Shown here: positions 1 through 64,000 of the stretch, in pieces
Numbering within the stretch: position 1 is the first letter of the stretch
How the letters are laid out: every line of letters starts with the position of its first letter
Source of the DNA: Cycloclasticus sp. symbiont of Poecilosclerida sp. M
GTDB lineage: Bacteria > Pseudomonadota > Gammaproteobacteria > Methylococcales > Cycloclasticaceae
NCBI GenBank assembly: GCA_002101225.1
Contig: LWTN01000244.1
Span: forward strand, 22,584 to 86,583
Direction: 5' to 3'
Length of the DNA stretch: 64,000 nucleotides
Position numbers and translations under genes: made by a program
The notes under the pieces: generated by a model
Seen by the model: the letters and a program-made list of their open reading frames with translations, nothing else
Told to the model about the DNA's origin: nothing
The model's database searches: none

Positions 1-1191
1 CTTTCCTGCTGAAGTTCCGATTAAAAGCAGGGGAATACCCATGCCGATGCCCATGGAGAATAAGGCGAAGCCGCCTAAAGTTGCATCACCCGTTCGGCCT
101 ATATAAATCAAAACACCCGCCAGTGGCGCAGCCACGCACGGCCCTACTATTAAGGCGGATAAGAAGCCCATTACGGCGCTACCTAATACGGTTTGTTTGG
201 CCTGGTGTTGAGAAATTTTTGAGAGCTTTGTTTGAAGTGACGCAGGCAGTTGCAGCTGATATATGCCGAACATGGATAATGCGAGCAAGACAAAAACGAA
301 GCTAAAACTTCCAATAATCCATGGGTTTTGGAAGCTGGCTTGTAAGTTGCTGCCAAACAGTCCTGCGAGTACGCCAAACAGGGCGTAGGTGAGAGCGGCT
401 GCAACTACGTAGCTGAATGAAATGAGAATAGCTTTCCGAGTTGTAAGCGCGTGCCCATGACCGATAAGGATGCCTGAAAGAATAGGAACCATGGGAAGTA
501 CGCAGGGCGTGAAAGAGAGGACTAAACCCAAGCCAAGAAAGGTTAAGCAGGTCAACCAAAGCGTATCGCGTATGAGTGAATCAGCAATTTGCTCCTGTTC
601 TGATAGTACAGATGTCTTATCTATTGTTTGATTAGCGGAGGTAGCGTTTTTAAGCGTGGAACCTTTTGGCAATGACAAATGAAGCGTCTTGCTCATGGGT
701 GGGTAGCACACGCCAATATCGGCGCAACCCTGAAACGAGATAGTTAAGCTTACTTTCGTAGCTCCTTCTTTTGTATTATTTAGGTGCTGTTCGAGAATGA
801 GTTCGTTGTAATAAACGAGGGTGTCGCCAAATATTTCGTCGTATTTTTCTTTTCCAGTGGGAAAATTAAGGGGTTGAAGTTGAACGGTTGAGGGTTCTAT
901 TAACTCCACCTTTACTTTGTCCTTATAAAGATAATAGCCATCAGCGATAGCCCAGTGAAGTTGAATAGTTGTCGCATCAATCACTTCGACAGAAAGGTTG
1001 AAAGCTTGTTCGGGTAATAGTAATTCGTCTGACGGGTTGTTAAGGCCGCCAAATAGTTGTTCCAAAGCTTTGTTAGCTTGGTCGTTTGATGGAGATGAGT
1101 TAGGCGTTGCAGCTATAGCTGTGCCGAAAGCTAAACTCGATAGCAAGATAAAAACTAACAGAAAAAATGTTTTAAGTTTGGTGTTTTGCAT
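1..1191 (-). CDS. dsbD: Thiol:disulfide interchange protein DsbD (5' part; continues beyond the window start)
   Basis: Not in the ORF track because it has no stop inside the window. I translated the minus strand by hand from the ATG at 1191: signal peptide, WAIADGYYLY, QGCADIGVCYPP (N-domain cysteines), FTPCVLPM and GPCVAAP (TM-domain cysteines). Confidence 0.95.
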   Translation of the reverse strand, partial: MQNTKLKTFFLLVFILLSSLAFGTAIAATPNSSPSNDQANKALEQLFGGLNNPSDELLLPEQAFNLSVEVIDATTIQLHWAIADGYYLYKDKVKVELIEPSTVQLQPLNFPTGKEKYDEIFGDTLVYYNELILEQHLNNTKEGATKVSLTISFQGCADIGVCYPPMSKTLHLSLPKGSTLKNATSANQTIDKTSVLSEQEQIADSLIRDTLWLTCLTFLGLGLVLSFTPCVLPMVPILSGILIGHGHALTTRKAILISFSYVVAAALTYALFGVLAGLFGSNLQASFQNPWIIGSFSFVFVLLALSMFGIYQLQLPASLQTKLSKISQHQAKQTVLGSAVMGFLSALIVGPCVAAPLAGVLIYIGRTGDATLGGFALFSMGIGMGIPLLLIGTSAGK

Positions 1192-1254
1192 AGATCACTA
1201 TTTTGCTGCTACGTATTTGCACGGGAGAACTAACGATTAACCACTTTGCATTAT

Positions 1255-1275
1255 AACGAACGCGGAGCGTTCGTT
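1255..1275. promoter_or_regulatory. Perfect 9-bp inverted repeat AACGAACGC-GGA-GCGTTCGTT, a candidate operator in the dsbD/fxsA divergent region
   Basis: Seen directly. It abuts a minus-strand TATAAT at 1255-1250. Confidence 0.5.
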
Positions 1276-1401
1276 CAGATAAGTTCAATTTCTTGAGTCA
1301 GTCAAAAGACCGACTAGGTAGGGAAATTCTTTCTTTAGGTCTATACAGAAGTTTCAAGTTGGTTTTTTACAAACGTTTATTTGATGTGTAAGCTGTTTGA
1401 T

Positions 1402-1854
1402 ATGAATCCCTTTTCTTTCTTTTTATTTTTGTTGATTGTCGTACCGGTTGTAGAAATTTATTTCTTGATTCAGGTAGGCGGAGTTATCGGCGTGTTCCCG
1501 ACAATATTATTGGTGCTTTTTACCGCTTTTCTTGGTGCTTTTTTGTTTCGTCAGCAAGGCCTTACGACGGTGCAGCGTGTGCAGACTTCTGTGCAACGTG
1601 GGGAGGTGCCAGCCGTTGAGATGGTGGACGGCGTAATTTTATTGATGAGCGGTGCTTTATTGTTAATACCCGGTTTTTTTACCGATATGGTTGGATTTTT
1701 ATGTTTGATACCGATGCTTAGACAAAAGATGGCGTTGTCTATTTTAAAAAGCTCTATTGTTCAGCAACATAAGCCCCGTGCTGACAGCTCATCAGGTGAT
1801 GGGCATCAAGACGTTATAGAGGGTGAGTTCAAACGAGATGATGACGCTAAATAG
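1402..1854 (+). CDS. fxsA: FxsA family membrane protein
   Basis: PVVEIYFLIQVGGVIG and LLIPGFFTD motifs, C-terminal VIEGEF, and position next to dsbD. Start moved from 1381 to the ATG at 1402. Confidence 0.9.
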   Translation: MNPFSFFLFLLIVVPVVEIYFLIQVGGVIGVFPTILLVLFTAFLGAFLFRQQGLTTVQRVQTSVQRGEVPAVEMVDGVILLMSGALLLIPGFFTDMVGFLCLIPMLRQKMALSILKSSIVQQHKPRADSSSGDGHQDVIEGEFKRDDDAK

Positions 1855-1867
1855 AGGCTTCTTATTT

Positions 1868-2170
1868 CTACAAAACGACTTCAAAGCCTTCGAAATTTGG
1901 GTGTCCTAGGTATAAGCCTTTAGTTTGTCCGGCTTGTGCGTGGACTTTTTTAAACGCATCGGAGTGTGTCCACGCGTCGAACGACGCTTTGTCTTGCCAC
2001 GTGGTATGTGATGCAAATAAAGTGTGATCTTCGAGCTCCGGTCCGCGTAGCAAATTGAAAGTTGAAAAACCGGGCATGTCTGATAAACGCGATTCGCGCT
2101 TGCGCCAAACGTCTTCGAAAGCACTTTCTTTGCCTAGCGTTACTTTAAAACGGTTCATTGCGATAAACAT
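1868..2170 (-). CDS. Antibiotic biosynthesis monooxygenase (ABM/IsdG-like) family protein
   Basis: 100 aa; MFIAMNRF, MPGF, W...F.AW..S.AF..H pattern. Confidence 0.8.
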   Translation of the reverse strand: MFIAMNRFKVTLGKESAFEDVWRKRESRLSDMPGFSTFNLLRGPELEDHTLFASHTTWQDKASFDAWTHSDAFKKVHAQAGQTKGLYLGHPNFEGFEVVL

Positions 2171-2195
2171 AAATAGATTCTCTTGATGTTGTAAT

Positions 2196-3374
2196 TTAAC
2201 TGAATGAAGGATTTTTTACCTTCAAGGGGTGTAAGGCATATAAGCCAAGTAGCGGGCCGATGGACATCAATGATACGGCAAGCTCTAGACTATAATGATT
2301 CATTAGGAAGTCAAACACATGCAGGCTGATGATGGTTAGCCCAAAGCCAAAACAAATAACCAATGTGATGGCTGAACCGACAATTTCTATGGGTGCTGTT
2401 TTTGCATTCATTGTCGAGAACTGGGGCGAGTCGCCGACGATAGTGATGCCCCAAATTATAAGATATAAAAGGAAGACAAGAGGCGGGCTAGAGAGCATTA
2501 AGGGAAATGCTATACAACATAGCCCCGAGATGGCTAATTGATAGTACGCAACGCGCGCGCTGCCAAATTTTGAAGATATCATGCCGCCAATCGAGCAGCC
2601 AATGCCGCCAGAAGCAATAATTAAAAAGCTCCACAAAGGGATATTTAAATCAACGCCTGCGCGAGCTATATAGATAGATAGAATTATTGGGATAAAAGCC
2701 CACAGGGTATAAAGCTCCCACATATGGCCAAAATAACCGGATGCAGAGGCCCTGAAGTCTTTGCTTTTAAAAATATTTAACAGCGCCTTTCCTTCATGAT
2801 GGGGTGTGCGCTTCGCGTTAGATTTTTCGGGGATGGCAAAGCCAACGAGCAAGCCACCTAATATAGACAGGCTAGAAGCACTAATAATGACCCATTGCCA
2901 ATTTAGTGCTAAATCAAGGCTGGTGATGATGTGTGGAAAAGCCGTGCCAATGACTAAGGCGCCGACGATATGTCCTAATGCGCGCCCTAAAGTCTGCTGG
3001 CTCCACAGGGCTGAAATTTTAACGGCGACGGGGTAGATGCCTGCGAGGAAAAAGCCTGTTAAGCAACGTGAAACTAGCAAGGTGGTGTCATTAAGGGGTG
3101 CTATAACAATCAGTGCGTTCGATAGGCTGCCTAATAGACTAGAAATTAGAAAAATACGCCCAGCGGGGAATCGGTCTGAGATATTTAGCAACGAAAAGCT
3201 CAGTGTGCCAATAATAAATCCAAACTGAACGGCTGATGTGACGTCCGATACATCGAAAGACGTATTAGGGATAGCGAACGCAAGCTGGGTTAAAACGGCA
3301 TTACTGGAAAACCAAAGAGAGGAACCCGAAAAGACAGAAAAAATTAAAATTAATAATGCATTCGAGGTTCGCAT
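2196..3374 (-). CDS. MFS transporter
   Basis: About 12 hydrophobic segments; GFFLAGIYP and DSPQFS motifs. Likely start is the ATG at 3374 (ORF track starts at 3404). Confidence 0.85.
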   Translation of the reverse strand: MRTSNALLILIFSVFSGSSLWFSSNAVLTQLAFAIPNTSFDVSDVTSAVQFGFIIGTLSFSLLNISDRFPAGRIFLISSLLGSLSNALIVIAPLNDTTLLVSRCLTGFFLAGIYPVAVKISALWSQQTLGRALGHIVGALVIGTAFPHIITSLDLALNWQWVIISASSLSILGGLLVGFAIPEKSNAKRTPHHEGKALLNIFKSKDFRASASGYFGHMWELYTLWAFIPIILSIYIARAGVDLNIPLWSFLIIASGGIGCSIGGMISSKFGSARVAYYQLAISGLCCIAFPLMLSSPPLVFLLYLIIWGITIVGDSPQFSTMNAKTAPIEIVGSAITLVICFGFGLTIISLHVFDFLMNHYSLELAVSLMSIGPLLGLYALHPLKVKNPSFS

Positions 3375-3382
3375 GGTTAAGG

Positions 3383-3970
3383 CTATCGAATCCCGGCTTG
3401 CCAAATTTCGTTTAGAGTTTTTCGTGCAGAAGGTTTCTCTTTTGCCTTGAGTGCTTCAGGTAGCGATTCGGGTTGGTCGGCTTCTCCTAAGGCGAAGCCG
3501 CAGATAATATCGTAGTCATCACGCGCTATATTGAGTGTCTTATATACGTTAGCGTAGTCGATTCCACCGATACCGTGAGTGTGAAGTCCGTGCATGTTGG
3601 CTTGTAAAGTTAAGCCCATCCATGCAGCGCCACAATCAAACTTGGCTTTGTTGTTTTCGTTGCCGTTATGCACAAAAGTTTTTTTAGCGAAAATAAAACC
3701 AATTAGGCTGGCGTTTCGAGCCCAAACTTGGTTTGACTCGTTTAATAGACCTAAGAATGAGCCAAAATCTCCTTCACCCGAAGAGGTCACAAAAAGCCAG
3801 GGTTGTTCGTTAAAACAAGAGGGCGCCCAGCGCGCAGCGTCAAAGATGCTGTTAATGGTGTTTTGCTTTAATGGGGCTTTCTTGAAAGCCCGAGGAGACC
3901 AGCGGTTGTGAAACAGTGCGTTTACATCGGGCAATGGGTTTCGGTTGTCGTAGTTAGTTTCTAGCGTCAT
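3383..3970 (-). CDS. Nitroreductase family flavoprotein
   Basis: RWSPRAF and AARWAPSCFNEQPW motifs. Confidence 0.9.
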   Translation of the reverse strand: MTLETNYDNRNPLPDVNALFHNRWSPRAFKKAPLKQNTINSIFDAARWAPSCFNEQPWLFVTSSGEGDFGSFLGLLNESNQVWARNASLIGFIFAKKTFVHNGNENNKAKFDCGAAWMGLTLQANMHGLHTHGIGGIDYANVYKTLNIARDDYDIICGFALGEADQPESLPEALKAKEKPSARKTLNEIWQAGIR

Positions 3971-4073
3971 TGTATTTTTCCGTTATAGAGGTCAGTCGAT
4001 AGGGTACGTGTGGGTCGGTACGATAGCAAGAAGGTGGTTTAAAAGGTGCCAAACAATATTTTTAACAAAACTA

Positions 4074-4117
4074 TTGCGTCGCAACAAAACACGTGTATAA
4101 TGCACTGCAACAAAACA
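4074..4117 (+). promoter_or_regulatory. Sigma70-type promoter of the phasin gene (TTGCGT-N16-TATAAT) overlapped by two TGC-N3-GCA boxes (PhaR-type operator)
   Basis: TGCGTCGCAACAAAACA at 4075-4091 and TGCACTGCAACAAAACA at 4101-4117; TATAAT at 4096-4101. Confidence 0.6.
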
Positions 4118-4156
4118 TTAATTTTGTTATTAAACTTAAACTAAAAGGAAACTATT

Positions 4157-4516
4157 ATGTTAAACGTAGAATTATTATTAGCTCCTGCTAAAAAACTAGC
4201 TGAATTAAACAAAGCACAAATCGAAAAAGCAATTGCTGCATCACAAGCTGCTACTAAAGAGTATGTTGCACAAACTGAAGCTTCAATTAAAGAAGCGACT
4301 GCAATTAAAACTATCGACGGTTTGAACGCATTTGTTAAAGCACAGGTTACTCTAGCACAAAGTGGTGTTGAGAAAGTTGTTGCAGACAGCAAAGTATTAG
4401 CTGAAGACGTTAAGGCTTACAACGAAGAAGTTATTAAACTTGTTCAAGAAGGCAACGCTGTATTAACTAAAGAAGTAAAAGCAACAGTTAAAAAAGCAAC
4501 TAAGAAAGCTGCTTAA
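4157..4516 (+). CDS. phaP: Phasin (PHA granule-associated protein)
   Basis: 119 aa, Ala/Lys/Glu-rich and predicted helical; LAELN...E and AFVKAQ patterns of Phasin_2 proteins; strong RBS AAAAGGA; own terminator. Confidence 0.75.
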   Translation: MLNVELLLAPAKKLAELNKAQIEKAIAASQAATKEYVAQTEASIKEATAIKTIDGLNAFVKAQVTLAQSGVEKVVADSKVLAEDVKAYNEEVIKLVQEGNAVLTKEVKATVKKATKKAA

Positions 4517-4534
4517 TTAGCCCTGCTATTATTT

Positions 4535-4568
4535 AAAAAGCTGCACCTTTTGGGTAGCAGCTTTTTTT
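4535..4568. terminator. Bidirectional intrinsic terminator between phaP and the convergent ABC operon
   Basis: AAAAAGCTGC...GCAGCTTTTTTT stem with an A-tract on one side and a T-tract on the other. Confidence 0.85.
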
Positions 4569-4624
4569 ATGCGCGTAGGGTTTTAATTTGATATGTGGAT
4601 GAGCGGTGTCGCGAGGAGTTTATC

Positions 4625-5377
4625 TTAGATTAACGGTTCTAGTTGTTTATTGTTTTGGATAAGCCGGTCTTTAAATTCAGCAATGTTATTGGCTGCCCGT
4701 TCAGACCTTTGAATATCGACTGTTACGTCTGCAATGATTCTGCTGGGGGCGGGGGATAAAAATAAAATACGGTCGGCGAGTTCGATAGCTTCCGATAAGT
4801 CGTGGGTGACAAATAGGATGCTTCTAGGTTGTTCGTGCCACAGCTTGAGCAGTAACTCCCGCGCTTTTCTAGCCGTTGGTTGGTCTAGTGATACAAAAGG
4901 CTCGTCCATTAAAAGCACGTGTGCGGTAACAGAAAAGGCTCGGGCAAGTGCGGCACGCCTTTGCATACCTAGCGACAGGTGGTGAGGGTAGCTGTTAACA
5001 AATTTATCTAAGCCAAGGTTAGATAGTATGTGCGTTATGGCTGCTTTGGATTCGGCTGATGTTTCTGGCTCATTGGTGGCGAGGGCGATATTCTCTTGCA
5101 CCGTCCGCCAGGGTAGTAAACGGGGTGTCTGAAAAACATAGCTCGTGGCGTTTACGTTTGAATTTTGTGTTTTTAGTTTGATTTCACCTGTGAATTGGGT
5201 GTCGAGCTCTGCGATGATATTCAACAAGGTTGTTTTTCCGCAACCCGAAGGGCCTACGATGCAGGTAAAGCCGTTTTCTGCTTGCTCGAAAAAAAGATCT
5301 TTTATGGCAATATGCTTCTCCGCTTTACCGGTGGCGCTAAAAGATTTTTCTTTGATGTTGATGGTGAGTTGAGTCAT
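4625..5377 (-). CDS. ABC transporter ATP-binding protein, NitT/TauT family
   Basis: Walker A GPSGCGKT, signature LSLGMQRR, Walker B LLMDEPF, H-loop FVTHD. Confidence 0.93.
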   Translation of the reverse strand: MTQLTINIKEKSFSATGKAEKHIAIKDLFFEQAENGFTCIVGPSGCGKTTLLNIIAELDTQFTGEIKLKTQNSNVNATSYVFQTPRLLPWRTVQENIALATNEPETSAESKAAITHILSNLGLDKFVNSYPHHLSLGMQRRAALARAFSVTAHVLLMDEPFVSLDQPTARKARELLLKLWHEQPRSILFVTHDLSEAIELADRILFLSPAPSRIIADVTVDIQRSERAANNIAEFKDRLIQNNKQLEPLI

Positions 5378-5382
5378 TGGGC

Positions 5383-6126
5383 TTATTTCCAGCGTTGAGA
5401 ATGGGTGTCAAGCGGCTTAAGAATAGCTGTTTCAATAAGCTGGATAACGATGATAAACGCGACCGTGTAAACGAGAATGCTCGTCACGTCAAAGAGTTGG
5501 AAAAACAAATGGATTTGATAGCCCATGCCATCACTACGTCCAAGTAATTCAACGACTAGAATAATTTTCCATATGAGGGCTAGGCCGGTTCGGGCAGACG
5601 CCATGATATAGGGATACAGTTGGGGTAAAATTACGTGGCGTAACATTTTTAAGCGTGAAAACTGGTACGCCTTCGCCATTTGTACTAAATCTTCATCAAG
5701 GTTTCGCGCGCCTTCTCTTAGCGTGACGATGACATTAGGTATTTTGTTAACGACAACGGCTAAGATGGCTGCCGTCTCGATAAGGCCGAACCAGACATAA
5801 CATAAGATGATGGTGACAAGGGCCGGGATATTGAGAAAAATAATTAACCAATTATCAAAAAAAGCATTAGCTTTTTGGGAGCGCCCTAGAGCGATGCCAA
5901 CGGCGGACCCTATCGTCATAGCGATAAAAAAACTGACAGTGAGACGGTACAATGTAATGGCAAGGTGGTGGGGTAGTTCACCACGAGTTATTTCATTGAA
6001 TAATGCGACTAAAACTTCGGCGGGTTCAGGCAATAAGGGTGTGCTCGCGAGCAGAGCACACAGTTGCCATATCAGCAAAAGAGCGCCTAACGATAGAGTT
6101 GATGTTAAAAAAGACGAACGGGGCAT
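5383..6126 (-). CDS. ABC transporter permease, NitT/TauT family
   Basis: TM helices; EAA-like loop EGARNLDEDLVQMAKAY; WKIILVVELLGRSDGMG. Confidence 0.92.
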   Translation of the reverse strand: MPRSSFLTSTLSLGALLLIWQLCALLASTPLLPEPAEVLVALFNEITRGELPHHLAITLYRLTVSFFIAMTIGSAVGIALGRSQKANAFFDNWLIIFLNIPALVTIILCYVWFGLIETAAILAVVVNKIPNVIVTLREGARNLDEDLVQMAKAYQFSRLKMLRHVILPQLYPYIMASARTGLALIWKIILVVELLGRSDGMGYQIHLFFQLFDVTSILVYTVAFIIVIQLIETAILKPLDTHSQRWK

Positions 6127-6144
6127 GTGATCTAAAGCATTAAT

Positions 6145-7122
6145 TTAGTCGTGACTCCAGAATACATCAGCTGGAATAGGTTCTACAGTTCTTACCAATT
6201 TATCTTCGCTTGTTTCAGACAAGACTGTATAAGCCTTTTTAATGGCAGTTTTTTCGGCACCGCCCCAGCTCGCTATACGTCCTTTGCAATAACCGGCGCG
6301 TAACAAGTTTTGTGTGTTGGGGTCAGTTGTTTTTGTAAGCGGAAGGGTAGCTTGCCAATCTTTATCTGAGCTGCATATTAAATTGGCAGCCTGTCGACTA
6401 GCCTCTAAAAACTTTTTGACAGTCTCCGCGTGTTTCTTACCCCAGCTGCGGTTAAATACAAAACCTAAAATAGGAATATTTTTTTTAATACCCAATAGGT
6501 CTAAAATATCGTGGGTATCCAAGAGTTTACGAAAGCCTTGGGCTTCAAGTCTTGCGCTGTAGTGCCAGTAATTTATGAGGGCGTCCACTTTACGTTGTTG
6601 CGCCAAGTTGTTTAATAACGGAGGCGCACCAAAAACCTTTTCGACTTGTTGGTCTAAGTCGTTGTTTGATTGGTTAGAAAGTGCTTTAAGAAACAACCAG
6701 TTTTTATCTAAGCCACCGCCGGCGATACCCAACTTTTTACCGATTAAATCGTTTGTGGAATGAATCGCCGACTCGGCGGGCACCATCAAGGCGCCTGCAG
6801 AGCTTGAGTAGGGTGCGAATTGATAGTGAAACCCGTTCGCGCGTTGTCCAATTGTCCACACCCAGTCTGCAACTATAATATGGGTTGCGCCAGCTTGTAA
6901 TGCAATCTTAGTCGCCTGCGTACTAGCAAGCGGCTGAATATTCAGGGAAAAACCGTTTTCTTCATCGAGTTGGTTTCGTTTTATTGTTTGTAGCGTCCAA
7001 TTAACGGTGCCAAACTCTAAAACAGAAATATTGATGGCCTCGTTTTTTTGTTCCGGCTCGCTACACGATAAAACAGCCAAAACGAGTGGTATCAAAAGAA
7101 AACGAGTAGAAAACTTGAACAT
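6145..7122 (-). CDS. ABC substrate-binding protein, NMT1/THI5/SsuA-like (possibly PqqT-like); possible lipoprotein
   Basis: Likely start is the ATG at 7122 (MFKFSTRFLLIPLVLAVLSC, weak lipobox). FGTVNW, IIVADWVW, GKKLGIAGG, DALINYWH. First gene of the ABC operon. Confidence 0.8.
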   Translation of the reverse strand: MFKFSTRFLLIPLVLAVLSCSEPEQKNEAINISVLEFGTVNWTLQTIKRNQLDEENGFSLNIQPLASTQATKIALQAGATHIIVADWVWTIGQRANGFHYQFAPYSSSAGALMVPAESAIHSTNDLIGKKLGIAGGGLDKNWLFLKALSNQSNNDLDQQVEKVFGAPPLLNNLAQQRKVDALINYWHYSARLEAQGFRKLLDTHDILDLLGIKKNIPILGFVFNRSWGKKHAETVKKFLEASRQAANLICSSDKDWQATLPLTKTTDPNTQNLLRAGYCKGRIASWGGAEKTAIKKAYTVLSETSEDKLVRTVEPIPADVFWSHD

Positions 7123-7474
7123 GATTTTAAAAGGCAAATATTTATGTAATAAAAATAATGTGCCATAGCTTAACGTAAAGCTTGATTTGCTAGAAGTGTT
7201 AATACCAAGTCGCAACTGCAGCTTGAAATCAAACCAAACATAAGTTGGGTTTAAAATAAAAAATTCCATGACGAAAATTACTAACATTTCGACGAAGCTA
7301 TAAATTTATTGACCAATAAAATTAAAATAATGTATGGTTGTATTCAATAAACGAGTATTGATGTAAGTCGTTAATATCAATGAGAATTATTTCTTTTTGA
7401 TAATCATTCTTGCTTGAATAATAACTATATGAAAGACATAGCATTTTTAGAAAAGGTTGGAGCGTGTTGTACGT

Positions 7475-8491
7475 ATGATTAAGAGTTCTGCGGTACCTAT
7501 TCAAAATAAATTAATCGACCGTTTTGGTCGACAAGTGACGTATGTGCGTATTTCGGTAACGGATCGTTGTGATTTTCGCTGTGTTTACTGCATGAGTGAA
7601 GATATGGAGTTCTTGCCGCGTGAACAAGTATTAACATTTGAAGAAATCGCAACCTTATCGCGTGCTTTTGTTGAAATGGGCGTGACTAAAATTCGCATTA
7701 CAGGTGGTGAGCCGCTCGTTCGTAAAGATGTTGTCGGTATGTTGGCAGAGATTTCACAATTAGACGGTTTGGATGAGTTAGTTATTACGACGAATGGATC
7801 TCAGCTTGTAAAACTTGCGGAACCGTTGAAGAAGGCGGGTGTAAAGCGCATTAACATTAGCCTTGATAGTCTAGACGCCGATAAGTTTAAGAAAGTAACC
7901 CGAGTGGGTGACCTTGATGTGGTACTTAAAGGTATACAGGCGGCCAAAAAAGCAGGCTTTGAAAAAATTAAGTTAAACGCGGTGATTCTAAAAAATAGAA
8001 ATCACGATGAAGTTAATAGTTTAGTTCAGTACGCGATGGAAGAAGGGCTTGATATAAGCTTTATTGAAGAAATGCCTTTGGGCGTGGTCGATAGCCACTC
8101 TAGAGAGGAGGCTTATTATTCCAGTGACGAAATCAAGCGCGATATTGAACAGCAGTTTGACTTGCTACCCAGCACGAAGACAACGGGTGGCCCGGCGCGT
8201 TATTACAGCGTGCAAGGGTATGACAATATGGTGGGCTTTATATCGCCACACAGCCATAATTTTTGTGATACTTGCAATAGAGTTCGAGTGACAGCATCAG
8301 GTTTATTATTGCTGTGTTTAGGGCAAGAACATTCGATGGATTTAAAGCGTGTTTTGAGGGCAAATCCTACCGATTTGAATAAGGTTAAACAGGCTCTTAT
8401 AGAGTCGATGGAGATTAAACCGAAAGGACATGATTTTGATATTACTGAGCAACCTGTTATCTTTAGGCATATGAGCGTAACGGGTGGTTAG
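7475..8491 (+). CDS. moaA: GTP 3',8-cyclase MoaA (molybdopterin biosynthesis)
   Basis: Radical-SAM CDFRCVYC, C-terminal cluster CDTCNRVR...C, C-terminal MSVTGG. Start probably the ATG at 7475 (ORF track 7457). Confidence 0.95.
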   Translation: MIKSSAVPIQNKLIDRFGRQVTYVRISVTDRCDFRCVYCMSEDMEFLPREQVLTFEEIATLSRAFVEMGVTKIRITGGEPLVRKDVVGMLAEISQLDGLDELVITTNGSQLVKLAEPLKKAGVKRINISLDSLDADKFKKVTRVGDLDVVLKGIQAAKKAGFEKIKLNAVILKNRNHDEVNSLVQYAMEEGLDISFIEEMPLGVVDSHSREEAYYSSDEIKRDIEQQFDLLPSTKTTGGPARYYSVQGYDNMVGFISPHSHNFCDTCNRVRVTASGLLLLCLGQEHSMDLKRVLRANPTDLNKVKQALIESMEIKPKGHDFDITEQPVIFRHMSVTGG

Positions 8492-8539
8492 TTTTTTGTT
8501 AACGTTTTAAAAATAAAATAGAACCCAGAGGAGGGTGTT

Positions 8540-9007
8540 ATGCAGATGTCATTAGTTATAGACGCAAACAAATGTACAGGTTGTTTGCAATGCGAAATGG
8601 CTTGTTCTTATGAAGGTGAAGGTGTTTTTAACCCGACTAAGTCAAGAATTAAAATTTTCCCATTTCATGATGAAGGTATTTTCGTACCTTATACGTGTAC
8701 TCAATGTGATGAAGCTTGGTGTATGCATGCATGCCCAGTAGAAGCTATCGTTATCAACAAAGCGACAGGCGCAAAAGAAATCGTTAACGATTTATGCGTA
8801 GGTTGTAAAGTTTGTACGATTGCTTGCCCATTCGGTACGGTGAACTACAACGCTGATAGCGGCAAAGTGATTAAGTGTGACCTTTGTGGCGGTGACCCAG
8901 AGTGTGCTAAAGCATGCCCAACGGATGCGATTACCTACCAAGATGCGAACTGGACAGGGTATGACAAAATGAAAGACTACGCAGCTAAAGCAGTTCCTGC
9001 TAGCTAG
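8540..9007 (+). CDS. aorA: Aldehyde oxidoreductase polyferredoxin subunit (4x[4Fe-4S])
   Basis: 16 Cys in four ferredoxin-type groups; lies directly upstream of the AOR catalytic gene; strong RBS. Confidence 0.88.
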   Translation: MQMSLVIDANKCTGCLQCEMACSYEGEGVFNPTKSRIKIFPFHDEGIFVPYTCTQCDEAWCMHACPVEAIVINKATGAKEIVNDLCVGCKVCTIACPFGTVNYNADSGKVIKCDLCGGDPECAKACPTDAITYQDANWTGYDKMKDYAAKAVPAS

Positions 9008-9046
9008 GCTTGGCGTATCAAATAATTTGAATTTTGGAGGAAGACA

Positions 9047-10906
9047 ATGTCTTGGACTAAAAAGGTATTAAGAATTAATTTAACGAAGGGAACTTGTAAA
9101 AGTGAACCTTTGAATATGGAATGGGCTGAACAGTTTTTGGGCCAACGAGGTTTAGCAACTAAATACCTCACGGAAGAAGTGCCACCTAAAACGGACCCAC
9201 TATCACCCGAAAACACCATGTATTTGATTACTGGGCCTTTAACAGGAACAATGGCGTCTACAGCGGGTCGTTATTCAGTGGTAACTAAGAGCCCATTGAC
9301 AGGCGTAATTGCTTGTTCTAATTCAGGTGGCTTCTTCGGTAATGAAATGAAGTGTGCCGGTTGGGATATGGTTATTTTAGAAGGTAAAGCAAAAAGTCCT
9401 GTTTATATCCACATTGACGACGACGACGCACAAATTTTACCCGCCGATGAAATTTGGGGTAAATCAGTATGGGAAGCTGATGAGTGGTTACACGCCAAAC
9501 ATCAAGACCCTCAATTACGTGTTGCAGCCGTAGGTGTATCAGCCGAAAAAGGCGTGCTTTATGCAGGAATTATTAACGATTTACATCGTGCAGCAGGCCG
9601 CTCGGGCGTTGGCACAGTGATGGCTTCTAAGAACGTTAAAGCAGTTACTATCCGTGGTAGTAAAGGTGTGAGTGTAGATGACCCTAAGGCATTTTTCGAA
9701 GCAACCACTGCCGCGAAAAAGATATTAGCAGAAAATCCAGTAACGGGTGAAGGCTTGCCAGCATTAGGCACACAAGTGTTGATGAATGTAATTAATGAAA
9801 CGGGCGCTATGCCAACGCATAACTGGAAACATTCGGTTTTTGAAGGTGCTTCTAAAATATCAGGTGAAGCGATGCTTGAAGCACGTGATACAGATGGTAA
9901 GCCTAACTTGACTAGAAATGCAGGCTGTTTTGCATGTACGATATCCTGTGGCCGTATTTCAACCATTAATCCAGAACATTTCAGTGTTCAGAACAAAGAT
10001 GACTTGCATAAGTCTTACGCAGGTAACTCAGGTGGGCTTGAGTATGAAGCTGCATGGGCGCTCGGTAGTGATACAGGCATTGATGATTTAGATGCGCTTA
10101 CTTACGCACAATTTGTTTGTAATGAGCAAGGCATAGATCCAATTTCATTAGGTTCTACGATTGCTGCGGCGATGGAAATGTTTGAAGAAGGCTTTATTAC
10201 CACGAAAGATACCGATGGTATCGACTTGAAATTTGGTAATGCAGAAGCACTTGTTAAGTGTACTGAGCTAGTTGGAAAAGGCGAAGGCTTTGGCGCTGAG
10301 TTAGGTCAAGGTTCAGCTAAATTCTGCGCAAAACATGGCCATCCAGAGTTATCTATGACAGTACGTGGGCAAGAATTCCCAGCGTATGACCCTCGCGGTA
10401 TTCAAGGTATGGGCTTAGGTTATGCAACGTCTAACCGGGGCGCATGTCACTTACGTGGTTACACAGTAGCCTCTGAAGTGTTAGGTATCCCCATTAAAAC
10501 GGACCCACTAGAAACAGAAGGTAAAGCAGGTTTGCAAATCGCTTTCCAAAATGCAACGGCAGCGTTTGACTCTGCTGGTATTTGTATCTTCACCTCTTTC
10601 GCATGGTCTCTAGAAGACGTAGCGCCACAGTTAAATGCTGCGTGTGAAGGCGAGTGGACTGTGGAACGTTTAGGTGAAATTGGTGAGCGTATTTGGAACC
10701 TAGAGAGGCTTTATAACGAAGCAGCGGGTTTCGGTGGCGCATCAGACACATTACCACCAAGGCTGTTAAAAGAAGGCGCTACATCAGGCCCTGCAGAAGG
10801 TAAAGTAAGTGGTTTGGCCACTATGCTTCCTGAGTACTATGCAGAGCGTGGTTGGGCTAAAGATGGTTCTGTAACGAAAGAAACAAAGGCGCGATTAGGG
10901 CTTTAA
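9047..10906 (+). CDS. aorB: Tungsten-type aldehyde oxidoreductase catalytic subunit (AOR family)
   Basis: 619 aa; AAGRSGVGTVMASKNVKA, CFACTISC (C-x2-C-x3-C), GLEYE, GIDPIS, RGACHL, DSAGICIF. Confidence 0.95.
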   Translation: MSWTKKVLRINLTKGTCKSEPLNMEWAEQFLGQRGLATKYLTEEVPPKTDPLSPENTMYLITGPLTGTMASTAGRYSVVTKSPLTGVIACSNSGGFFGNEMKCAGWDMVILEGKAKSPVYIHIDDDDAQILPADEIWGKSVWEADEWLHAKHQDPQLRVAAVGVSAEKGVLYAGIINDLHRAAGRSGVGTVMASKNVKAVTIRGSKGVSVDDPKAFFEATTAAKKILAENPVTGEGLPALGTQVLMNVINETGAMPTHNWKHSVFEGASKISGEAMLEARDTDGKPNLTRNAGCFACTISCGRISTINPEHFSVQNKDDLHKSYAGNSGGLEYEAAWALGSDTGIDDLDALTYAQFVCNEQGIDPISLGSTIAAAMEMFEEGFITTKDTDGIDLKFGNAEALVKCTELVGKGEGFGAELGQGSAKFCAKHGHPELSMTVRGQEFPAYDPRGIQGMGLGYATSNRGACHLRGYTVASEVLGIPIKTDPLETEGKAGLQIAFQNATAAFDSAGICIFTSFAWSLEDVAPQLNAACEGEWTVERLGEIGERIWNLERLYNEAAGFGGASDTLPPRLLKEGATSGPAEGKVSGLATMLPEYYAERGWAKDGSVTKETKARLGL

Positions 10907-10931
10907 TACAGACAAGCGGCATTAAGATAGG

Positions 10932-10970
10932 AAAGGGCGATAACTACTGAGTTGCGCCCTTTTTCTTTTT
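10932..10970 (+). terminator. Intrinsic-terminator-like hairpin between aorB and aorC
   Basis: AAAGGGCG...CGCCCTTT stem followed by TTTTCTTTTT. Confidence 0.7.
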
Positions 10971-11005
10971 ATTAGAATTATTTAAATATACGACGAGGGG
11001 ATAAG

Positions 11006-12274
11006 ATGAAACACGTCATTATTGGCGCAGGGCCATCGGGTGTGGTTGCTGCAGAGCAGATAAGAAAATTAAATACTAAAGCGTCTATCACCATCATTGG
11101 TGATGAGCCAGAAGCGCCTTATTCAAGAATGGCTATTCCCTATCATTTAATTGGTGATATTGAAGAGAAAGGAACTCACCTTCGTCATGCAAAAGGTCAC
11201 TTTAAGACGTTAAATATTGATGTACGAAATGCGCGTGTTGAAGCTGTAGACTCAACCAATAAAACGGTGTCATTAAATAATGGGGCTGATGTTTCATACG
11301 ATAAGTTATTGATAGCTTCAGGCTCACGTCCAAACGCACCTTCCATTCCGGGGATAGATCAAGCGGGTGTGCACTCTTGTTGGACCTTAGAGGATGCACG
11401 TGCGATTGCAGCATTGGCAAAGCCAGGTGCTAAAGTCATTCAAATTGGGGCAGGTTTTATCGCTTGCATTATTTTGGAAGCATTAGCGCGTAGAGATGTT
11501 GACTTAACGGTAGTAGAAATGGAAGACCGCATGGTGCCTCGGATGATGGATAATGTGGCGGGCAATATGATTCAAGACTGGTGTGTAGAGAAAAATATTA
11601 ATGTGTTCTCGAACGGTCAGGTGATGGAAATTGTAAAAGTGGATGGTGATCACACCTTCAAAGTTAAAGTTAAAACCCCTACAGGCGAAACAGAATTAGA
11701 CGCAGACCTTGTGATTTCAGCAACGGGTGTGAGCCCTTGCGTGGATTTTCTTGCAGACTCAGGAATAGAAATTGATACAGGCATTATCATTAATAAAAAC
11801 ATGGAAACAAATGTGCCTGATATTTACGCTTCAGGTGATGTGGCGCAAGGTAAAGATTTTTGTACGGGTGAATATGCAGTGCAAGCTATTCAACCCACTG
11901 CAACAGAGCATGGCGTCATCGTGGCACAGAATATGGTGGGCCGCAAAGGTGCAGAGTGCGGCGGTACGATTAATATGAACGTGCTGGATACGATGGGGCT
12001 TATATCGTGCTCATTCGGTTTATGGCAAGGTGTGGAAGGGGGCGAGAGCAGTACCTTGGTGGAAAAAGACAAGTGGCGTTATATTAACCTCCAGTTTGAA
12101 GATGATGTGTTGGTGGGCGGAACAGCGATCGGAATGACGCAACATATCGGTGTGATGCGCGGATTGATACAATCTGAAACTTCATTAGGGAAATGGAAAG
12201 ACAGGTTATTGGAAAACCCTCTACAGATTATGGATGCCTATTTAGCGAGCACACATACCGCAGCAATTAGATAA
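11006..12274 (+). CDS. aorC: FAD-dependent pyridine nucleotide oxidoreductase subunit of AOR
   Basis: FAD motif GAGPSG, LLIASGS, second Rossmann motif GAGFIA, ASGDVA; position after aorB. Confidence 0.85.
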   Translation: MKHVIIGAGPSGVVAAEQIRKLNTKASITIIGDEPEAPYSRMAIPYHLIGDIEEKGTHLRHAKGHFKTLNIDVRNARVEAVDSTNKTVSLNNGADVSYDKLLIASGSRPNAPSIPGIDQAGVHSCWTLEDARAIAALAKPGAKVIQIGAGFIACIILEALARRDVDLTVVEMEDRMVPRMMDNVAGNMIQDWCVEKNINVFSNGQVMEIVKVDGDHTFKVKVKTPTGETELDADLVISATGVSPCVDFLADSGIEIDTGIIINKNMETNVPDIYASGDVAQGKDFCTGEYAVQAIQPTATEHGVIVAQNMVGRKGAECGGTINMNVLDTMGLISCSFGLWQGVEGGESSTLVEKDKWRYINLQFEDDVLVGGTAIGMTQHIGVMRGLIQSETSLGKWKDRLLENPLQIMDAYLASTHTAAIR

Positions 12275-12276
12275 AT

Positions 12277-12534
12277 ATGGCAAAAATGACCGTAAAGCTG
12301 TTTGCAACGATGATGATTTATCTTCCCGTGAATAGTACGAAATCACATGGGTTTGATTATCAATTAAAAGATGAAACAACGGTCGGCTACTTGATTGATG
12401 ACCTGAAGTTGCCAAGAAATGTTATTCATCTCGTGTTATTAAATGGCATCTATGTGTGTATGCAGAACTTTGAAACGACGATGTTAAAAGATGGTGATGT
12501 GCTCGCGTTCTGGCCGCAAGTAGCCGGCGGATAG
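12277..12534 (+). CDS. aorD: MoaD/ThiS-family sulfur carrier (AorD-like)
   Basis: 85 aa, ubiquitin-like pattern VKLFA...LKDGDVLAFWPQVAGG with C-terminal GG. Confidence 0.85.
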   Translation: MAKMTVKLFATMMIYLPVNSTKSHGFDYQLKDETTVGYLIDDLKLPRNVIHLVLLNGIYVCMQNFETTMLKDGDVLAFWPQVAGG

Positions 12535-12536
12535 AG

Positions 12537-12830
12537 GTGTTGGATTTAGCAGAGAAAGCCTCGATTGAAATGGGCTTTACCCGTCTAGAATTTAATAACT
12601 TATTACTTGCTCAGGATGTATTCGAGTTTACAACTAATGGCAATCGAGTCGTATTTCTCTATATGGATGGGGAGGTAAAAATGCGTCTTGGTGATGATGA
12701 TTATCGTTGTATTAGCTCATGGAAAATACCGAAGATTAAAATAGATTTAGACTTCTCAGGTTTAGAAGAATCGAGTCGCCGCCCGTTTATGAATACCTTT
12801 ACTAAAACGTTCCTTAAAGGTGGCGGCTAG
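12537..12830 (+). CDS. aorE: Small protein of unknown function (AorE-like)
   Basis: 97 aa, last gene of the aor cluster; [10 protein letters not shown]-terminal motif, ends FLKGGG. Called from synteny with the Aromatoleum aorABCDE layout. Confidence 0.65.
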
Positions 12831-13477
12831 TTAGCTGCTTTTGTTCCAAAGGTTTTTTGGTATTGTTGTATCGTAGATAAGTGCTGAGATGAGCCGCTGG
12901 CTGTTAGGTGCTGAATAATATCTTCGAGCGAAATAATTGAGGCAACCTTAAAACCATAAGAGGCCTCTACGTCATCAATTGCAGACGTATCTGCTAAGCC
13001 TTTTTCTTGTCTATTAAGCGAAATCAACACCCCAGCTGGGGTAGCACCAGCTTGCTTGATGATATCTACAGACTCTCGCACAGAGGTGCCAGCACTAATA
13101 ACATCATCCACGATAAGTGCTTTGCCATTCAAATCAGCCCCCACTAATAAGCCGCCTTCTCCGTGGTCTTTTACTTCCTTACGGTTAAAAACATAGGGGA
13201 TATCTCGATCGGCTATTTCTGACAAACCAATAGAAACGGCACAAACAAGTGGAATGCCCTTATAGGCAGGCCCGTATAAAATATCACATTCAATGCCTGA
13301 ATCTAAAAGCGCGTGCGCATAAAAATGCCCAAGCTTACGAAGTCTATAGCCCGTATTAAAAAGCCCGGTATTGAAAAAGTAAGGGCTAACACGGCCAGAT
13401 TTAAGCGTGAACTCTCCGAATTTTAACGCATCACACGCTAGGGCAAATTCGATAAAGTCTCGTTTGTAATCTTTCAT
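12827..13477 (-). CDS. pyrE: Orotate phosphoribosyltransferase
   Basis: [29 protein letters not shown] motif IVDDVISAG. Confidence 0.97.
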
Positions 13478-13542
13478 TTTAGATTCGTCAGTTATAAAAC
13501 AACTATTTTATACGTAAAGGAGATGGGTTTCATCGAATAAAC

Positions 13543-13740
13543 TTATTCCGAGTCCGAGCGTGCGGTAAGTGTAATTTTCTGAGTGGCACCGTCAATATCT
13601 ATCAATAGCTCTATAGGGCGACAGCAAACGCTACAGTCTTCAATAGTTTGTTGGTTGCCCTGAGAAACATCAATGTATGTATCTATTTGTTCGCCACAGT
13701 ATGGGCATGGATAAGAGTGTTGAATAAGTAAGTCGTTCAT
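13543..13740 (-). CDS. CPXCG-motif cysteine-rich (zinc-ribbon-like) small protein
   Basis: CPYCG...IEDCSVCCRPI. Confidence 0.8.
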   Translation of the reverse strand: MNDLLIQHSYPCPYCGEQIDTYIDVSQGNQQTIEDCSVCCRPIELLIDIDGATQKITLTARSDSE

Positions 13741-14888
13741 TCAAGGGGAAGAAAGTGTTCTAAGGTGTTGTTTAAGAAGTTCCAGCCTTGTTTGGTAGAC
13801 GTGTAGGTTAAGCCAGTTAGCAACAACAGTTTTTTATTAAGTAAATCGGCTAATATAGGTTCTATTGTTGATGAATCAACAGAAGTTCGTTGGGTGAATT
13901 GCTCCAGCGTGAAACCCTTTTTAAGCCGCAGTGCATTCAGCATAAATTCGAAAGCCAGCTCATTGTCGGCAACTATATTATGTCCACCAATAGAAGCCGG
14001 TAAGCCAGCATTTTTCATATAATCACGCGGCTGTTTAAGCTTCCAATAGCGAGAAATATTTCCATCATCTTCAGTCAGCTTGCCATGTGCACCCGCACCA
14101 ATACCAATGTAATCACCGAATTCCCAATAATTTATATTGTGTTGAGACTGTTGCCCGTCACCCGCGTATGCAGATACTTCGTATTGCTTGAGCTGATGGG
14201 TGATGTGCTTTTGACACGCTGTTTGCATGTCCCAAATTGCTTCGTCTTTGGGCATGGTAGGTGGGTACTTATGAAACAAAGTGTTTTTTTCGAGTGTCAG
14301 CTGGTAGTGCGACAAATGGCCAGTTTGATAGTTCAAAGCGATATCAACATCGCTAACAGCGGACTCAACATTTTGATTAGGTAAACCAAACATCAAATCA
14401 AGGTTAATACGTTCAAACCCTGCATCTTGAGCTATGCTAATGGCACGATGTGCCTGTTCACTATCGTGAATACGTCCTAGTTTTTGCAAATGTGTATCGT
14501 TAAAACTTTGTACTCCAATAGAGAGTCGGTTAATACCCATTTGACGGAATGTAGAAAACTTATTGGCTTCAGCAGTACTGGGGTTTGCCTCTAAAGTAAT
14601 TTCAATGTCATTGGAGATTCCGAGCTCTTGATTAGTTGCCGTTAGGATGCGTTTGATGCTATCGCCTGAAAATAGACTGGGTGTGCCGCCACCTATAAAA
14701 ATGCTTTTTAGAGTTTTATTTTTAACGTTATTAGCTTCACGTTTTAAATCTCGAATAAGTGCATTGACGTATGCGTCTTCATTGTAATCGTCGCGTTTCT
14801 CATGCGAATTAAAATCACAATAGGGACATTTTTTAACGCACCACGGAATATGAATATAAAGGCTATAGTCTGAACAGCCTGAACTCAT
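13737..14888 (-). CDS. hemW: Radical-SAM heme chaperone HemW
   Basis: YIHIPWCVKKCPYCDFNS, GGGTPS, HNINYW; adjacent to rdgB. Confidence 0.93.
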   Translation of the reverse strand: MSSGCSDYSLYIHIPWCVKKCPYCDFNSHEKRDDYNEDAYVNALIRDLKREANNVKNKTLKSIFIGGGTPSLFSGDSIKRILTATNQELGISNDIEITLEANPSTAEANKFSTFRQMGINRLSIGVQSFNDTHLQKLGRIHDSEQAHRAISIAQDAGFERINLDLMFGLPNQNVESAVSDVDIALNYQTGHLSHYQLTLEKNTLFHKYPPTMPKDEAIWDMQTACQKHITHQLKQYEVSAYAGDGQQSQHNINYWEFGDYIGIGAGAHGKLTEDDGNISRYWKLKQPRDYMKNAGLPASIGGHNIVADNELAFEFMLNALRLKKGFTLEQFTQRTSVDSSTIEPILADLLNKKLLLLTGLTYTSTKQGWNFLNNTLEHFLPLE

Positions 14889-14890
14889 GG

Positions 14891-15496
14891 CTACTTAGCA
14901 AAGAAACCGGCTATTTGCGGCATTAGTTTTGTTAGGGCTTGAGCGCGATGACTGATAGAGTTTTTGACCGCAGATTCAAGTTGTGCCGAGGTGCAGTTTT
15001 TCTCAGGCACAGTAAATACAGGGTCGTAACCAAAGCCATTGTGACCTGATTTTTCGAAAGCGATAGAACCCTCCCAAACGCCGTGCCCTACGATTGGTGA
15101 TGGGTCATTTTCGTGTGCCATAAATACCATTACGCAATGAAACCGAGCGCCGCGTTGATCTTTGGGCGTGTCAGCCAAAGCCTGCAATAGTTTATCGGTA
15201 TTGTTCTCGTCATTAGAAGGTAAACCCGCGTATCGAGCGGAGTAAACGCCTGGTTGGCCATTAATCGAATCGACTTCTAAACCTGAATCATCGGCAATGG
15301 AAGGCAGCCCTGAAATGGCCGATGCGTGCCTTGCTTTAATGATGGCGTTTTCAATAAACGTGGTGCCTGTTTCAGCAACTTCAGGCACATTAAGGTGCGA
15401 TTGCGAGACGACCTCGATGGCTTGTTGCCCGAGTATGGCTTGAATTTCTGCAATCTTGCCTTTGTTACCGCTAGCTAAAACTAAACGGTGGGTCAT
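14891..15496 (-). CDS. rdgB: dITP/XTP pyrophosphatase
   Basis: [23 protein letters not shown] motifs. Confidence 0.96.
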
Positions 15497-16209
15497 TTTT
15501 CTAGAGCATCTCGTTGGTGTTGCATAAGCTCGCTTATGCCCGATGAGGCAAGATTAAGCATTTCATCTAGCTCTTCTCGGCGAAAGGCATGCCTTTCAGC
15601 TGTGCCTTGTACTTCAATAAAACCACCCGCGTCGTTCATGATGACGTTCATATCAGTTTCGGCTCCTGAATCTTCTGGATAATCTAAATCTAAAACAGGG
15701 CCGCCGTTGTATATACCAACGGAAACAGCAGCTATTTGGCCATGAATAGGGTTTTGCTTAATTTTTTTATCGGCTAATAATTTATCAATGGCGATGGATA
15801 GGGCAACGAAACTGCCGGTAATGGATGCGGTGCGAGTACCACCGTCAGCTTGCAGCACATCACAATCGATGGTGATGGTGTAACCATCTAATGCATTAAG
15901 ATCAACAGCAGCACGTAATGAACGTCCGATAAGGCGTTGAATTTCTTGTGTGCGACCACTTTGCTTGCCACGCGCAGCTTCACGTCCCATACGACTATGT
16001 GTGGAGCGAGGTAGCATTCCGTATTCTGCGGTAACCCAGCCTTGGCCTTTATCTTTTAAGAAACGGGGGACACGGCTTTCAACCGACGCTGTACAAAGAA
16101 CTTGGGTGTTCCCACAAGCAATTAATACAGAGCCTTCGGCGTGTATTGTGAAGTTAGTGGTTATTTTAATGTCGCGTAATTGGTCCGCTTTGCGTCCGCT
16201 AGGTCTCAT
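15493..16209 (-). CDS. rph: Ribonuclease PH
   Basis: [28 protein letters not shown]. Confidence 0.97.
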
Positions 16210-16341
16210 GTTGTTTCCTTGGTAAGTAAACGCGCATTATAGGCGAAACATAGCTTTGATGAATGTATAAAGTCGGTAAATTACTGTTCGAGTAGGGTGT
16301 TAATCTGAACAAAAACAGCCTAATATTCATCGTTTAAAAGA

Positions 16342-17223
16342 ATGATAGGTTTTAAGATGATAAGAAGTATGACGGCCTTCGCGAGTTGTGAGGCAGAAGT
16401 GGACGGTTACACGCTGATTTGGGAGGTTCGTTCAGTAAACCATCGCTATCTCGATGTGTCACCACGGTTACCCGAAATATTCCGTGCTATCGAGCCGTTA
16501 GTGCGTGAAAGGACCGCTAAATATCTTAAGCGAGGCAAGGTCGATTGTAACCTTTTTTATAAAAAAGATAAAAAGGGTGAAGAAGCGATTGAAATAAATG
16601 AAGATAGATTAAGTCAGCTGTTAACTGCGGCCACTAAAATTGAAAGCAGTATGGATAAGTTTCAGGCTATTACAGCATTGGATGTTTTGCGTTGGCCAGG
16701 TATACAAGCTGAGGTTCGAGAAGACTTGGTGCTTGTTCATGAAAAGGCCATTGAGTTGCTTAACGACGCATTGGCTCAGCTTCTCAATGCTCGTGAACGT
16801 GAAGGAGCAGATATTGTTGAAATGATAGAAGCGCGTTGCATCATGATTGATGAGCAAATGGTGTTAGCAAAGAAGCGGCTTCCCGTTGTGCAGCTGCAAA
16901 TTCGTGAAAAATTACAAAAAAAGATTAGTGATTTACTCGAAGAGCCTGAGCAAGCGAGGCTGGAGCAGGAGTTAGTTTACTTCCTACAAAAAATGGACGT
17001 TGAAGAAGAATTGGACAGGTTGGAATCCCACGTCAAAGAAGTTCGGAGAATATTGGGGCAGCAAGAGCCTGTGGGGCGACGTTTAGATTTTTTGATGCAA
17101 GAGCTTAACAGAGAAGCAAACACCTTAGGTTCGAAATCTGCAGACATCCAAACGACAAATATATCAGTAGAATTAAAAGTTCTTATTGAACAAATGCGCG
17201 AGCAAATTCAAAACATTGAGTAA
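16342..17223 (+). CDS. yicC: YicC/YloC family endoribonuclease
   Basis: SMTAFA, RSVNHRYLD, GRRLDFLMQELNREANTLGSK, REQIQNIE; divergent from rph. Confidence 0.95.
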   Translation: MIGFKMIRSMTAFASCEAEVDGYTLIWEVRSVNHRYLDVSPRLPEIFRAIEPLVRERTAKYLKRGKVDCNLFYKKDKKGEEAIEINEDRLSQLLTAATKIESSMDKFQAITALDVLRWPGIQAEVREDLVLVHEKAIELLNDALAQLLNAREREGADIVEMIEARCIMIDEQMVLAKKRLPVVQLQIREKLQKKISDLLEEPEQARLEQELVYFLQKMDVEEELDRLESHVKEVRRILGQQEPVGRRLDFLMQELNREANTLGSKSADIQTTNISVELKVLIEQMREQIQNIE

Positions 17224-17297
17224 ATTAATTTAAAGCAAAATAAATGGCTACCTGTTGTAAGTTTGTATGAACAGGTGTTAGTGAAGAGGGCGAACAG

Positions 17298-18323
17298 TTG
17301 AGTTGGGAGATTTTAGTTCCATGTAGCTTTTTATTGTCTTGGGTGTTGGTGTATTTTTTACAAAGGCATGCTAAACGTTTCGGTTTGATTTCATCAGTAA
17401 ACGAGCGGTCTTCTCATATACAGCCGACACCGCATGGAGGTGGAGTTGGCTTTGTCATTAGTGGAAGTTTAATAGGATTTCTGTTCGCTATGGGCGGCTC
17501 ATCATTTTTATGGATTATCGTTACCTTGGCGTTATTGATAGCGACGATAGGGCTTTTTGACGACATTTATTCATCGCCTGCATTACTTCGGTTGTTGATC
17601 CAGATTGGCGTCAGCTTTTCTCTTATTTTGTCGCTAACTAACTTGCCGATTACAGGGCTTGTGGAAGGTGCGTTGTATTTTAAGTGGTTGTTTATTATGG
17701 CTTTAGTAATAGCGGCTGTTTGGTGGATAAATTTGTTTAACTTTATGGATGGGATAGATGGAATAGCCGCTATGCAAGCCGTGTTTATGTTGCTCTCAGG
17801 TTTAGGGTTATCATATTATGTGGAGCTTGCGAGTATCGACACACAAGAAAGCATTTGGTTGTTGTGTGTAGTTGGCGCGACGGTAGGTTTTGCCGTTCAT
17901 AATTGGCCCCCAGCAAGAATATTTATGGGAGATGTCGGTAGTACTTGGTTGGCTTTTGTTATTTTTTCGTTCGCGCTTTACAGTGTTGAAATGGGTTGGT
18001 TGAGTTATACGGTATGGCTAATATTGTCGGCATTATTTATAACGGATGCGACGGTAACATTGCTGCGCCGTATGGCACTGAAAATGAAATGGTATAAAGC
18101 ACATCGGAGCCGTATGTATCAGCGGTTAGCTAGACGATGGGGGAAGCACAGTAGCGTTGTTATTGCGTATTTGGCGATTAATGTGATTTGGTTGCTCCCG
18201 CTTGCGTCAATAAGCACTATAAACTCAGAATGGGCTCAAGTATGTTTGTTGGCGGCATATGTCCCATTAGTATCATTTGCAGTTGTGCTTGGGGCGGGGC
18301 GACAAGAGATGGGTGTTCAATAA
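17298..18323 (+). CDS. MraY/WecA-family (glycosyltransferase 4) polyprenyl-phosphate sugar-1-phosphate transferase, WbpL-like
   Basis: NERSSH..PTPHGGG, GLFDD, NLFNFMDGIDG, IFMGDVGS, AHRSRMYQ. Confidence 0.9.
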   Translation: MSWEILVPCSFLLSWVLVYFLQRHAKRFGLISSVNERSSHIQPTPHGGGVGFVISGSLIGFLFAMGGSSFLWIIVTLALLIATIGLFDDIYSSPALLRLLIQIGVSFSLILSLTNLPITGLVEGALYFKWLFIMALVIAAVWWINLFNFMDGIDGIAAMQAVFMLLSGLGLSYYVELASIDTQESIWLLCVVGATVGFAVHNWPPARIFMGDVGSTWLAFVIFSFALYSVEMGWLSYTVWLILSALFITDATVTLLRRMALKMKWYKAHRSRMYQRLARRWGKHSSVVIAYLAINVIWLLPLASISTINSEWAQVCLLAAYVPLVSFAVVLGAGRQEMGVQ

Positions 18324-18407
18324 GATGAACTTGGTTAGAGGCTTAAAATAGGCGCAGTACTGCTTCGTGAGCAGATAAATCAAATACTATGAAAAAGAAA
18401 TATTTTA

Positions 18408-19031
18408 ATGACTAAAAAGGGAATGCTCATTATCGTTTCTGCGCCATCTGGCGCAGGTAAGACGAGCTTAATTAAAACTTTGTTAAAACAGCTTTCGGGC
18501 GTTGTGGTTTCTGTTTCTCATACGACTAGACCCCAACGTCCAGACGAACAAGCTGGAAATGATTATCACTTTGTAGACCATAGTGTTTTTCAAAGCATGA
18601 TTGATAGCGGGGGGTTTCTTGAATATGCAGAAGTGTTTGGCAATTTTTACGGAACGGCGCGCGAGTCTGTTGAGAAAGAGTTAGAGCAAGGGGGCGATGT
18701 TATTTTGGAAATTGATTGGCAAGGTGCGCAGCAAGTTAGATTAATTATGCAGAATACACGGTCGATATTTATTTTACCTCCTTCCAAAAAAGCCCTTGAA
18801 GAGCGACTGCGCAAAAGGGCGCAAGATAGCGATGAAGTTATTAAAAAGCGGATGCAACAAGCAGTTGAAGAAATGTCACATTTTGATGAATACGATTGTG
18901 TGCTGATTAATGATGATTTTGATGAGGCTCTTGCGCAATTTGCAGAGTTGATTGCTTTAAAGGCCTCATCCGTACAAGATTTGAAGAAGGACGCGGCTCA
19001 AAAAGCACTAATTCAACAGCTTTTGAACTAG
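18408..19031 (+). CDS. gmk: Guanylate kinase
   Basis: [26 protein letters not shown]. Confidence 0.97.
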
Positions 19032-19142
19032 ATTCTAGTTGTTTCATCAACGCGCTGATTAGTCAGTTAGTTTAAGCACTTAATTTATCAAAAGATTTGT
19101 GGTATATTCGCCGCTTATTTTTTTGAATTTCAAGGGGTTTTC

Positions 19143-19418
19143 ATGGCACGCGTAACGATTTCTGATTGTTTAGAGCACGTAGATAATAGATTTGATTTGG
19201 TCTTATTAGCAGCAAGGCGTGCGCGTCAGCTAATGGATGGGGCTGAAGAAAGTATTGATTCAAGAAATGATAAGCCAACGGTTGTAGCCCTGCGTGAAAT
19301 TGCTGCGGGGAATATATCAACAGAGCTTTTAGATGCAATTGATAATCCACCCATAGAAGAATTATTTGTTGATGATTTGGACGAAGAAGAACAAGTAAAT
19401 TCAGCGGTTGCAGAATAA
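19143..19418 (+). CDS. rpoZ: RNA polymerase omega subunit
   Basis: MARVTISDC...NRFDLVL...[11 protein letters not shown]. Confidence 0.97.
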
Positions 19419-19482
19419 GACGATTTAAATTTACTTTATGGCTGGCCTTAGCTAGTCGAAATAGAAGCTTTAGTGATAGACT

Positions 19483-19517
19483 AAAATGCCCTTGACGTTG
19501 TCAAAGGCATTTTTTTT
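19483..19517 (+). terminator. Intrinsic-terminator-like hairpin between rpoZ and spoT
   Basis: AAAATGCCcTTGAC-GTT-GTCAAaGGCATTTT followed by a T run. Confidence 0.7.
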
Positions 19518-19533
19518 GCATTAAAGAGTTGAG

Positions 19534-21699
19534 ATGACAGCTAGCAATCGTACACAAGAAAAATTGCCACAAGACGAGTTGATTGACGACTTGTCAAAAG
19601 CTATCAGTGAATACCTTGATAAAGATCAAGTAAAACAGGTGGTGGATGCCTACCATTATGCTGGAAAAGCGCATGCAGGACAGTTTCGTTTAAGTGGTGA
19701 AGATTACATTTGCCACCCAGTTTCTGTCGCCATTATTTTGTCGAAAATGAAGATGGATGCCGACTGCATAATGGCGGCTATTTTGCATGATGTTTTAGAA
19801 GACACAGATTCCACTTTTGAAGACTTGGCCCAGCATTTTAATGGAAGCGTCGCAAGCTTGGTTGAAGCGGTCAGTAAGCTGACTAAAATCGACTTTAAAA
19901 CGCGTGAGCACGCTCAGGCTGAGAGCATGCGTAAAATGTTTCTCGCAATGACAAAAGACTTGCGTGTCATTATTATTAAGCTAGCCGACCGGCTGCACAA
20001 TATGCGAACGATTGGCGTAATGAAGCCCGCAAGTCAGCGTCGTATAGCACGAGAAACGCTAGAGTTGTATGCGCCCATTGCGAACCGTTTAGGTATGCAC
20101 GACTTTCGTTTAGAGTTGGAAGATTTAAGTTTTAAGGCGAGGTTCCCGAGACGCAGAGAGATTATTGAAAAAAGAATAAAGTCTGAAAGGGGGAATCGCA
20201 AAGAAGTTTTGGACAAAATTGAGCAAGAATTGAAAGTGTGCTCAGAGAAAGCAGGTTTTTCTTGTGAGATCAAAGGGAGAGAGAAAAACTTATACAGTAT
20301 TTATCGAAAAATGTATCGCCAACGAATTTCATTTAGTGAAGTATTCGACGTATATGCTTTTCGAATTATCGTTGGTACGGTGGCGCAGTGCTATCAAGCA
20401 TTGGGCCTATTACATAATCTCTATAGGCCTGTCCCTGGAAAATTCAAGGATTATATTGCCTTACCTAAATCTAATGGTTACCAATCTTTGCATACGGTCT
20501 TGCTGGCACCGTTTGGTGTCCCCGTCGAGATGCAAATAAGAACAATTGAAATGGATGGGGTGGCGGAATCTGGAATTGCTGCGCACTGGCTTTATAAGAC
20601 CGATGGAATCAGCCATACGATGAAAGCGCAAGCCGATGAGTGGCTACGAAACCTGCTTGAAACGCAAAAAAACAAAGATGATGGGTATGAATTTGTCGAT
20701 GATTTAAAAGTAGATTTATTTCCACAAGAGTTATATGTATTTACACCGAAGGGGCGTATTGTCAAATTACCACAGGGAGCAACAACGGTTGATTTTGCGT
20801 TTTCTGTACATACGGACGTGGGCATGACGTGTGCTGGAGCGAAGGTAAACCGCCGTATGGAGCCTTTGCATACGGCATTAAGAAATGGACAAACGGTTGA
20901 AATCATCACCAGTGACTTTGCAGTTTGCAATCCAAGTTGGTTGAATTTTGTTGTAACCAATAAGGCGCGTAATGCGATAAGAAACTACTTAAAAGAATTG
21001 AAAGAGGGTGATGCTATTTCTTTGGGTGGCCAGCTATTAAATGCCGAATTAAAAGAATTAAGAACAAATCATAAAAAATTACCAGCGGACGAAATAAAAA
21101 AATTCTTAGACGAACAACAATTGGCTTCAATGGACGCATTATTAATAGATATAGGCTTTGGTAACCGCTTACCTATCCTAGTAGCGCAACAGTTAACCAG
21201 CCCAGGTGATGAAGAGGAGATGGCTTCGGGTTTGAGCAAAAAAAACGTCTCTCGAACGGCTTTGAAAGTTCATGGCGCAGATGGCATGTTAACGGACCTT
21301 GCCAGTTGCTGCCGCCCTGTACCTGGCGACAAAATCGTCGGGCTTTTTAGCCCAGGCCGTGGTGTGGTTGTTCATCGCTTGCATTGCAAAAATATTCGAG
21401 GCAATAAACACAAACATAAAGGCTGGGTGAATGTAGAGTGGGGCGATAGTATAGAAGGCGAGTTTAGTTGTGATTTGCAGCTCGAACTTATTGATGAACG
21501 GGGCGTGTTGGCGCAAATTGCATCGATGTTATCGTCATACGGCTGCAATATCGAAAACATTAATATGCGGTCAAATGTGGAGGGTTCACCCACAGATATT
21601 TTTACCATCACAGTTCGTAACAGGAAGCACCTCGCTCGAGTGATGAGGAGGTTGCGAACATTACCGTCAATTCAGAAAATCACCCGAGTTAGAAATTAA
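19534..21699 (+). CDS. spoT: Bifunctional (p)ppGpp synthetase/hydrolase SpoT
   Basis: HDVLED hydrolase motif, KLADRLHNMRT, NGYQSLHT, TGS and ACT domains; gmk-rpoZ-spoT synteny. Confidence 0.96.
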   Translation: MTASNRTQEKLPQDELIDDLSKAISEYLDKDQVKQVVDAYHYAGKAHAGQFRLSGEDYICHPVSVAIILSKMKMDADCIMAAILHDVLEDTDSTFEDLAQHFNGSVASLVEAVSKLTKIDFKTREHAQAESMRKMFLAMTKDLRVIIIKLADRLHNMRTIGVMKPASQRRIARETLELYAPIANRLGMHDFRLELEDLSFKARFPRRREIIEKRIKSERGNRKEVLDKIEQELKVCSEKAGFSCEIKGREKNLYSIYRKMYRQRISFSEVFDVYAFRIIVGTVAQCYQALGLLHNLYRPVPGKFKDYIALPKSNGYQSLHTVLLAPFGVPVEMQIRTIEMDGVAESGIAAHWLYKTDGISHTMKAQADEWLRNLLETQKNKDDGYEFVDDLKVDLFPQELYVFTPKGRIVKLPQGATTVDFAFSVHTDVGMTCAGAKVNRRMEPLHTALRNGQTVEIITSDFAVCNPSWLNFVVTNKARNAIRNYLKELKEGDAISLGGQLLNAELKELRTNHKKLPADEIKKFLDEQQLASMDALLIDIGFGNRLPILVAQQLTSPGDEEEMASGLSKKNVSRTALKVHGADGMLTDLASCCRPVPGDKIVGLFSPGRGVVVHRLHCKNIRGNKHKHKGWVNVEWGDSIEGEFSCDLQLELIDERGVLAQIASMLSSYGCNIENINMRSNVEGSPTDIFTITVRNRKHLARVMRRLRTLPSIQKITRVRN

Positions 21700-21726
21700 A
21701 TCCAAAAGCGCCAAGGGTAAAAAAAT

Positions 21727-22116
21727 ATGCAAAAAACAATTATACATACCGATCAAGCGCCCCAGGCAGTGGGCACCTATTCTCAAGCTGTATGCGTAGA
21801 TAACACGGTTTACTTGTCGGGACAAATCCCGCTTGTGCCAGAAAGTATGTTGATAGTTGAGGGTGGGATTGAAGAACAAATACACCAAGTATTTAAGAAC
21901 CTTAAGGCAGTCTGCATCGCCGCAGGGGGCGATTTATCCGATATCGTTAAATTAAATATTTTTTTGACAAGCATGCAAGACTTCCCAGTTGTTAATGAAA
22001 TTATGCCAACCTATTTTCAGCAGCCTTATCCAGCTCGTGCTGCGATTGGTGTTGCGGCATTACCCAAAGAATCCAGCGTAGAAATGGATGCTGTGATGGT
22101 GTTTAAAAGTAATTAA
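21727..22116 (+). CDS. ridA: RidA/YjgF family enamine deaminase
   Basis: [27 protein letters not shown]. Confidence 0.92.
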
Positions 22117-22152
22117 TTAGACTGCCGCATTTAGTTACTGCATTAATTCCAT

Positions 22153-24237
22153 ATGCCGCAAACGGACTTTTTAGATGAGCGACCGGTAACGCAGTTAAAA
22201 GGAGTCGGCGCGAAGGTTGCCGAGAAATTACAGCGACTGGGTATACATACTATTTCGGATGTTTTATTTCACTTGCCGTATCGCTATGAAGATCGCAGCA
22301 AAGTTGTCGCAATCGGTAGCCTTGAGCGGGGAGGTTCTGCGGTGTTCGAGGGCCGTGTTGAGTTAAGTGAGGTGACTTTTCGAGGGCGTAGAACATTGTT
22401 GGTCAGGCTCAGCGATGATACGGGCTTTGTTACACTCAGGTTTTTCCATTTTTCATTAAGCCAAAAAGAAGCGCTACAACGCGGCCAGTGGCTAAGGTGT
22501 TTTGGTGAGGCGCGAGCGTTAAGGAAAGCGCGAGGACTCGAAATAATCCACCCCGAATACCAGCTGATTGACGAACAAGATCGAGGAAAAATTAATCACG
22601 GTGTGCTTCCTGTATACCCTGTAACAGAGGGGTTGCGTCAGGCATCGTTAAGAAAACTAGCGAAACAAGCAATAAGCTTGGCAAATGAGGGTGGGCAACT
22701 ATTGGAGTGCCTTCCGTCATCGGTGTTGCGAGAAAATGATTGGCCGAGCTTAAATAATTGTTTAATGAAACTGCACCAACCGGGCAAAATGCCTGCAACG
22801 GGTTTGCTAGATCAGTTTGCCTTTAAGCGTTTAGTATTTGAGGAGCTGTTGGCGAACCACTTGAGCTTGAGTCGCCTAAAAAAGGTAACGCAACAGCACC
22901 CTGCGCCTGTGTTTGATAAAGGGGAGCGGCTACAACAAGATTTTTTACGCTCTCTAGGCTTCTCATTAACGGCGGCTCAACAACGGGTGATCGCTGAGAT
23001 TAGGCAAGACGTGCAACGCAACGCCCCTATGCAGCGGTTACTGCAAGGGGATGTGGGTTCGGGTAAAACGGTTGTTGCAGCCTGTGCAGCCTTGTACGCA
23101 GTTTCATCCGGCTATCAAGTAGCGCTGATGGCACCAACTGAGCTGTTAGCAGAGCAGCACTTCAAAGTATTTTCTGATTGGTTGCAACCACTTGGGGTTT
23201 ACGTCGCGTGGCTAGTCGGTAAGCATAAAGGAAAAACATACCAATCTATTACAAATCAAATAAGTAAGGGTCAGGCGAATGTAATCATCGGTACGCAGGC
23301 ATTATTTCAAGATAAGGTGAGCTTTGCGAAGCTAGGCCTTGTGATTATCGACGAACAACACCGCTTTGGGGTGCAGCAACGCATCGCTTTAAGGGATAAA
23401 GCCGATAGCGCACAAATGCCGCATCAGCTGGTGATGACGGCAACGCCCATACCCAGAACGCTCGCTATGTTGGGTTACGCCGACTTGGACTTATCCATTA
23501 TTGACGAGCTCCCCCCGGGTCGAACAGCTGTCACCACGTCAGTGGTATCAGTTGTGAAACGAGACAATGTTATTAGTCGGATAGAACAGGGGGTGAAGAA
23601 TGGACGGCAGGTGTACTGGGTGTGTACCTTAATCGAGGAATCTGAGGTATTACAGTGCCAAGCTGCCGAGGATGCAGCGAAATTACTGCAACAAAGTATG
23701 CCGAATGCGCGTGTTGGGTTGATTCATGGCCGTTTAAGCGCGGACGAGAAACAAAAGATGATGACTGACTTCAAGCAAAATAAGCTAGACGTACTCGTGG
23801 CGACGACGGTCATCGAAGTGGGTGTGGACGTACCGAATGCGAGTCTTATGGTCATAGAGAATGCCGAACGGTTAGGACTTGCCCAATTACACCAGCTACG
23901 AGGGCGTGTCGGTCGTGGAGTTAAAGAAAGTCATTGCGTTTTGCTCTATCAACCGCCTTTATCTAAAAATGCGAATGAACGCTTGTCTGTTCTTAGGCAA
24001 ACGACAGATGGATTTAAGATTGCTGAGGAAGATATGAAATTACGTGGGCCGGGTGAGTTGTTAGGTAAACGGCAGGCGGGCTTCTTGCGCTTTAAAATAG
24101 CTGATATGACGCGTGATGCCAAAATGTTGCCTGCAGTTGAGCTAGCCGCAGAACAAATTTTGCAAGAATCTCCAGAAGTAGTTGAGGTATTGGCTCGTCG
24201 TTGGCTGAGCAATTTAGTAGACTACGCACTGGTTTAA
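22153..24237 (+). CDS. recG: ATP-dependent DNA helicase RecG
   Basis: QGDVGSGKT, DEQH, MTATPIPRT, QLRGRVGRG. Confidence 0.97.
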   Translation: MPQTDFLDERPVTQLKGVGAKVAEKLQRLGIHTISDVLFHLPYRYEDRSKVVAIGSLERGGSAVFEGRVELSEVTFRGRRTLLVRLSDDTGFVTLRFFHFSLSQKEALQRGQWLRCFGEARALRKARGLEIIHPEYQLIDEQDRGKINHGVLPVYPVTEGLRQASLRKLAKQAISLANEGGQLLECLPSSVLRENDWPSLNNCLMKLHQPGKMPATGLLDQFAFKRLVFEELLANHLSLSRLKKVTQQHPAPVFDKGERLQQDFLRSLGFSLTAAQQRVIAEIRQDVQRNAPMQRLLQGDVGSGKTVVAACAALYAVSSGYQVALMAPTELLAEQHFKVFSDWLQPLGVYVAWLVGKHKGKTYQSITNQISKGQANVIIGTQALFQDKVSFAKLGLVIIDEQHRFGVQQRIALRDKADSAQMPHQLVMTATPIPRTLAMLGYADLDLSIIDELPPGRTAVTTSVVSVVKRDNVISRIEQGVKNGRQVYWVCTLIEESEVLQCQAAEDAAKLLQQSMPNARVGLIHGRLSADEKQKMMTDFKQNKLDVLVATTVIEVGVDVPNASLMVIENAERLGLAQLHQLRGRVGRGVKESHCVLLYQPPLSKNANERLSVLRQTTDGFKIAEEDMKLRGPGELLGKRQAGFLRFKIADMTRDAKMLPAVELAAEQILQESPEVVEVLARRWLSNLVDYALV

Positions 24238-24253
24238 TGGTCGTGCAACAGCG

Positions 24254-24811
24254 TTGAAAAAAATAAACAAATTTCTTAGTAAAGAGCCTGCTTGGCGACC
24301 GGTTGAAGAGTGGTCGCCAGATGAATTGCCGCCTAGTGTAAAAGATTGGCTGTCAGAATCGGGCTCGCTCACGCGCCGGATTAAAAATAACTTTGCAGGT
24401 GAGTTTGGTGTGCAGCTTCAAGAGCAAGGTCACGGTCAAGCTCTACCAGACGATGCAAAGCAATTAATGATTGGACCGCAGGGTGAGGCGTTTATTAGAG
24501 AAGTGGTTTTAACCGTAGCCGGAAACCCAGTGGTATTTGCGCGGACGACGGTACCCAACGCTTCATTGCAGACCTTAGATAAATTGACAAAACTGGGTAA
24601 TATTCCCTTAGGTGAAGTTATTTTTAGCTACCCAGATTTGCAACGGCCACACTTACAGGTAGCTAAAATATTGATTCAAGACTTGTCAGAACACACAGCA
24701 AAAATGCTGGGTGGTGACGAGCACGTTTGGGCGCGCAGAAATACGTATAAGATAGAAGGCTGTTTATTTTTAGTCAGTGAGTTTTTTCTACCCATTATGT
24801 TTGAAGCATGA
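24254..24811 (+). CDS. ubiC: Chorismate pyruvate-lyase
   Basis: [27 protein letters not shown]; upstream of ubiA. Confidence 0.9.
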
Positions 24812-25680
24812 AGCTATTATTAAAAAAAGAGAATCTAGAAAATTACTGGCTGCTGATGCGTTTCAATCGCCCCATTGGTGTTTTCTTATTGCTATGGCCC
24901 ACGTATTGGGCGTTGTTAATCGCGGGCGAAGGCCGGCCTGATATTTTGGTGTGCGTTGTGTTTACCTTAGGTGTGATTTTAATGCGCGCTGCAGGTTGTG
25001 TCATTAATGATTATGCAGACCGAAAAGTAGACCCGCTGGTTAAGAGAACGAAAGACCGACCCATAGCAAACGGCTCGGTGCACCCACATGAAGCGTTACA
25101 GCTGTTTTTTGTATTGATTGTTGCCGCTTTTTTATTGGTCTTGTTGATGAATAGCCTAACGATTTGGTTGGCATTGGCCGCGGTCTTTCTAGCCGCGCTT
25201 TACCCTTTTATGAAGCGTTACACCCATCTGCCACAGGTGTTCTTAGGTTTGGCATTTGGTATGTCAGTACCCATGGCGTTTGCCGCACAAACAGGCAGCC
25301 TGTCTCCTGTAGCAGGCTTGCTTTTTGTTGCAACGGCTATTTGGGCGGTGGTTTACGACACGATGTACGCCATGGTTGATCGCGAGGACGATATAAAAAT
25401 TGGCGTTAAATCCACGGCTATTTTATTTGCCGAAGCCGATAAGATTTGGATTGGAATATTTCAAGGCCTATTGTTTTTTACTTTTTACCTGATAGGGCAA
25501 AAAGCAGAATTAGCTGGCTTTTACATAATCTCCTTGTTGGTCGCGCTAGGGCTGTCAATTTACCAGCAGTATCTGATAAGAAATCGTGAGCCACAAAAGT
25601 GTTTGGCGGCATTCTTAAATAATAATTACTTGGGTATGGCTATATTTATAGGAATTCTTGCTGACTATATAAGCGGCTAG
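24808..25680 (+). CDS. ubiA: 4-hydroxybenzoate polyprenyltransferase
   Basis: [22 protein letters not shown]. Confidence 0.96.
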
Positions 25681-26369
25681 GCGCGGGCAAAAGCCCAAAT
25701 TTCAACGCGTTTTACCCCCGCTTTTTTTAAAGTTTTTGCAATTTCATTGGCCGTTGAGCCGGTCGTCACAACGTCGTCAATCACGGCAACAAAGTCTAAC
25801 GGTTTGTCCAGTGTGAAACTAAAGGCTTTATTGAGGTTTTTTTTGCGCTCGTGTGCCTTTAAATGGGTTTGACTTGTTGTGTTAATGGTTCTTTTGCAGG
25901 CGTTATGAAGTAACGGAATATTTAATTCACGCTGCAAATAATGCGCAATTTTTTCAGACTGATTAAAACCGCGTTCGCGGTGCCGAATCGGGTGTAATGG
26001 AACGGCAATTAGAGCTGACGGCATGAGTGCTTGGTTTTTCATGCGTGCTGCGATGAGCAGCCCGATGGTTCTAGCGCAGCTATATTTAGCGTTGAATTTA
26101 AGCGATTGGATTAAAAAACGCGGCAGCCCCTGATAGGCGTATAGGCCAACGGCTTTGTCGAAATGGGGTGGGTTTTTTAAACACTTGCCGCACGTGCCGT
26201 TAATGTTTTTAGGTAAAGGCGCGTCGCACGAGTCGCAGCTGTTTTTATTTTCAATAAAATCACCCAAGCATGCGCCACACAAATCTAATCTATTGTGCCC
26301 GGCTGCATTGCAGCTGAAGCAGGTATAGGGGTAGAAAATTAATTGTATAAAATTTAACCAGTTGTTCAT
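25677..26369 (-). CDS. comF: ComF family (PRTase-like) protein
   Basis: N-terminal Cys zinc-finger pattern, [18 protein letters not shown]; divergent from bioB. Confidence 0.9.
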
Positions 26370-26386
26370 ATTTTATGTAAATAAAA

Positions 26387-26414
26387 TTGACAATCAAAGT
26401 GCCTAATGTACCAT
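26387..26414 (+). promoter_or_regulatory. Candidate sigma70 promoter of the bio operon (TTGACA-N16-TACCAT)
   Basis: Perfect -35 hexamer with a plausible -10, 31 nt upstream of the bioB ATG. Confidence 0.45.
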
Positions 26415-26445
26415 TCGCACTAATTAAAATGAGTGAGTTACAAAC

Positions 26446-27441
26446 ATGAGCACAACGCCTGAAGCGCTAACAACGAAAAAACATATACCGCAAAATATTG
26501 TTAACCCATCTCGTGAATTACAAGAGATTCAAGCATTGTTTGCGATGTCTTTCAATGATTTGCTTTTTAAAGCACAAACTGTACACCGTGAACACTTTGA
26601 TCCAAATGCGGTTCAGGTAAGTACGTTATTGAGTATTAAAACCGGTTCGTGCCCAGAAGATTGTGCTTATTGTCCACAAAGTGTTCGATATGACACGGGC
26701 TTAGATAAAGAGGCGTTGATGGAATTGGATGCCGTTGTAGAAGCGGCAAAAGAAGCCAAGGAAAGTGGCGCAACGCGTTTTTGCATGGGCGCTGCATGGC
26801 GTAGCCCGAAAGATCGTGATTTAAATAAAGTGACGCGTATGGTTGAGGAAGTTAAATCACTCGGCTTAGAAACCTGCGTGACTTTAGGGATGTTAGAAAA
26901 AGGCCAAGCAAAGCGGTTAAAAGACGCAGGGCTGGATTACTACAACCATAACTTGGATACTTCTGAGGAGTATTACAGCGAGATTATTACCACGCGGACC
27001 TATCAAGATAGATTAGACACCATTGACCACGTGCGCGATGCAGGCATCAGCGTGTGTTGTGGTGGTATTGTTGGTATGGGCGAAGGGGAAGAGGATCGTG
27101 CAAAAATGTTGCAGTCATTAGCTAATTTGGATCCGCAGCCAGAAAGCGTGCCGATTAACCAGTTGGTGCAAGTTGAGGGAACACCGTTAGATAGCGTTGA
27201 TTCCATAGATTCGATTGAATTTGTTAGAACCATCGCGGTAGCGCGTATCTTGATGCCAAAATCGTACGTGCGGCTTTCTGCAGGGCGAACTGAAATGAGC
27301 GATGAAATGCAGGCCTTGTGTTTCTTTGCTGGAGCTAACTCAATTTTTTATGGTGAAAAATTACTCACGACAGAAAACCCAGAGGAAAATGCCGATCAAA
27401 AGCTATTCGACCGTTTAGGCCTTCATCCTGAAACAGCTTAA
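26446..27441 (+). CDS. bioB: Biotin synthase
   Basis: [25 protein letters not shown]. Confidence 0.97.
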
Positions 27442-27453
27442 GGTGTTTTTCAT

Positions 27454-28608
27454 ATGGATTCCTGGGATTTTGCTGGGCGCTTAGCGCAGTTAAAACAACA
27501 AGACTTATATCGTTCGAGACAGATTATTAATGGGCCGCAAGGGGTTGAGGTTCACCTCGACGGTGTTTGTTATAACAACTTTTCAAGCAATGATTACCTA
27601 GGGCTTGCCAATCACCCCCTGGCAATTAAAGCGTTTAAAGCGGCTAGCGAAAAATACGGTGTCGGTAGTGGTTCGGCGCACTTAATCTGTGGACATAGTG
27701 CAGAGCACCACGCCTTGGAAGAAGAGCTGGCGAGCTTTACTGGGCGCGATCGAGCACTGGTTTTTTCCACGGGTTATATGGCAAACATAGGGGCTATCTC
27801 GGCGCTAGTGGGTCAACAGGACGCGGTGTTTGAAGATAAGCTCAATCATGCCTCTTTGATTGATGGCGGGCTGATATCAGGTGCGCGGTTTAGGCGTTAT
27901 CCCCACGCAAACGTCAATCGCTTAGCGGAGTTATTGCAGCAGTCGGCAGCTGATAAAAAATTAATTGTAACGGACGGTGTGTTTAGCATGGATGGGGATG
28001 AAGCGCCATTGCGGGGCTTGATAGAGCAAGCTAAGAAAACACAGTCTATGTTGATGGTAGATGATGCGCACGGCATTGGCGTATTGGGGCATACGGGTGG
28101 CGGTTTGTTACAGCAACAAGGCGTTAGTCAGGAGCAAGTGCCGGTGTTAATGGGCACGTTCGGTAAAGCACTCGGTTCGTTTGGGGCGTTTATCGCGGGT
28201 AGTGAGGAATTAATTGAGACGCTCATCCAACTTGCTAGGCCCTATATTTACACCACGGCTCCGCCAGCCGCTGTTATGGCAGCAACACGGGCGAACTTAA
28301 AACTATGTATCGAAGACGGTTGGCGGCGTGAAAAGCTAGTCGCCTTAGTCGAGCAATTTCGTACGGGGGCGAAACAAATTAGTTTGCAGCTGCTTGAGTC
28401 GTCCACACCGATTCAAGCGGTGGTATTGGGCGATAATGAGTTGACCATGGCCGCTAGTGGCGCGTTAAAGAAAAAAGGTTTTTTAGTTGGGGCTATTAGA
28501 AGCCCGACCGTACCGCAAGGCAGTGAGCGCCTGCGCATCACATTTTCAGCAAGTCATTCCAGCACCCAAGTGGATGAATTGCTGTCCGCCTTGAGCGAGG
28601 TTGTTTGA
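27454..28608 (+). CDS. bioF: 8-amino-7-oxononanoate synthase
   Basis: SNDYLGLA, VDDAHG, GTFGKALG (PLP lysine). Confidence 0.96.
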   Translation: MDSWDFAGRLAQLKQQDLYRSRQIINGPQGVEVHLDGVCYNNFSSNDYLGLANHPLAIKAFKAASEKYGVGSGSAHLICGHSAEHHALEEELASFTGRDRALVFSTGYMANIGAISALVGQQDAVFEDKLNHASLIDGGLISGARFRRYPHANVNRLAELLQQSAADKKLIVTDGVFSMDGDEAPLRGLIEQAKKTQSMLMVDDAHGIGVLGHTGGGLLQQQGVSQEQVPVLMGTFGKALGSFGAFIAGSEELIETLIQLARPYIYTTAPPAAVMAATRANLKLCIEDGWRREKLVALVEQFRTGAKQISLQLLESSTPIQAVVLGDNELTMAASGALKKKGFLVGAIRSPTVPQGSERLRITFSASHSSTQVDELLSALSEVV

Positions 28609-29383
28609 GGTGAAGCTACACCAAACAACGAGTGGGGAAGGCTCAGACCTTGTTTTACTACACGGCTGGGGGATGAGTTCACTCGTGTGGCAAGAATTAG
28701 TCGAATCGTTGCAAGACTCTTTTAGAGTGACGTGTGTGGACCTGCCCGGGCACGGGCTTAGCCCTTGTGTAGGAGTTTGGTCGATTGAGGACGTGGTTCA
28801 TCAGCTAGTAGAGCAGTTGCCGCAACGATTTTGTCTATTGGGTTGGTCGCTCGGTGGAATGCTCGCGCTAAAGTTAGCGGCGCAGCACCCCGAACGGGTA
28901 GAGAAGCTAATGATGCTGGCGAGTTCTGCAAAATTTGTACGAGCAGAGTCTTGGGCTGCGGCACAAACAAAGGAGGTATTGCAGCAGTTCGCCGAACAGT
29001 TAAGGAAAGACTCAAAGGCAACGATAAAAAGATTTATGTTATTGCAAACGCAAGGCGTGAATCAGCCAGAAAAAATCACCAAGCAGTTAAACGCGTTGTT
29101 AACTGCACAACAGCTGCCTTCACATGATGGCTTGCAAAGTGGACTTAGCGTGCTGCAAGAAGTAGACCTTCGACCTGAACTGGCCGAATTAAAAGTGCCT
29201 GTGGCGATGTTGTTGGGAGAAAAGGATAAACTAATCCCGCAGGCGGCAGGTGAATTATCCCAAAGCATTAATGAGGCGTTGGCGTTGTACGTGATTAAAG
29301 GCGCATCTCACGTACCTTTTTTGTCACATAAAAAAGAAACAAAAGCGCAAATTAACCGTTTCTTTTTGCGCAATGAACCTTAA
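28601..29383 (+). CDS. bioH: Pimeloyl-ACP methyl ester carboxylesterase
   Basis: LHGWG, GWSLGG nucleophile elbow, HVPF; position in the bio operon. Confidence 0.92.
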   Translation: MFEVKLHQTTSGEGSDLVLLHGWGMSSLVWQELVESLQDSFRVTCVDLPGHGLSPCVGVWSIEDVVHQLVEQLPQRFCLLGWSLGGMLALKLAAQHPERVEKLMMLASSAKFVRAESWAAAQTKEVLQQFAEQLRKDSKATIKRFMLLQTQGVNQPEKITKQLNALLTAQQLPSHDGLQSGLSVLQEVDLRPELAELKVPVAMLLGEKDKLIPQAAGELSQSINEALALYVIKGASHVPFLSHKKETKAQINRFFLRNEP

Positions 29384-30191
29384 TCAACCGATGTTAGCCT
29401 GTTTTGATAAGTCGCAGGTGCGGCGTTCTTTTGATCTTGCATCGGGTAAATATAATCATTTCGCATCACTACAAAGAGGTATCGGAGAAAAGCTGTTAGC
29501 CCGATACCAAGACGTGAAAAGCCTGCCTGAAAGAGTGTTGGATATTGGTTCGGGCACTGGCTTTTTAACCATGAAATTGCAAGAAGCCTATCCCAGCAGC
29601 ACGGTTTCAGCCTTGGATTTATCGCTCGGTATGTTGCAACAAAGCCGATCGCTTTCTGCAGATAGTGCTGCTAACTATGTTTGTAGTGATGCGGAGGGAT
29701 TGCCTATTCGCAGTATAGTATTGGATTATGTGTTTTCAAACTTAGCCTATCAGTGGTGCCCCAATTTGCAAGACGCGTTTAGTGAAAGTTATCGAGTATT
29801 GAAGAACAAAGGAGCTTTTGTTTTTAGTACGTTCGGGCCCAACACCTTAAATGAACTGAGAGACGCGTGGGGCGAAGTGGACGATGGTGTTCACGTTAAC
29901 TCTTTCGTTTCGCTTAAAGACATTAGGCGTCAACTTAAAGCTGTGGGTTTTGTAGATATATCGTTACACGCAGAAAATATTGTGTTGCATTACGACAGTG
30001 CCAAGGCGGTGATGAAAGATATAAAAGGTATGGGTGCACACAATATTAATCATACGAGACGTAAGGGCTTGACCGGTGTCGGTCGCTTTAAAAAGTTGCA
30101 GCTCGCTTATGAATGCAAGCGCTGTGAGCAAGGGCTACCGGCCACCTATCAAGCGATTTATGCTGTTTGCCATAAGCCATTCAAGAAATAA
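29373..30191 (+). CDS. bioC: Malonyl-ACP O-methyltransferase
   Basis: VLDIGSGTG SAM motif, FSTFGP.TL.EL, HVNSF. Confidence 0.93.
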   Translation: MNLNQPMLACFDKSQVRRSFDLASGKYNHFASLQRGIGEKLLARYQDVKSLPERVLDIGSGTGFLTMKLQEAYPSSTVSALDLSLGMLQQSRSLSADSAANYVCSDAEGLPIRSIVLDYVFSNLAYQWCPNLQDAFSESYRVLKNKGAFVFSTFGPNTLNELRDAWGEVDDGVHVNSFVSLKDIRRQLKAVGFVDISLHAENIVLHYDSAKAVMKDIKGMGAHNINHTRRKGLTGVGRFKKLQLAYECKRCEQGLPATYQAIYAVCHKPFKK

Positions 30192-30201
30192 GCGGGGGTT
30201 T

Positions 30202-30900
30202 ATGAAAAAAGGCTTTTTTATTACAGGAACAGACACAGAGGTTGGAAAGACCTATGTAGCCGTTGAGTTAATGCGCTTACTTAGTCAACGCAATAAGAGA
30301 GTAATCGGCTTTAAACCAGTGGCCGCAGGTGCAGCAGAAATTGATGGTGTTCTGATGAACAGCGACGCGTGCCAACTATTAGCGCATTCTACGCCCAAGC
30401 CTCCTTACGCATTGCTCAATCCGTATTGTTTTAAACCCGCTATAGCGCCGCATATAGCAGCTGATGCGACGGGTGAGACGATTGAGATTGAAAAAATTCA
30501 ATCGAATTATGAGCAACTGGAAGCGATGGCAGATGTAATGGTTGTTGAGGGTGCAGGCGGTTGGGCAACGCCTATCAACAATAAAGCGGGGCTCGACGAC
30601 GTAGCAAAACAATTGAATTTACCCATTATTCTTGTGGTTGGGCTTAAGTTAGGCTGCATTAACCACGCGCTTTTGACAGAAGCGGCAATCATTCAAAAAG
30701 GTTGTACGGTGATAGCTTGGATTGGTAATGAGGTGTTGCCTGCATTTAAGGAAAAAGAAGCGAATGTGTTAGCCCTCAAAAGCCGTTTGCAAAGCCCGTG
30801 TTTAGGCGTGGTCAGTTTTCAACCAGGCAAGCAAAAAAGCGAGCCATCTGAGCAAATAAACACACAACTTTTACTTGATTATTTAGTCGATTTTAGCTAA
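30202..30900 (+). CDS. bioD: Dethiobiotin synthase
   Basis: FITGTDTEVGKT, VEGAGG, GCINHALLT. Likely start is the ATG at 30202 (ORF track 30076). Confidence 0.96.
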   Translation: MKKGFFITGTDTEVGKTYVAVELMRLLSQRNKRVIGFKPVAAGAAEIDGVLMNSDACQLLAHSTPKPPYALLNPYCFKPAIAPHIAADATGETIEIEKIQSNYEQLEAMADVMVVEGAGGWATPINNKAGLDDVAKQLNLPIILVVGLKLGCINHALLTEAAIIQKGCTVIAWIGNEVLPAFKEKEANVLALKSRLQSPCLGVVSFQPGKQKSEPSEQINTQLLLDYLVDFS

Positions 30901-30980
30901 ATTGCGCTCGGATAAATCGCCTCAAATTTTATGAGGCCGATGGAATTAAGTAGTCGTAAAAAATAAGGGAGATTGTTTCT

Positions 30981-32111
30981 GTGAAAAAACTAAAGCAACT
31001 ATTAGCGAGTGGTGCTTTGTTGACATTTGTCTCGGGCCTTACGCATGCAGACTATGGGCTTAACATGCCTGTGGGTGTAACCGAAACCAGTCGACAAGTC
31101 TACGATTTGCACATGCTAATCTTATGGGTTTGTGTGGCTATTGGCGTTGTCGTGTTTGGTGCGATGGTTTATTCAATGATTTACCACCGTAAATCTCAAG
31201 GCGCAGTAGCTTCTCAGTTTCACGAAAGCATGACGGCTGAATTAGTTTGGACCGTTATTCCTTTTATCATTTTGATTGTAATGGCAATTCCAGCCACCAA
31301 AGTATTAATCGATATGCATGATTCGTCAGAAGCGGATATGACCGTTAAGGTTACGGGCTATCAGTGGAAGTGGCGTTATGAATACATCGACGAGGGCGTG
31401 GACTTTTTCAGTTCATTAGACGCTGCGAGTAACGAAGCGCGCCAACTCGGTTCTGACATTGACCCAGCAACAGTAGAAAATTATTTGTTAGACGTGGATC
31501 ACCCTCTAGTTATTCCAGTGGGTAAGAAAGTCAGAATATTATTGACAGCAGCCGACGTGATTCACGCGTGGTGGGTGCCTGATTTTGGCTGGAAAAAAGA
31601 CGCTGTTCCAGGTTTTATTAATGAAGCTTGGGTTATCGTTGACGAGCCAGGTATATATCGTGGCCAGTGTGCAGAGTTATGTGGGCGTGACCATGGGTTT
31701 ATGCCGATTGTTGTTGAAGTTAAATCTGAAGAAGATTACGCAGTTTGGTTGACGGCACAGAAAGATACGGCGGCAGCGGCAAAATTAGCGGCAATAGAGG
31801 ATCTTGACCCTAGAGAATTAAAAATGAAGGGTAAAAAGGTTTATCGCTCAACCTGTGTGGCGTGTCATCAGAAAAAAGGTGAAGGCGTTCCAGGTGTGTT
31901 CCCAGCCATTAAAGGTAGTGTTGTAGCTACGGGTAATATTGATAAACATATTAATCTTGTTATGAACGGTAAAGCAGGTACAACGATGGCGGCTTATAAA
32001 GATCAGCTCAGTGATGTTGAGCTAGCAGCCGTTATTACCTATCAACGAAACTCATTGGGCAACAAAGTAGGCGACGTGGTTCAGCCTAAAGAAATTGCTG
32101 CATTAAGATAA
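30981..32111 (+). CDS. coxB: Cytochrome c oxidase subunit II with a fused C-terminal cytochrome c domain
   Basis: CuA motif DVIHAW...CAELCGRDHGFM; heme c motif CVACH. Confidence 0.96.
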   Translation: MKKLKQLLASGALLTFVSGLTHADYGLNMPVGVTETSRQVYDLHMLILWVCVAIGVVVFGAMVYSMIYHRKSQGAVASQFHESMTAELVWTVIPFIILIVMAIPATKVLIDMHDSSEADMTVKVTGYQWKWRYEYIDEGVDFFSSLDAASNEARQLGSDIDPATVENYLLDVDHPLVIPVGKKVRILLTAADVIHAWWVPDFGWKKDAVPGFINEAWVIVDEPGIYRGQCAELCGRDHGFMPIVVEVKSEEDYAVWLTAQKDTAAAAKLAAIEDLDPRELKMKGKKVYRSTCVACHQKKGEGVPGVFPAIKGSVVATGNIDKHINLVMNGKAGTTMAAYKDQLSDVELAAVITYQRNSLGNKVGDVVQPKEIAALR

Positions 32112-32127
32112 TCAGGAGATTTATAAA

Positions 32128-33708
32128 ATGGCGACTGTTATAGATACACACGACGATCATCACGATCACGGTCCAGCATCTGGCTTAATGCGTTGGGTTA
32201 CGACGACTAACCACAAAGATATTGGTACTTTATATTTACTCTTCTCACTCATCATGTTTATGGTGGGTGGCGCAATGGCGATGGTTATCCGTCTTGAATT
32301 GTTTCAACCAGGCTTGCAGTTTGTAGATCCTAGTTTCTTTAATCAGATGACCACGGTCCACGCGTTGGTGATGATTTTCGGCGCAGTTATGCCAGCCTTT
32401 GTTGGTTTAGCAAACTGGATGCTTCCTATTATGGTAGGCGGTCCTGATATGGCGCTGCCGAGGATGAACAACTGGAGCTTCTGGATTCTTCCTTTCGCAT
32501 TTGCTATGTTACTCGGTACCTTCTTTATGGATGGTGGTGCACCCGCAGGTGGTTGGACAATTTATCCTCCACTGGTACTGCAAGGCGGTGATGGCTTTCC
32601 CTTCATGATTTTCGCAATCCATATGATGGGTATTTCATCTGTGATGGGTGCGATTAACGTGATTGTGACCATTCTTAATATGCGCGCTCCCGGTATGACG
32701 TTGATGAAAATGCCTTTGTTTGTATGGACGTGGTTTATTACAGCTTACCTATTGATTGCCGTTATGCCTGTGTTAGCCGGCGCGGTCACCATGTTGTTAA
32801 CAGATAAGTTCTTTGCGACAACATTTTTTAATGCTGCCGGTGGTGGTGACCCTGTGCTGTTCCAGCATATCTTCTGGTTCTTTGGACACCCTGAAGTGTA
32901 TATTTTGATTCTGCCAGCCTTTGGTATTGTGTCTCAAATCATTCCGACTTTTGCACGTAAGCCGTTATTTGGCTATAGCTCAATGGTGTATGCAACATCT
33001 TCAATTGCCTTCCTATCATTTATTGTTTGGGCTCACCATATGTTTACCGTGGGTATGCCGCTGCAAGGTGAATTATTCTTTATGTACGCCACCATGTTGA
33101 TCGCGGTACCAACGGGTGTGAAAGTGTTTAACTGGATTTCCACAATGTGGAAAGGCTCAATGACCTTTGAAACACCGATGTTGTTCGCGATCGGTTTTGT
33201 CATCATGTTTACCATTGGTGGTTTTTCAGGTTTGATGTTGGCAATCGCTCCAGCTGATTTTCAATACCACGATACTTACTTTGTTGTTGCGCATTTCCAT
33301 TACGTGTTGGTAACGGGTGCAATTTACGCGATTATGGCGTCAGTTTATTATTGGATTCCAAAATGGACGGGCCACATGTATAGCGAGAAAATGGGGCAAT
33401 GGCACTTTTGGATATCTACCGTATCTGTAAACGTATTGTTCTTCCCTCAGCACTTCTTGGGTCTTGCGGGTATGCCACGTCGTATCCCTGATTACTCTGT
33501 GCAGTTTGCAGAATTCAACATGTGGTCGAGTATTGGTGGTTTTGTGTTTGGCTTGTCGCAAGTGTTCTTCTGCTACATTGTTTACAAAACAATTAAAGGC
33601 GGTGAGAAAGCGACGGATCAAGTATGGGAAGGCGCAGAAGGTTTGGAGTGGACATTGTCTTCACCTCCGCCGTACCATAGTTTTACAGAAGCGCCAGAAG
33701 TTAAATAA
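32128..33708 (+). CDS. coxA: Cytochrome c oxidase subunit I (A1 type)
   Basis: GHPEVY, WAHHM, VVAHFHY. Confidence 0.98.
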   Translation: MATVIDTHDDHHDHGPASGLMRWVTTTNHKDIGTLYLLFSLIMFMVGGAMAMVIRLELFQPGLQFVDPSFFNQMTTVHALVMIFGAVMPAFVGLANWMLPIMVGGPDMALPRMNNWSFWILPFAFAMLLGTFFMDGGAPAGGWTIYPPLVLQGGDGFPFMIFAIHMMGISSVMGAINVIVTILNMRAPGMTLMKMPLFVWTWFITAYLLIAVMPVLAGAVTMLLTDKFFATTFFNAAGGGDPVLFQHIFWFFGHPEVYILILPAFGIVSQIIPTFARKPLFGYSSMVYATSSIAFLSFIVWAHHMFTVGMPLQGELFFMYATMLIAVPTGVKVFNWISTMWKGSMTFETPMLFAIGFVIMFTIGGFSGLMLAIAPADFQYHDTYFVVAHFHYVLVTGAIYAIMASVYYWIPKWTGHMYSEKMGQWHFWISTVSVNVLFFPQHFLGLAGMPRRIPDYSVQFAEFNMWSSIGGFVFGLSQVFFCYIVYKTIKGGEKATDQVWEGAEGLEWTLSSPPPYHSFTEAPEVK

Positions 33709-33750
33709 GTTAATAGCGCCTAGCTCAGGCTGGGCGCACGCTTAAATAAA

Positions 33751-33852
33751 ATGAGTGAGCAAAAAAGAAAAAATGTCATTGCGATGGTTATATTGGTTGT
33801 TATAGCGCTTTCATTTTATTTAGGATCTTTTGTGTTTTTAACCAATAATTAG
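33751..33852 (+). CDS. 33-aa single-TM microprotein (cytochrome oxidase small assembly protein-like)
   Basis: Below the ORF-track cutoff; hand translation MSEQKRKNVIAMVILVVIALSFYLGSFVFLTNN*. Basic N-terminus plus one hydrophobic helix, co-oriented between coxA and coxC. Confidence 0.6.
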   Translation: MSEQKRKNVIAMVILVVIALSFYLGSFVFLTNN

Positions 33853-33903
33853 TGTCTAAAATTAGAGCGCTAACTAAAAAGTAAATAAAAATAGGTAAAT
33901 TTT

Positions 33904-34767
33904 ATGTCTTTAGAACACGCGTATTACATTCCACATGATGCCAAATGGCCTATCGTCGGTTCGATTGGCTTAACCTTATTGCTGGGTGGTTTTGCTGCTC
34001 AGTTAAATGGCTCGTCTGCTGCTGGTATGGCGATGTTGGTCGGTTTCCTAGTTTTGGTTTATATGATGTTTGGCTGGTTCGGTGAAGTTATTGATGAAAG
34101 TGAAGCAGGCACCTATACAAAGCTTGAAGACGTATCTTTTCGTATGGGCATGGCGTGGTTTATATTTTCTGAAGTGATGTTCTTTGCGGTTTTCTTTGGC
34201 GCGCTTTACTACATACGCATCTTTTCTTTGCCTTGGCTTTCAGGGGAAGGTGCAGGCGTTGCCACTCAAGAATTTCTCTGGAAGGGCTTTGAGAATGTAT
34301 GGCCATCAAATGGCCCTGCGAGCGTAGGCGGTGAATATGAAAAAATGGGCCCATGGGGCTTACCCGCGATTAATACGCTTATTTTGTTAACAAGTGGCGT
34401 TACCGTTACTTGGGCGCACTGGGGTTTGGTCGCCAATAAACGTAAGCAACTGATTATGGGCTTAGCCGCTACCGTTTTATTAGGATTTATATTTGTAGGA
34501 TTGCAAGCGTTGGAATATAGCCACGGTTATAACGAGTTAAACCTAACGCTTGGTTCAGGCGTGTACGGCTCTACCTTTTATATGCTAACGGGTTTCCACG
34601 GTTTTCACGTAACGGTAGGTGCAATTATGCTAACGGTGATGTTATACCGTAGTATGAAAGGTCACTTTACGCCAGAGAATCATTTTGCTTTTGAAGCTGC
34701 CGCTTGGTACTGGCACTTTGTGGACGTTGTTTGGTTGGGCTTATTTATATTCGTCTACTGGTTGTAA
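33904..34767 (+). CDS. coxC: Cytochrome c oxidase subunit III
   Basis: FIFSEVMFF, TGFHGFHV, WYWHFVDVVW. Confidence 0.97.
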   Translation: MSLEHAYYIPHDAKWPIVGSIGLTLLLGGFAAQLNGSSAAGMAMLVGFLVLVYMMFGWFGEVIDESEAGTYTKLEDVSFRMGMAWFIFSEVMFFAVFFGALYYIRIFSLPWLSGEGAGVATQEFLWKGFENVWPSNGPASVGGEYEKMGPWGLPAINTLILLTSGVTVTWAHWGLVANKRKQLIMGLAATVLLGFIFVGLQALEYSHGYNELNLTLGSGVYGSTFYMLTGFHGFHVTVGAIMLTVMLYRSMKGHFTPENHFAFEAAAWYWHFVDVVWLGLFIFVYWL

Positions 34768-34782
34768 GAACAATAAAATATT

Positions 34783-34813
34783 AAAAAAGGCGCTACTGTG
34801 TAGCGCCTTTTTT
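34783..34813. terminator. Bidirectional intrinsic terminator after coxC
   Basis: Perfect 14-bp stem AAAAAAGGCGCTAC-TGT-GTAGCGCCTTTTTT. Confidence 0.9.
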
Positions 34814-34833
34814 ATACCTACGAGGCAGAAGTT

Positions 34834-35100
34834 TTATTCTGTTTTATCTAATTCTTGCGTTACAGCGGGTTGAGCCGTTGGTGCTATAGGTAATAAACCA
34901 TGTGGTTGGATATAACCGAGCAAAGACGCGAGAATGAGTGAAATAAACAAGAAAAGTGACAGGCCAATTCTAATAGCTAATGATTTAACAACGGCCTTAG
35001 GCTGCGATTTTTTACTAAACAAATGATAATAAGCCTTAAACAGATTATAGATAATTGCAATTAGGGCAAAAACAATAAGATACTTAAATAAAGGTGACAT
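34834..35100 (-). CDS. Twin-transmembrane-helix small protein (DUF2909-like)
   Basis: Two TM helices, SLAIRIGLS and GYIQPH motifs; antisense position typical of gammaproteobacterial cox clusters. Confidence 0.8.
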   Translation of the reverse strand: MSPLFKYLIVFALIAIIYNLFKAYYHLFSKKSQPKAVVKSLAIRIGLSLFLFISLILASLLGYIQPHGLLPIAPTAQPAVTQELDKTE

Positions 35101-35170
35101 GGTGTTGGTCTCAAATGATTTGGGGTATTGTCATTTAAATAGCAGGCAATAATCAAACTAATTTTAATAG

Positions 35171-35878
35171 ATGAAATTTAAAGCAAATTTATTACTCACG
35201 TTTCTTGCCATATTAGTACTTGGGTTGCTGCTCAGTTTAGGTGTTTGGCAATTAGATAGAGCAGATGAAAAACAAGCGCTGTTAGATATGCAGGCGGATA
35301 GGATAAACTTGCGCCCGGTCGATTTAAGTCAGGTTGACCTACAGGATAATGATTTACGTTATTTGTCTGTTAGGGCTTTAGGTGTGGCCGATACAGCACA
35401 TCAAATTTTGATTGATAATCAAGTGAAAGATGGAAGGGTGGGTTATTTTGTTATGACCCCTCTAAAACTAAAAAGCGGACGTGCAGTATTGTTAAATAGA
35501 GGCTGGGTTGCAGCAGGAAACGACCGACGGGTATTACCTAAGGTTGCATTAAGCATCGTTGAGATGTTGGCTGTTGGAAAATTAGATAAATTTCCCAGTG
35601 TCGGTATCAAGCTGAAAGGGGCGGATACGCTTAGTGAAGGTTGGCCAGCGGTGGTGCAGCTTATAGACGTGGGTAAGGTCTCTAAACGATTGGGTTATCG
35701 GGTGGAGAATTATCAAATGTTATTAGAGGGTACACAGCCCTATGGGTTTGATCGTGACTGGGTGCCACTAAAAATGGGGCCAGAAAAACACCACGGCTAC
35801 GCGTTTCAATGGTTTGCGCTGGCGTTAGCTTGGGTCACACTTTATTTTGTATTAACTTTAAAGAGGCGGCATGAATGA
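35171..35878 (+). CDS. SURF1 family cytochrome oxidase biogenesis protein
   Basis: LGVWQLDRA, LLNRGWV, HHGYAFQWF. Confidence 0.92.
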   Translation: MKFKANLLLTFLAILVLGLLLSLGVWQLDRADEKQALLDMQADRINLRPVDLSQVDLQDNDLRYLSVRALGVADTAHQILIDNQVKDGRVGYFVMTPLKLKSGRAVLLNRGWVAAGNDRRVLPKVALSIVEMLAVGKLDKFPSVGIKLKGADTLSEGWPAVVQLIDVGKVSKRLGYRVENYQMLLEGTQPYGFDRDWVPLKMGPEKHHGYAFQWFALALAWVTLYFVLTLKRRHE

Positions 35879-36462
35879 GCTCAATGATTAAAAACCGGCT
35901 GAAACTAATATTTATTACGGTGTTATTTGCTTTACCCGTTATGACGGCTTGGTACGTGTATAAAAACCCTGAGCTATTAGAAGGTGCGAAAACCAAAAAC
36001 TATGGGGAATTAATCTCTCCGGCAATTCCAACGACGCTCGGGGATTATTTTATTGCTGGAGACGCCGATGTTAGCCATCTAAAAGGTCGTTGGATGGCAT
36101 GGCATATTGATTTAGACGGGCGTTGTGATGAGGCATGTGGCCAATCTGTGCATATGATGCGTCAGTTGCACGTACTATTGAATAAGGATTCAGGCAGGTT
36201 ACATAGAATCTATCTAGATAAGGCAGACGCAGCACGCGGAACGACAAAGCCTGAGTTGGCAGAAGATAAAGAGCTAACTATTTTTGTGTGGCAACAAATG
36301 CATGCAGATACACTAAAAGGTTTAGTGCCTAACCTTTTAGATGGTGATATTTTATTGTTTGACCCGTTAGGGAATCTAATGATGAGGTATCAGCAAGGCG
36401 CGGACCCGTATGGGATTAAGAAAGACCTAAAGCTATTGTTTAAGGCGTCTCAAATAGGCTAG
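35875..36462 (+). CDS. Membrane-anchored thioredoxin/SCO-like protein of cox clusters
   Basis: N-terminal TM, NYGELI, CDEAC (CxxxC), DPLGNLMMRY, KDLKLL. Confidence 0.7.
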   Translation: MSSMIKNRLKLIFITVLFALPVMTAWYVYKNPELLEGAKTKNYGELISPAIPTTLGDYFIAGDADVSHLKGRWMAWHIDLDGRCDEACGQSVHMMRQLHVLLNKDSGRLHRIYLDKADAARGTTKPELAEDKELTIFVWQQMHADTLKGLVPNLLDGDILLFDPLGNLMMRYQQGADPYGIKKDLKLLFKASQIG

Positions 36463-36466
36463 CAGT

Positions 36467-37441
36467 ATGTTCAGGAATTTAACCATTTTCGCTATTCTCT
36501 TGGCATTGCTCGTTGTTGTATTGGGGGCGTACGTGCGCCTTTCAGACGCAGGCCTAGGCTGCCCAGATTGGCCAGGCTGCTATGGAAGTTTGATTGTGGA
36601 CGAGTCACAAGAAGGTATTGCAAATGCGGCTGAAAACTATCCTGAGCGCCCGCTAGAGGCATCAAAAGCATGGAAAGAGATGATTCATCGCTATTTCGCC
36701 AGCACATTGGGTCTGGTTATCTTAATTTTGACCTTTATGGCTTGGAAGAGGCCGCAGTTAGGACAACGTGGTTTGACGATAGGGCTATCCTTACTCGTTA
36801 TGTTTCAAGGTGCTTTAGGTATGTGGACGGTCACCTTGTTAGTTAAACCAGTCATTGTTATGAGTCACTTGTTAGGTGGCTTGGCGACACTTAGTTTATT
36901 GCTGTTACTCTTATTACGCGTTAGTAGCAGCCGGTTACAAAGTAGTCAGCAGACCCGTTCTATAAAAAAATTAGCGACAATTGGGCTTGTGGTGTTAGTT
37001 GCGCAAATCGCGTTGGGTGGATGGACGAGCACAAATTATGCAGCGTTGGCTTGCCCAGAATTCCCCACCTGTTTTGGGGAGTCTTGGAACCCTGACGTAG
37101 ATTACAAAGAAGGTTTTGTCTTGTGGCGTGGTTTGGGTGTTGATTATGAATTTGGCGTGTTAAATAATGAAGCGCGCGCGGCAATTCATTGGGTACATCG
37201 GATTGGAGCATTAATCACCGCGGCCGTGTTGGGTCTGTTGGCCTTTATGTTATTAAAGCGAGCGGCGATAAAAGAATCGCTTATTTTGCTCAGCGCCCTA
37301 TCAGCTCAAGTGTTATTAGGTATATTTAACGTCTTGTTAAATTTGCCTCTACACATTGCAGCCGCGCATAATGGTGTGGCCGCACTATTGTTATTGAGTT
37401 TGGTTTATATAAACTTCCGGCTCAATAAAGAAACACCATAA
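36467..37441 (+). CDS. ctaA: Heme A synthase (COX15/CtaA)
   Basis: GLGCPDWPGC, EMIHR, CPEFPTC, HWVHR, AHN. Confidence 0.93.
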   Translation: MFRNLTIFAILLALLVVVLGAYVRLSDAGLGCPDWPGCYGSLIVDESQEGIANAAENYPERPLEASKAWKEMIHRYFASTLGLVILILTFMAWKRPQLGQRGLTIGLSLLVMFQGALGMWTVTLLVKPVIVMSHLLGGLATLSLLLLLLLRVSSSRLQSSQQTRSIKKLATIGLVVLVAQIALGGWTSTNYAALACPEFPTCFGESWNPDVDYKEGFVLWRGLGVDYEFGVLNNEARAAIHWVHRIGALITAAVLGLLAFMLLKRAAIKESLILLSALSAQVLLGIFNVLLNLPLHIAAAHNGVAALLLLSLVYINFRLNKETP

Positions 37442-37454
37442 TTAAGGGTCCATT

Positions 37455-38345
37455 TTGACTGAGAAAACTATAAATCAAACGCCCGAACACGCTAGTTGGA
37501 AGAGCTATTACGAGTTGTGTAAGCCAAAAGTCGTGATGTTGATTGTTTTCACCGCTGTAGTGGGTATGTTTTTAGCGGTGCCCGGCATGGTTCCTTGGCA
37601 GCCGTTAATTTTTGGAACCATAGGCATTGGCTTTGCGGCTTCATCGGCCGCAGCGATTAATCATTTTTTGGATCAAGAGTTTGATGCAAAAATGGCGCGT
37701 ACACAAGGGCGGCCTTTGCCGCATGGTGATCTTACGAGCGCACAGGTGTTGGGCTTTGCCTTCTCACTGGGCATCATTGCTATGTTGGTTTTAATATTTT
37801 TGGTTAATGAATTGACCGCACTTTTAACCTTTATCTCATTAATAGGTTACGCCGTCATTTACACCGTCTATTTAAAACACGCGACGCCACAGAACATTGT
37901 GATTGGCGGCGCGGCCGGCGCAGCGCCACCGGTACTTGGTTGGAGCGCGGTAACGGCGACAATTGACCCGCATTCTCTTTTATTATTTTTGATTATCTTT
38001 ATTTGGACGCCACCGCACTTTTGGGCTTTAGCTGTCGCGCGTAGAGATGAATATGCCAAGGCTGGGATCCCTATGTTACCGGTCACTCATGGGGCCGATT
38101 TTACCCGCTTACATATCGTGTTCTACACGGTCTTGTTGCTGCTAGTTACCTTGCTTCCATATTTAACAGGGATGAGTGGCTTGCTGTATTTGGTCACGGC
38201 GGTAGGGCTTGGTCTCAGATTTTTGTATTACGCGGTGCTGCTTAAAAAAACAGCCGACGATAAAATTGCTATGGAGGCCTTTAAATTTTCCATAATCTAT
38301 TTAATGGTTTTGTTTGCTGTTTTACTCATCGACCATTATATTTAA
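37455..38345 (+). CDS. cyoE: Protoheme IX farnesyltransferase (heme O synthase)
   Basis: [26 protein letters not shown]. Confidence 0.95.
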
Positions 38346-38374
38346 TAGACTACCTCACGATATCGGAGTGATAT

Positions 38375-38953
38375 ATGAAGCTTCTTATAATCTGCTTAAT
38401 GACACTGCTTCTGTGCGTCAGTGTTGCTGCGGCGAATGAGTTTACCGAAGGCCGAGATACAAATAGTGTACAGGCGGTTAAATCACTTGAAGGTTATGCA
38501 AAATATAAGATGGGGCAGTATAAAGAAGCGCGTGAAATCTGGTTGGAATTAGCAGAGCTAGATAATGCCACGGCGATGATCAATTTAGCTAATTTGTACG
38601 AGCAAGGACAAGGCGTTGATCAAGATTATAAACAATCAAATAGTTGGTTAGAAAAAGCGGCAGCGTTAAATGACCCAAGGGCTCAATTTCAGTTAGGTAT
38701 GGCCTATGAAAAAGGAACGGGCGTGGAAAGAAATCCGCAGCGAGCCGCTGAGTGGTTTGAAAAGGCAGCCATTAATGGCGATATGGTTGCGCAGTTTAAC
38801 CTTGGCGTTATGCTGGCGACGAACTATGGAGAAGGGCATGCAACGAGTAGTCCAACGCAACGCGAAAAAGCCACTTCGTGGTTAAAAAAGGCCGACGAGA
38901 ATGGACATACAGACGCCGCGGAATTCTTAAAGGTGTTAGCAACGCTTCAATAA
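38375..38953 (+). CDS. Exported Sel1-repeat protein
   Basis: Signal peptide; repeats AMINLANLYEQGQGV, AQFQLGMAYEKGTGV, AQFNLGVM. Confidence 0.88.
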   Translation: MKLLIICLMTLLLCVSVAAANEFTEGRDTNSVQAVKSLEGYAKYKMGQYKEAREIWLELAELDNATAMINLANLYEQGQGVDQDYKQSNSWLEKAAALNDPRAQFQLGMAYEKGTGVERNPQRAAEWFEKAAINGDMVAQFNLGVMLATNYGEGHATSSPTQREKATSWLKKADENGHTDAAEFLKVLATLQ

Positions 38954-38979
38954 TCTTGATGGGTTAAACTCACTTTTGC

Positions 38980-39534
38980 ATGCATAAACTAAAACAAAAA
39001 AATCGCATAAGTCAAATCATGGTGTCCTTAGCTTGGATATCACTTTTGGTAATGGTATCCATTGGTTTTGAGCGATACCTGCAAAAACAAGAAAACCCAA
39101 ATGATAGGCCTGCTGAAGTTCTTACAGCTGACGGTTCCACGGCTGTAGTGAAGCTATTACAAAACAGGCAAGGGCACTACATCGCAGAAGGGAAACTAAA
39201 CGGACACTGGGCAAGTTTGATTCTCGATACTGGTGCGACAAATATCAGCATCCCGGGTGATGTTGCAGATCGGATGGGGTTAAAAGAAGGGATACCAGAA
39301 AGAACGCGCACGGCCAACGGCGATATTATCGTTTTTAAAACGGTTTTGGATTCGGTGAAACTCGGTGCGATTGAGTTAGTAAATGTGCCAGCACACGTTA
39401 ATCCACACATGAAAGGTGAAGGTGTACTGCTTGGGATGAGTTTCTTAAAGCACCTCGATATGAATCAAAAAGACGGTGCGTTGACGCTACGCTTAAAACA
39501 AATTAAATCTATAGATAGCCGTAGCCGTTATTAA
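38980..39534 (+). CDS. Clan AA (retropepsin-like) aspartic protease, TIGR02281-like
   Basis: N-terminal TM, GHYIAEG, LILDTGAT, LLGMSFL. Confidence 0.9.
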   Translation: MHKLKQKNRISQIMVSLAWISLLVMVSIGFERYLQKQENPNDRPAEVLTADGSTAVVKLLQNRQGHYIAEGKLNGHWASLILDTGATNISIPGDVADRMGLKEGIPERTRTANGDIIVFKTVLDSVKLGAIELVNVPAHVNPHMKGEGVLLGMSFLKHLDMNQKDGALTLRLKQIKSIDSRSRY

Positions 39535-40412
39535 ACGAGCTGGTTTGAAGCTGATTCGAGTAAGTTAGCTTTAATCTTTTTCATGGCGTTACTTTCAATC
39601 TGCCTGATGCGTTCCGCTGAAACATTAAATTTATCAGCTAATTCATGCAAGGTAGCTTTTTTATCACCTAACCAGCGTTCTGCAAGTATCGCCTGACTGC
39701 GTGCGTCTAGATTACTTAGTGCGTTGTGTAGTAACTGAGTGTTACTTGAAGATTCATTCTGTGCTTCAACTACAGACGCAGGGTCGTGCTCTTCATTCGT
39801 TAAAAAAGCAGCCGGTGTGAAGTTTGTTTCCTCTGAACTAGCAGGCGAATCATCTTGGTGACCATCAAAGGCCATATCGTGGCTGCTGAGGCGTTTTTCC
39901 ATCTCATAAACGGCTGATTTATCAACGCCTAGGTCATTAGCGACCGCTTCAGCTTCAGATTCATTGAACCAAGCGAGGTTCTTTTTATTTTTTCTTAGGT
40001 TAAAAAATAATTTACGTTGGGCTTTAGTCGTAGCAATTTTAACGATGCGCCAGTTTTTAATTACGTACTCATGAATCTCAGATTTAATCCAATGTACGGC
40101 ATAAGAAACGAGGCGTACGCCAACGTCTGGATCGTAACGTTTTACGGCTTTCATCAAGCCAATGCTGCCTTCTTGAATCAGGTCAGGTAGTGCAAGACCA
40201 TAACCCATATAGCTACGGGAAATATGCACGACATAACGCATATGGGCTAAAACAAGCATACGCGCGGCCTCAAGGTCATTATTGTCACGTAAGCGAATAG
40301 CCAGCGCAATTTCTTGCTCTGCACTGAGCGCAGGTGTCGCACAGACTGACGTAATATAAGCGTCTAATGATCCTGCTGATAAGCTTGTAGGTACTGCTAA
40401 TGCTTGTGTCAT
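39531..40412 (-). CDS. rpoH: RNA polymerase sigma-32 factor
   Basis: DLIQEGSIGL; RpoH box QRKLFFNLR; downstream of ftsX. Confidence 0.97.
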   Translation of the reverse strand: MTQALAVPTSLSAGSLDAYITSVCATPALSAEQEIALAIRLRDNNDLEAARMLVLAHMRYVVHISRSYMGYGLALPDLIQEGSIGLMKAVKRYDPDVGVRLVSYAVHWIKSEIHEYVIKNWRIVKIATTKAQRKLFFNLRKNKKNLAWFNESEAEAVANDLGVDKSAVYEMEKRLSSHDMAFDGHQDDSPASSEETNFTPAAFLTNEEHDPASVVEAQNESSSNTQLLHNALSNLDARSQAILAERWLGDKKATLHELADKFNVSAERIRQIESNAMKKIKANLLESASNQLV

Positions 40413-40436
40413 AAGGCCTCTTATTCGTTAATGGTT

Positions 40437-40463
40437 TTAGCACTCACCACTTGAGAGTGCTAA
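40437..40463. promoter_or_regulatory. CIRCE element (HrcA operator) upstream of rpoH
   Basis: TTAGCACTC-ACCACTTGA-GAGTGCTAA, a perfect match to TTAGCACTC-N9-GAGTGCTAA, about 25 nt upstream of the rpoH ATG. Confidence 0.95.
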
Positions 40464-40478
40464 TTATAGCAAAAGTTC
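40452..40478 (-). promoter_or_regulatory. SigmaE-type promoter of rpoH (GAACTT-N16-TCTCA)
   Basis: Minus strand reads GAACTT ttgctataattagcac TCTCA, the same architecture as E. coli rpoH P3 (GAACTT-N16-TCTGA). Confidence 0.6.
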
Positions 40479-40541
40479 TTTAATTTGGGGACGTGTAAGC
40501 TTAAATTAGGGTGTTGAGGAAAAAAGAAGGGAATAAGACGG

Positions 40542-41501
40542 TTATTGCTCAAGGCGTGATAGGTGGCGGCTGACAACAACCCAAGAGCCGACAACACCGA
40601 GTAAAATTGCAAATACTAGCCAAAACAAAATGCTCAAAAAGGGCATATAACTAATTTGGAACGAGTTGCCATAGAGTTTAGAAAGAATACTCGTGGGGCC
40701 GTCAATTAGCCAAATAGAGAGGGTGACTAATAGGCACGCTAAAACCCCGCCAAAAACACCGTACCAAAAGCCGCTGTAAATAAATGGCCGGCGGATAAAA
40801 GCGCGAGTTGCCCCTACGAGGCGAGTTACGTCAATTTCATCGCGTCGGTTTTGTAGCTCTAAGCGAATGGTATTGCTGACGATAAGTAGAACCGCTATGC
40901 CGAGCAACAGAACAATGATGCTAACGGTGCGCTCGGCGATGTTGAGGAGTGCATTAAGGCGTTTCAGCCAAGCCATGTCGATTTGTACGTTCTGTGTTTC
41001 AGAGTTCTGCTCTAGTTCATCGCGGAGCGATTGTATGGCTTCTTCAGATAAATTATCGTCCGTAGGAGTTATCTGAATAAGGTGGGGCAAAGGGTTCTTT
41101 TCTAGCGTATTAAGTGCTGCGCCAAAGCCGCTATATTCGCGAAATTCTTCAAGGGCTTGTTGCTTATCTATCAAGCGAACATGACTGATTTTTGGATTTT
41201 CTTTAAGCGTGTTACTTAGGTGCTCAGCTGCTTCTTGTGTCACATGGTGTTTCAAGTAAAGCGAGATGTTATGGTTTAAATCGATATTTCCACTGATAGA
41301 TTTAAAGTTATCAATCGCAACGAGCATACCTGCTGGCAGTGACAGAGTGATTCCAATAACGCCGATAGTCATCATGAAATTAAAAGGTGTACGGGCAAGA
41401 CAGCCCAAGCTGGCAAAGAACGTATGCAGGTGAATGTGTATATACGCTGTAAGACCAAAAGGTGGCCCTGAATGAAGCGTGTTTTGCCGACGACTAGCCA
41501 T
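40542..41501 (-). CDS. ftsX: Cell-division ABC permease FtsX
   Basis: NPLP, LLIVSNTIRL, LVGATRAFIRRPF. Likely start is the ATG at 41501 (ORF track 41591). Confidence 0.93.
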   Translation of the reverse strand: MASRRQNTLHSGPPFGLTAYIHIHLHTFFASLGCLARTPFNFMMTIGVIGITLSLPAGMLVAIDNFKSISGNIDLNHNISLYLKHHVTQEAAEHLSNTLKENPKISHVRLIDKQQALEEFREYSGFGAALNTLEKNPLPHLIQITPTDDNLSEEAIQSLRDELEQNSETQNVQIDMAWLKRLNALLNIAERTVSIIVLLLGIAVLLIVSNTIRLELQNRRDEIDVTRLVGATRAFIRRPFIYSGFWYGVFGGVLACLLVTLSIWLIDGPTSILSKLYGNSFQISYMPFLSILFWLVFAILLGVVGSWVVVSRHLSRLEQ

Positions 41502-42165
41502 GGTAATCGTGTTCTTGAGGTAATTGCCCGCCAGACAATACGAGTGTGCGATAGCCAAGGCGGTTAATGAGTGAAATATCGTGGCTTGCAATTAATACCG
41601 TTACGCCCACTTGGTTAAATTGCTCAAACAAACCCATAATTTCTTCTGAAAGACGTGGGTCAAGGTTACCGGTTGGCTCGTCGGCCAAAAGCATAGGGGG
41701 TTTACTGACGATCGCACGCGCAATTCCTACACGTTGTTGTTCACCCCCAGATAATGAAATAGGGTAGCGTTGCTCTTTCCCAAGCAAGCCGACTTTATCA
41801 AGCGCGGCACGTACGCGTCGGCTGATATCTTGGTGTCTAAAGCCAGCTACTATTAAGGGTAACGATACGTTGTCGTAAACAGTCCGATCGTGTAATAAAC
41901 GGTGGTCTTGGAAAATCATGCCAATTTTTCTACGCGCAAAGGGGATATGTCGCTTAGCAATACGACTGATGTTTTGGTTGTCTAGTAAAACTTGTCCTTG
42001 CGTTGGTCGTTCGAGCAATGCAATCAGTTTAAGAAGCGTGCTTTTGCCGGCGCCAGAGTGACCAGTTAAAAAAGCCATTTCACCACGACCCAATTCGAAG
42101 TTAATATTCCTTAGCGCGTCTTTCCCACCGGTGTAGCGCTTGCTGACATTATTAAACTGCAACAT
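41494..42165 (-). CDS. ftsE: Cell-division ATP-binding protein FtsE
   Basis: GHSGAGKST, LSGGEQQR, LADEPTGNLD. Confidence 0.96.
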   Translation of the reverse strand: MLQFNNVSKRYTGGKDALRNINFELGRGEMAFLTGHSGAGKSTLLKLIALLERPTQGQVLLDNQNISRIAKRHIPFARRKIGMIFQDHRLLHDRTVYDNVSLPLIVAGFRHQDISRRVRAALDKVGLLGKEQRYPISLSGGEQQRVGIARAIVSKPPMLLADEPTGNLDPRLSEEIMGLFEQFNQVGVTVLIASHDISLINRLGYRTLVLSGGQLPQEHDYHG

Positions 42166-42170
42166 AAGGG

Positions 42171-43160
42171 CTAGCTTCCCTCGTCGCCTTGTTCAAATAA
42201 GGCTTGGGTGAAAGAGGATGCGTCAAATTCGCGTAAATCGTCTATTCCCTCGCCGATGCCGATGAAACGTATAGGTAACTTCATTTTGTTAGCAAGCGCA
42301 AAAATAATACCGCCTTTCGCTGTGCCGTCTAACTTGGTGAGCGTGATGCCCGTTAAGGGGGCTGCCTCATTAAATTTTTCCGCCTGCGCAAGGGCATTTT
42401 GCCCCGTGCCTGCATCAACTACTAACATTACCTCGTGCGGCGCGTTCTCATCAATTTTTTTAATCACACGATTTATTTTGCTTAACTCATTCATTAAGTT
42501 GGTCTGTGTGTGTAAGCGACCAGCGGTATCGGCGAGTAAGACATCAATGTTCTTAGCGCGTGCTTTTTCAAATGCATCGTAAATGACGGACGCTGAATCG
42601 GCACCGGTGTGTTGAGCGACGACGGCAATATCATTACGTTTACCCCACGTTTGTAACTGCTCAATTGCGGCGGCTCTAAAGGTATCACCCGCCGCTAACA
42701 TGACGCTTTTTCCTTCGGCTTGTAAACGTTTAGCAAGCTTACCGATGGTGGTGGTTTTCCCCATTCCGTTAACGCCTACGACGAGTACGACGAAAGGGCT
42801 ATTGCTCTCAGGTATTGCAAGAGTTTGTTGGCTAGGGCTTAAAATATCGAGCATTTCTTGTTGTAGCGCTTCGGTTAGTGCTTGTGGATCTGCAAGCTGT
42901 TTGCGTTCAACGCGCTCGGTTAAACTCGTGATAATTCGTTGGGTGGTTTCAATACCTAAATCGGCCATTAGTAATATAGCTTCAAGCTCCCCCAGTATTT
43001 CGTCATCAATGTGTTTTTTGCCGAGAAAAAGATTACCTAAGCCACCCGATATGCTCGAACGTGTATTGGCGAGTTGGGACTTTAAACGGCCAAGAAAAGC
43101 AACTTTTTCAGTTGCAGCTTCAGCAGAGGGAGGTGACTTTTTTTTACCAAATCCGAACAT
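42171..43160 (-). CDS. ftsY: Signal recognition particle receptor FtsY (short form, no long acidic domain)
   Basis: GVNGMGKTT, GDTFRAAA, DTAGR, TKLDGTAKGG. Confidence 0.97.
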   Translation of the reverse strand: MFGFGKKKSPPSAEAATEKVAFLGRLKSQLANTRSSISGGLGNLFLGKKHIDDEILGELEAILLMADLGIETTQRIITSLTERVERKQLADPQALTEALQQEMLDILSPSQQTLAIPESNSPFVVLVVGVNGMGKTTTIGKLAKRLQAEGKSVMLAAGDTFRAAAIEQLQTWGKRNDIAVVAQHTGADSASVIYDAFEKARAKNIDVLLADTAGRLHTQTNLMNELSKINRVIKKIDENAPHEVMLVVDAGTGQNALAQAEKFNEAAPLTGITLTKLDGTAKGGIIFALANKMKLPIRFIGIGEGIDDLREFDASSFTQALFEQGDEGS

Positions 43161-43226
43161 GTTATTGTGACTAATCCTATGGTGTATCGTAAAATGCCAA
43201 ACATCTTAACGTTAAGCGAGAACTGA

Positions 43227-44615
43227 ATGAACAAGTTATTTTTTGCCATTTTAACAAGCCTTATATTCAGTGTGATAAGCCCCGCTGTATTTGCGGCTGA
43301 GCAACCTGCTCAATTGCACAATATAGTACACGAAAAAGTACTAAAAAATGGCCTTAAAGTACTGGTTAAAGAAGACCGAAGAGCGCCCGTTATGGTTTCG
43401 CAAATTTGGTACAAGGTGGGGGCTAGTTACGAGCACGATGGGATAACCGGCTTGTCGCACGTGCTTGAGCACATGATGTTTCAGGGTACGGACAACCTTG
43501 AACCCGGTGAGTTTTCCAAAATTATTGCAGCTAATGGAGGACGTGAGAATGCCTTCACAGGTGCAGATTACACGGCATACTTTCAAACGATGGAAGCCTC
43601 CCGCTTAGAGGTGAGTATGCGGCTTGAATCTGAACGCATGCATCATTTAAACCTCCAAGAAAAAGAGTTCGTAAAAGAATTACAAGTCGTAATGGAGGAG
43701 CGGCGCTTGCGCACAGAAGATAAGCCGCAAGGCCAGGCGTATGAGTACTTTAAAGCAATCGCGTATACCAGCAGTCCGTACCGCAACCCGATTATTGGTT
43801 GGATGCAGGATTTGGAAGAGATGAAGCTGGTTGATTTATCGGATTGGTATAAACAGTGGTATGCACCGAACAACGCCACCTTAGTTGTCGTAGGTGACGT
43901 AAATGCCGATAAGGTATTTGAACTGGCCGAGCACTATTTTGGAGTGATTCCAGCGGTTCAACTTGAGCCTGTTAAACAACGAAAAGAAGTTAGTCAGGTG
44001 GGTGTGCGTCGTGGGGTTGTTAAACAGAAAGCCAAAGTTCCCTATCTATTGATGGGCTATAAAGTACCCGTTTTAAACACGGCAGATATAGAGTCTGATG
44101 TATATGCCTTAGAGGTCTTGTCGGGTATTTTAGACGGTGGCAGTAGCGCTCGATTGAACGCGAATTTAATTAGAGGCAAGCAAATAGCAGCAAGCGTGGG
44201 TGCGGGCTACGATTTAAACGCAAGACTAGATAGTTTATTTTTGTTTGATGGCGTGCCAACAGCGAAGCACTCTCTTGCGGAACTGGAAACAGCAATCATC
44301 ACAGAAATAACTAAGCTAAAAAACCAACTTGTGAAACCACAAGAATTAGATCGAATTAAGGCGCAGGTCATCGCATCGTCGGTTTATCAAAAAGATTCTA
44401 ATTTTTACCAAGCTATGCAATTGGGGATGTTGGAAACGGTTGGTATTGGTTGGGAAAAAGAAGCTGAATATCTCGATAAGGTAAAGGCGGTAACCGCTGC
44501 TCAAATTCAGGCTGTAGCAAAAAAATATTTAATCGAAGATTATTTGACGATTGTTTATATGGAGCCACAAGAAATGACGAGCGTAAAGAAGGTGGAGAAA
44601 AAGAATGCACAATAA
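43227..44615 (+). CDS. M16B metallopeptidase, catalytic subunit (exported)
   Basis: Signal peptide; inverted zinc motif HVLEH; ENAFT. Confidence 0.9.
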   Translation: MNKLFFAILTSLIFSVISPAVFAAEQPAQLHNIVHEKVLKNGLKVLVKEDRRAPVMVSQIWYKVGASYEHDGITGLSHVLEHMMFQGTDNLEPGEFSKIIAANGGRENAFTGADYTAYFQTMEASRLEVSMRLESERMHHLNLQEKEFVKELQVVMEERRLRTEDKPQGQAYEYFKAIAYTSSPYRNPIIGWMQDLEEMKLVDLSDWYKQWYAPNNATLVVVGDVNADKVFELAEHYFGVIPAVQLEPVKQRKEVSQVGVRRGVVKQKAKVPYLLMGYKVPVLNTADIESDVYALEVLSGILDGGSSARLNANLIRGKQIAASVGAGYDLNARLDSLFLFDGVPTAKHSLAELETAIITEITKLKNQLVKPQELDRIKAQVIASSVYQKDSNFYQAMQLGMLETVGIGWEKEAEYLDKVKAVTAAQIQAVAKKYLIEDYLTIVYMEPQEMTSVKKVEKKNAQ

Positions 44616-45924
44616 ACAAAGGTATTTCGTTGCGTGTATTTTATTTGGGTTTAGCACGGTGATTGGTGCCGTACCGACTATTCAACATTGGCAATTAGAA
44701 AATGGCGCTAAGGTTTATTTTGTACCCACTGAGGGTTTGCCAATCTTAGATGTACAGTTGGTGTTCGATGCAGGTAGTGCGCGTGACGGTAACAAGCTGG
44801 GTGTGGCCGCGTTAAGCAGTGCGTTACTTAATCAAGGTGCAGGCGATTTAAGTGCGCAACAAATTGCAGAAAAAATAGAAAGTGTTGGGGCTCAATTGGG
44901 TGCTTCTAGCTCAAGAGATTTTAGCAGCATTACTTTTAGAAGTTTGACTGACAAACAAACTTTGCAAACGTCGTGGTCCGTATTAGAGAGTGTATTAAAC
45001 ACACCCAGTTTTCCAAAAAAAGAATTTAACCGCTTAAAACAAAGCACCTTGTTGGCGATTAAGAAAAGGTCTGAGTCTCCAGGTACACTGGGGCAATTAG
45101 CCCTTTACGAACATATTTTTAATGCACATCCTTATGCAAACCCCATTCAGGGTAGGGCAGCTTCGGTTGAAGAGTTGGACTTGGGAGATATAAAAAAGTT
45201 TTATGCCAACCACTATGTGGGCAATAAATCAATTATCGTTTTAGTCGGTGGTATTTCCCGAAATCAGGCTGAAGCGTTGGTTAATCAGCTCGCGGGTAAG
45301 TTGAAAAGCGGCGAGAAATCATCACCTCTCGCAGCGGTAAAACCTTTATCTAAAGGTGCCGTTATTCAAATAGACTACCCGTCGCAACAGACCCATTTGT
45401 TATATGGCGTACCCGTTATTACTCATAATGACCCAGACTATTTCCCCTTGTTTGTTGGCAACCATATCTTAGGTGGCAGCGGCTTTAGTTCGCGCATTGT
45501 TCAAGAAATTCGTGAGAAACGTGGCTTGGCTTATAGTGCGTATAGTTACTTCCATCCGATGGTCGAAAAGGGTCCTTTTCTGATGGGTTTGCAAACGCGT
45601 AATGAAAAAGCACAAGAAGCAATAGCTGCGCTGAAGCAAACGCTCAAGGCATTCATTGAGTCGGGGCCGTCAGAGGATGAGCTTATCGCCGCTAAGAAAA
45701 ACATTAGTGGCGGCTTCGCGCTCAAGTTGGATAGCAATAAAAAATTAATCGGCAATGTTGTCAGCATTGTGGCCAGTGGTGCGCCGTTAAGTTACCTCAA
45801 CACTTACCTGGAAAACATTGAATCTATCACGCAGAAGCAAATAAAAGAGGCCTTTCAGCGTAGGATAAATATGGACCATATGGCGCTGGTTACGGTAGGC
45901 CAATTAGCTGATAAAGAGCAGTAA
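44605..45924 (+). CDS. M16B peptidase-like non-catalytic subunit (exported)
   Basis: M16 fold motifs (GNHILGGSGFSSRI, REKRGLAYS) but no HXXEH; coupled to the preceding gene. Confidence 0.87.
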   Translation: MHNKQRYFVACILFGFSTVIGAVPTIQHWQLENGAKVYFVPTEGLPILDVQLVFDAGSARDGNKLGVAALSSALLNQGAGDLSAQQIAEKIESVGAQLGASSSRDFSSITFRSLTDKQTLQTSWSVLESVLNTPSFPKKEFNRLKQSTLLAIKKRSESPGTLGQLALYEHIFNAHPYANPIQGRAASVEELDLGDIKKFYANHYVGNKSIIVLVGGISRNQAEALVNQLAGKLKSGEKSSPLAAVKPLSKGAVIQIDYPSQQTHLLYGVPVITHNDPDYFPLFVGNHILGGSGFSSRIVQEIREKRGLAYSAYSYFHPMVEKGPFLMGLQTRNEKAQEAIAALKQTLKAFIESGPSEDELIAAKKNISGGFALKLDSNKKLIGNVVSIVASGAPLSYLNTYLENIESITQKQIKEAFQRRINMDHMALVTVGQLADKEQ

Positions 45925-46495
45925 TGGCTAATAATAACCATGTGCGAATTATTGGTGGACGTTGGCGTGGTCGAAAAATAAACTTTCCTGACGTCGGCAG
46001 ATTAAGGCCAACAACAGACCCTGTTCGAGAAACCCTTTTTAACTGGTTGCAGCCGTATCTACCTCAGGCTAATTGCTTGGATTTATTTGCAGGCAGTGGG
46101 GCGCTTGGCTTTGAGGCGGCCTCAAGGGGCGCAAAGCACGTGTTGATGATTGAAAAAGAAAGTAACATCATTAAATCATTACGGGATAATAAAGAGCTGA
46201 TACAAGCGGATAATGTTCAATTGATGCATCGTACGGCGATGGATTTTTTAAAACATAAACCGAAAGCAGAAAATACGGCGTTTGATGTTGTATTTTTGGA
46301 CCCCCCTTTTCAAACTAGCGCTCTCCCTCAGCACACTGAATCACTTGAAGAAAGTGGTGTCTTGGCGGATGATGCAGTTATCTATTTGGAATGCGAACGT
46401 ACGTTAGACATGGGTTTTCTACCTAAAAACTGGTTAGAGCACCGTCGTAAAACAGCAGGCCAAGTGGCCTATTGTTTATTTCACCGAGAGAAATA

Positions 46496-46496
<1 letters not shown>
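45924..46496 (+). CDS. rsmD: 16S rRNA m2G966 methyltransferase
   Basis: RIIGGRWRGR, RETLFNWL, LDLFAGSGALG, FLDPPF. Confidence 0.95.
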
Positions 46497-47232
<736 letters not shown>

Positions 47233-47237
47233 AGGGC

Positions 47238-48911
47238 ATGAAAAATATTTTTCTGCTTTTAACGTTTCTTTGTTTCTTATCGGCCTGTGCTTCATATCCT
47301 AAACAGCCACCTGCTCATGCCGTAGCAAGCGCCCATCCAGCAGCGACACAAGCGGGTATTAATATCTTAAATCAAGGGGGCAATGCCTTTGATGCGGCGG
47401 TAGCGGTAAGTGCAACTTTAGCGGTTGTAGAACCTTTTGGTTCAGGCTTAGGCGGTGGCGGATTTTGGTTGTTGCACCGAGCAAGCGATGGAAAACAAGT
47501 GATGATTGATGGGCGTGAGGTCGCACCAGATTCAGCGCACCGCGATATGTACTTAGATAGCGAAGGTCAGGCAATTAAAAACGCATCGGTTGATGGCGTT
47601 CTCTCAGCGGGTATACCCGGCTTGCCCGCAGCGCTTGTTCACCTATCTAAGCACTACGGCAGCTTACCATTATCCGATAGTTTAGACTCTGCTATTAAGC
47701 TGGCCAGAGATGGGTTTTTGGTAGGTGAGCGTTACCACCGTTTAGCCACTTTTCGCCAGCCTGTGCTGTCGGCTAGTGGTTCTGCAAAAAATATTTTCTT
47801 AGTAGATGGAAAAGCACCGAAACGGGGCACACTGATTAAACAAGTAGATTTAGAAGAGACACTTAGAGCTTTAGCGAGTTATGGGTTTGACGGGTTTTAT
47901 CGCGGTTCAGTAGCGAAGAAGCTAGTTAATGGAGTTCAACAAGCGGGTGGTATTTGGACAGAAAAAGACCTTAGCGATTATAAAGTTAAAGAGCGAGAGC
48001 CGGTTGTTATCCACTATAAGGGGATGAAAGTAATTAGCGCATCCTTACCCTCATCAGGCGGGCTGGTGTTATCTATCACGTTGAATATTTTAGAACAGTA
48101 CGATTTAGACGAGATGGATGAGGCTACACGCATACACGTGATAGTAGAAGCGATGCGGAGAGCTTATCGCGAACGTGCGCTCTATATGGGGGATCAAGAT
48201 TTTGTTGAAGTGCCTACCGGGAAACTGGCTCAAAAGTCGTATGCAAAGACGCTAGCAGCGGACTTGGATTTTAATCGAGCGACTCTTAGTACAGAGCTTT
48301 TGGCCGTTAAAATAACTGAAGGAGAAGACACAACGCATTTCTCGATACTCGATAAAGACGGGAATCGTGTTGCCGGAACATTATCTATAAATTATCCGTT
48401 TGGCTCGGGCTTTGTACCCCCTGGAACAGGTGTTTTACTAAACGATGAAATGGATGACTTCTCCATCAAACAAGAGGTTCCCAACGTATATGGGCTTGTG
48501 GGTGGCACAGCTAATGCTATCGAGCCGGGCAAGCGAATGTTATCGAGTATGTCGCCCACGTTTTTTGAAATGGATAATAAAGTAGGCATACTGGGTACGC
48601 CAGGTGGCAGTAGAATTATCAGCATGGTGTTACTGGGTATTCTGCAAGCGGAACAAGATGAGATGCCCGTATCTTGGGTTAATTCGCCGCGTTTTCATCA
48701 TCAGTATTTACCTGATGTCATTCAGCATGAGCCTGAGGCTTTTAGTGAAACGCTAGATGAGGCATTAAAAGCAAAAGGCCATACACTAGAATCAGTTGGA
48801 AGGGACTACGGCGACATGCATGCCATACTGTGGGACAAAAAAGCAGCCAAAGTCATCACTGCAAGCGATAGGCGAGGCGAGGGGTTAGCTGTTAGCGTGC
48901 AGATTCGCTGA
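47238..48911 (+). CDS. ggt: Gamma-glutamyltransferase (probable lipoprotein)
   Basis: Lipobox LSAC; GGNAFDAA; nucleophile TTHFS; LSSMSP; GTPGGSRI. Confidence 0.95.
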   Translation: MKNIFLLLTFLCFLSACASYPKQPPAHAVASAHPAATQAGINILNQGGNAFDAAVAVSATLAVVEPFGSGLGGGGFWLLHRASDGKQVMIDGREVAPDSAHRDMYLDSEGQAIKNASVDGVLSAGIPGLPAALVHLSKHYGSLPLSDSLDSAIKLARDGFLVGERYHRLATFRQPVLSASGSAKNIFLVDGKAPKRGTLIKQVDLEETLRALASYGFDGFYRGSVAKKLVNGVQQAGGIWTEKDLSDYKVKEREPVVIHYKGMKVISASLPSSGGLVLSITLNILEQYDLDEMDEATRIHVIVEAMRRAYRERALYMGDQDFVEVPTGKLAQKSYAKTLAADLDFNRATLSTELLAVKITEGEDTTHFSILDKDGNRVAGTLSINYPFGSGFVPPGTGVLLNDEMDDFSIKQEVPNVYGLVGGTANAIEPGKRMLSSMSPTFFEMDNKVGILGTPGGSRIISMVLLGILQAEQDEMPVSWVNSPRFHHQYLPDVIQHEPEAFSETLDEALKAKGHTLESVGRDYGDMHAILWDKKAAKVITASDRRGEGLAVSVQIR

Positions 48912-48947
48912 TAAGCCAGAATTTACAAAGTAACGTTAATAGTTCTT

Positions 48948-49331
48948 CTAATTAACTTTCAATAACCAACCATCGCTGCCTGGACACCTGTTTGCACCGA
49001 TAGCTTGAATATTAATACGCGCATAGGTGTCTTTTAAGGATGGGGCTAAGGTGCCACTTACCGTGTAACCATTAGAGTCTTTCTTGGTTATGACGTCTAC
49101 AGGTATTTTTTTAACAACTACTTTTATGCTGCTTGGAACTGTTGAGGCTGATGCTAAAAAAGTAAAGCTGGAATTAGGCGAGACTTCAGACAAGTGCGGT
49201 GGTGTGAACTGGCTGAACGTGGGTTTGTTGCATGCTTTTTGACCGCTAGAACTGCCACCATAGGCGAAAGCTGCTGTGTTAGAAGTAATGAGAATCAAGA
49301 CTATCAATAGTTTAAATGTGTTCATAAACAT
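48948..49331 (-). CDS. Exported hypothetical protein with two Cys
   Basis: Signal peptide ending AFA; YGGSSSGQKAC...C..SDGWLLKV; RBS AAAGGAGA. Confidence 0.7.
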   Translation of the reverse strand: MFMNTFKLLIVLILITSNTAAFAYGGSSSGQKACNKPTFSQFTPPHLSEVSPNSSFTFLASASTVPSSIKVVVKKIPVDVITKKDSNGYTVSGTLAPSLKDTYARINIQAIGANRCPGSDGWLLKVN

Positions 49332-49403
49332 CTCCTTTTAATTAAGAATCGATATCTTTTTTCAAATACTACCATACCGCACAGTATTAATTTTTCAGGC
49401 GTT

Positions 49404-49817
49404 TTAACAAACGCCAGATAGCTCACATAAACCGTCTAAAACAAGTTGTATAGGGCTAACAACGCCGACAATCTTCCCATTTTCCATGACCGGTGCACGC
49501 ATCAGGCCATAACGGGCAAATAAGCGTGAGCAGTAACGTATGTCCATATCGGGTGAAACGGATATCAGTGGTTTTTCATTGATTTCGTAAACGTTAACGC
49601 GCTCGGGTGCCTTGTTTTTGGCGAGTACTTGCTTTGCGATAATGCCAGCATTGATTACACCGTATTCGTCATTGTCGTGAACTTTCTCTACGATGAGCAT
49701 TGATATTTTATGTTTCTTCATTTCTCTAACGGCTTCAGTAACCGTACATTTTCCATCAATAGTGTGAAAGTCAGTTTTCATTACATCGCGAACGCGAATG
49801 GTTTTTTTATCACTCAT
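49404..49817 (-). CDS. Stand-alone CBS-pair protein
   Basis: VRDVM..., IS.LIV, PLISVSPD, APVM..GKIVGVVS; overlaps the P-II gene by 4 nt. Confidence 0.88.
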   Translation of the reverse strand: MSDKKTIRVRDVMKTDFHTIDGKCTVTEAVREMKKHKISMLIVEKVHDNDEYGVINAGIIAKQVLAKNKAPERVNVYEINEKPLISVSPDMDIRYCSRLFARYGLMRAPVMENGKIVGVVSPIQLVLDGLCELSGVC

Positions 49818-50164
49818 AACTCCTCCTCAATTACGGTTGTAATTTCTTTTGCTTGGTGTAGCACGCCGATAGCATCTTCAACGTCAATTTGAAGAGCGAT
49901 ACCACTACCCGGTTCTTCGTCAAATCGGCCCGCTCGTGCAATTTCTTCGATAATCTTTCGGCATAAGTGTTGCTCAACCAAGAACATAACGACATCGCGC
50001 TGTGTTTCCAGGTTGAGGCCAAGGAAGGTTTTCTTCTTTTGAATGCCCTCACCGCGTGCGTTGTTGATGATGGTCGCGCCAGTTGCACCCATGTTACGTG
50101 CTGCAGCAAGAACATCGTCCGTTTTATTGTCGTCTACAAAAACGATGATTAATTTAAAATGCAT
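49814..50164 (-). CDS. Non-canonical P-II family signal transduction protein
   Basis: KLIIVFV, GATGATI, ARGEG, B-loop GSGIALQIDVE. Confidence 0.85.
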   Translation of the reverse strand: MHFKLIIVFVDDNKTDDVLAAARNMGATGATIINNARGEGIQKKKTFLGLNLETQRDVVMFLVEQHLCRKIIEEIARAGRFDEEPGSGIALQIDVEDAIGVLHQAKEITTVIEEEL

Positions 50165-50165
50165 A

Positions 50166-50960
50166 TTAGTCTCCTTCTTTGGGATTATTGAGCACTGCGC
50201 GGTGCGCTATCCAAGTAGACACTTGGGCATATGCAAGCACAGCTATTATAGGGAAAAGGCTGGCGAAGGCAATGAGGCCAAAGCCATCCAGTAACGGGTT
50301 TCGCCCCGGAATAGTAGAGGCGAGCCCTATGCCTAACGCCGTTACTAAGGGTACGGTTACGGTTGATGTGGTGACGCCGCCAGAATCGTAAGCAAGCCCA
50401 ATGATGAGCTTAGGGGAAAGAGTCGTTTGTAAAATAACAATGATGTAACCGACGATGATATACAAGTACAGCTCGGTTCCAGTAACGATTCGGAATGTAC
50501 CTAAGGCAATACCAAATGAGACACCGGCAGAAACAGATAAACGCAAATACCATGCTTTGATGTTGCCGCCAGAAATTTGTTCCGCTTTGATGGCGACAGC
50601 AATTAAAGATGGCTCGGCTAAGGTGGTGGCAAATCCTATGCAAGCACCAAAAATATAAACCCAGTAATAGTCTTGCCAAACAATGCCAAGTGAGGGGTCG
50701 ATGCTGGGGTTAATGAAATCACTACTGGTCAGCTGTTCAGCCATGGCTGTGCCTAATGGGAATAAGGCTTTATCAAGGCCGACTAAAAACAGTGTCATAC
50801 CGAGAACGACGTAAATCATTCCAATAGTAAGATTTTTTAGTTGTTTAAAGGGGCGACGAATAATGACGAGCTGAAAAAATATAATGATGCCCATAATAGG
50901 CGCTACATCTCGCAGAGTACTCAGTAGCACGGTGATAAATTCTGTTATCCAACTGCTCAT
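50166..50960 (-). CDS. DUF1538 family membrane protein
   Basis: Multi-TM; TLAEPSL and YDSGGVTTSTVTVP motifs. Confidence 0.88.
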   Translation of the reverse strand: MSSWITEFITVLLSTLRDVAPIMGIIIFFQLVIIRRPFKQLKNLTIGMIYVVLGMTLFLVGLDKALFPLGTAMAEQLTSSDFINPSIDPSLGIVWQDYYWVYIFGACIGFATTLAEPSLIAVAIKAEQISGGNIKAWYLRLSVSAGVSFGIALGTFRIVTGTELYLYIIVGYIIVILQTTLSPKLIIGLAYDSGGVTTSTVTVPLVTALGIGLASTIPGRNPLLDGFGLIAFASLFPIIAVLAYAQVSTWIAHRAVLNNPKEGD

Positions 50961-51691
50961 AAAAACATCCCGTAGGCCATAACAAATATTATCGGTGTTA
51001 ACGAGGCGATAGCAATTAAGCCAAAGCCGTCGATCATAGGGTTACGGCCAGCAATAGCAGATGACAGGCCAACGCCTAACGCTGTTACTAGTGGCACGGT
51101 GACGGTACCGGTGGTGACACCACCTGAGTCATAGGCGATGCCAATGATAGTGTCTGGCGCAAAAGCGGTCATAGCGACGACGCCAATGTAGCCAGGAATG
51201 ATTAGGTACTGTAGTGGCCAGCCACGAATAATACGAAGCACACCGATAAGAATGGCTATGCCAACGGAAAAGGCCACGGTATAACGCAAACCAAAGGCGT
51301 AATCATCAATAGCTAGTTCGGATTGCTCAATAGCGCCAGCTTCAGCCGCAATGCGCGCTGCTTCGTCGGCTACTGCAATTAGAGCGGGCTCCGCAACGGT
51401 GGTGCCAAAACCTAAGGAAAAAGCAAAAGTGAGCAACCAGAATAAGCTTCCTTTTCGGGCAAAAGAGTAAGCCATAGTTTCGCCGACGGGGAATAAGCTT
51501 TTCTCAAGGCCTTGGATAAAAAACGTTAAACCTAAAATAATAAAAATCGTGCCAATGGCAATATCGGCAATATTGGGAATGGGCTGCCTTAAGATGAAAA
51601 CTTGGAAGATAAAGATGACAATAAAAATAGGAAGCAGGTCAACGACGCTGCCGAAAATTTGTCGAATAAATTTGTTTTTAATGCTGAACAA
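50957..51691 (-). CDS. DUF1538 family membrane protein (paralog)
   Basis: Multi-TM; TVAEPAL and YDSGGVTTGTVTVP motifs; TTG start with GGAGAG upstream. Confidence 0.88.
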   Translation of the reverse strand: MFSIKNKFIRQIFGSVVDLLPIFIVIFIFQVFILRQPIPNIADIAIGTIFIILGLTFFIQGLEKSLFPVGETMAYSFARKGSLFWLLTFAFSLGFGTTVAEPALIAVADEAARIAAEAGAIEQSELAIDDYAFGLRYTVAFSVGIAILIGVLRIIRGWPLQYLIIPGYIGVVAMTAFAPDTIIGIAYDSGGVTTGTVTVPLVTALGVGLSSAIAGRNPMIDGFGLIAIASLTPIIFVMAYGMFL

Positions 51692-51794
51692 TTAACATCT
51701 CTCCCCATGTTAACTGTATAGGATTTATGTGTTAATTCCTATGTTGAGTTGAGAACTTGTTTAACGATAAGCGGTGATTAAGGAAAATGAATGT

Positions 51795-52610
51795 TTAATG
51801 TTGGCAACGTGGGCAATAAAAAGTTGAGCGCTGTCCCAGAGTGATTTGTTTTATACGAGATTCACAGTTAAAACACTCTTTCCCAGCACGGCCGTAAACG
51901 GATAAAGTTTGTTGAAAATATCCAGGCTTTCCTTCACTGTTCACAAAATCTTTTAACGTTGTGCCGCCTTGTTCAATGGCGAGAGCTAAGATTTTTTTAA
52001 TAGATTCTAATAACGTGCTTAAGCGTTTTTTAGATACCTTATTAGCCGCACGCTTTGGGTGAATGCCCGATAAAAACAACGCTTCGCTGGCATAAATATT
52101 GCCGACTCCAACGACAATTTTTCCATCTATAATAAATTGTTTAATAGAGGTTTTTTTGGTTTTTGCTTGTGCGTGAAAGTAGTTTAAGTTGAATGCTTTA
52201 TTAAACGGCTCTGGCCCAAGGTGCTGTATTAATTTGTGGTGTTCGGTCGGTTGTTCAGTCCACAAAAAACAACCGAAACGGCGCGGATCACGATAACGCA
52301 GACAGTTCCCGTCATCCATAATAATATCAATATGGTCGTGCTTCTCTGGAGGTTCATCCGTTGTTGTTACCCTCAAGCTGCCTGACATGCCTAAATGAAT
52401 GATGAGTGAGCCAATAGCTGTGTGGATAAAGAGGTATTTTGCTCTGCGCTCAACGCCCGTTATGACCTGGCTTGGTAGCTTACTAGTAACTTCTGGAGAA
52501 ACAGGCCATCTTAAACGAGCATTACGAACAATAACGCGGGCGATGGTGTGGCCTTGAATATGAGGGGTAATACCGCGCCGTGTGGTTTCAACTTCAGGTA
52601 ATTCTGGCAT
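51795..52610 (-). CDS. mutM: Formamidopyrimidine-DNA glycosylase
   Basis: MPELPEVE, HLGMSG, GVGNIYASE, C-terminal zinc finger. Confidence 0.97.
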   Translation of the reverse strand: MPELPEVETTRRGITPHIQGHTIARVIVRNARLRWPVSPEVTSKLPSQVITGVERRAKYLFIHTAIGSLIIHLGMSGSLRVTTTDEPPEKHDHIDIIMDDGNCLRYRDPRRFGCFLWTEQPTEHHKLIQHLGPEPFNKAFNLNYFHAQAKTKKTSIKQFIIDGKIVVGVGNIYASEALFLSGIHPKRAANKVSKKRLSTLLESIKKILALAIEQGGTTLKDFVNSEGKPGYFQQTLSVYGRAGKECFNCESRIKQITLGQRSTFYCPRCQH

Positions 52611-52618
52611 TTGTTACG

Positions 52619-53473
52619 TTAAATATCGGCTGCTTTGGGTGGCGTCGTGAGCTTGTTAAATTTATCTAAACTAAAAACGTAACTTAATTGGTTATTGTTA
52701 GTAGTCGCTAGATAGACCTCATTTTGCTTTTTAGTGACCAAAAACTCGTGTTCTTTGTTATCTTCGAAGATAATTTTAATGCTGAAATCGACTGGCTGAT
52801 AAGTGGTTTTTGTAATCTGTATAGCTCGTGCAAAGCGCCATTCATCTAATAATATTTGTACGCTATCAGGTGAGAGAGAGTTTTCAGGTGAAACTTCATC
52901 TGTCCAGATGGAATCAGTTTGCTGGCTTATCGTGTACTGCGGTGTTTCAATTTTTATGATGGGTGAGTTGCTAATGAGCAATCGGGTATCAATATAGTCG
53001 GTTGCAGGGGCGGTTAAATGGTGTAAGAACGCGTCGTCTACTAAATAGATAGACGTGCCATCACTTACGTAACGTCGCTGGCCAACAGGGTTCGTTTTGC
53101 CAATAGTTAGCTGAGTCTTATCAAAAGATACCTGGGCGCGGGCTTGGTCTAAACCATACAGTTTTTTCTTATCTTCAACTAAGGGGTATTTTGCGGACGC
53201 TTTGATTTGTGAGATTTTGAGTAAGCGCCCTATTTTCCCACTTAGGGCTTTAACAGAGAAGGGTGCAATCATGTTCCACTCGTTACCCGCTTTGACCAAT
53301 TCAACCGTTTCTTGATTTTTGCGTTGAATAGTAATGGACTGAATTAATGTGATATCAAGCTTTGATAAATGAAGGGTCTGTTCTGAACCTTTATCTTGGG
53401 TTAACCAAATAAGCCCGAGCAACAATGAGCCAAGAACCATGAGCATGAGATTAAGCAATAAGCGATTACCCAT
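52619..53473 (-). CDS. DUF4340 family protein
   Basis: N-terminal TM anchor, YGL..., IGKTNP....RYV pattern; follows a GldG-like gene. Start is the ATG at 53473 (ORF track 53512). Confidence 0.75.
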   Translation of the reverse strand: MGNRLLLNLMLMVLGSLLLGLIWLTQDKGSEQTLHLSKLDITLIQSITIQRKNQETVELVKAGNEWNMIAPFSVKALSGKIGRLLKISQIKASAKYPLVEDKKKLYGLDQARAQVSFDKTQLTIGKTNPVGQRRYVSDGTSIYLVDDAFLHHLTAPATDYIDTRLLISNSPIIKIETPQYTISQQTDSIWTDEVSPENSLSPDSVQILLDEWRFARAIQITKTTYQPVDFSIKIIFEDNKEHEFLVTKKQNEVYLATTNNNQLSYVFSLDKFNKLTTPPKAADI

Positions 53474-53477
53474 AGCG

Positions 53478-54851
53478 CTATCGGCGTCTTCGTTTGTACC
53501 AAATGACAACACCGACCGTGAAAAACAGAAGCGGCAATAGCACTAAAAACCCAATACCGAAAACCATTGACCACAGATTGCTTATTTCAAGCGCTGTATC
53601 GTTCGATGTTTTAGCGGGCACACTGATAAAGTTATCGTCGTGATTTAGCCATTGAAATAGACCAAGCCCTAAATCTAAATTCGAGCCGTTGCCTAAAAAA
53701 GCATTTGATAAAAAGTCTCCATCACCGATAACCGCAATACGTTGATGGCTTGCTGGGCTGATGTCTTTTCCTTCAGCGGCTGTAATGTCGCGCGTTAACG
53801 CATAGCCGATGGTGATGGGGCCTTGTTGCTCTTTGGAGTTTTCGTCAAACTTAATGTTGCCTTCAAGAGACCCTGTTTCGGTCCATGAACGCTCAAGCGT
53901 GGACAACAAAGGTGTGGCTATAAAATTTGTAGCCGCGTTAGGGCGGTTGATGCCGCTAGCGCCTGGAAATAAACTCATGCCTTGTAAGTGTCGGGTAGCG
54001 GGGTGTTCTGGGTACTCGGTCACGAGGGCGTTGGTAGGGTCGTCAATACCAAAAATCCGGGTGGTCGCATCTACGACAATACCCGGTGAGAAGGAAATGC
54101 CGAGCGTTTCTGCAAGTTCGAAAATGTTAGGTTGATTGGGCTCGGTCAGCCATAGAAGCTGTCCGCCTGCGGAGATATAGTTTTGTATAATTTTGACTTC
54201 ACCTGCTATAAACGAGGTGCGTGAACTGGCGATAACCAACAAGGTCGTATTGCGTGGAATATCGGGCGTTTCGATTAAGTTAAGGCGTTGCGTGTTAAAG
54301 CCTTTCTGCTTCAGTTGCTGTGCAAATAGACCGTAGTCAAAATTAGCCTTTCCATCGGGGCTGCGTTCGCCGTGACCGGTCAAAAAAACAACCCAGCGTT
54401 GATCGCTACTAGCGAGTCGTTGTAAGGCGTTAGTCAGGTTTTGCTCGTCAAGATTGGTAATAGATTCACGCCGACCATTATAATAAATGATGAGTTCGCC
54501 GTCGGCTGTAATGCCTTGTTCACGCGCTAAATCGGGGCGTGTGTCGGGATTAATGAAGTCTAAATTTAAGTCGCTTTTGTGTTGTTGATAACGCCTTACG
54601 AGCTCTTTTATCCGTTTTCGAATGAGCTCATTTTTGGTGACATAAGCTGAAATATTAATTGGCGTATTAAGCTTGCCTAGTAGCTGAATACTAGGCTGGG
54701 ATAGTGAGTTTTTATTGCTCGCCGTCCAGTCAGACTGCACGGTGTATTGGGTGCTTAGCCAAGCGAGCATCATAACGATACTAATAAACAATACGCCAAA
54801 CGCGATATTTTGCAGCCGGATTTGCATATGTGTTTTAGGCGTTAAGTTCAT
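53478..54851 (-). CDS. GldG-family ABC auxiliary protein
   Basis: DWTASNKNSLS, FLTGHGER, VIGDGDFLSN; C-terminal TM followed by RRRR. Confidence 0.85.
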   Translation of the reverse strand: MNLTPKTHMQIRLQNIAFGVLFISIVMMLAWLSTQYTVQSDWTASNKNSLSQPSIQLLGKLNTPINISAYVTKNELIRKRIKELVRRYQQHKSDLNLDFINPDTRPDLAREQGITADGELIIYYNGRRESITNLDEQNLTNALQRLASSDQRWVVFLTGHGERSPDGKANFDYGLFAQQLKQKGFNTQRLNLIETPDIPRNTTLLVIASSRTSFIAGEVKIIQNYISAGGQLLWLTEPNQPNIFELAETLGISFSPGIVVDATTRIFGIDDPTNALVTEYPEHPATRHLQGMSLFPGASGINRPNAATNFIATPLLSTLERSWTETGSLEGNIKFDENSKEQQGPITIGYALTRDITAAEGKDISPASHQRIAVIGDGDFLSNAFLGNGSNLDLGLGLFQWLNHDDNFISVPAKTSNDTALEISNLWSMVFGIGFLVLLPLLFFTVGVVIWYKRRRR

Positions 54852-55603
54852 TTCTGCAAGCGGTCGTTATCTAAACGTTTAATGCTTAGGATGAGAAAGC
54901 TGCCAATAAATAAGATGAAATAGATAACGTCGGTAGAATTGACCAAGCCTTGTAATAAATTCTCAAAGTGATGCAGGATAGATAAATAACTCAGCACATC
55001 GCTAGCGCTATCGCTGACATTACTGCTCCAGTCGATAATCCATAGAAGCAGCAAGACGCCAAAGCTGCCGACCGCCGCGATAGTAGGTTGTGGTGCAATT
55101 GCCGACATATACACGCCTAATGCGCTAAAGGAGGCCAGTAACAACACCATGCCAAGCAGTCCAGCCAAGAATTTGCCAGAATCGAGTGAGCCGATGGAGA
55201 GAAGCGATAAAGGCATGAGCGATACCAACAACAAAACAACCATCAAAAATGCGAAGGTAGCTAAAAATTTCCCAAGGATAATCTCGGTCATCGATATGGG
55301 CGCAGAAAACAATAAGCTAATCGTTTTGTTACGCCGTTCATCGCTGATTAGACGCATGGTTAGTAGCGGTGTGATGAGCAACAAAATTGTCGCAGCATTA
55401 CCCAAAATAGGCGCGACGATTAAATCGGTAATACCGGGCGCAGCGGTGATGCCCGCAAGTTTGGCTTGAATAGTTAAGTAATAATCAACCTGCGATAAAA
55501 ACAAGTAGGCGAAAAGCAGTTGGGTGACGCCGAGTAAGGTCCAAGCTAATGGAGAAAGAAATAGGCTGCGTAATTCGCGGGCGGCGATGGTAAAGCTATT
55601 CAT
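54848..55603 (-). CDS. GldF-like ABC-2 permease
   Basis: RELRSLFLSPLAW, TMRLISDERR...LLFSAP, LGKF. Confidence 0.88.
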   Translation of the reverse strand: MNSFTIAARELRSLFLSPLAWTLLGVTQLLFAYLFLSQVDYYLTIQAKLAGITAAPGITDLIVAPILGNAATILLLITPLLTMRLISDERRNKTISLLFSAPISMTEIILGKFLATFAFLMVVLLLVSLMPLSLLSIGSLDSGKFLAGLLGMVLLLASFSALGVYMSAIAPQPTIAAVGSFGVLLLLWIIDWSSNVSDSASDVLSYLSILHHFENLLQGLVNSTDVIYFILFIGSFLILSIKRLDNDRLQK

Positions 55604-56528
55604 TAATCTCAGTATCCTTGGTTAAGGAAATAAAAATTTCTTCCATGCTGTGTTTTTCTTCATTTAAGTGCAGCAAGCCCCAGTGGTTTTTAACAGCCAA
55701 CTCGGCAAATTCTTCAGCGAGCTTATGCTCGGGCAGATGGTGCAGGCGAAAGTGTTGATCACCCAATAGATCAACCTCAGTCACAGCGTTAATGGCTTGT
55801 AAGTCAGCAAGCTCAGGCGGTTGACGTAATTGCACCTTAAGGGTTGAGCTGGTCATGCGGGCGGTCAAATCATCAATACCTTCACTTAGCACGAGTTTGC
55901 CTTGGTGAATAATTTGAACACGACTGCACGATTGTTGTACTTCAGATAAAATATGGGTTGATAAAATAACGCTATGCTCTTTACCTAAATCACGGATTAA
56001 TTGACGTATCTCCATAATTTGCATCGGGTCTAAACCCACAGTGGGTTCATCCAGTACAACCACAGAAGGGTTATGCAAGATAGCCTGAGCGATGCCGACG
56101 CGCTGCTGAAAACCTTTAGATAAGTTGCCAATAAGGCGGTCGCCAACCTCGGTTAAAGCGCATTTCTCTTTGCCGTGGTCAACGGCTTGCTTAAGGGAGG
56201 GCTTCGAGACGCCATGTAATTTTGCGCAGTAATGTAGGAATTCATCAACCGTTAGTTCGGGATATAGAGGCGGTATTTCTGGCAAACACCCCAACTCAGC
56301 TTTCGCCAATTTAGGCTGTTCGAGCATATCGTAGCCATTGATTTTAACGCTACCAAGAGTAGGCGCTAAGGTGCCGCAAATCATCTTCATGGTGGTAGAT
56401 TTTCCCGCGCCATTAGGCCCAAGAAAGCCGAGTACTTCCCCTTTTTTTAGAAAAAAACTCACGTCGTCAACTACGCAGTGTTCACCAAATTGGCGTGATA
56501 ATTTATTGACTTCAATGAGTGTGGTCAT
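55596..56528 (-). CDS. GldA-like ABC ATP-binding protein
   Basis: GPNGAGKST, LSKGFQQR, LDEPTVGLDP, STHILSEV. Confidence 0.92.
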   Translation of the reverse strand: MTTLIEVNKLSRQFGEHCVVDDVSFFLKKGEVLGFLGPNGAGKSTTMKMICGTLAPTLGSVKINGYDMLEQPKLAKAELGCLPEIPPLYPELTVDEFLHYCAKLHGVSKPSLKQAVDHGKEKCALTEVGDRLIGNLSKGFQQRVGIAQAILHNPSVVVLDEPTVGLDPMQIMEIRQLIRDLGKEHSVILSTHILSEVQQSCSRVQIIHQGKLVLSEGIDDLTARMTSSTLKVQLRQPPELADLQAINAVTEVDLLGDQHFRLHHLPEHKLAEEFAELAVKNHWGLLHLNEEKHSMEEIFISLTKDTEINE

Positions 56529-56698
56529 AGCAAATTAAGACAGAACATAATGTAAAATAGTGAATGCAAAGTAAGACTTTCATATAAAGTGTACATTAGG
56601 GCTAATAAGCAATCAATGAAGCCGAAGTTTGTTTTTAATAGTTGCGTGTTTTTTACCCATTCATGTAAAAATATAATGCTATTTTTTGAGAAAGCCTT

Positions 56699-58660
56699 AT
56701 GTTACTTGGCGTTGATACAGGCGGTACTTTTACGGACTTTGTGGTTGTCATTGATGGGCAGGTGCGTATACACAAAGTGCTTTCTACGCCTAAAGCGCCT
56801 GAGCAGGCGATATTGCAAGGTATAAAAGAACTTGGCGTGGGTAGCGATGCGTTATTAATTGTTCATGGTTCAACGGTGGCGACTAACGCGGTGCTGGAGA
56901 AGAAGGGCGTTCGCTGTTGTTTCATTACGAACACAGGCCTCGCAGATTTGTTGACGATTGGCCGCCAAGCACGCAAAGAACTCTACAATTTAAACCCCAA
57001 GCCTGTGCCCCCACCCGTGCCCGCAGGAGATTGTTTAGAAGTGCCGAGCCGTGTTTCTGCACAAGCTGAGAAGATTGAGTCGATGAGTGAGGAGGCGTTG
57101 CAAAAACTCATTCAGCAAGTAGAAGACCTAGCCCCCGAAGCGGTGGCGATTAATTTACTTTTTTCTTTTTTAAATGACGATGATGAGCGGCGCATAGAAC
57201 AGGCGATGCCCTCAGATATTTTTGTTTCTCGGTCTTCACGCGTGCTACCCGAATATAAGGAATATGAGCGGGGTATGGCGACATGGTTGAACGCCTACGT
57301 CGGCCCGTTGGTAACAGGCTACTTAGAGAGGCTGGTGGCTGCAGTGTCGGCTAAATCAGTTTCAGTTATGCAAAGTTCTGGCGGCACTATTGCGGCTAAT
57401 CTAGCTGGGGAGCAAGCCGTTAGGATGCTATTATCAGGCCCCGCAGGTGGTTTGATGGCGGCGCTACAAATGGGTAAGCAAGCCGGGTTTGAACGATTAT
57501 TAACCCTTGATATGGGTGGTACATCGACCGATGTGTCTCTATTAGATGGGGGTATTGGATTGACCAATGAAGGAAAAATTGCGGACTACCCCGTCGCAGT
57601 ACCGATGGTTGATATACACACGATTGGAGCGGGCGGGGGCTCGTTAGCCAGCATAGACAGCGGCGGTATGTTATGCGTTGGACCAGAGTCTGCGGGCGCT
57701 ATGCCAGGCCCTGTGTGTTATGGCAAAGGCGGGGAACAGGTGACCGTTACTGATGCTAATTTATTCTTAGGGCGCATTAGTGAGGATCATTTTCTAGGTG
57801 GCAAAATGAAAATTAATGTCGCCTCATCAAACAAAGCCGTAGAAGATTTGGCCGTTGAACTGGGTTGTAGCGCGAGGGGGGCAGCAGAAGGGGTTATTAA
57901 CTTAACCAATGAGCATATGGCTTCTGCATTGCGGGTTATATCTGTCCAGCGCGGCATAGACCCACGTCCTTATGCCTTGATGACATTCGGTGGGGCAGGC
58001 GGTTTGCACGTGTGTGCACTTGCTGAGGCTTTGGAAATTAAAACAGCCGTCGTGCCGGTGTGCTCAGGGGTGTTGTCCGCCTTTGGTATGTTGGTTGCGC
58101 CGCGCTCGAGAATGTTGTCTCAAAGTTTGGTCGGTGTGCTTAACGAGATGTCGATAAGTGATATTGAAGTGGAATTTAAAAAACTGGTAAATCAAGGAAC
58201 AGAAGAGCTGCTAGCGGAAGGCGTGCCTAAAGAAAAAATTAATAAAGAGTATCAGCTAGATTTACGCTATTTGGGGCAATCGTACACTTTATCTATTGCA
58301 TGGAAGAATAAACAAAGTGCGATTGATGCTTTTCATAAAACGCATGAGGCACGCTATGAGCATTCGCTAGACTTACCCGTTGAACTAGTAAACTTACGGG
58401 TTGCCTTATCAGGTGAGTTACCACAGCCTAATTTGAAAAAGCTACCCAGCGGCACAAACAAAGCTGCACTGGATAAGGTTGGAGACCAAAAGAGTGGAAT
58501 GATTAAACGGGTACAGCGTGAACAGTTAAGCCCTAACGATTGCTTTGAAGGGGAAGCGCTTATCGTTGAAACGGTAGCGACAACCTACCTTGCCCCTGGT
58601 TGGCGGTGCAAGGTAGATGATTACGGGAATTTGATTTTAACTAAAAACGAAAACAACTAA
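56699..58660 (+). CDS. Hydantoinase A / 5-oxoprolinase N-half family ATPase subunit
   Basis: DTGGTFTD, HGSTVATN, SGPAGG, DMGGTSTD, GAGGGS, GPESAGA.PGP, FGGAGGLH. Confidence 0.92.
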   Translation: MLLGVDTGGTFTDFVVVIDGQVRIHKVLSTPKAPEQAILQGIKELGVGSDALLIVHGSTVATNAVLEKKGVRCCFITNTGLADLLTIGRQARKELYNLNPKPVPPPVPAGDCLEVPSRVSAQAEKIESMSEEALQKLIQQVEDLAPEAVAINLLFSFLNDDDERRIEQAMPSDIFVSRSSRVLPEYKEYERGMATWLNAYVGPLVTGYLERLVAAVSAKSVSVMQSSGGTIAANLAGEQAVRMLLSGPAGGLMAALQMGKQAGFERLLTLDMGGTSTDVSLLDGGIGLTNEGKIADYPVAVPMVDIHTIGAGGGSLASIDSGGMLCVGPESAGAMPGPVCYGKGGEQVTVTDANLFLGRISEDHFLGGKMKINVASSNKAVEDLAVELGCSARGAAEGVINLTNEHMASALRVISVQRGIDPRPYALMTFGGAGGLHVCALAEALEIKTAVVPVCSGVLSAFGMLVAPRSRMLSQSLVGVLNEMSISDIEVEFKKLVNQGTEELLAEGVPKEKINKEYQLDLRYLGQSYTLSIAWKNKQSAIDAFHKTHEARYEHSLDLPVELVNLRVALSGELPQPNLKKLPSGTNKAALDKVGDQKSGMIKRVQREQLSPNDCFEGEALIVETVATTYLAPGWRCKVDDYGNLILTKNENN

Positions 58661-58670
58661 ATTGTTGAAT

Positions 58671-59198
58671 TTAGTAAACGCCACCTAGAGGGTGGGCAGG
58701 TACTTTAGAATCACAGGCGTGAATAGTCGCTTCAGGGTGGTGTTCTTTGATGCGATTACTAATATCGTCAACCTTGTCCACGGCAACGTCTACCATCATC
58801 AAGAATTGACCGCCTTCAATCGCTTCTTCAAACGCTTTCAAACGTGAATTGGGTGCGCTAATGCCAATCATCGCAGAGCCCCAAGAGCCGAGGCCAGCGC
58901 CAAAAAGTGCAACGCCAAGCACAGCGCCGCCGCCTAACACTAAACCAGCGGGAGGGAACGTCATGGCTACAAGGCCGGCTACGATGCCTGTAACACCGCC
59001 AACGGCTGCGCCTTGCTCAACGCTATGTATAAAATCACTGGATTGTAAAAGATTCGCTTCAGGGAGGTCTTTCATATTTGAGCCTTCTTTAGCTAAAACA
59101 TGAATATTTGATTCGGTAACGCGGGCTAATAACAGCTCGTTCACAACGCTTTCGGTTGCATCGTGAGTAGGTAATAAAAAATACAAACGTCTTTTCAT
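58671..59198 (-). CDS. DUF1269-like glycine-zipper membrane protein
   Basis: MKRRLYFLLP; Gly/Ala-rich hydrophobic core; IEGGQFLMMVDV. Confidence 0.7.
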   Translation of the reverse strand: MKRRLYFLLPTHDATESVVNELLLARVTESNIHVLAKEGSNMKDLPEANLLQSSDFIHSVEQGAAVGGVTGIVAGLVAMTFPPAGLVLGGGAVLGVALFGAGLGSWGSAMIGISAPNSRLKAFEEAIEGGQFLMMVDVAVDKVDDISNRIKEHHPEATIHACDSKVPAHPLGGVY

Positions 59199-59357
59199 AA
59201 GAGTACCTCTTCGTTATTAGCGATAACATAAGCTACCATATATTTAGGACGTGATAAAATCATTTGGTTCAAAGAAAAAAAGCGTGCTTTTTTGCTTTAG
59301 CGGTAGATTTAATTGAACTGGTGTGAGCGCTGGGCTTCTAAAGATAATTGTTAATAA

Positions 59358-61808
59358 ATGAGTGGGAAAATGGTAAAAGAAGATAAATGTTGTGGTTCAG
59401 TTTCGGGTTCTGAAAATAATTTAAAAGATCTCGTTTGTGGGATGAGTGTCACACCACAGGCGGTGCATAACACCACGTACAAAGGCAATTGGTTTGGGTT
59501 TTGTTGTGAAAGTTGTTTAAAAAAGTTTCAAGCAGACCCAGAAAGCTATTTGTCAAGTAAACGAAGGCCGCAGCCAGAGGCGGTAGAGGGCGCGCGTTAT
59601 ATTTGCCCGATGTGCCCTGGGGTTGAAAGTGATGGGCCTGATATTTGTCCCAAGTGTGGCATGGCGTTAGAACCAGAAACCTTTACACCACCGGCATCGG
59701 TGACAGAGTTTATTTGTCCGATGCACCTTGAGGTGGTTGAGCTTGAGCCAGGTTCTTGTGAGCTATGTGGTATGGCGCTTGAACCAAGAACGACTTTCAC
59801 AGAAGAGGAAAACTCTGAATTAGTCGACATGCAGCGACGTTTTAAAGTCAGCCTGATTTTTACCTTGCCGTTGTTCATTGTAGCCATGTCGGAGATGCTT
59901 CCAAGCCAGCCTTTCTTGCAGTTGTTTTCAGATGAGGTATTGCAATGGCTGCAATTAGGCTTAGCAACCCCTGTGGTTCTGTGGGCTGGTTGGCCTTTTA
60001 TCGAACGCGCTGTGCAGTCCGTTAAGACGTGGAATTTAAACATGTTTACCTTGATTGGCTTGGGGGTTTCAGTCGCGTGGATTTATAGCTTAATGGCTGT
60101 TGTTTCACCGTCACTTTTCCCACACCAGATGCTTGATGTGCACGGTGTTATCCCCGTATATTTTGAAGCGGCAGCGGTCATCATTACTTTAGTTATTTTG
60201 GGGCAGGTGCTTGAATTAAGAGCGCGTGGGCAGACTAACGAAGCGGTACGTCAACTACTCGGCCTCTCGCCAAGTATAGTCAGATTGGTTCGCGCCGATG
60301 GTGTGGAAGAAGACGTATTGTTGGAGAAAGTAATCGTTGGCGACATCTTACGCGTTCGCCCTGGTGAGAAAATTCCTGTAGATGGCGTACTGGTAGAGGG
60401 TTATTCATCAGTAGATGAATCCATGGTTTCAGGTGAACCCATGCCGCTTGAAAAGAAGCTTAATCACAAGCTTGTGGGTGGCACGGTTAATGGTTCTGGT
60501 GGCTTCAAAATGCGGGCGGAACACGTAGGGGGTGAGACCTTGCTGGCTCAAATTATTACTATGGTAGGCGAGGCGCAGCGTAGCCGCGCGCCTATTCAGC
60601 GTTTAGCAGACGTTGTAGCGGGGTGGTTTGTACCGATTGTGGTTGGCATTTCAGTTTTAACTTTTCTCGTATGGACTTTTCTCGTCGCTGAGGCGGGTGT
60701 TTCGATCGCATTGGTTAATGCCGTTGCAGTGCTCATTATTGCGTGTCCGTGTGCATTAGGCTTGGCAACGCCGATGTCAATAATGGTGGGTATGGGGCGT
60801 GGGGCGGCTTCGGGCGTGCTAATAAAAAATGCAGAAATGCTAGAGCTAATGGAGCAGATAGATACCTTGGTTGTGGATAAAACAGGGACCTTAACAGAGG
60901 GGAAACCCAGTGTTACTCAAATTGATGCCCTAGTTGGTTTTGACGAAAACGATGTGCTATTGCTCGCCGCAAGTGTAGAAAAGGCCAGTGAGCACCCTTT
61001 GGCTGAGGCGATTGTACGAAAGCTATCTAACGTGGTGCCAGCTAAGGTCACCCAGTTTGAATCAATCCCTGGTAAAGGGGTAAAAGGCATCGTTAAGGGC
61101 TATACGGTTTTATTAGGGAGTCTGCGTTTCTTGCAAGAGCAAGGCGTAGATGTACAGTTATTAGAGCAAAAACACAGTACGAATGGAGGTTCAGGGATAA
61201 GTTTCTTTGTAGCTGTTAATCAACAAGCTGCAGGTATTATTTTTTTACAAGACGCGATAAAGCCGACCAGTTATCGCGCTATAAAACAACTCAAAGATGA
61301 GGGGTTAGATATTGTGATGTTGTCTGGCGATCAAGAAAGTACGGTCAAGTCAGTCGCCAATAGCTTAAATATCCGGCAATATCATGCGGGTATTTTGCCA
61401 GCAGAAAAATCCAATATAATCAAACAGCTACAAGCTGATGGGCGTAAGGTCGCCATGGCGGGTGATGGGGTTAACGATGCCCCAGCGTTAGCTCAGGCTG
61501 ACGTTGGGATTGCTATGGGAAGTAGTGGTTCGGCTGTTGCGATTGAGAGTGCGGGTGTGACGCTAGTAAAGGGCGACCTTAACGGTATCGTACAAGCGCG
61601 GAAACTCAGTCATGCCACGATGCGTAATATTCGCCAAAATTTGGCATTTGCTTTCTTTTACAACGCGCTAGGGGTGCCGGTAGCGGCAGGGGTGTTATAC
61701 CCAATTTTTGGACTCTTGTTATCTCCAATGATTGCGGCGGCGGCGATGAGCCTTAGTTCGGTTTCAGTGATTGCTAATGCGCTACGTTTAAAGGCCGTTA
61801 AGCTCTAA
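59358..61808 (+). CDS. copA: Cu(I)-translocating P1B-1 ATPase with N-terminal YHS and two CPM(H/C) metal-binding modules
   Basis: DLVCGM...FCCESC (YHS), [39 protein letters not shown]. Confidence 0.93.
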
Positions 61809-62010
61809 ATTATGGAGGATCTTTGGTCTCTGAGGAGCGCGCGTTATTTTGTTTTTTAGCCGAGCAAAGTTGGTATTGTCAAAATTAAGTTTACTGTACA
61901 ATTCGTTCTAAATAGCTAAAGGGAAGCGAAGGATAGGTTAACGTACATGCGTTTTAATGAAAGCCGGTGCGGCTTATGAGCAAACAACTTAAATAGATCA
62001 GGAGTTAATT

Positions 62011-62931
62011 ATGGGAATGGATGACAGAGATGGCGTCATCTGGTTGGATGGTGAATGGGTTGGTTGGCGTGAAGCAAAAATTCACGTGTTAACGCATACA
62101 TTACATTATGGAATGGGTGTGTTCGAAGGAACTCGCGCATACGAAACGAGCAAAGGCCCCGCTATTTTTCGGTTACAAGATCATACCGACCGTCTGTTTA
62201 GATCTGCGCATATTTTGAATATGAAAATCCCTTTTGATAAGGACACGCTTAATCAAGTGCAACGCGAAGCGGTATCGAAAAATAATTTAAAATCAGCCTA
62301 CCTTCGCCCGATGTGTTTTTACGGGTCAGAAGGTATGGGTATTCGCGCCGACAGCCTTAAAGTTCATGTCATGGTAGCTGCTTGGGAGTGGGGTAAGTAC
62401 CTTGGCGAGGATGGTATCGAAAAGGGTATTCGTATTCGCACATCGTCCTATCTGCGTAATCACGTTAACAGTGTGATGTGTAAAGCCAAAGCAAACGGCA
62501 ATTACATGAACTCGATTTTAGCGCTTCAAGAAGCTATTGCCTGTGGCTACGACGAAGCAATGCTACTGGATCACGAAGGATATGTAGCCGAAGGCAGTGG
62601 CGAGAATATATTTTTGGTTCGCAACGATAAGTTAATAACACCTGATTTAACATCGGCATTAGAGGGCATTACACGCGAAACAATTTTCCAGTTGGCGGAA
62701 GAATGTCATCTACAAGTGATTGAAAAGCGTATTACGCGTGATGAAGTATATGTTGCCGACGAAGCTTTCTTTACAGGTACTGCTGCTGAAGTGACACCGA
62801 TTCGTGAGGTAGACGATCGCACGATTGGTAATGGCGGAAGAGGCCCTATTACAAAGCGGTTACAAACTTTGTATTTTGATGCGGTGCACGGGCGATCAGC
62901 TGAACACGAATATTGGTTGACATTCGTTTAG
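62011..62931 (+). CDS. ilvE: Branched-chain amino acid aminotransferase
   Basis: HTLHYGMGVFEG, KANGNY, EGSGEN, LEGITR, GTAAEVTP. Confidence 0.97.
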   Translation: MGMDDRDGVIWLDGEWVGWREAKIHVLTHTLHYGMGVFEGTRAYETSKGPAIFRLQDHTDRLFRSAHILNMKIPFDKDTLNQVQREAVSKNNLKSAYLRPMCFYGSEGMGIRADSLKVHVMVAAWEWGKYLGEDGIEKGIRIRTSSYLRNHVNSVMCKAKANGNYMNSILALQEAIACGYDEAMLLDHEGYVAEGSGENIFLVRNDKLITPDLTSALEGITRETIFQLAEECHLQVIEKRITRDEVYVADEAFFTGTAAEVTPIREVDDRTIGNGGRGPITKRLQTLYFDAVHGRSAEHEYWLTFV

Positions 62932-62944
62932 GTAACAATCTCCC

Positions 62945-63955
62945 TTGAAGCAGTCATTGCGAATTCTAGTCGTTGGCCCATCATGGGTCGGTGATATGGT
63001 GATGGCGCAAAGCTTATTTATGACGCTTAAGCAGCAACATGATAACTGCATTATTGACGTGCTCGCACCCAAGTGGTCTTTGGCGTTAATCGATAGAATG
63101 CCAGAAGTACGCAAAGCGGTTGTTATGCCGCTAGGCCATGGTCAGTTTGACTTTAAAGGGCGAAAAGCTCTTGGCATAAAGCTGAGAAACGAACAGTATG
63201 ATTGGGCTATTGCATTACCCAATTCATGGAAATCCGCCTTGATTCCCTATTTTGCCAACATACCCAAACGAACAGGTTACCTAGGTGAGATGCGTTGGGG
63301 TTTATTGAACGATTCGAGAAAATTAAACAAACAACACTTAACGAAAACGGTGCAGCGTTTTGTCGCTTTAGCAACAAAACCAAGCGATAAATTACCCACT
63401 ATTCCACAGCCACACTTATTAATAGACCCAGTTCGTGTAAAGGCGGTTAAACACAAGTTTGAGATTGGACAAAGTAACGCTCAGATATTAGGCCTATGCC
63501 CAGGGGCAGAATATGGCCCCGCAAAGCGTTGGCCAGAAGAGCATTATGCAGAAGTTGCTAAACACGCTATTGCTAAAGGCTGGCAAGTGTTTTTATTGGG
63601 TTCAAATAAAGACCAGCAAGTAACTGCAAATATCAATGCATTAATCGACAATAAATGTCGAGATTTCGCCGCTAAAACCAGCTTAACCGAAGCGTTGGAT
63701 CTAATATCAATTTGCAGTCAAATAATAAGCAACGACTCAGGCCTCATGCACGTTGCAGCGGCGCTTAACATAAAAACGATTGCGCTTTATGGCTCGTCGG
63801 ACCCTAACTTCACGCCACCTTTGAACCCCAAAGCAGACGTGGTTAGTTTAAGGCTGCCCTGTTCACCCTGCTTTAAACGTAAGTGCCCACTGGAGCATTT
63901 AGATTGTTTGAAAAAAATTACTCCATATAGAGTGATAAAACTTACGAGCTTTTAA
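62945..63955 (+). CDS. waaF: LPS heptosyltransferase II
   Basis: GPSWVGDMVM, PNSWKSA, CPGAEYGPAKRWP, NDSGLMH. Confidence 0.95.
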   Translation: MKQSLRILVVGPSWVGDMVMAQSLFMTLKQQHDNCIIDVLAPKWSLALIDRMPEVRKAVVMPLGHGQFDFKGRKALGIKLRNEQYDWAIALPNSWKSALIPYFANIPKRTGYLGEMRWGLLNDSRKLNKQHLTKTVQRFVALATKPSDKLPTIPQPHLLIDPVRVKAVKHKFEIGQSNAQILGLCPGAEYGPAKRWPEEHYAEVAKHAIAKGWQVFLLGSNKDQQVTANINALIDNKCRDFAAKTSLTEALDLISICSQIISNDSGLMHVAAALNIKTIALYGSSDPNFTPPLNPKADVVSLRLPCSPCFKRKCPLEHLDCLKKITPYRVIKLTSF

Positions 63956-64000
63956 TGGGTGCTTGCTAACAAATAGCTAAGGTCTTTGCCGCGAAAAAGC

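Follow-up and report, generated by a model that had tools for sequence, protein, structure and literature searches.

A PqqT-family ABC importer beside moaA in Cycloclasticus and Methylococcales, with pyrroloquinoline quinone as its probable ligand

Introduction

A three-gene ABC importer encoded in a Cycloclasticus symbiont stands head-to-head with moaA and the genes of a tungsten aldehyde oxidoreductase (AOR), and this arrangement raises the question of what the importer carries and whether it serves the neighbouring enzyme. A first-pass annotation had pointed to a likeness of the binding protein to PqqT, a pyrroloquinoline quinone (PQQ)-binding protein, and had proposed that co-regulation of the two operons would couple a PQQ alcohol dehydrogenase (PQQ-ADH) to the AOR, with a pterin-related cargo as the alternative. 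To our knowledge no soluble PQQ-binding transport protein other than PqqT is known; PqqT and the ABC transporter that it serves in Methylorubrum extorquens AM1 are reportedly the subject of Ho & Cotruvo 2019. The physiological role of PqqT poses a puzzle: PQQ enzymes act in the periplasm, the known ones considered here being periplasmic, yet transport by an ABC importer ends in the cytoplasm; the gain from cytoplasmic PQQ import is therefore unclear, even for PqqT.

Both groups of bacteria that concern us here have a use for PQQ. Methylococcales depend on PQQ methanol dehydrogenases. For Cycloclasticus, PQQ alcohol dehydrogenase genes and protein have been reported, and alkane oxidation has been proposed to run through a PQQ-ADH and then a tungsten AOR (PMC12510462); a search of the literature on PQQ synthesis in Cycloclasticus found nothing.

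Results

The transporter operon and the adjoining moaA-aor cluster

The window, by which we mean the whole 64,000-nucleotide stretch of DNA analysed, carries a minus-strand run of three genes at 4625-7122 that can be read from the list of open reading frames (ORFs) as those of a binding protein of lipoprotein type, a permease of TauC/SsuC type and their ATPase. The first encodes the substrate-binding protein of 325 amino acids (6145..7122, minus strand), which was placed in the PqqT family using Pfam NMT1, a PDB search, AlphaFold2 and Foldseek. It is followed by an ABC permease of 247 amino acids, a TauC/SsuC-like type I importer subunit (5383..6126, minus strand; BPD_transp_1, 85 bits), and by an ABC ATPase of 250 amino acids (4625..5377, minus strand; ABC_tran, 92.7 bits). 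The ORF list and these family matches thus bear out the description of a binding protein-permease-ATPase operon lying head-to-head with moaA-aor. The mechanical ORF of the binding-protein gene extends to 7287; the true start is likely to be the ATG at 7122, because the signal peptide MFKFSTRFLLIPLVLAVLSC begins there and relatives align from that point. A lipoprotein signal is predicted, with its end at Cys22.

On the plus strand, moaA (GTP 3',8-cyclase; 7457..8491) scores 378 bits with TIGR02666, whose cut-off is 284; its ORF opens at TTG 7457, and the likely start is the ATG at 7475, which is preceded by GGAG. It is followed on the same strand by aorA (8540-9007; Fer4 families), aorB (9047-10906; AFOR_N 257 bits, AFOR_C 454 bits), aorC (11006-12274; Pyr_redox_2), aorD (12277-12534; a ThiS/MoaD match within the aor cluster) and an ORF named from its position in the operon as that of aorE (12537-12830), for which there was no Pfam or NCBIfam match. 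The cluster has, by its Pfam domains, the poly-ferredoxin, AFOR and FAD subunits of AorABC and the MoaD-like genes of D/E, and its layout is the same as that of AorABCDE of Aromatoleum aromaticum (PMC6365974). Judged from its sequence, 8540..12830 is a three-subunit bacterial tungsten AOR with MoaD-like maturation genes. The aor genes lie outside the transporter and are treated here as its context.

Sequence, fold and ligand contacts place the binding protein in the PqqT family

PqqT (9b1u/9b1v/9ooz) was the sole significant match to the binding protein among solved structures (phmmer against the PDB, E 6e-50), with residues 28-321 aligned to residues 3-297 of the PqqT chain at 33% identity. 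An AlphaFold2 model of the protein (pLDDT 93.2) likewise had PqqT as its top Foldseek match (TM 0.83-0.91, E 1e-31, rmsd 2.3-2.6 A, 298 columns); the runners-up SsuA, Thi5, TauA and ThiY gave E about 1e-15, 14-18% identity and TM 0.6-0.77. ModA/TupA/WtpA-type oxyanion-binding families or structures were found nowhere among the Pfam and NCBIfam matches (E <= 0.01) or among the PDB-sequence and Foldseek matches listed, as had been anticipated in the first-pass annotation. The motifs which that annotation had quoted, here FGTVNW, LDEENGF and ADW, are all present.

PqqT and its transporter have been described by Thompson et al. 2024, who found its affinity for PQQ to be nanomolar and crystallised it with PQQ, 9B1U being the structure with PQQ bound (PMC11331073). 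A Kd of 50 nM has been reported for the M. extorquens protein alone. The published contacts are the side chains of T41, K142 and N143, stacking by Y188, the backbone of L37, A42 and G112, and I222 (PMC11331073), for which the window protein has T39, K140, N141, Y185, L35, V40, G110 and L219. We compared the contacts given in the main text of that paper over 59 gamma- and 27 alphaproteobacterial sequences (n=86). It can be seen that T41, G112 and K142 (PqqT numbering) are invariant in 86/86 sequences, while the N143 position holds N or S (G once, among the alpha sequences), the Y188 position Y or F, the L37 position L or V and the I222 position I or L. Differences from PqqT were also noted: besides its lipoprotein-type signal, the window protein has alanine in place of E111, a position that is A, S, T or H across the gamma group, and it shares the hallmarks of that group, namely an (A/S)DW motif and two conserved cysteines that PqqT is without.

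The kinship extends to the whole operon, since the permease and ATPase are 49% and 40% identical to their counterparts in the M. extorquens pqqT operon and the gene order is the same. The two systems share the class II periplasmic binding-protein fold, the PQQ-contact residues, the three-gene order and an orthologous permease and ATPase, and both occur in bacteria relying on PQQ alcohol or methanol dehydrogenases. We conclude that the binding protein is a member of the PqqT family, not of SsuA/TauA, Thi5 or ModA/TupA/WtpA, and that the three-gene transporter is a new addition to this family.

The conserved partner of the transporter is moaA

Neighbourhoods were counted over the best 80 of 406 related genome loci, all of them from Cycloclasticus or Methylococcales, and 70 of these were informative for the pairing with moaA. 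Within this set the permease gene follows the binding-protein gene at 71 of the 80 loci and the ATPase gene is kept at 69. The aorB gene adjoins the transporter at about 12 of the 80 loci, which comprise the Cycloclasticus clade and one Methylococcaceae genome. In six Cycloclasticus genomes aorB, aorC and aorD are gone while moaA, aorA and the transporter remain, and one symbiont genome is without moaA and aor altogether. By contrast with AOR, moaA lies divergent from the binding-protein gene at 39 of the 70 informative loci, and the pairing is present in both main branches of the gammaproteobacterial tree; neither moaA nor aor is found at the other 31. The gene beyond moaA varies in 9 ways and that beyond the ATPase gene in 29 ways, and therefore moaA and the three transporter genes behave as a conserved module. 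The idea that moaA here opens a larger moa operon was discarded, the genes after moaA in Methylococcales not being further moa genes; on a by-eye reading of their sequences they resemble inorganic pyrophosphatase, HNH, Tag glycosylase, HutZ-like and rhodanese genes.

The conserved gammaproteobacterial partner of the transporter is thus moaA and not AOR. Had the linkage with aor been unique to this genome it would have spoken against the first-pass proposal; the linkage is seen beyond this genome, and so it is not unique, but it is confined to a lineage. The adjacency looks like an ancient arrangement that the Cycloclasticus lineage has retained, with an inherited neighbourhood that is decaying in relatives, and it is no evidence that the transporter serves AOR. 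In view of the low frequency of adjacent aorB and of the six genomes that have dispensed with aorBCD, a specific coupling of the two is not supported.

At 6/7 alphaproteobacterial loci the transporter is again paired with a divergent gene, that for pterin-4a-carbinolamine dehydratase. Of the seven loci, 5/7 have xoxF-xoxG-xoxJ a few kb or less from the operon; at the remaining two xoxF is absent nearby, and both have the dehydratase gene. Proximity to xoxF or to another PQQ dehydrogenase gene, a trait of PqqT although not a strictly defining one, is not seen in the gammaproteobacterial loci: genes for PQQ alcohol dehydrogenase, XoxF/G/J or pqq functions were found neither in the window nor within 10 kb at the best 80 of 406 loci, where the xox search was by tblastn with XoxF, XoxG and XoxJ and a PqqE query gave only weak radical-SAM matches, to moaA. 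This result, too, was counted against the proposed coupling to AOR. The window operon differs from that of PqqT in its surroundings, with moaA (and aor) as divergent partner instead of pterin-4a-carbinolamine dehydratase, and with neither xoxF nor another PQQ gene beside it.

The two operons have separate promoter elements

The divergent control region, taken from the transporter start to the moaA ATG, occupies 7123..7474 (no strand assigned), and the gap from start codon to start codon measures 334-352 bp, in agreement with the earlier figure of roughly 350 bp. Generic promoter and terminator scans of the sequence gave counts no higher than those of shuffled sequence, and a single site was retained from the promoter scan because it is conserved across genomes: a promoter-like site for moaA at 7309-7338 on the plus strand, consisting of TTGACC, 18 nt and TATGGT, which is conserved in an alignment of 13 intergenic regions. 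Rfam searches for riboswitches or other known RNAs were empty both for the whole window (gathering thresholds) and for 7050-7550 (E <= 1).

The transporter and moaA operons have separate conserved promoter elements, and in Methylococcales the transporter's own promoter persists where moaA has gone. Both observations run counter to the suggested co-regulation of the transporter with AOR. A Fur-box-like block at 7379-7411 is also conserved in the 13 aligned regions, and a Fur-consensus score of at least 14/19 was reached in 14/78 upstream regions, compared with 4.5% of background windows. We rejected this block as an operator common to both operons: it sits downstream of the moaA promoter, about 260-290 bp from the transporter start codon, and strong matches occur almost solely in loci that bear moaA, so that we do not propose it to control the transporter. 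The runs in which the stretch of sequence in the window was found are all of metagenomic DNA, from sponges and symbionts.

Discussion

The close structural and sequence kinship to PqqT makes PQQ uptake the most likely function, and on the strength of sequence and model comparison we consider that the operon encodes a binding-protein-dependent ABC importer whose ligand is, on balance, free PQQ. Its direction is probably inward, and its purpose is probably to salvage PQQ, or to retain it, for the PQQ alcohol dehydrogenases of the periplasm. In such a mechanism the two lobes of the lipid-anchored periplasmic binding protein would close over PQQ, with the C7 carboxylate gripped by K140 and N141, the C5 carbonyl and N6 also contacted by K140, the C2 and C9 carboxylates held by T39 and backbone amides, and Y185 stacked on the ring. 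The loaded binding protein would then dock on the permease, a dimer of TauC/SsuC type, with uptake into the cytoplasm powered by the ATPase dimer.

Several observations were weighed on either side of this assignment. Counted for PQQ were the xoxF-xoxG-xoxJ genes near the alphaproteobacterial operons and the Methylococcales and Cycloclasticus hosts with their PQQ dehydrogenases. Counted against it were the identity to PqqT of only 33%, the replacement of E111, the motif and cysteines specific to the gamma group, the lack of PQQ enzyme and pqq genes within 10 kb of the gamma loci (best 80 of 406) and the doubtful benefit of PQQ in the cytoplasm when the enzymes that use it are periplasmic; the neighbours from pterin metabolism (moaA in gamma, the dehydratase in alpha) could also mean a different or additional role.

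The same transporter is in fact found in two classes beside two different divergent pterin genes, one being moaA (Methylococcales and Cycloclasticus) and the other that for pterin-4a-carbinolamine dehydratase (Methylobacterium and relatives), an unexpected hint toward the pterin-related alternative raised in the first-pass annotation. We tentatively suggest, as a possibility, that PqqT-family importers have a functional link with the metabolism of pterins or pyranopterins, either through a pterin-like cargo besides or instead of PQQ or through a joint provisioning or protection of PQQ and the Mo/W cofactor.

One form of this idea, which we hold to be doubtful, keeps PQQ as the cargo and couples it to the supply of pyranopterin (the Mo/W cofactor), so that the pair would provision two cofactors for consecutive oxidations, by a periplasmic PQQ alcohol or methanol dehydrogenase and then by a W/Mo enzyme of the cytoplasm, for instance AOR or formate dehydrogenase; the first-pass proposal is thereby put in a more general form. 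It would account for the divergent moaA at 39/70 loci (best 80 of 406), for a four-gene module conserved amid changing surroundings and spanning both main branches of the gamma tree, and for the dehydratase at 6/7 alphaproteobacterial loci, two of them without xoxF. The pterin-4a-carbinolamine dehydratase family has reportedly been linked to molybdopterin metabolism, by Naponelli et al. 2008. Published Cycloclasticus models, too, put PQQ-ADH and tungsten AOR in sequence (PMC12510462). However, the pairing has been lost many times (31/70 loci, best 80 of 406), aorB is dispensable while the transporter stays, the promoters are separate and the one operator-like block sits downstream of the moaA promoter, far from the transporter; moreover, there are just two independent evolutionary pairings, and the pattern was noticed post hoc.

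It is unlikely that the gammaproteobacterial binding protein takes, in place of PQQ, a pterin-like or pyranopterin-derived anion (for example a cPMP oxidation product, a pterin carboxylate or a methanopterin fragment) salvaged for cofactor synthesis. The conserved pairing with moaA and with the dehydratase is consistent with such a ligand, as is the lack of PQQ genes within 10 kb of the gamma loci (best 80 of 406), and the pocket suits a flat polyanionic heteroaromatic compound, as some pterins are. Nevertheless, PqqT holds PQQ with nanomolar affinity and in a crystal structure (PMC11331073), the carboxylate-holding and ring-stacking residues are the same in gamma and alpha sequences, and simple pterins are without three carboxylates.

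A highly improbable reading is that of an unconventional tungstate or molybdate importer for the neighbouring moaA-aor, to which the adjoining tungsten enzyme operon and the lack of recognisable tupABC, modABC or wtpABC genes in the window (ORF list, by eye) might point. TupABC, ModABC and WtpABC are also ABC importers that often lie beside W/Mo enzyme and cofactor genes, but their binding proteins are of unrelated families with no sequence or fold match to the window protein, whose nearest relative, PqqT, binds a large organic cofactor; in addition, the transporter persists in many genomes without adjacent moaA and aor. Also highly improbable is a conventional import system for sulfonates, taurine, nitrate or thiamine precursors, like those of SsuA, TauA, NrtA or ThiY. 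To this a weak NMT1 match (39.5 bits), permease and ATPase sequences nearest to SsuC/TauC and SaoA/TauB models and the public annotation of gamma-branch proteins (generic or 'NitT/TauT family' binding protein) might point. However, the binding protein falls far under the cut-offs of the SsuA family TIGR01728 (30.9 against 163.5 bits, NCBIfam) and PRK11553 (27.9 against 299 bits), the permease is under those of SsuC (112.6 against 347 bits), SaoP and TauC, and the SsuA, TauA and Thi5 fold matches are much weaker than that to PqqT. SsuA/TauA and ThiY/Thi5 of the NMT1 superfamily have the superfamily fold and permease/ATPase type in common with the window system and differ in ligand-contact residues.

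With PQQ as the probable ligand, these transporters form a well-conserved gammaproteobacterial branch of the PqqT family in methanotrophs and hydrocarbon-degrading Cycloclasticus, including animal symbionts. A concrete annotation can replace 'NitT/TauT family', and several cultivable organisms are available in which the role could be tested. The idea of a regulatory unit leading from PQQ-ADH to tungsten AOR is tempered for this window, and the recurrent pairing with pterin-cofactor genes is the most interesting lead and may bear on why cells import PQQ. PqqU of E. coli and Pseudomonas is likewise proposed to capture external PQQ (bioRxiv 10.1101/2024.06.04.597491), although it is of an unrelated, TonB-dependent class that takes PQQ across the outer membrane to the periplasm, whereas the window operon would act at the inner membrane.

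The transporter operon belongs to the PqqT family

The transporter is encoded by three minus-strand genes, for a binding protein of 325 aa (6145-7122; ORF list, Pfam NMT1), a permease of 247 aa (5383-6126; BPD_transp_1, nearest SsuC/TauC in Pfam and NCBIfam) and a standard ABC ATPase of 250 aa (4625-5377; Pfam, NCBIfam). The mechanical ORF of the binding protein runs to 7287; its start is likely to be the ATG at 7122, because a typical signal peptide, MFKFSTRFLLIPLVLAVLSC, begins there and relatives align from this point. By the PROSITE lipobox rule, the signal peptide presumably terminates in a lipobox.

We found that the binding protein gave only a weak NMT1 match in Pfam (39.5 bits), and that a search of all PDB chains returned a single significant family, 9B1U/9B1V/9OOZ (E 6e-50, residues 28-321). 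These entries are PqqT, the periplasmic pyrroloquinoline quinone (PQQ)-binding protein of Methylorubrum extorquens AM1, co-crystallised with PQQ (PMC11331073). When an AlphaFold2 model of the binding protein, built from 86 sequences (mean pLDDT 93.2), was searched with Foldseek, the predicted fold had PqqT entries as its top three matches (E about 1e-31, TM 0.83-0.91, 32% identity), followed after a wide gap by SsuA, Thi5, TauA and ThiY (E about 1e-15, 14-18% identity). Of the groupings that the first-pass annotation had set against each other, the modelled protein therefore falls with PqqT, and the far weaker fold matches dispose of SsuA/TauA and Thi5. The permease and ATPase are 49% and 40% identical, respectively, to their counterparts downstream of pqqT in M. 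extorquens, and therefore the whole operon is orthologous to the pqqT operon.

In PqqT, T41 touches PQQ with both backbone and side chain, L37, A42 and G112 contact it through backbone amides and K142 and N143 through side chains, Y188 stacks on it, I222 packs against it and E111 faces away (PMC11331073). PDB chain and paper numbering differ by an offset of 27, which was verified on all nine residues. The window equivalents of L37, T41, A42, E111, G112, K142, N143, Y188 and I222 are L35, T39, V40, A109, G110, K140, N141, Y185 and L219. Across 59 gammaproteobacterial and 27 alphaproteobacterial sequences, it can be seen that the T41, G112 and K142 positions are invariant (86 sequences); the N143 position is N or S (with a single G, in the alpha group), the Y188 position Y (F in some Cycloclasticus), the L37 position L or V and the I222 position I or L, while glutamate at the E111 position is limited to the alpha group. 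The gamma-group proteins differ from PqqT in carrying an (A/S)DW motif and a conserved pair of cysteines, C250 and C279 of the window protein, which may form a periplasmic disulfide; PqqT has neither.

We conclude that family, fold, ligand contacts and operon orthology all place the transporter with PqqT, and that the first-pass annotation was right in proposing it as PqqT-like. The founding protein, PqqT, is already characterised biochemically and structurally; new here are an unannotated family member and an entire gammaproteobacterial branch.

Neighbourhoods of the gammaproteobacterial relatives

On the plus strand, moaA (probable ATG start at 7475; 378 bits with TIGR02666, whose cut-off is 284) is accompanied by aorA (poly-ferredoxin), aorB (AFOR_N/AFOR_C), aorC (FAD subunit), aorD (MoaD/ThiS-like) and, at the aorE position, an ORF of 97 aa with a GTG start (12537-12830); the remaining window genes are housekeeping genes. 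The binding-protein and moaA start codons lie 334-352 bp apart, confirming that the transporter operon stands head-to-head with moaA-aor across about 350 bp. This aor layout is that of the three-subunit tungsten enzyme operon of Aromatoleum aromaticum (PMC6365974). The aorE-position ORF matched no Pfam or NCBIfam family, whereas the Aromatoleum AorE is described as MoaD-like; the identity of the window ORF to most Cycloclasticus counterparts is only 30-42% (65% in locus L011).

The protein database held 1066 relatives of the binding protein at E <= 1e-10. Those with a name come from Cycloclasticus, Piscirickettsiaceae and Methylococcales, and their annotation goes no further than 'NitT/TauT family' or 'ABC transporter substrate-binding protein'. 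Scanning one genome per species gave 406 loci, and the neighbourhoods of the best 80, all Cycloclasticus or Methylococcales, were compared by tblastn with the window proteins and by ORF clustering. The permease gene lies 3' of the binding-protein gene in 71/80 and the ATPase gene in 69/80, exceptions being mostly contig ends. Of the 70 loci with at least 1.4 kb upstream, 39 have moaA divergent from the binding-protein gene, directly in 35 and with one inserted gene in four. Since the gene beyond moaA comes in nine variants and that after the ATPase gene in 29, moaA and the transporter behave as a four-gene module whose surroundings vary.

Among the best 80 loci, aorB occurs in only about 12, those of the Cycloclasticus clade and of a single Methylococcaceae genome (L023, with the full moaA-aorABCDE set). 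Six Cycloclasticus-clade loci (L008, L013, L014, L015, L016 and L043) keep moaA, aorA and the aorE-like ORF, whereas aorB, aorC and aorD are gone; these genomes have deleted the catalytic tungsten subunit and still conserve the poly-ferredoxin, at 93-95% identity to window aorA. In a Cycloclasticus that is a sponge symbiont (L017), moaA and aor are both missing beside the transporter. In a neighbour-joining tree of binding proteins, moaA-linked loci fall on each of the two main branches and the linkage was lost many times afterwards; aor-moaA opposite the transporter was therefore likely the ancestral layout, which then decayed step by step.

Separate promoter-like elements of the two operons

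The moaA-transporter intergenic region gave no match to a riboswitch or other Rfam family. An alignment of 13 intergenic regions showed a conserved promoter-like site for moaA at 7309-7338 (TTGACC, 18 nt, TA(A/T)GGT) and, between it and the moaA start, an AT-rich block at 7379-7411 containing AATGAGAATTATT and GATAATCATTCTT. This Fur-box-like block is the best-conserved intergenic stretch across Cycloclasticus and L023, and suggests that the Fe-S-rich moaA-aor operon could be under iron-responsive control. A Fur-consensus score of at least 14/19 was reached in 14/78 upstream regions, compared with 4.5% of the background windows, a comparison that is only indicative because the upstream regions are related sequences. 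The Methylococcales transporter genes have a conserved promoter-like element of their own (ACAATCAT(T/C)CTCGCA, 18 nt, TA(A/G)AAT), which persists in loci that lost moaA.

These distinct conserved elements indicate separate promoters, and the intergenic alignment, promoter and Rfam analyses gave no sign of shared regulation. Metabolic models of Cycloclasticus place a periplasmic PQQ alcohol dehydrogenase before the tungsten aldehyde oxidoreductase (AOR) in alkane oxidation (PMC12510462). The data do not support the co-regulation of transporter and AOR put forward in the first-pass annotation, since no other part of the neighbourhood is as unstable as AOR.

Alphaproteobacterial loci and pairing with pterin genes

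Seven alphaproteobacterial pqqT loci were compared (M. extorquens, M. nodulans, Enterovirga, Salinarimonas and three others, partly metagenomic). In 5/7 the transporter genes are found 0.3-2 kb upstream of xoxF-xoxG-xoxJ, frequently separated from them by a gene for a metallo-beta-lactamase-fold protein. In 6/7 (L081, L084, L085, L086, L087 and L088, two of them without xoxF) a gene for a Pterin_4a protein (PF01329) of 125-143 aa is tightly divergent from pqqT (23-226 bp). These proteins carry what we take to be the activity signature of pterin-4a-carbinolamine dehydratase (PCD); Naponelli et al. in 2008 reportedly described this motif and proposed a role for the PCD family in molybdopterin metabolism. 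No XoxF, XoxG, XoxJ or PCD homologue was found in the window or the best 80 loci.

In two bacterial classes one transporter thus faces a gene of pterin metabolism, moaA in the gamma and PCD in the alpha group. We rate this as no more than a lead, because it comprises only two independent evolutionary events and was noticed post hoc. The pairing offers a concrete handle on the reason for PQQ import through the bacterial inner membrane.

Probable function of the transporter

We infer the ligand, direction and purpose of transport, and consider a binding-protein-dependent importer of the PqqT type, with PQQ as ligand, the probable reading. The moaA/PCD pairing would also fit a functional coupling of the transporter to Mo/W cofactor supply, which we regard as doubtful, given loci that retain the transporter and its promoter-like element after losing moaA. 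The same pairing could point to a pterin-like ligand, as the first-pass annotation had offered; the conserved PQQ contacts speak for PQQ, and we hold a pterin improbable. An importer of oxyanions, facing a tungsten-enzyme operon, is very improbable for a PqqT-family protein. Least credible is a sulfonate-type importer, suggested by the SsuC/TauC-like permease, as the binding protein scored 30.9 bits against the SsuA-family cut-off of 163.5 (NCBIfam).

Additional features of the neighbourhood

In the binding-protein tree the window branches off deepest within the Cycloclasticus clade, and sponge and symbiont metagenome runs are the only ones that contain its exact sequence. This suggests a relative of Cycloclasticus that lives in association with sponges. 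The genes of the neighbourhood have evolved at unequal rates (4625-12534 compared with L002-L016): identity to Cycloclasticus orthologues is only 53-58% for the binding protein and 56-62% for the ATPase, against 71-77% for the permease, 81-93% for MoaA, 90-97% for AorA and 82-88% for AorB. The ligand contacts of the binding protein are invariant in the same comparison. In seven Methylococcales loci (L019, L021, L022, L029, L050, L055 and L077) the ATPase gene is directly followed on its 3' side by a gene for a small secreted protein of about 100-137 aa, of no family recognised by eye, with three or four KYPA(A/S)xF(E/Q/K)(P/S)KV(I/V)Y repeats.

Follow-up and report, generated by a model that had tools for sequence, protein, structure and literature searches.

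Four tightly linked genes in the DNA of a Cycloclasticus sp. symbiont of Poecilosclerida sp. M appear, on balance, to encode a two-subunit monovalent cation/proton antiporter of the UmpAB type together with a dedicated cytoplasmic regulatory pair. The presumed antiporter subunits are paralogous DUF1538 membrane proteins, and the regulatory pair would consist of a PII-like protein and a stand-alone CBS pair. The four genes are typical of a system that is widespread and has hardly been studied.

Organization of the locus

All four genes are encoded on the reverse strand of the window, by which we mean the whole 64-kb stretch of DNA that was analysed, and are preceded by an intergenic leader:

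51691..50957, minus strand: UmpA-like DUF1538 membrane subunit (ORF of 244 amino acids, TTG start)
50960..50166, minus strand: UmpB-like DUF1538 membrane subunit (ORF of 264 amino acids)
50164..49814, minus strand: gene for the PII-like protein (ORF of 116 amino acids)
49817..49404, minus strand: gene for the stand-alone CBS pair (ORF of 137 amino acids)
51692..51794, minus strand: intergenic leader from fpg to the first DUF1538 gene, as read from the sequence

A first-pass annotation, made by a model from the letters of the sequence, had proposed four coupled genes at 49404-51691, and their limits, junctions and domain identities are confirmed by the ORFs and by Pfam. The junctions are, in order, a 4-nt overlap (UmpA-like/UmpB-like), a 1-nt gap and a 4-nt overlap (PII-like/CBS). 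A Shine-Dalgarno sequence, GGGGAGAG, is located at 51706-51699, 7 nt ahead of the TTG start of the UmpA-like gene. Upstream of it, a weak sigma-70-like site (51735-51707) matches 9 of 12 positions, which is no better than shuffled sequences achieve, and scans for promoters and terminators gave nothing above shuffled sequence. Rfam matched zero families over the whole 64-kb window, and thus there is no recognised riboswitch or leader. No RNA-seq runs containing this stretch were found; it is present only in sponge and symbiont DNA metagenomes. The gene overlaps alone suggest that the four genes are co-transcribed.

The membrane proteins are homologous to UmpA and UmpB

Both membrane proteins match Pfam family DUF1538 (PF07556) over the full profile, with E-values of 9e-70 for the UmpA-like and 4e-69 for the UmpB-like subunit, and the two are 44% identical. 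The UmpA-like subunit carries AEPAL at residues 100-104 and YDSGGVTTGTVTVP at 187-200, and its UmpB-like partner carries AEPSL and YDSGGVTTSTVTVP, so that both motifs noted in the first-pass annotation are indeed present in the two paralogues. That annotation also held, incorrectly, that no function has been assigned to DUF1538. In Halomonas zhaodongensis, the DUF1538 proteins UmpA and UmpB form a heterodimer (UmpAB) whose subunits co-immunoprecipitate, and for which pH-dependent Na+(Li+,K+)/H+ antiport has been measured in everted vesicles (PMC5484666). Activity in E. coli depends on expression of both genes and is seen with a clone that carries neither a PII nor a CBS gene; the published prediction gives seven membrane segments per subunit (PMC5484666). 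An existing characterisation of DUF1538 had been named in the annotation as grounds for abandoning its proposal; one exists, yet the published role is among the options that the annotation itself had listed. Antiport by the family has been shown once, by one laboratory in a heterologous assay of the Halomonas homologue.

NCBIfam provides separate models for the two subunits (NF041627 for UmpA and NF041628 for UmpB), with equivalog cut-offs of 490 and 500 bits, respectively. The UmpA-like subunit scores 351 bits against the UmpA model versus 180 against the UmpB model (cut-off 490), and the UmpB-like subunit scores 317 bits against the UmpB model versus 217 against the UmpA model (cut-off 500). 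Each subunit therefore scores best on its own HMM, giving reciprocal best matches, although the window pair differs from UmpAB proper in falling under the equivalog cut-offs. By NCBI's rule, the window proteins are homologues in the UmpA and UmpB clades, as judged from their sequences, and not equivalogs. The arrangement of two adjacent, overlapping DUF1538 genes that are ~44% identical, with A ahead of B, is likewise common to UmpAB and the window. So are the paralogue-specific features: the UmpA-like subunit has an insertion in loop III-IV that resembles that of UmpA, and the UmpB-like subunit has a longer loop II-III and the basic, hydrophilic C-terminal tail of UmpB. Gene order and these paralogue-specific features strongly support the assignment of the window proteins as orthologues of UmpA and UmpB. 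The earlier proposal of a heteromeric membrane transporter is supported.

The PII and CBS partners described below, the orientation of the subunits and the existence of fused forms are absent from the published work on UmpAB. The Halomonas cloned fragment, as described, lists no ORF beyond umpB, and no match to the cluster was found for Halomonas in the plasmid collection.

The four-gene order is conserved

Our sample of UmpAB-type neighbourhoods comprises the 80 closest loci (63-81% identity) listed by a genome scan. Among 73 related loci with enough downstream DNA, which are distributed over several phyla, 68 have the order DUF1538-DUF1538-PII-CBS on one strand, and independent gene calls and Pfam labels agree with it. 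Of the 70 loci listed, 59 have a PII-CBS junction of -4 nt and 8 one of -1 nt (67 of 70 together). By sequence comparison, recurrence of the four genes is far beyond chance, and the conclusion that they form a conserved, translationally coupled unit is strongly supported. A lack of conserved co-occurrence had been named in the first-pass annotation as grounds against its proposal; the junctions and the gene order show the PII-like and CBS genes to be conserved, translationally coupled partners.

The cluster has no other conserved neighbours among the 80 neighbourhoods listed, and no genes for RuBisCO, carboxysome, carbonic anhydrase, amtB or glnA recur there. A Na+/H+ exchanger of the CPA2-RCK type is found near 8 of the 80 UmpAB-type loci listed, typically just downstream. 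A core of DUF1538 and PII is kept in distant Methylocystis, and in five Bacillota a fused gene with two DUF1538 domains is followed by a tandem PII gene. Domain counts match, with two DUF1538 domains accompanied either by two PII domains or by one PII and one CBS. The linkage is kept in Pseudomonadota, Nitrospirota, Desulfobulbia and Bacillota while other neighbours vary.

The PII-like subfamily has a sister clade that shares 44% identity with the window protein (E = 4e-30); in 6 of 7 loci, its gene adjoins those for PF00999 (Na_H_Exchanger) proteins carrying TrkA domains. Our literature search found no description of a link between DUF1538 transporters and PII-like or CBS proteins. The conserved order, the fusion with tandem PII in Bacillota and the exchanger context of the sister clade are supported by the data above and apparently unpublished. 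One candidate fusion of PII and CBS (P0379) has a garbled middle that looks like a frameshift artefact, and was left out of the evidence.

Membrane topology and fold

The distribution of lysine and arginine residues (K+R) indicates that the two membrane subunits are antiparallel. Odd loops are favoured 9 to 2 in the window UmpA-like subunit, and even loops are favoured 9 to 3 in its UmpB-like partner. This opposite bias holds for 70 of 70 UmpA-like and 69 of 70 UmpB-like proteins among the loci listed. It is also present between the N-halves and C-halves of all 116 fused proteins with two DUF1538 domains (116 of 116), whose halves are joined by a short linker of ~25 hydrophilic residues. We thus predict that the UmpA-like subunit has seven membrane segments with its N-terminus in and its C-terminus out, and that the UmpB-like subunit has the opposite orientation; the argument draws on both the charge bias and the natural fusions and is apparently unpublished. 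Seven segments also appear in the secondary structure of the AlphaFold2 (AF2) model, and charge bias alone suggests that the two broken segments cross the membrane rather than re-enter it.

In the AF2 model of the membrane part (pLDDT 79, pTM 0.78), helices are broken at AEP and TTGTV; in the UmpA-like subunit the predicted breaks fall at residues 100-101 and 193-197. A100, E101, P102, D188 and D221 are invariant across 374 DUF1538 domains. The placement of the invariant AEP and D-x-G-G motifs at predicted helix breaks is supported by the model and apparently unpublished. The GGVTT segment had been proposed to form a re-entrant or pore loop, and the helix break predicted there is compatible with this idea, either as a re-entrant loop or as a broken helix.

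Searched by sequence, the PDB yielded no match to the DUF1538 protein, even at E = 10. Foldseek, which the first-pass annotation had suggested as a check, gave no meaningful PDB match for the concatenated UmpA+UmpB model (best E = 0.017, TM below 0.2), and so a known transporter fold cannot be assigned. As modelled, the membrane fold appears to resemble no solved structure, an observation that is supported by these searches and apparently unpublished.

The PII-like protein

The third protein matches the Pfam P-II family (PF00543) with an E-value of 1.8e-10 and 41.5 bits versus a cut-off of 25; NCBIfam has no model for it. In its AF2 model (pLDDT 81.5), the core is beta-alpha-beta-beta-alpha-beta, strands 2 and 3 are joined by a T-loop of 19 residues (37-55), and an additional C-terminal helix is predicted at 95-115. 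Foldseek matches this model to GlnB, GlnK, CPII and SbtB at probability 1.0, and a true PII fold is thus strongly supported by the modelling. The length of 116 amino acids is strictly kept (70 of 71 orthologues listed).

We scanned metagenomes for the PII-like subfamily with an alignment of three sequences. The subfamily occurs both singly and in tandem, numbers about 300 to 1,200 clusters when grouped at 50% identity, and is marked by the adenine-pocket motif G-A-x-G-x-T and by G-x-G-I-A. The adenine-pocket motif and the B-loop glycines are invariant throughout. In the alignment, the position of canonical K90 is Ile or Val, that of R101 is an invariant glycine (Gly100) and that of R103 is variable; the K58 position is deleted, and R38 and Q39 are unconserved. 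No Tyr or Ser occupies the T-loop positions of the PII-like protein that align with the Tyr51 or Ser49 modification site. From these sequence features, canonical binding of Mg-ATP/2-oxoglutarate as the ligand is improbable.

The CBS pair

Pfam recognizes two CBS stretches (PF00571) in the fourth protein (E = 3.9e-17); among solved structures, its best match is to the CBS portion of CBS-CP12 (5nmu; E = 4e-21 over residues 7-125). The ribose-binding Asp of each CBS motif sits in G-h-h-(S/T)-x-x-D. In the window protein both of these residues are replaced, by Ile and Gln (GVINAGII and VSPIQL), and loss of both is common to this CBS pair and its closest relatives. Most orthologous CBS pairs have Asp at both sites, and those of Methylococcales have it at site 1 only. 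The Cycloclasticus lineage may thus have lost ribose-nucleotide binding by its CBS pair, to judge from these motifs.

The idea that the locus encodes two adenylate sensors therefore looks doubtful, as the PII-like protein has no counterparts of K90, R101 and R103 and the CBS pair has Ile and Gln in place of Asp. Given the missing phosphate ligands of the PII-like protein and the missing Asp residues of the CBS pair, ligand gating may differ from the textbook form or be absent.

A model for the system and its alternatives

In the model that we favour, the UmpA-like and UmpB-like subunits would insert oppositely to give an antiparallel heterodimer of 7+7 segments, equal to a 14-segment inverted repeat. 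E101 (in A-E-P) and D188 (in D-x-G-G), predicted to lie at the breaks of segments 3 and 6 in both subunits, might be where cations and protons bind during alternating-access exchange. Overlapping genes would yield the PII-like protein, presumably trimeric, and the CBS pair in fixed proportion; both would dock on the cytoplasmic face and, depending on a small ligand, turn the antiporter on or off. This face would be formed by the odd loops of the UmpA-like subunit together with the even loops and basic C-terminal tail of the UmpB-like subunit, with the conserved T-loop sequence K-T-F-x-G-L as the likely contact of the PII-like protein. A trimer of PII proteins is not an obvious match for a heterodimeric transporter.

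The same architecture might instead carry a substrate other than Na+, K+ or Li+, such as bicarbonate, ammonium or a small solute. In that case the exchange measured in E. coli KNabc would be incidental, and the PII-like protein would signal the state of carbon or nitrogen supply, like SbtB and GlnK. The known PII-transporter pairs SbtB-SbtA and GlnK-AmtB handle HCO3- and NH4+, antiport is backed by one heterologous study only, the NCBIfam scores lie under the equivalog cut-offs, and the fold is unlike that of any solved antiporter. We nonetheless consider a different substrate unlikely, because bona fide CPA Na+/H+ exchangers accompany the sister PII-like clade, 8 of the 80 clusters listed have CPA2-RCK genes at their flanks, genes of carbon fixation and nitrogen assimilation do not recur in the 80 neighbourhoods, and the residues that bind 2-oxoglutarate are unconserved in the PII-like subfamily. 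Among the substrates suggested in the first-pass annotation, a cation thus fits with UmpAB, whereas inorganic carbon and ammonium are disfavoured.

Somewhat less likely still is that the PII-like and CBS proteins serve as permanent components for structure or assembly and sense no ligand, at least in the Cycloclasticus lineage. Such a role would explain the loss of both ribose-binding Asp residues in the window CBS pair and its closest relatives, the absence of the K90, R101 and R103 phosphate ligands from the entire PII-like subfamily, and the strict length and tight overlap coupling of the genes. However, UmpAB functions in E. coli without PII and CBS proteins, which are therefore unnecessary for assembly or transport; the G-A-x-G-x-T motif and B-loop glycines stay invariant, and most orthologous CBS pairs retain both Asp residues. 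It is quite improbable that the two proteins have their targets elsewhere, among enzymes or transcription factors for example, and share only a transcript with the transporter. Canonical PII proteins do have many targets, but here the linkage survives across four groups of bacteria while neighbours change, the numbers of DUF1538 and PII/CBS domains track each other, and the sister PII-like clade is again attached to a transporter gene.

The module points to PII-type control of salt and pH homeostasis. We put forward more tentatively the broader proposal that a distinct PII-like subfamily is dedicated to cation/proton antiporters of two unrelated folds (DUF1538 and CPA2-RCK), with DUF1538 representing a new fold. 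This subfamily would keep the adenine pocket without the basic phosphate ligands and would link Na+/K+/pH homeostasis to a signal of metabolic or ionic nature, in many cases jointly with a CBS pair. DUF1538 transporters would be built as antiparallel 7+7 heterodimers or inverted repeats with ion sites at the A-E-P and D-x-G-G breaks. Few signal processors are as widespread as PII proteins, and each new class of PII-transporter pair (GlnK-AmtB, SbtB-SbtA) has opened its own field. Carriers of the present module include many marine and sediment bacteria, among them methanotrophs, sulfur oxidisers, cable bacteria, Nitrospirota and symbionts, with fused forms in Bacillota. The system offers a testable topology, three invariant acidic residues and, in Clostridia, a minimal two-gene form for structural work.

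Relation to other systems

As in GlnK-AmtB and SbtB-SbtA, a small protein of the PII fold is encoded directly after the presumed transporter, and the model matches GlnK from its complex with AmtB (2ns1) at probability 1.0, as it does SbtB. The adjacency of PII and transporter genes is likewise conserved, the window system being known here from genes and models. However, its transporter family is unrelated to AmtB and SbtA, and its PII-like protein has a predicted extra C-terminal helix and no basic phosphate and 2-oxoglutarate ligands or Tyr51/Ser49 site. The window also co-encodes a CBS protein, and the transporter presumed to partner the PII-like protein is heterodimeric, not trimeric.

CPA2-RCK antiporters such as KefC and CpaA might be analogous in coupling cation/proton antiport to a cytoplasmic ligand-binding module, and exchangers of this type are found beside the sister PII-like clade and some UmpAB clusters. 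DUF1538 has no sequence or fold relation to PF00999, however, and the regulators in the window are separate PII-like and CBS proteins rather than fused RCK (TrkA_N/TrkA_C) domains. A non-canonical PII protein tied genetically to a proton/cation antiport system is also known from the PII-NG clade, whose genes accompany those of czcABC proton/cation efflux (Sant'Anna et al. 2009, as cited in PMC7726332). Compared with PII-NG as described there, the partner differs, being in that case an RND heavy-metal pump rather than a DUF1538 or CPA2 protein, and the window contains no czc gene.

The predicted topology is reminiscent of a different group of proteins. Transporters of the EbrAB or YdgEF type are antiparallel pairs of small proteins, with fused inverted-repeat forms. 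They have in common with the window pair and its fused relatives adjacent paralogous genes with opposite positive-inside bias and natural fusions, for which an odd segment count per half is predicted here. The window subunits are predicted to have seven rather than four segments, belong to an unrelated family, and have an orientation that is predicted here.

Counterparts of the window CBS protein are stand-alone CBS pairs (CBSX) and its closest solved relative, CBS-CP12 of Microcystis (5nmu), whose CBS part by itself is an AMP-binding dimer. In contrast, the window protein has no CP12 domain, and has Ile and Gln where CBS-CP12 has Asp. Apart from these degenerate nucleotide motifs of the CBS pair, the window copy of the system is ordinary for its family.

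An UmpA/UmpB-like pair heads a four-gene unit

The two DUF1538 proteins of the window are encoded in a minus-strand cluster with a PII-like protein and a CBS pair. ORF calls and Pfam searches bear out in every detail the four reading frames, limits, junctions, families and motifs described in the first-pass annotation.

51691..50957, minus strand: UmpA-like DUF1538 gene, 244 aa, TTG start; PF07556 (Pfam)
50960..50166, minus strand: UmpB-like DUF1538 gene, 264 aa; PF07556 (Pfam)
50164..49814, minus strand: PII-like gene, 116 aa; P-II, PF00543 (Pfam)
49817..49404, minus strand: CBS-pair gene, 137 aa; two CBS motifs (Pfam)

A Shine-Dalgarno sequence, GGGGAGAG, lies 7 nt 5' of the UmpA-like TTG start, and the successive junctions are a 4-nt overlap (UmpA-UmpB), a 1-nt gap (UmpB-PII) and a 4-nt overlap (PII-CBS). 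The two DUF1538 proteins are 44% identical, and both carry AEPAL/AEPSL and YDSGGVTT(G/S)TVTVP.

The statement in the same annotation that DUF1538 lacks an assigned function is out of date, since the pair matches the NCBIfam models 'Na,Li,K/H(+) antiporter subunit UmpA' and 'UmpB'. The first protein scores 351 bits with UmpA versus 180 with UmpB, and the second 317 with UmpB versus 217 with UmpA. Both scores lie below the equivalog cut-offs of 490 (UmpA) and 500 (UmpB); the pair is a member of the UmpAB/DUF1538 group and, by NCBI score, no equivalog. The umpAB genes of Halomonas zhaodongensis were cloned via complementation of E. coli KNabc; either gene singly is inactive, both together make the cells tolerant of salt, Li+ and alkaline pH, UmpA and UmpB co-immunoprecipitate in the membrane, and pH-dependent Na+(Li+,K+)/H+ antiport was measured in everted vesicles (PMC5484666). 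UmpA is distinguished by an extra stretch in loop III-IV, and UmpB by one in loop II-III and a hydrophilic C-terminus (PMC5484666); the window pair shows all three features. Methyloglobulus belongs to both published clades (PMC5484666), and its loci among our 80 closest encode proteins 71-72% identical to the window's first DUF1538 protein. Gene order, paralogue-specific features and best model matches thus place the window pair, on sequence grounds, within the UmpA and UmpB clades, and the pair probably shares the antiport activity.

Distribution of the four-gene unit

A DUF1538 scan of one genome per species gave at least 593 matches, from which the best 80 loci (63-81% identity) were taken. 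These derive from Gammaproteobacteria (Cycloclasticus, Methylococcales, Thalassotalea, Colwellia, Hahella, Sedimenticola, Thiomargarita and others), Gallionellaceae, Rhodospirillaceae, Nitrospirota and Candidatus Electrothrix. Their ORFs were searched with the four window proteins, and counts were restricted to the 73 loci whose downstream DNA spans 1,700 nt or more. The four genes, which the first-pass annotation took for one system, do co-occur: 68 of these 73 loci have the order UmpA-UmpB-PII-CBS on one strand. The CBS gene is frameshifted in one locus and absent in two (Thiomicrorhabdus and Thiosulfatimonas). The UmpA-like gene stands alone in two, from Thiomargarita and Candidatus Parabeggiatoa (L043 and L049), with no UmpB, PII-like or CBS gene within the fetched flanks. 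Among 70 loci, the A-B junction is -4 nt in 32 and -1 nt in 22, and the PII-CBS junction -4 nt in 59 and -1 nt in 8; of 71 PII-like sequences, 70 are 116 aa long. The same four families emerged from an independent set of gene calls carrying precomputed Pfam labels.

Clustering of flanking ORFs from the 80 loci revealed no further conserved neighbor, the commonest being nadC-like (17), ampD-like (13) and CPA2-type exchanger (8) genes. The fpg gene upstream of the window cluster is common to the Cycloclasticus clade only, and a 127-aa ORF that follows the CBS gene after 72 nt (48948-49331, minus strand) recurs in just one related locus, L003, which places it outside the module. The four-gene module is therefore self-contained. 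It is widespread, and the window copy is typical of it. Cycloclasticus, symbionts of sponges and mussels among them, supplies the proteins closest to those of the window, and the metagenomes holding the window stretch are sponge and symbiont DNA only.

The 127-aa ORF has an AAGGAG ribosome site of its own and a hydrophobic, signal-peptide-like N-terminus; it matches nothing in Pfam or NCBIfam. In 8 of the 80 loci (L075:7415-9427 and seven others), a 670-aa CPA2 exchanger with TrkA_N and TrkA_C lies just 3' of the cluster.

Transporter architecture

The window UmpA-like and UmpB-like proteins were modeled as a single chain on an alignment of natural fusions (pLDDT 79.4, pTM 0.78). Both halves contain helix breaks at A-E-P (100-101) and T-T-G-T-V (193-197). 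No variation is seen at A100, E101, P102, D188, D221, F223 or G224 across 374 DUF1538 domains, and conservation of R153 reaches 99%. Neither a Foldseek comparison of the model with the PDB nor a DUF1538 sequence search of the PDB found a resembling chain. Topology was read from Lys and Arg counts in alternate loops.

Mean Lys + Arg in alternate loops of DUF1538 units
UmpA-like: odd loops 7.5, even loops 2.3; bias in 70/70
UmpB-like: odd loops 3.8, even loops 9.2; bias in 69/70
Fused N-half: odd loops 8.1, even loops 1.8; bias in 116/116
Fused C-half: odd loops 3.7, even loops 11.1; bias in 116/116

Seven segments are predicted per DUF1538 unit (PMC5484666), and the linker of the fusions is short and hydrophilic. 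Together with the opposite charge biases, read by the positive-inside rule, these features suggest that the two units lie antiparallel in the membrane.

Divergent PII-like and CBS proteins

Secondary structure of the PII-like protein (AF2 model, pLDDT 81.5)
Strand 1: residues 3-11
Helix 1: residues 12-24
Strand 2: residues 30-36
T-loop: residues 37-55
Strand 3: residues 56-64
Helix 2: residues 65-79
Strand 4: residues 88-94
Extra C-terminal helix: residues 95-115

Foldseek matches this model to GlnB, GlnK (including its AmtB complex), CPII and SbtB, all with probability 1.0 and none favored. In sequence, the protein bears little likeness to canonical PII (best PDB E 0.04). Searched exhaustively, a set of 1.84 billion representatives yielded only 1,188 clusters with E <= 1e-3 and 310 with E <= 1e-10, comprising single forms of ~116 aa and tandem forms of 210-260 aa; judged by sequence, the protein constitutes a separate subfamily. 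Its diverse members share invariant K4, G26, A27, G29, T31, G49, G88 and G100. The G-A-x-G-x-T motif aligns with canonical G-x-x-G-x-T of strand 2, and G-x-G-I-A with the B-loop G-D-G-K-I; a nucleotide pocket may survive. Of the positions that serve as phosphate and 2-oxoglutarate ligands in PII structures, K90 is Ile/Val, R101 is the invariant Gly100, R103 is variable and R38 and Q39 are unconserved in the subfamily, and K58 is deleted in the window protein, whose alignment to canonical PII also reveals no Tyr51. Canonical Mg-ATP/2-oxoglutarate sensing is unlikely.

Among solved structures, the CBS protein comes closest to the CBS part of CBS-CP12 (E 4e-21), a protein with specific AMP binding whose CBS part forms a dimer on its own (PMC6142219). 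In most CBS orthologues from the 70 loci, both G-h-h-(S/T)-x-x-D motifs retain their Asp; in Methylococcales, only the second is lost. The window protein and its Cycloclasticus relatives (L001-L003, L012) read GVINAGII and VSPIQL, with Ile and Gln at the two positions. Because this Asp usually engages the ribose of a bound nucleotide in CBS pairs, nucleotide binding has probably been altered or lost in the Cycloclasticus lineage.

A sister PII-like clade beside Na+/H+ exchangers

Metagenome contigs were scanned with three distant members of the PII-like subfamily. In the seven closest loci the PII-like gene is not beside DUF1538; in six it directly adjoins, on the same strand, a PF00999 Na_H_Exchanger gene with TrkA_N and/or TrkA_C.

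Exchanger and sister PII-like gene pairs (metagenome loci)
L087:2186-4345
L088:1761-4348
L089/L090:2184-4351
L091:4001-6383
L092:228-2610

The sister-clade protein is 44% identical to that of the window (E 4e-30). In the remaining 24 loci, DUF1538 lies upstream of the PII-like gene in all 23 with upstream DNA, and a CBS gene is present in 19. These contexts provide independent genomic evidence that the PII-like subfamily serves cation/proton antiporters. Among the substrates offered by the first-pass annotation, a cation fits the sister clade; this context suits the published UmpAB activity better than it does inorganic carbon or ammonium.

L089 and L090 also hold a DUF1538-PII-CBS cluster (~6960-8345, minus strand) ~3 kb from the exchanger-PII pair, so that one small region accommodates two antiporters, each paired with a PII-like paralogue of its own.

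Distant and fused forms

A Methylocystis plasmid carries DUF1538-DUF1538-PII without CBS. Five Bacillota (Paraclostridium, Peptoclostridium, Clostridium formicaceticum, Virgibacillus and an Acholeplasmataceae MAG) have a ~497-aa DUF1538x2 fusion overlapped by a ~222-aa tandem PII-like gene, again without CBS.

Bacillota two-gene form
L082:4074-6225
L083:4074-6225
L084:4001-6155
L085:4001-6158
L086:2877-5023

Two metagenome contigs (L097:2-2277 and L099:2082-4755) encode fused DUF1538x2 followed by one PII-like and one CBS gene. From these forms, the ancient core is two DUF1538 domains plus PII, and the CBS pair came later, standing in numerically for the second PII domain. For structural work, the Bacillota form may offer the simplest starting point.

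A 235-aa database protein, P0379, joins a PII-like N-terminus to a CBS pair through a garbled stretch; we rejected it as a true fusion, since a frameshift in a gene call spanning the two overlapping genes probably explains it.

Proposed mechanism

We propose that an antiparallel UmpA/UmpB-like heterodimer would exchange monovalent cations for protons, with E101 and D188 at the broken segments forming ion sites. The PII-like and CBS proteins, made in a fixed ratio, would form a cytoplasmic assembly that binds the cytoplasmic face and tunes activity in response to a ligand. What was seen directly is the gene content, its conservation, the folds and the state of the motifs; the substrate is inferred from homology and context, and so are the orientation, contacts and gating from the features above. 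A physiological substrate other than that of UmpAB antiport, for which the sub-equivalog scores leave room, appears unlikely given the exchanger-linked relatives.

The cloned Halomonas fragment, as described, has no ORF after umpB (PMC5484666), and the transporter thus functions in E. coli without the PII-like and CBS proteins. These could be structural partners without sensing, consistent with the altered ligand positions of both; the aligned strand 2 and B-loop motifs speak for a retained pocket, and we consider such a non-sensing role quite improbable. That they act on other targets is very improbable beside the conserved gene order. Regulation of the antiporter by both proteins is our preferred reading. 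It shares its theme with GlnK-AmtB and SbtB-SbtA, and differs in its unrelated transporter and divergent PII. The UmpAB paper mentions none of PII, CBS, topology or fusions (PMC5484666), and a link of DUF1538 to PII or CBS was found in none of the six papers that name DUF1538 in the searchable literature, which leaves out most subscription journals; the regulatory half, the topology and the CPA2-linked sister clade appear new.

Other genes in the window

Upstream of fpg, 52619-56528 (minus strand) holds a string of ABC ATPase, ABC-2 permease, ABC_transp_aux (GldG-like) and DUF4340 genes. For a CoaD-like ORF at 46472-46975 (plus strand), the TTG listed as its start gives a 25-nt overlap with the preceding RsmD-like gene; the in-frame ATG nine codons in (MTKKAIYPG...) looks the likelier start.
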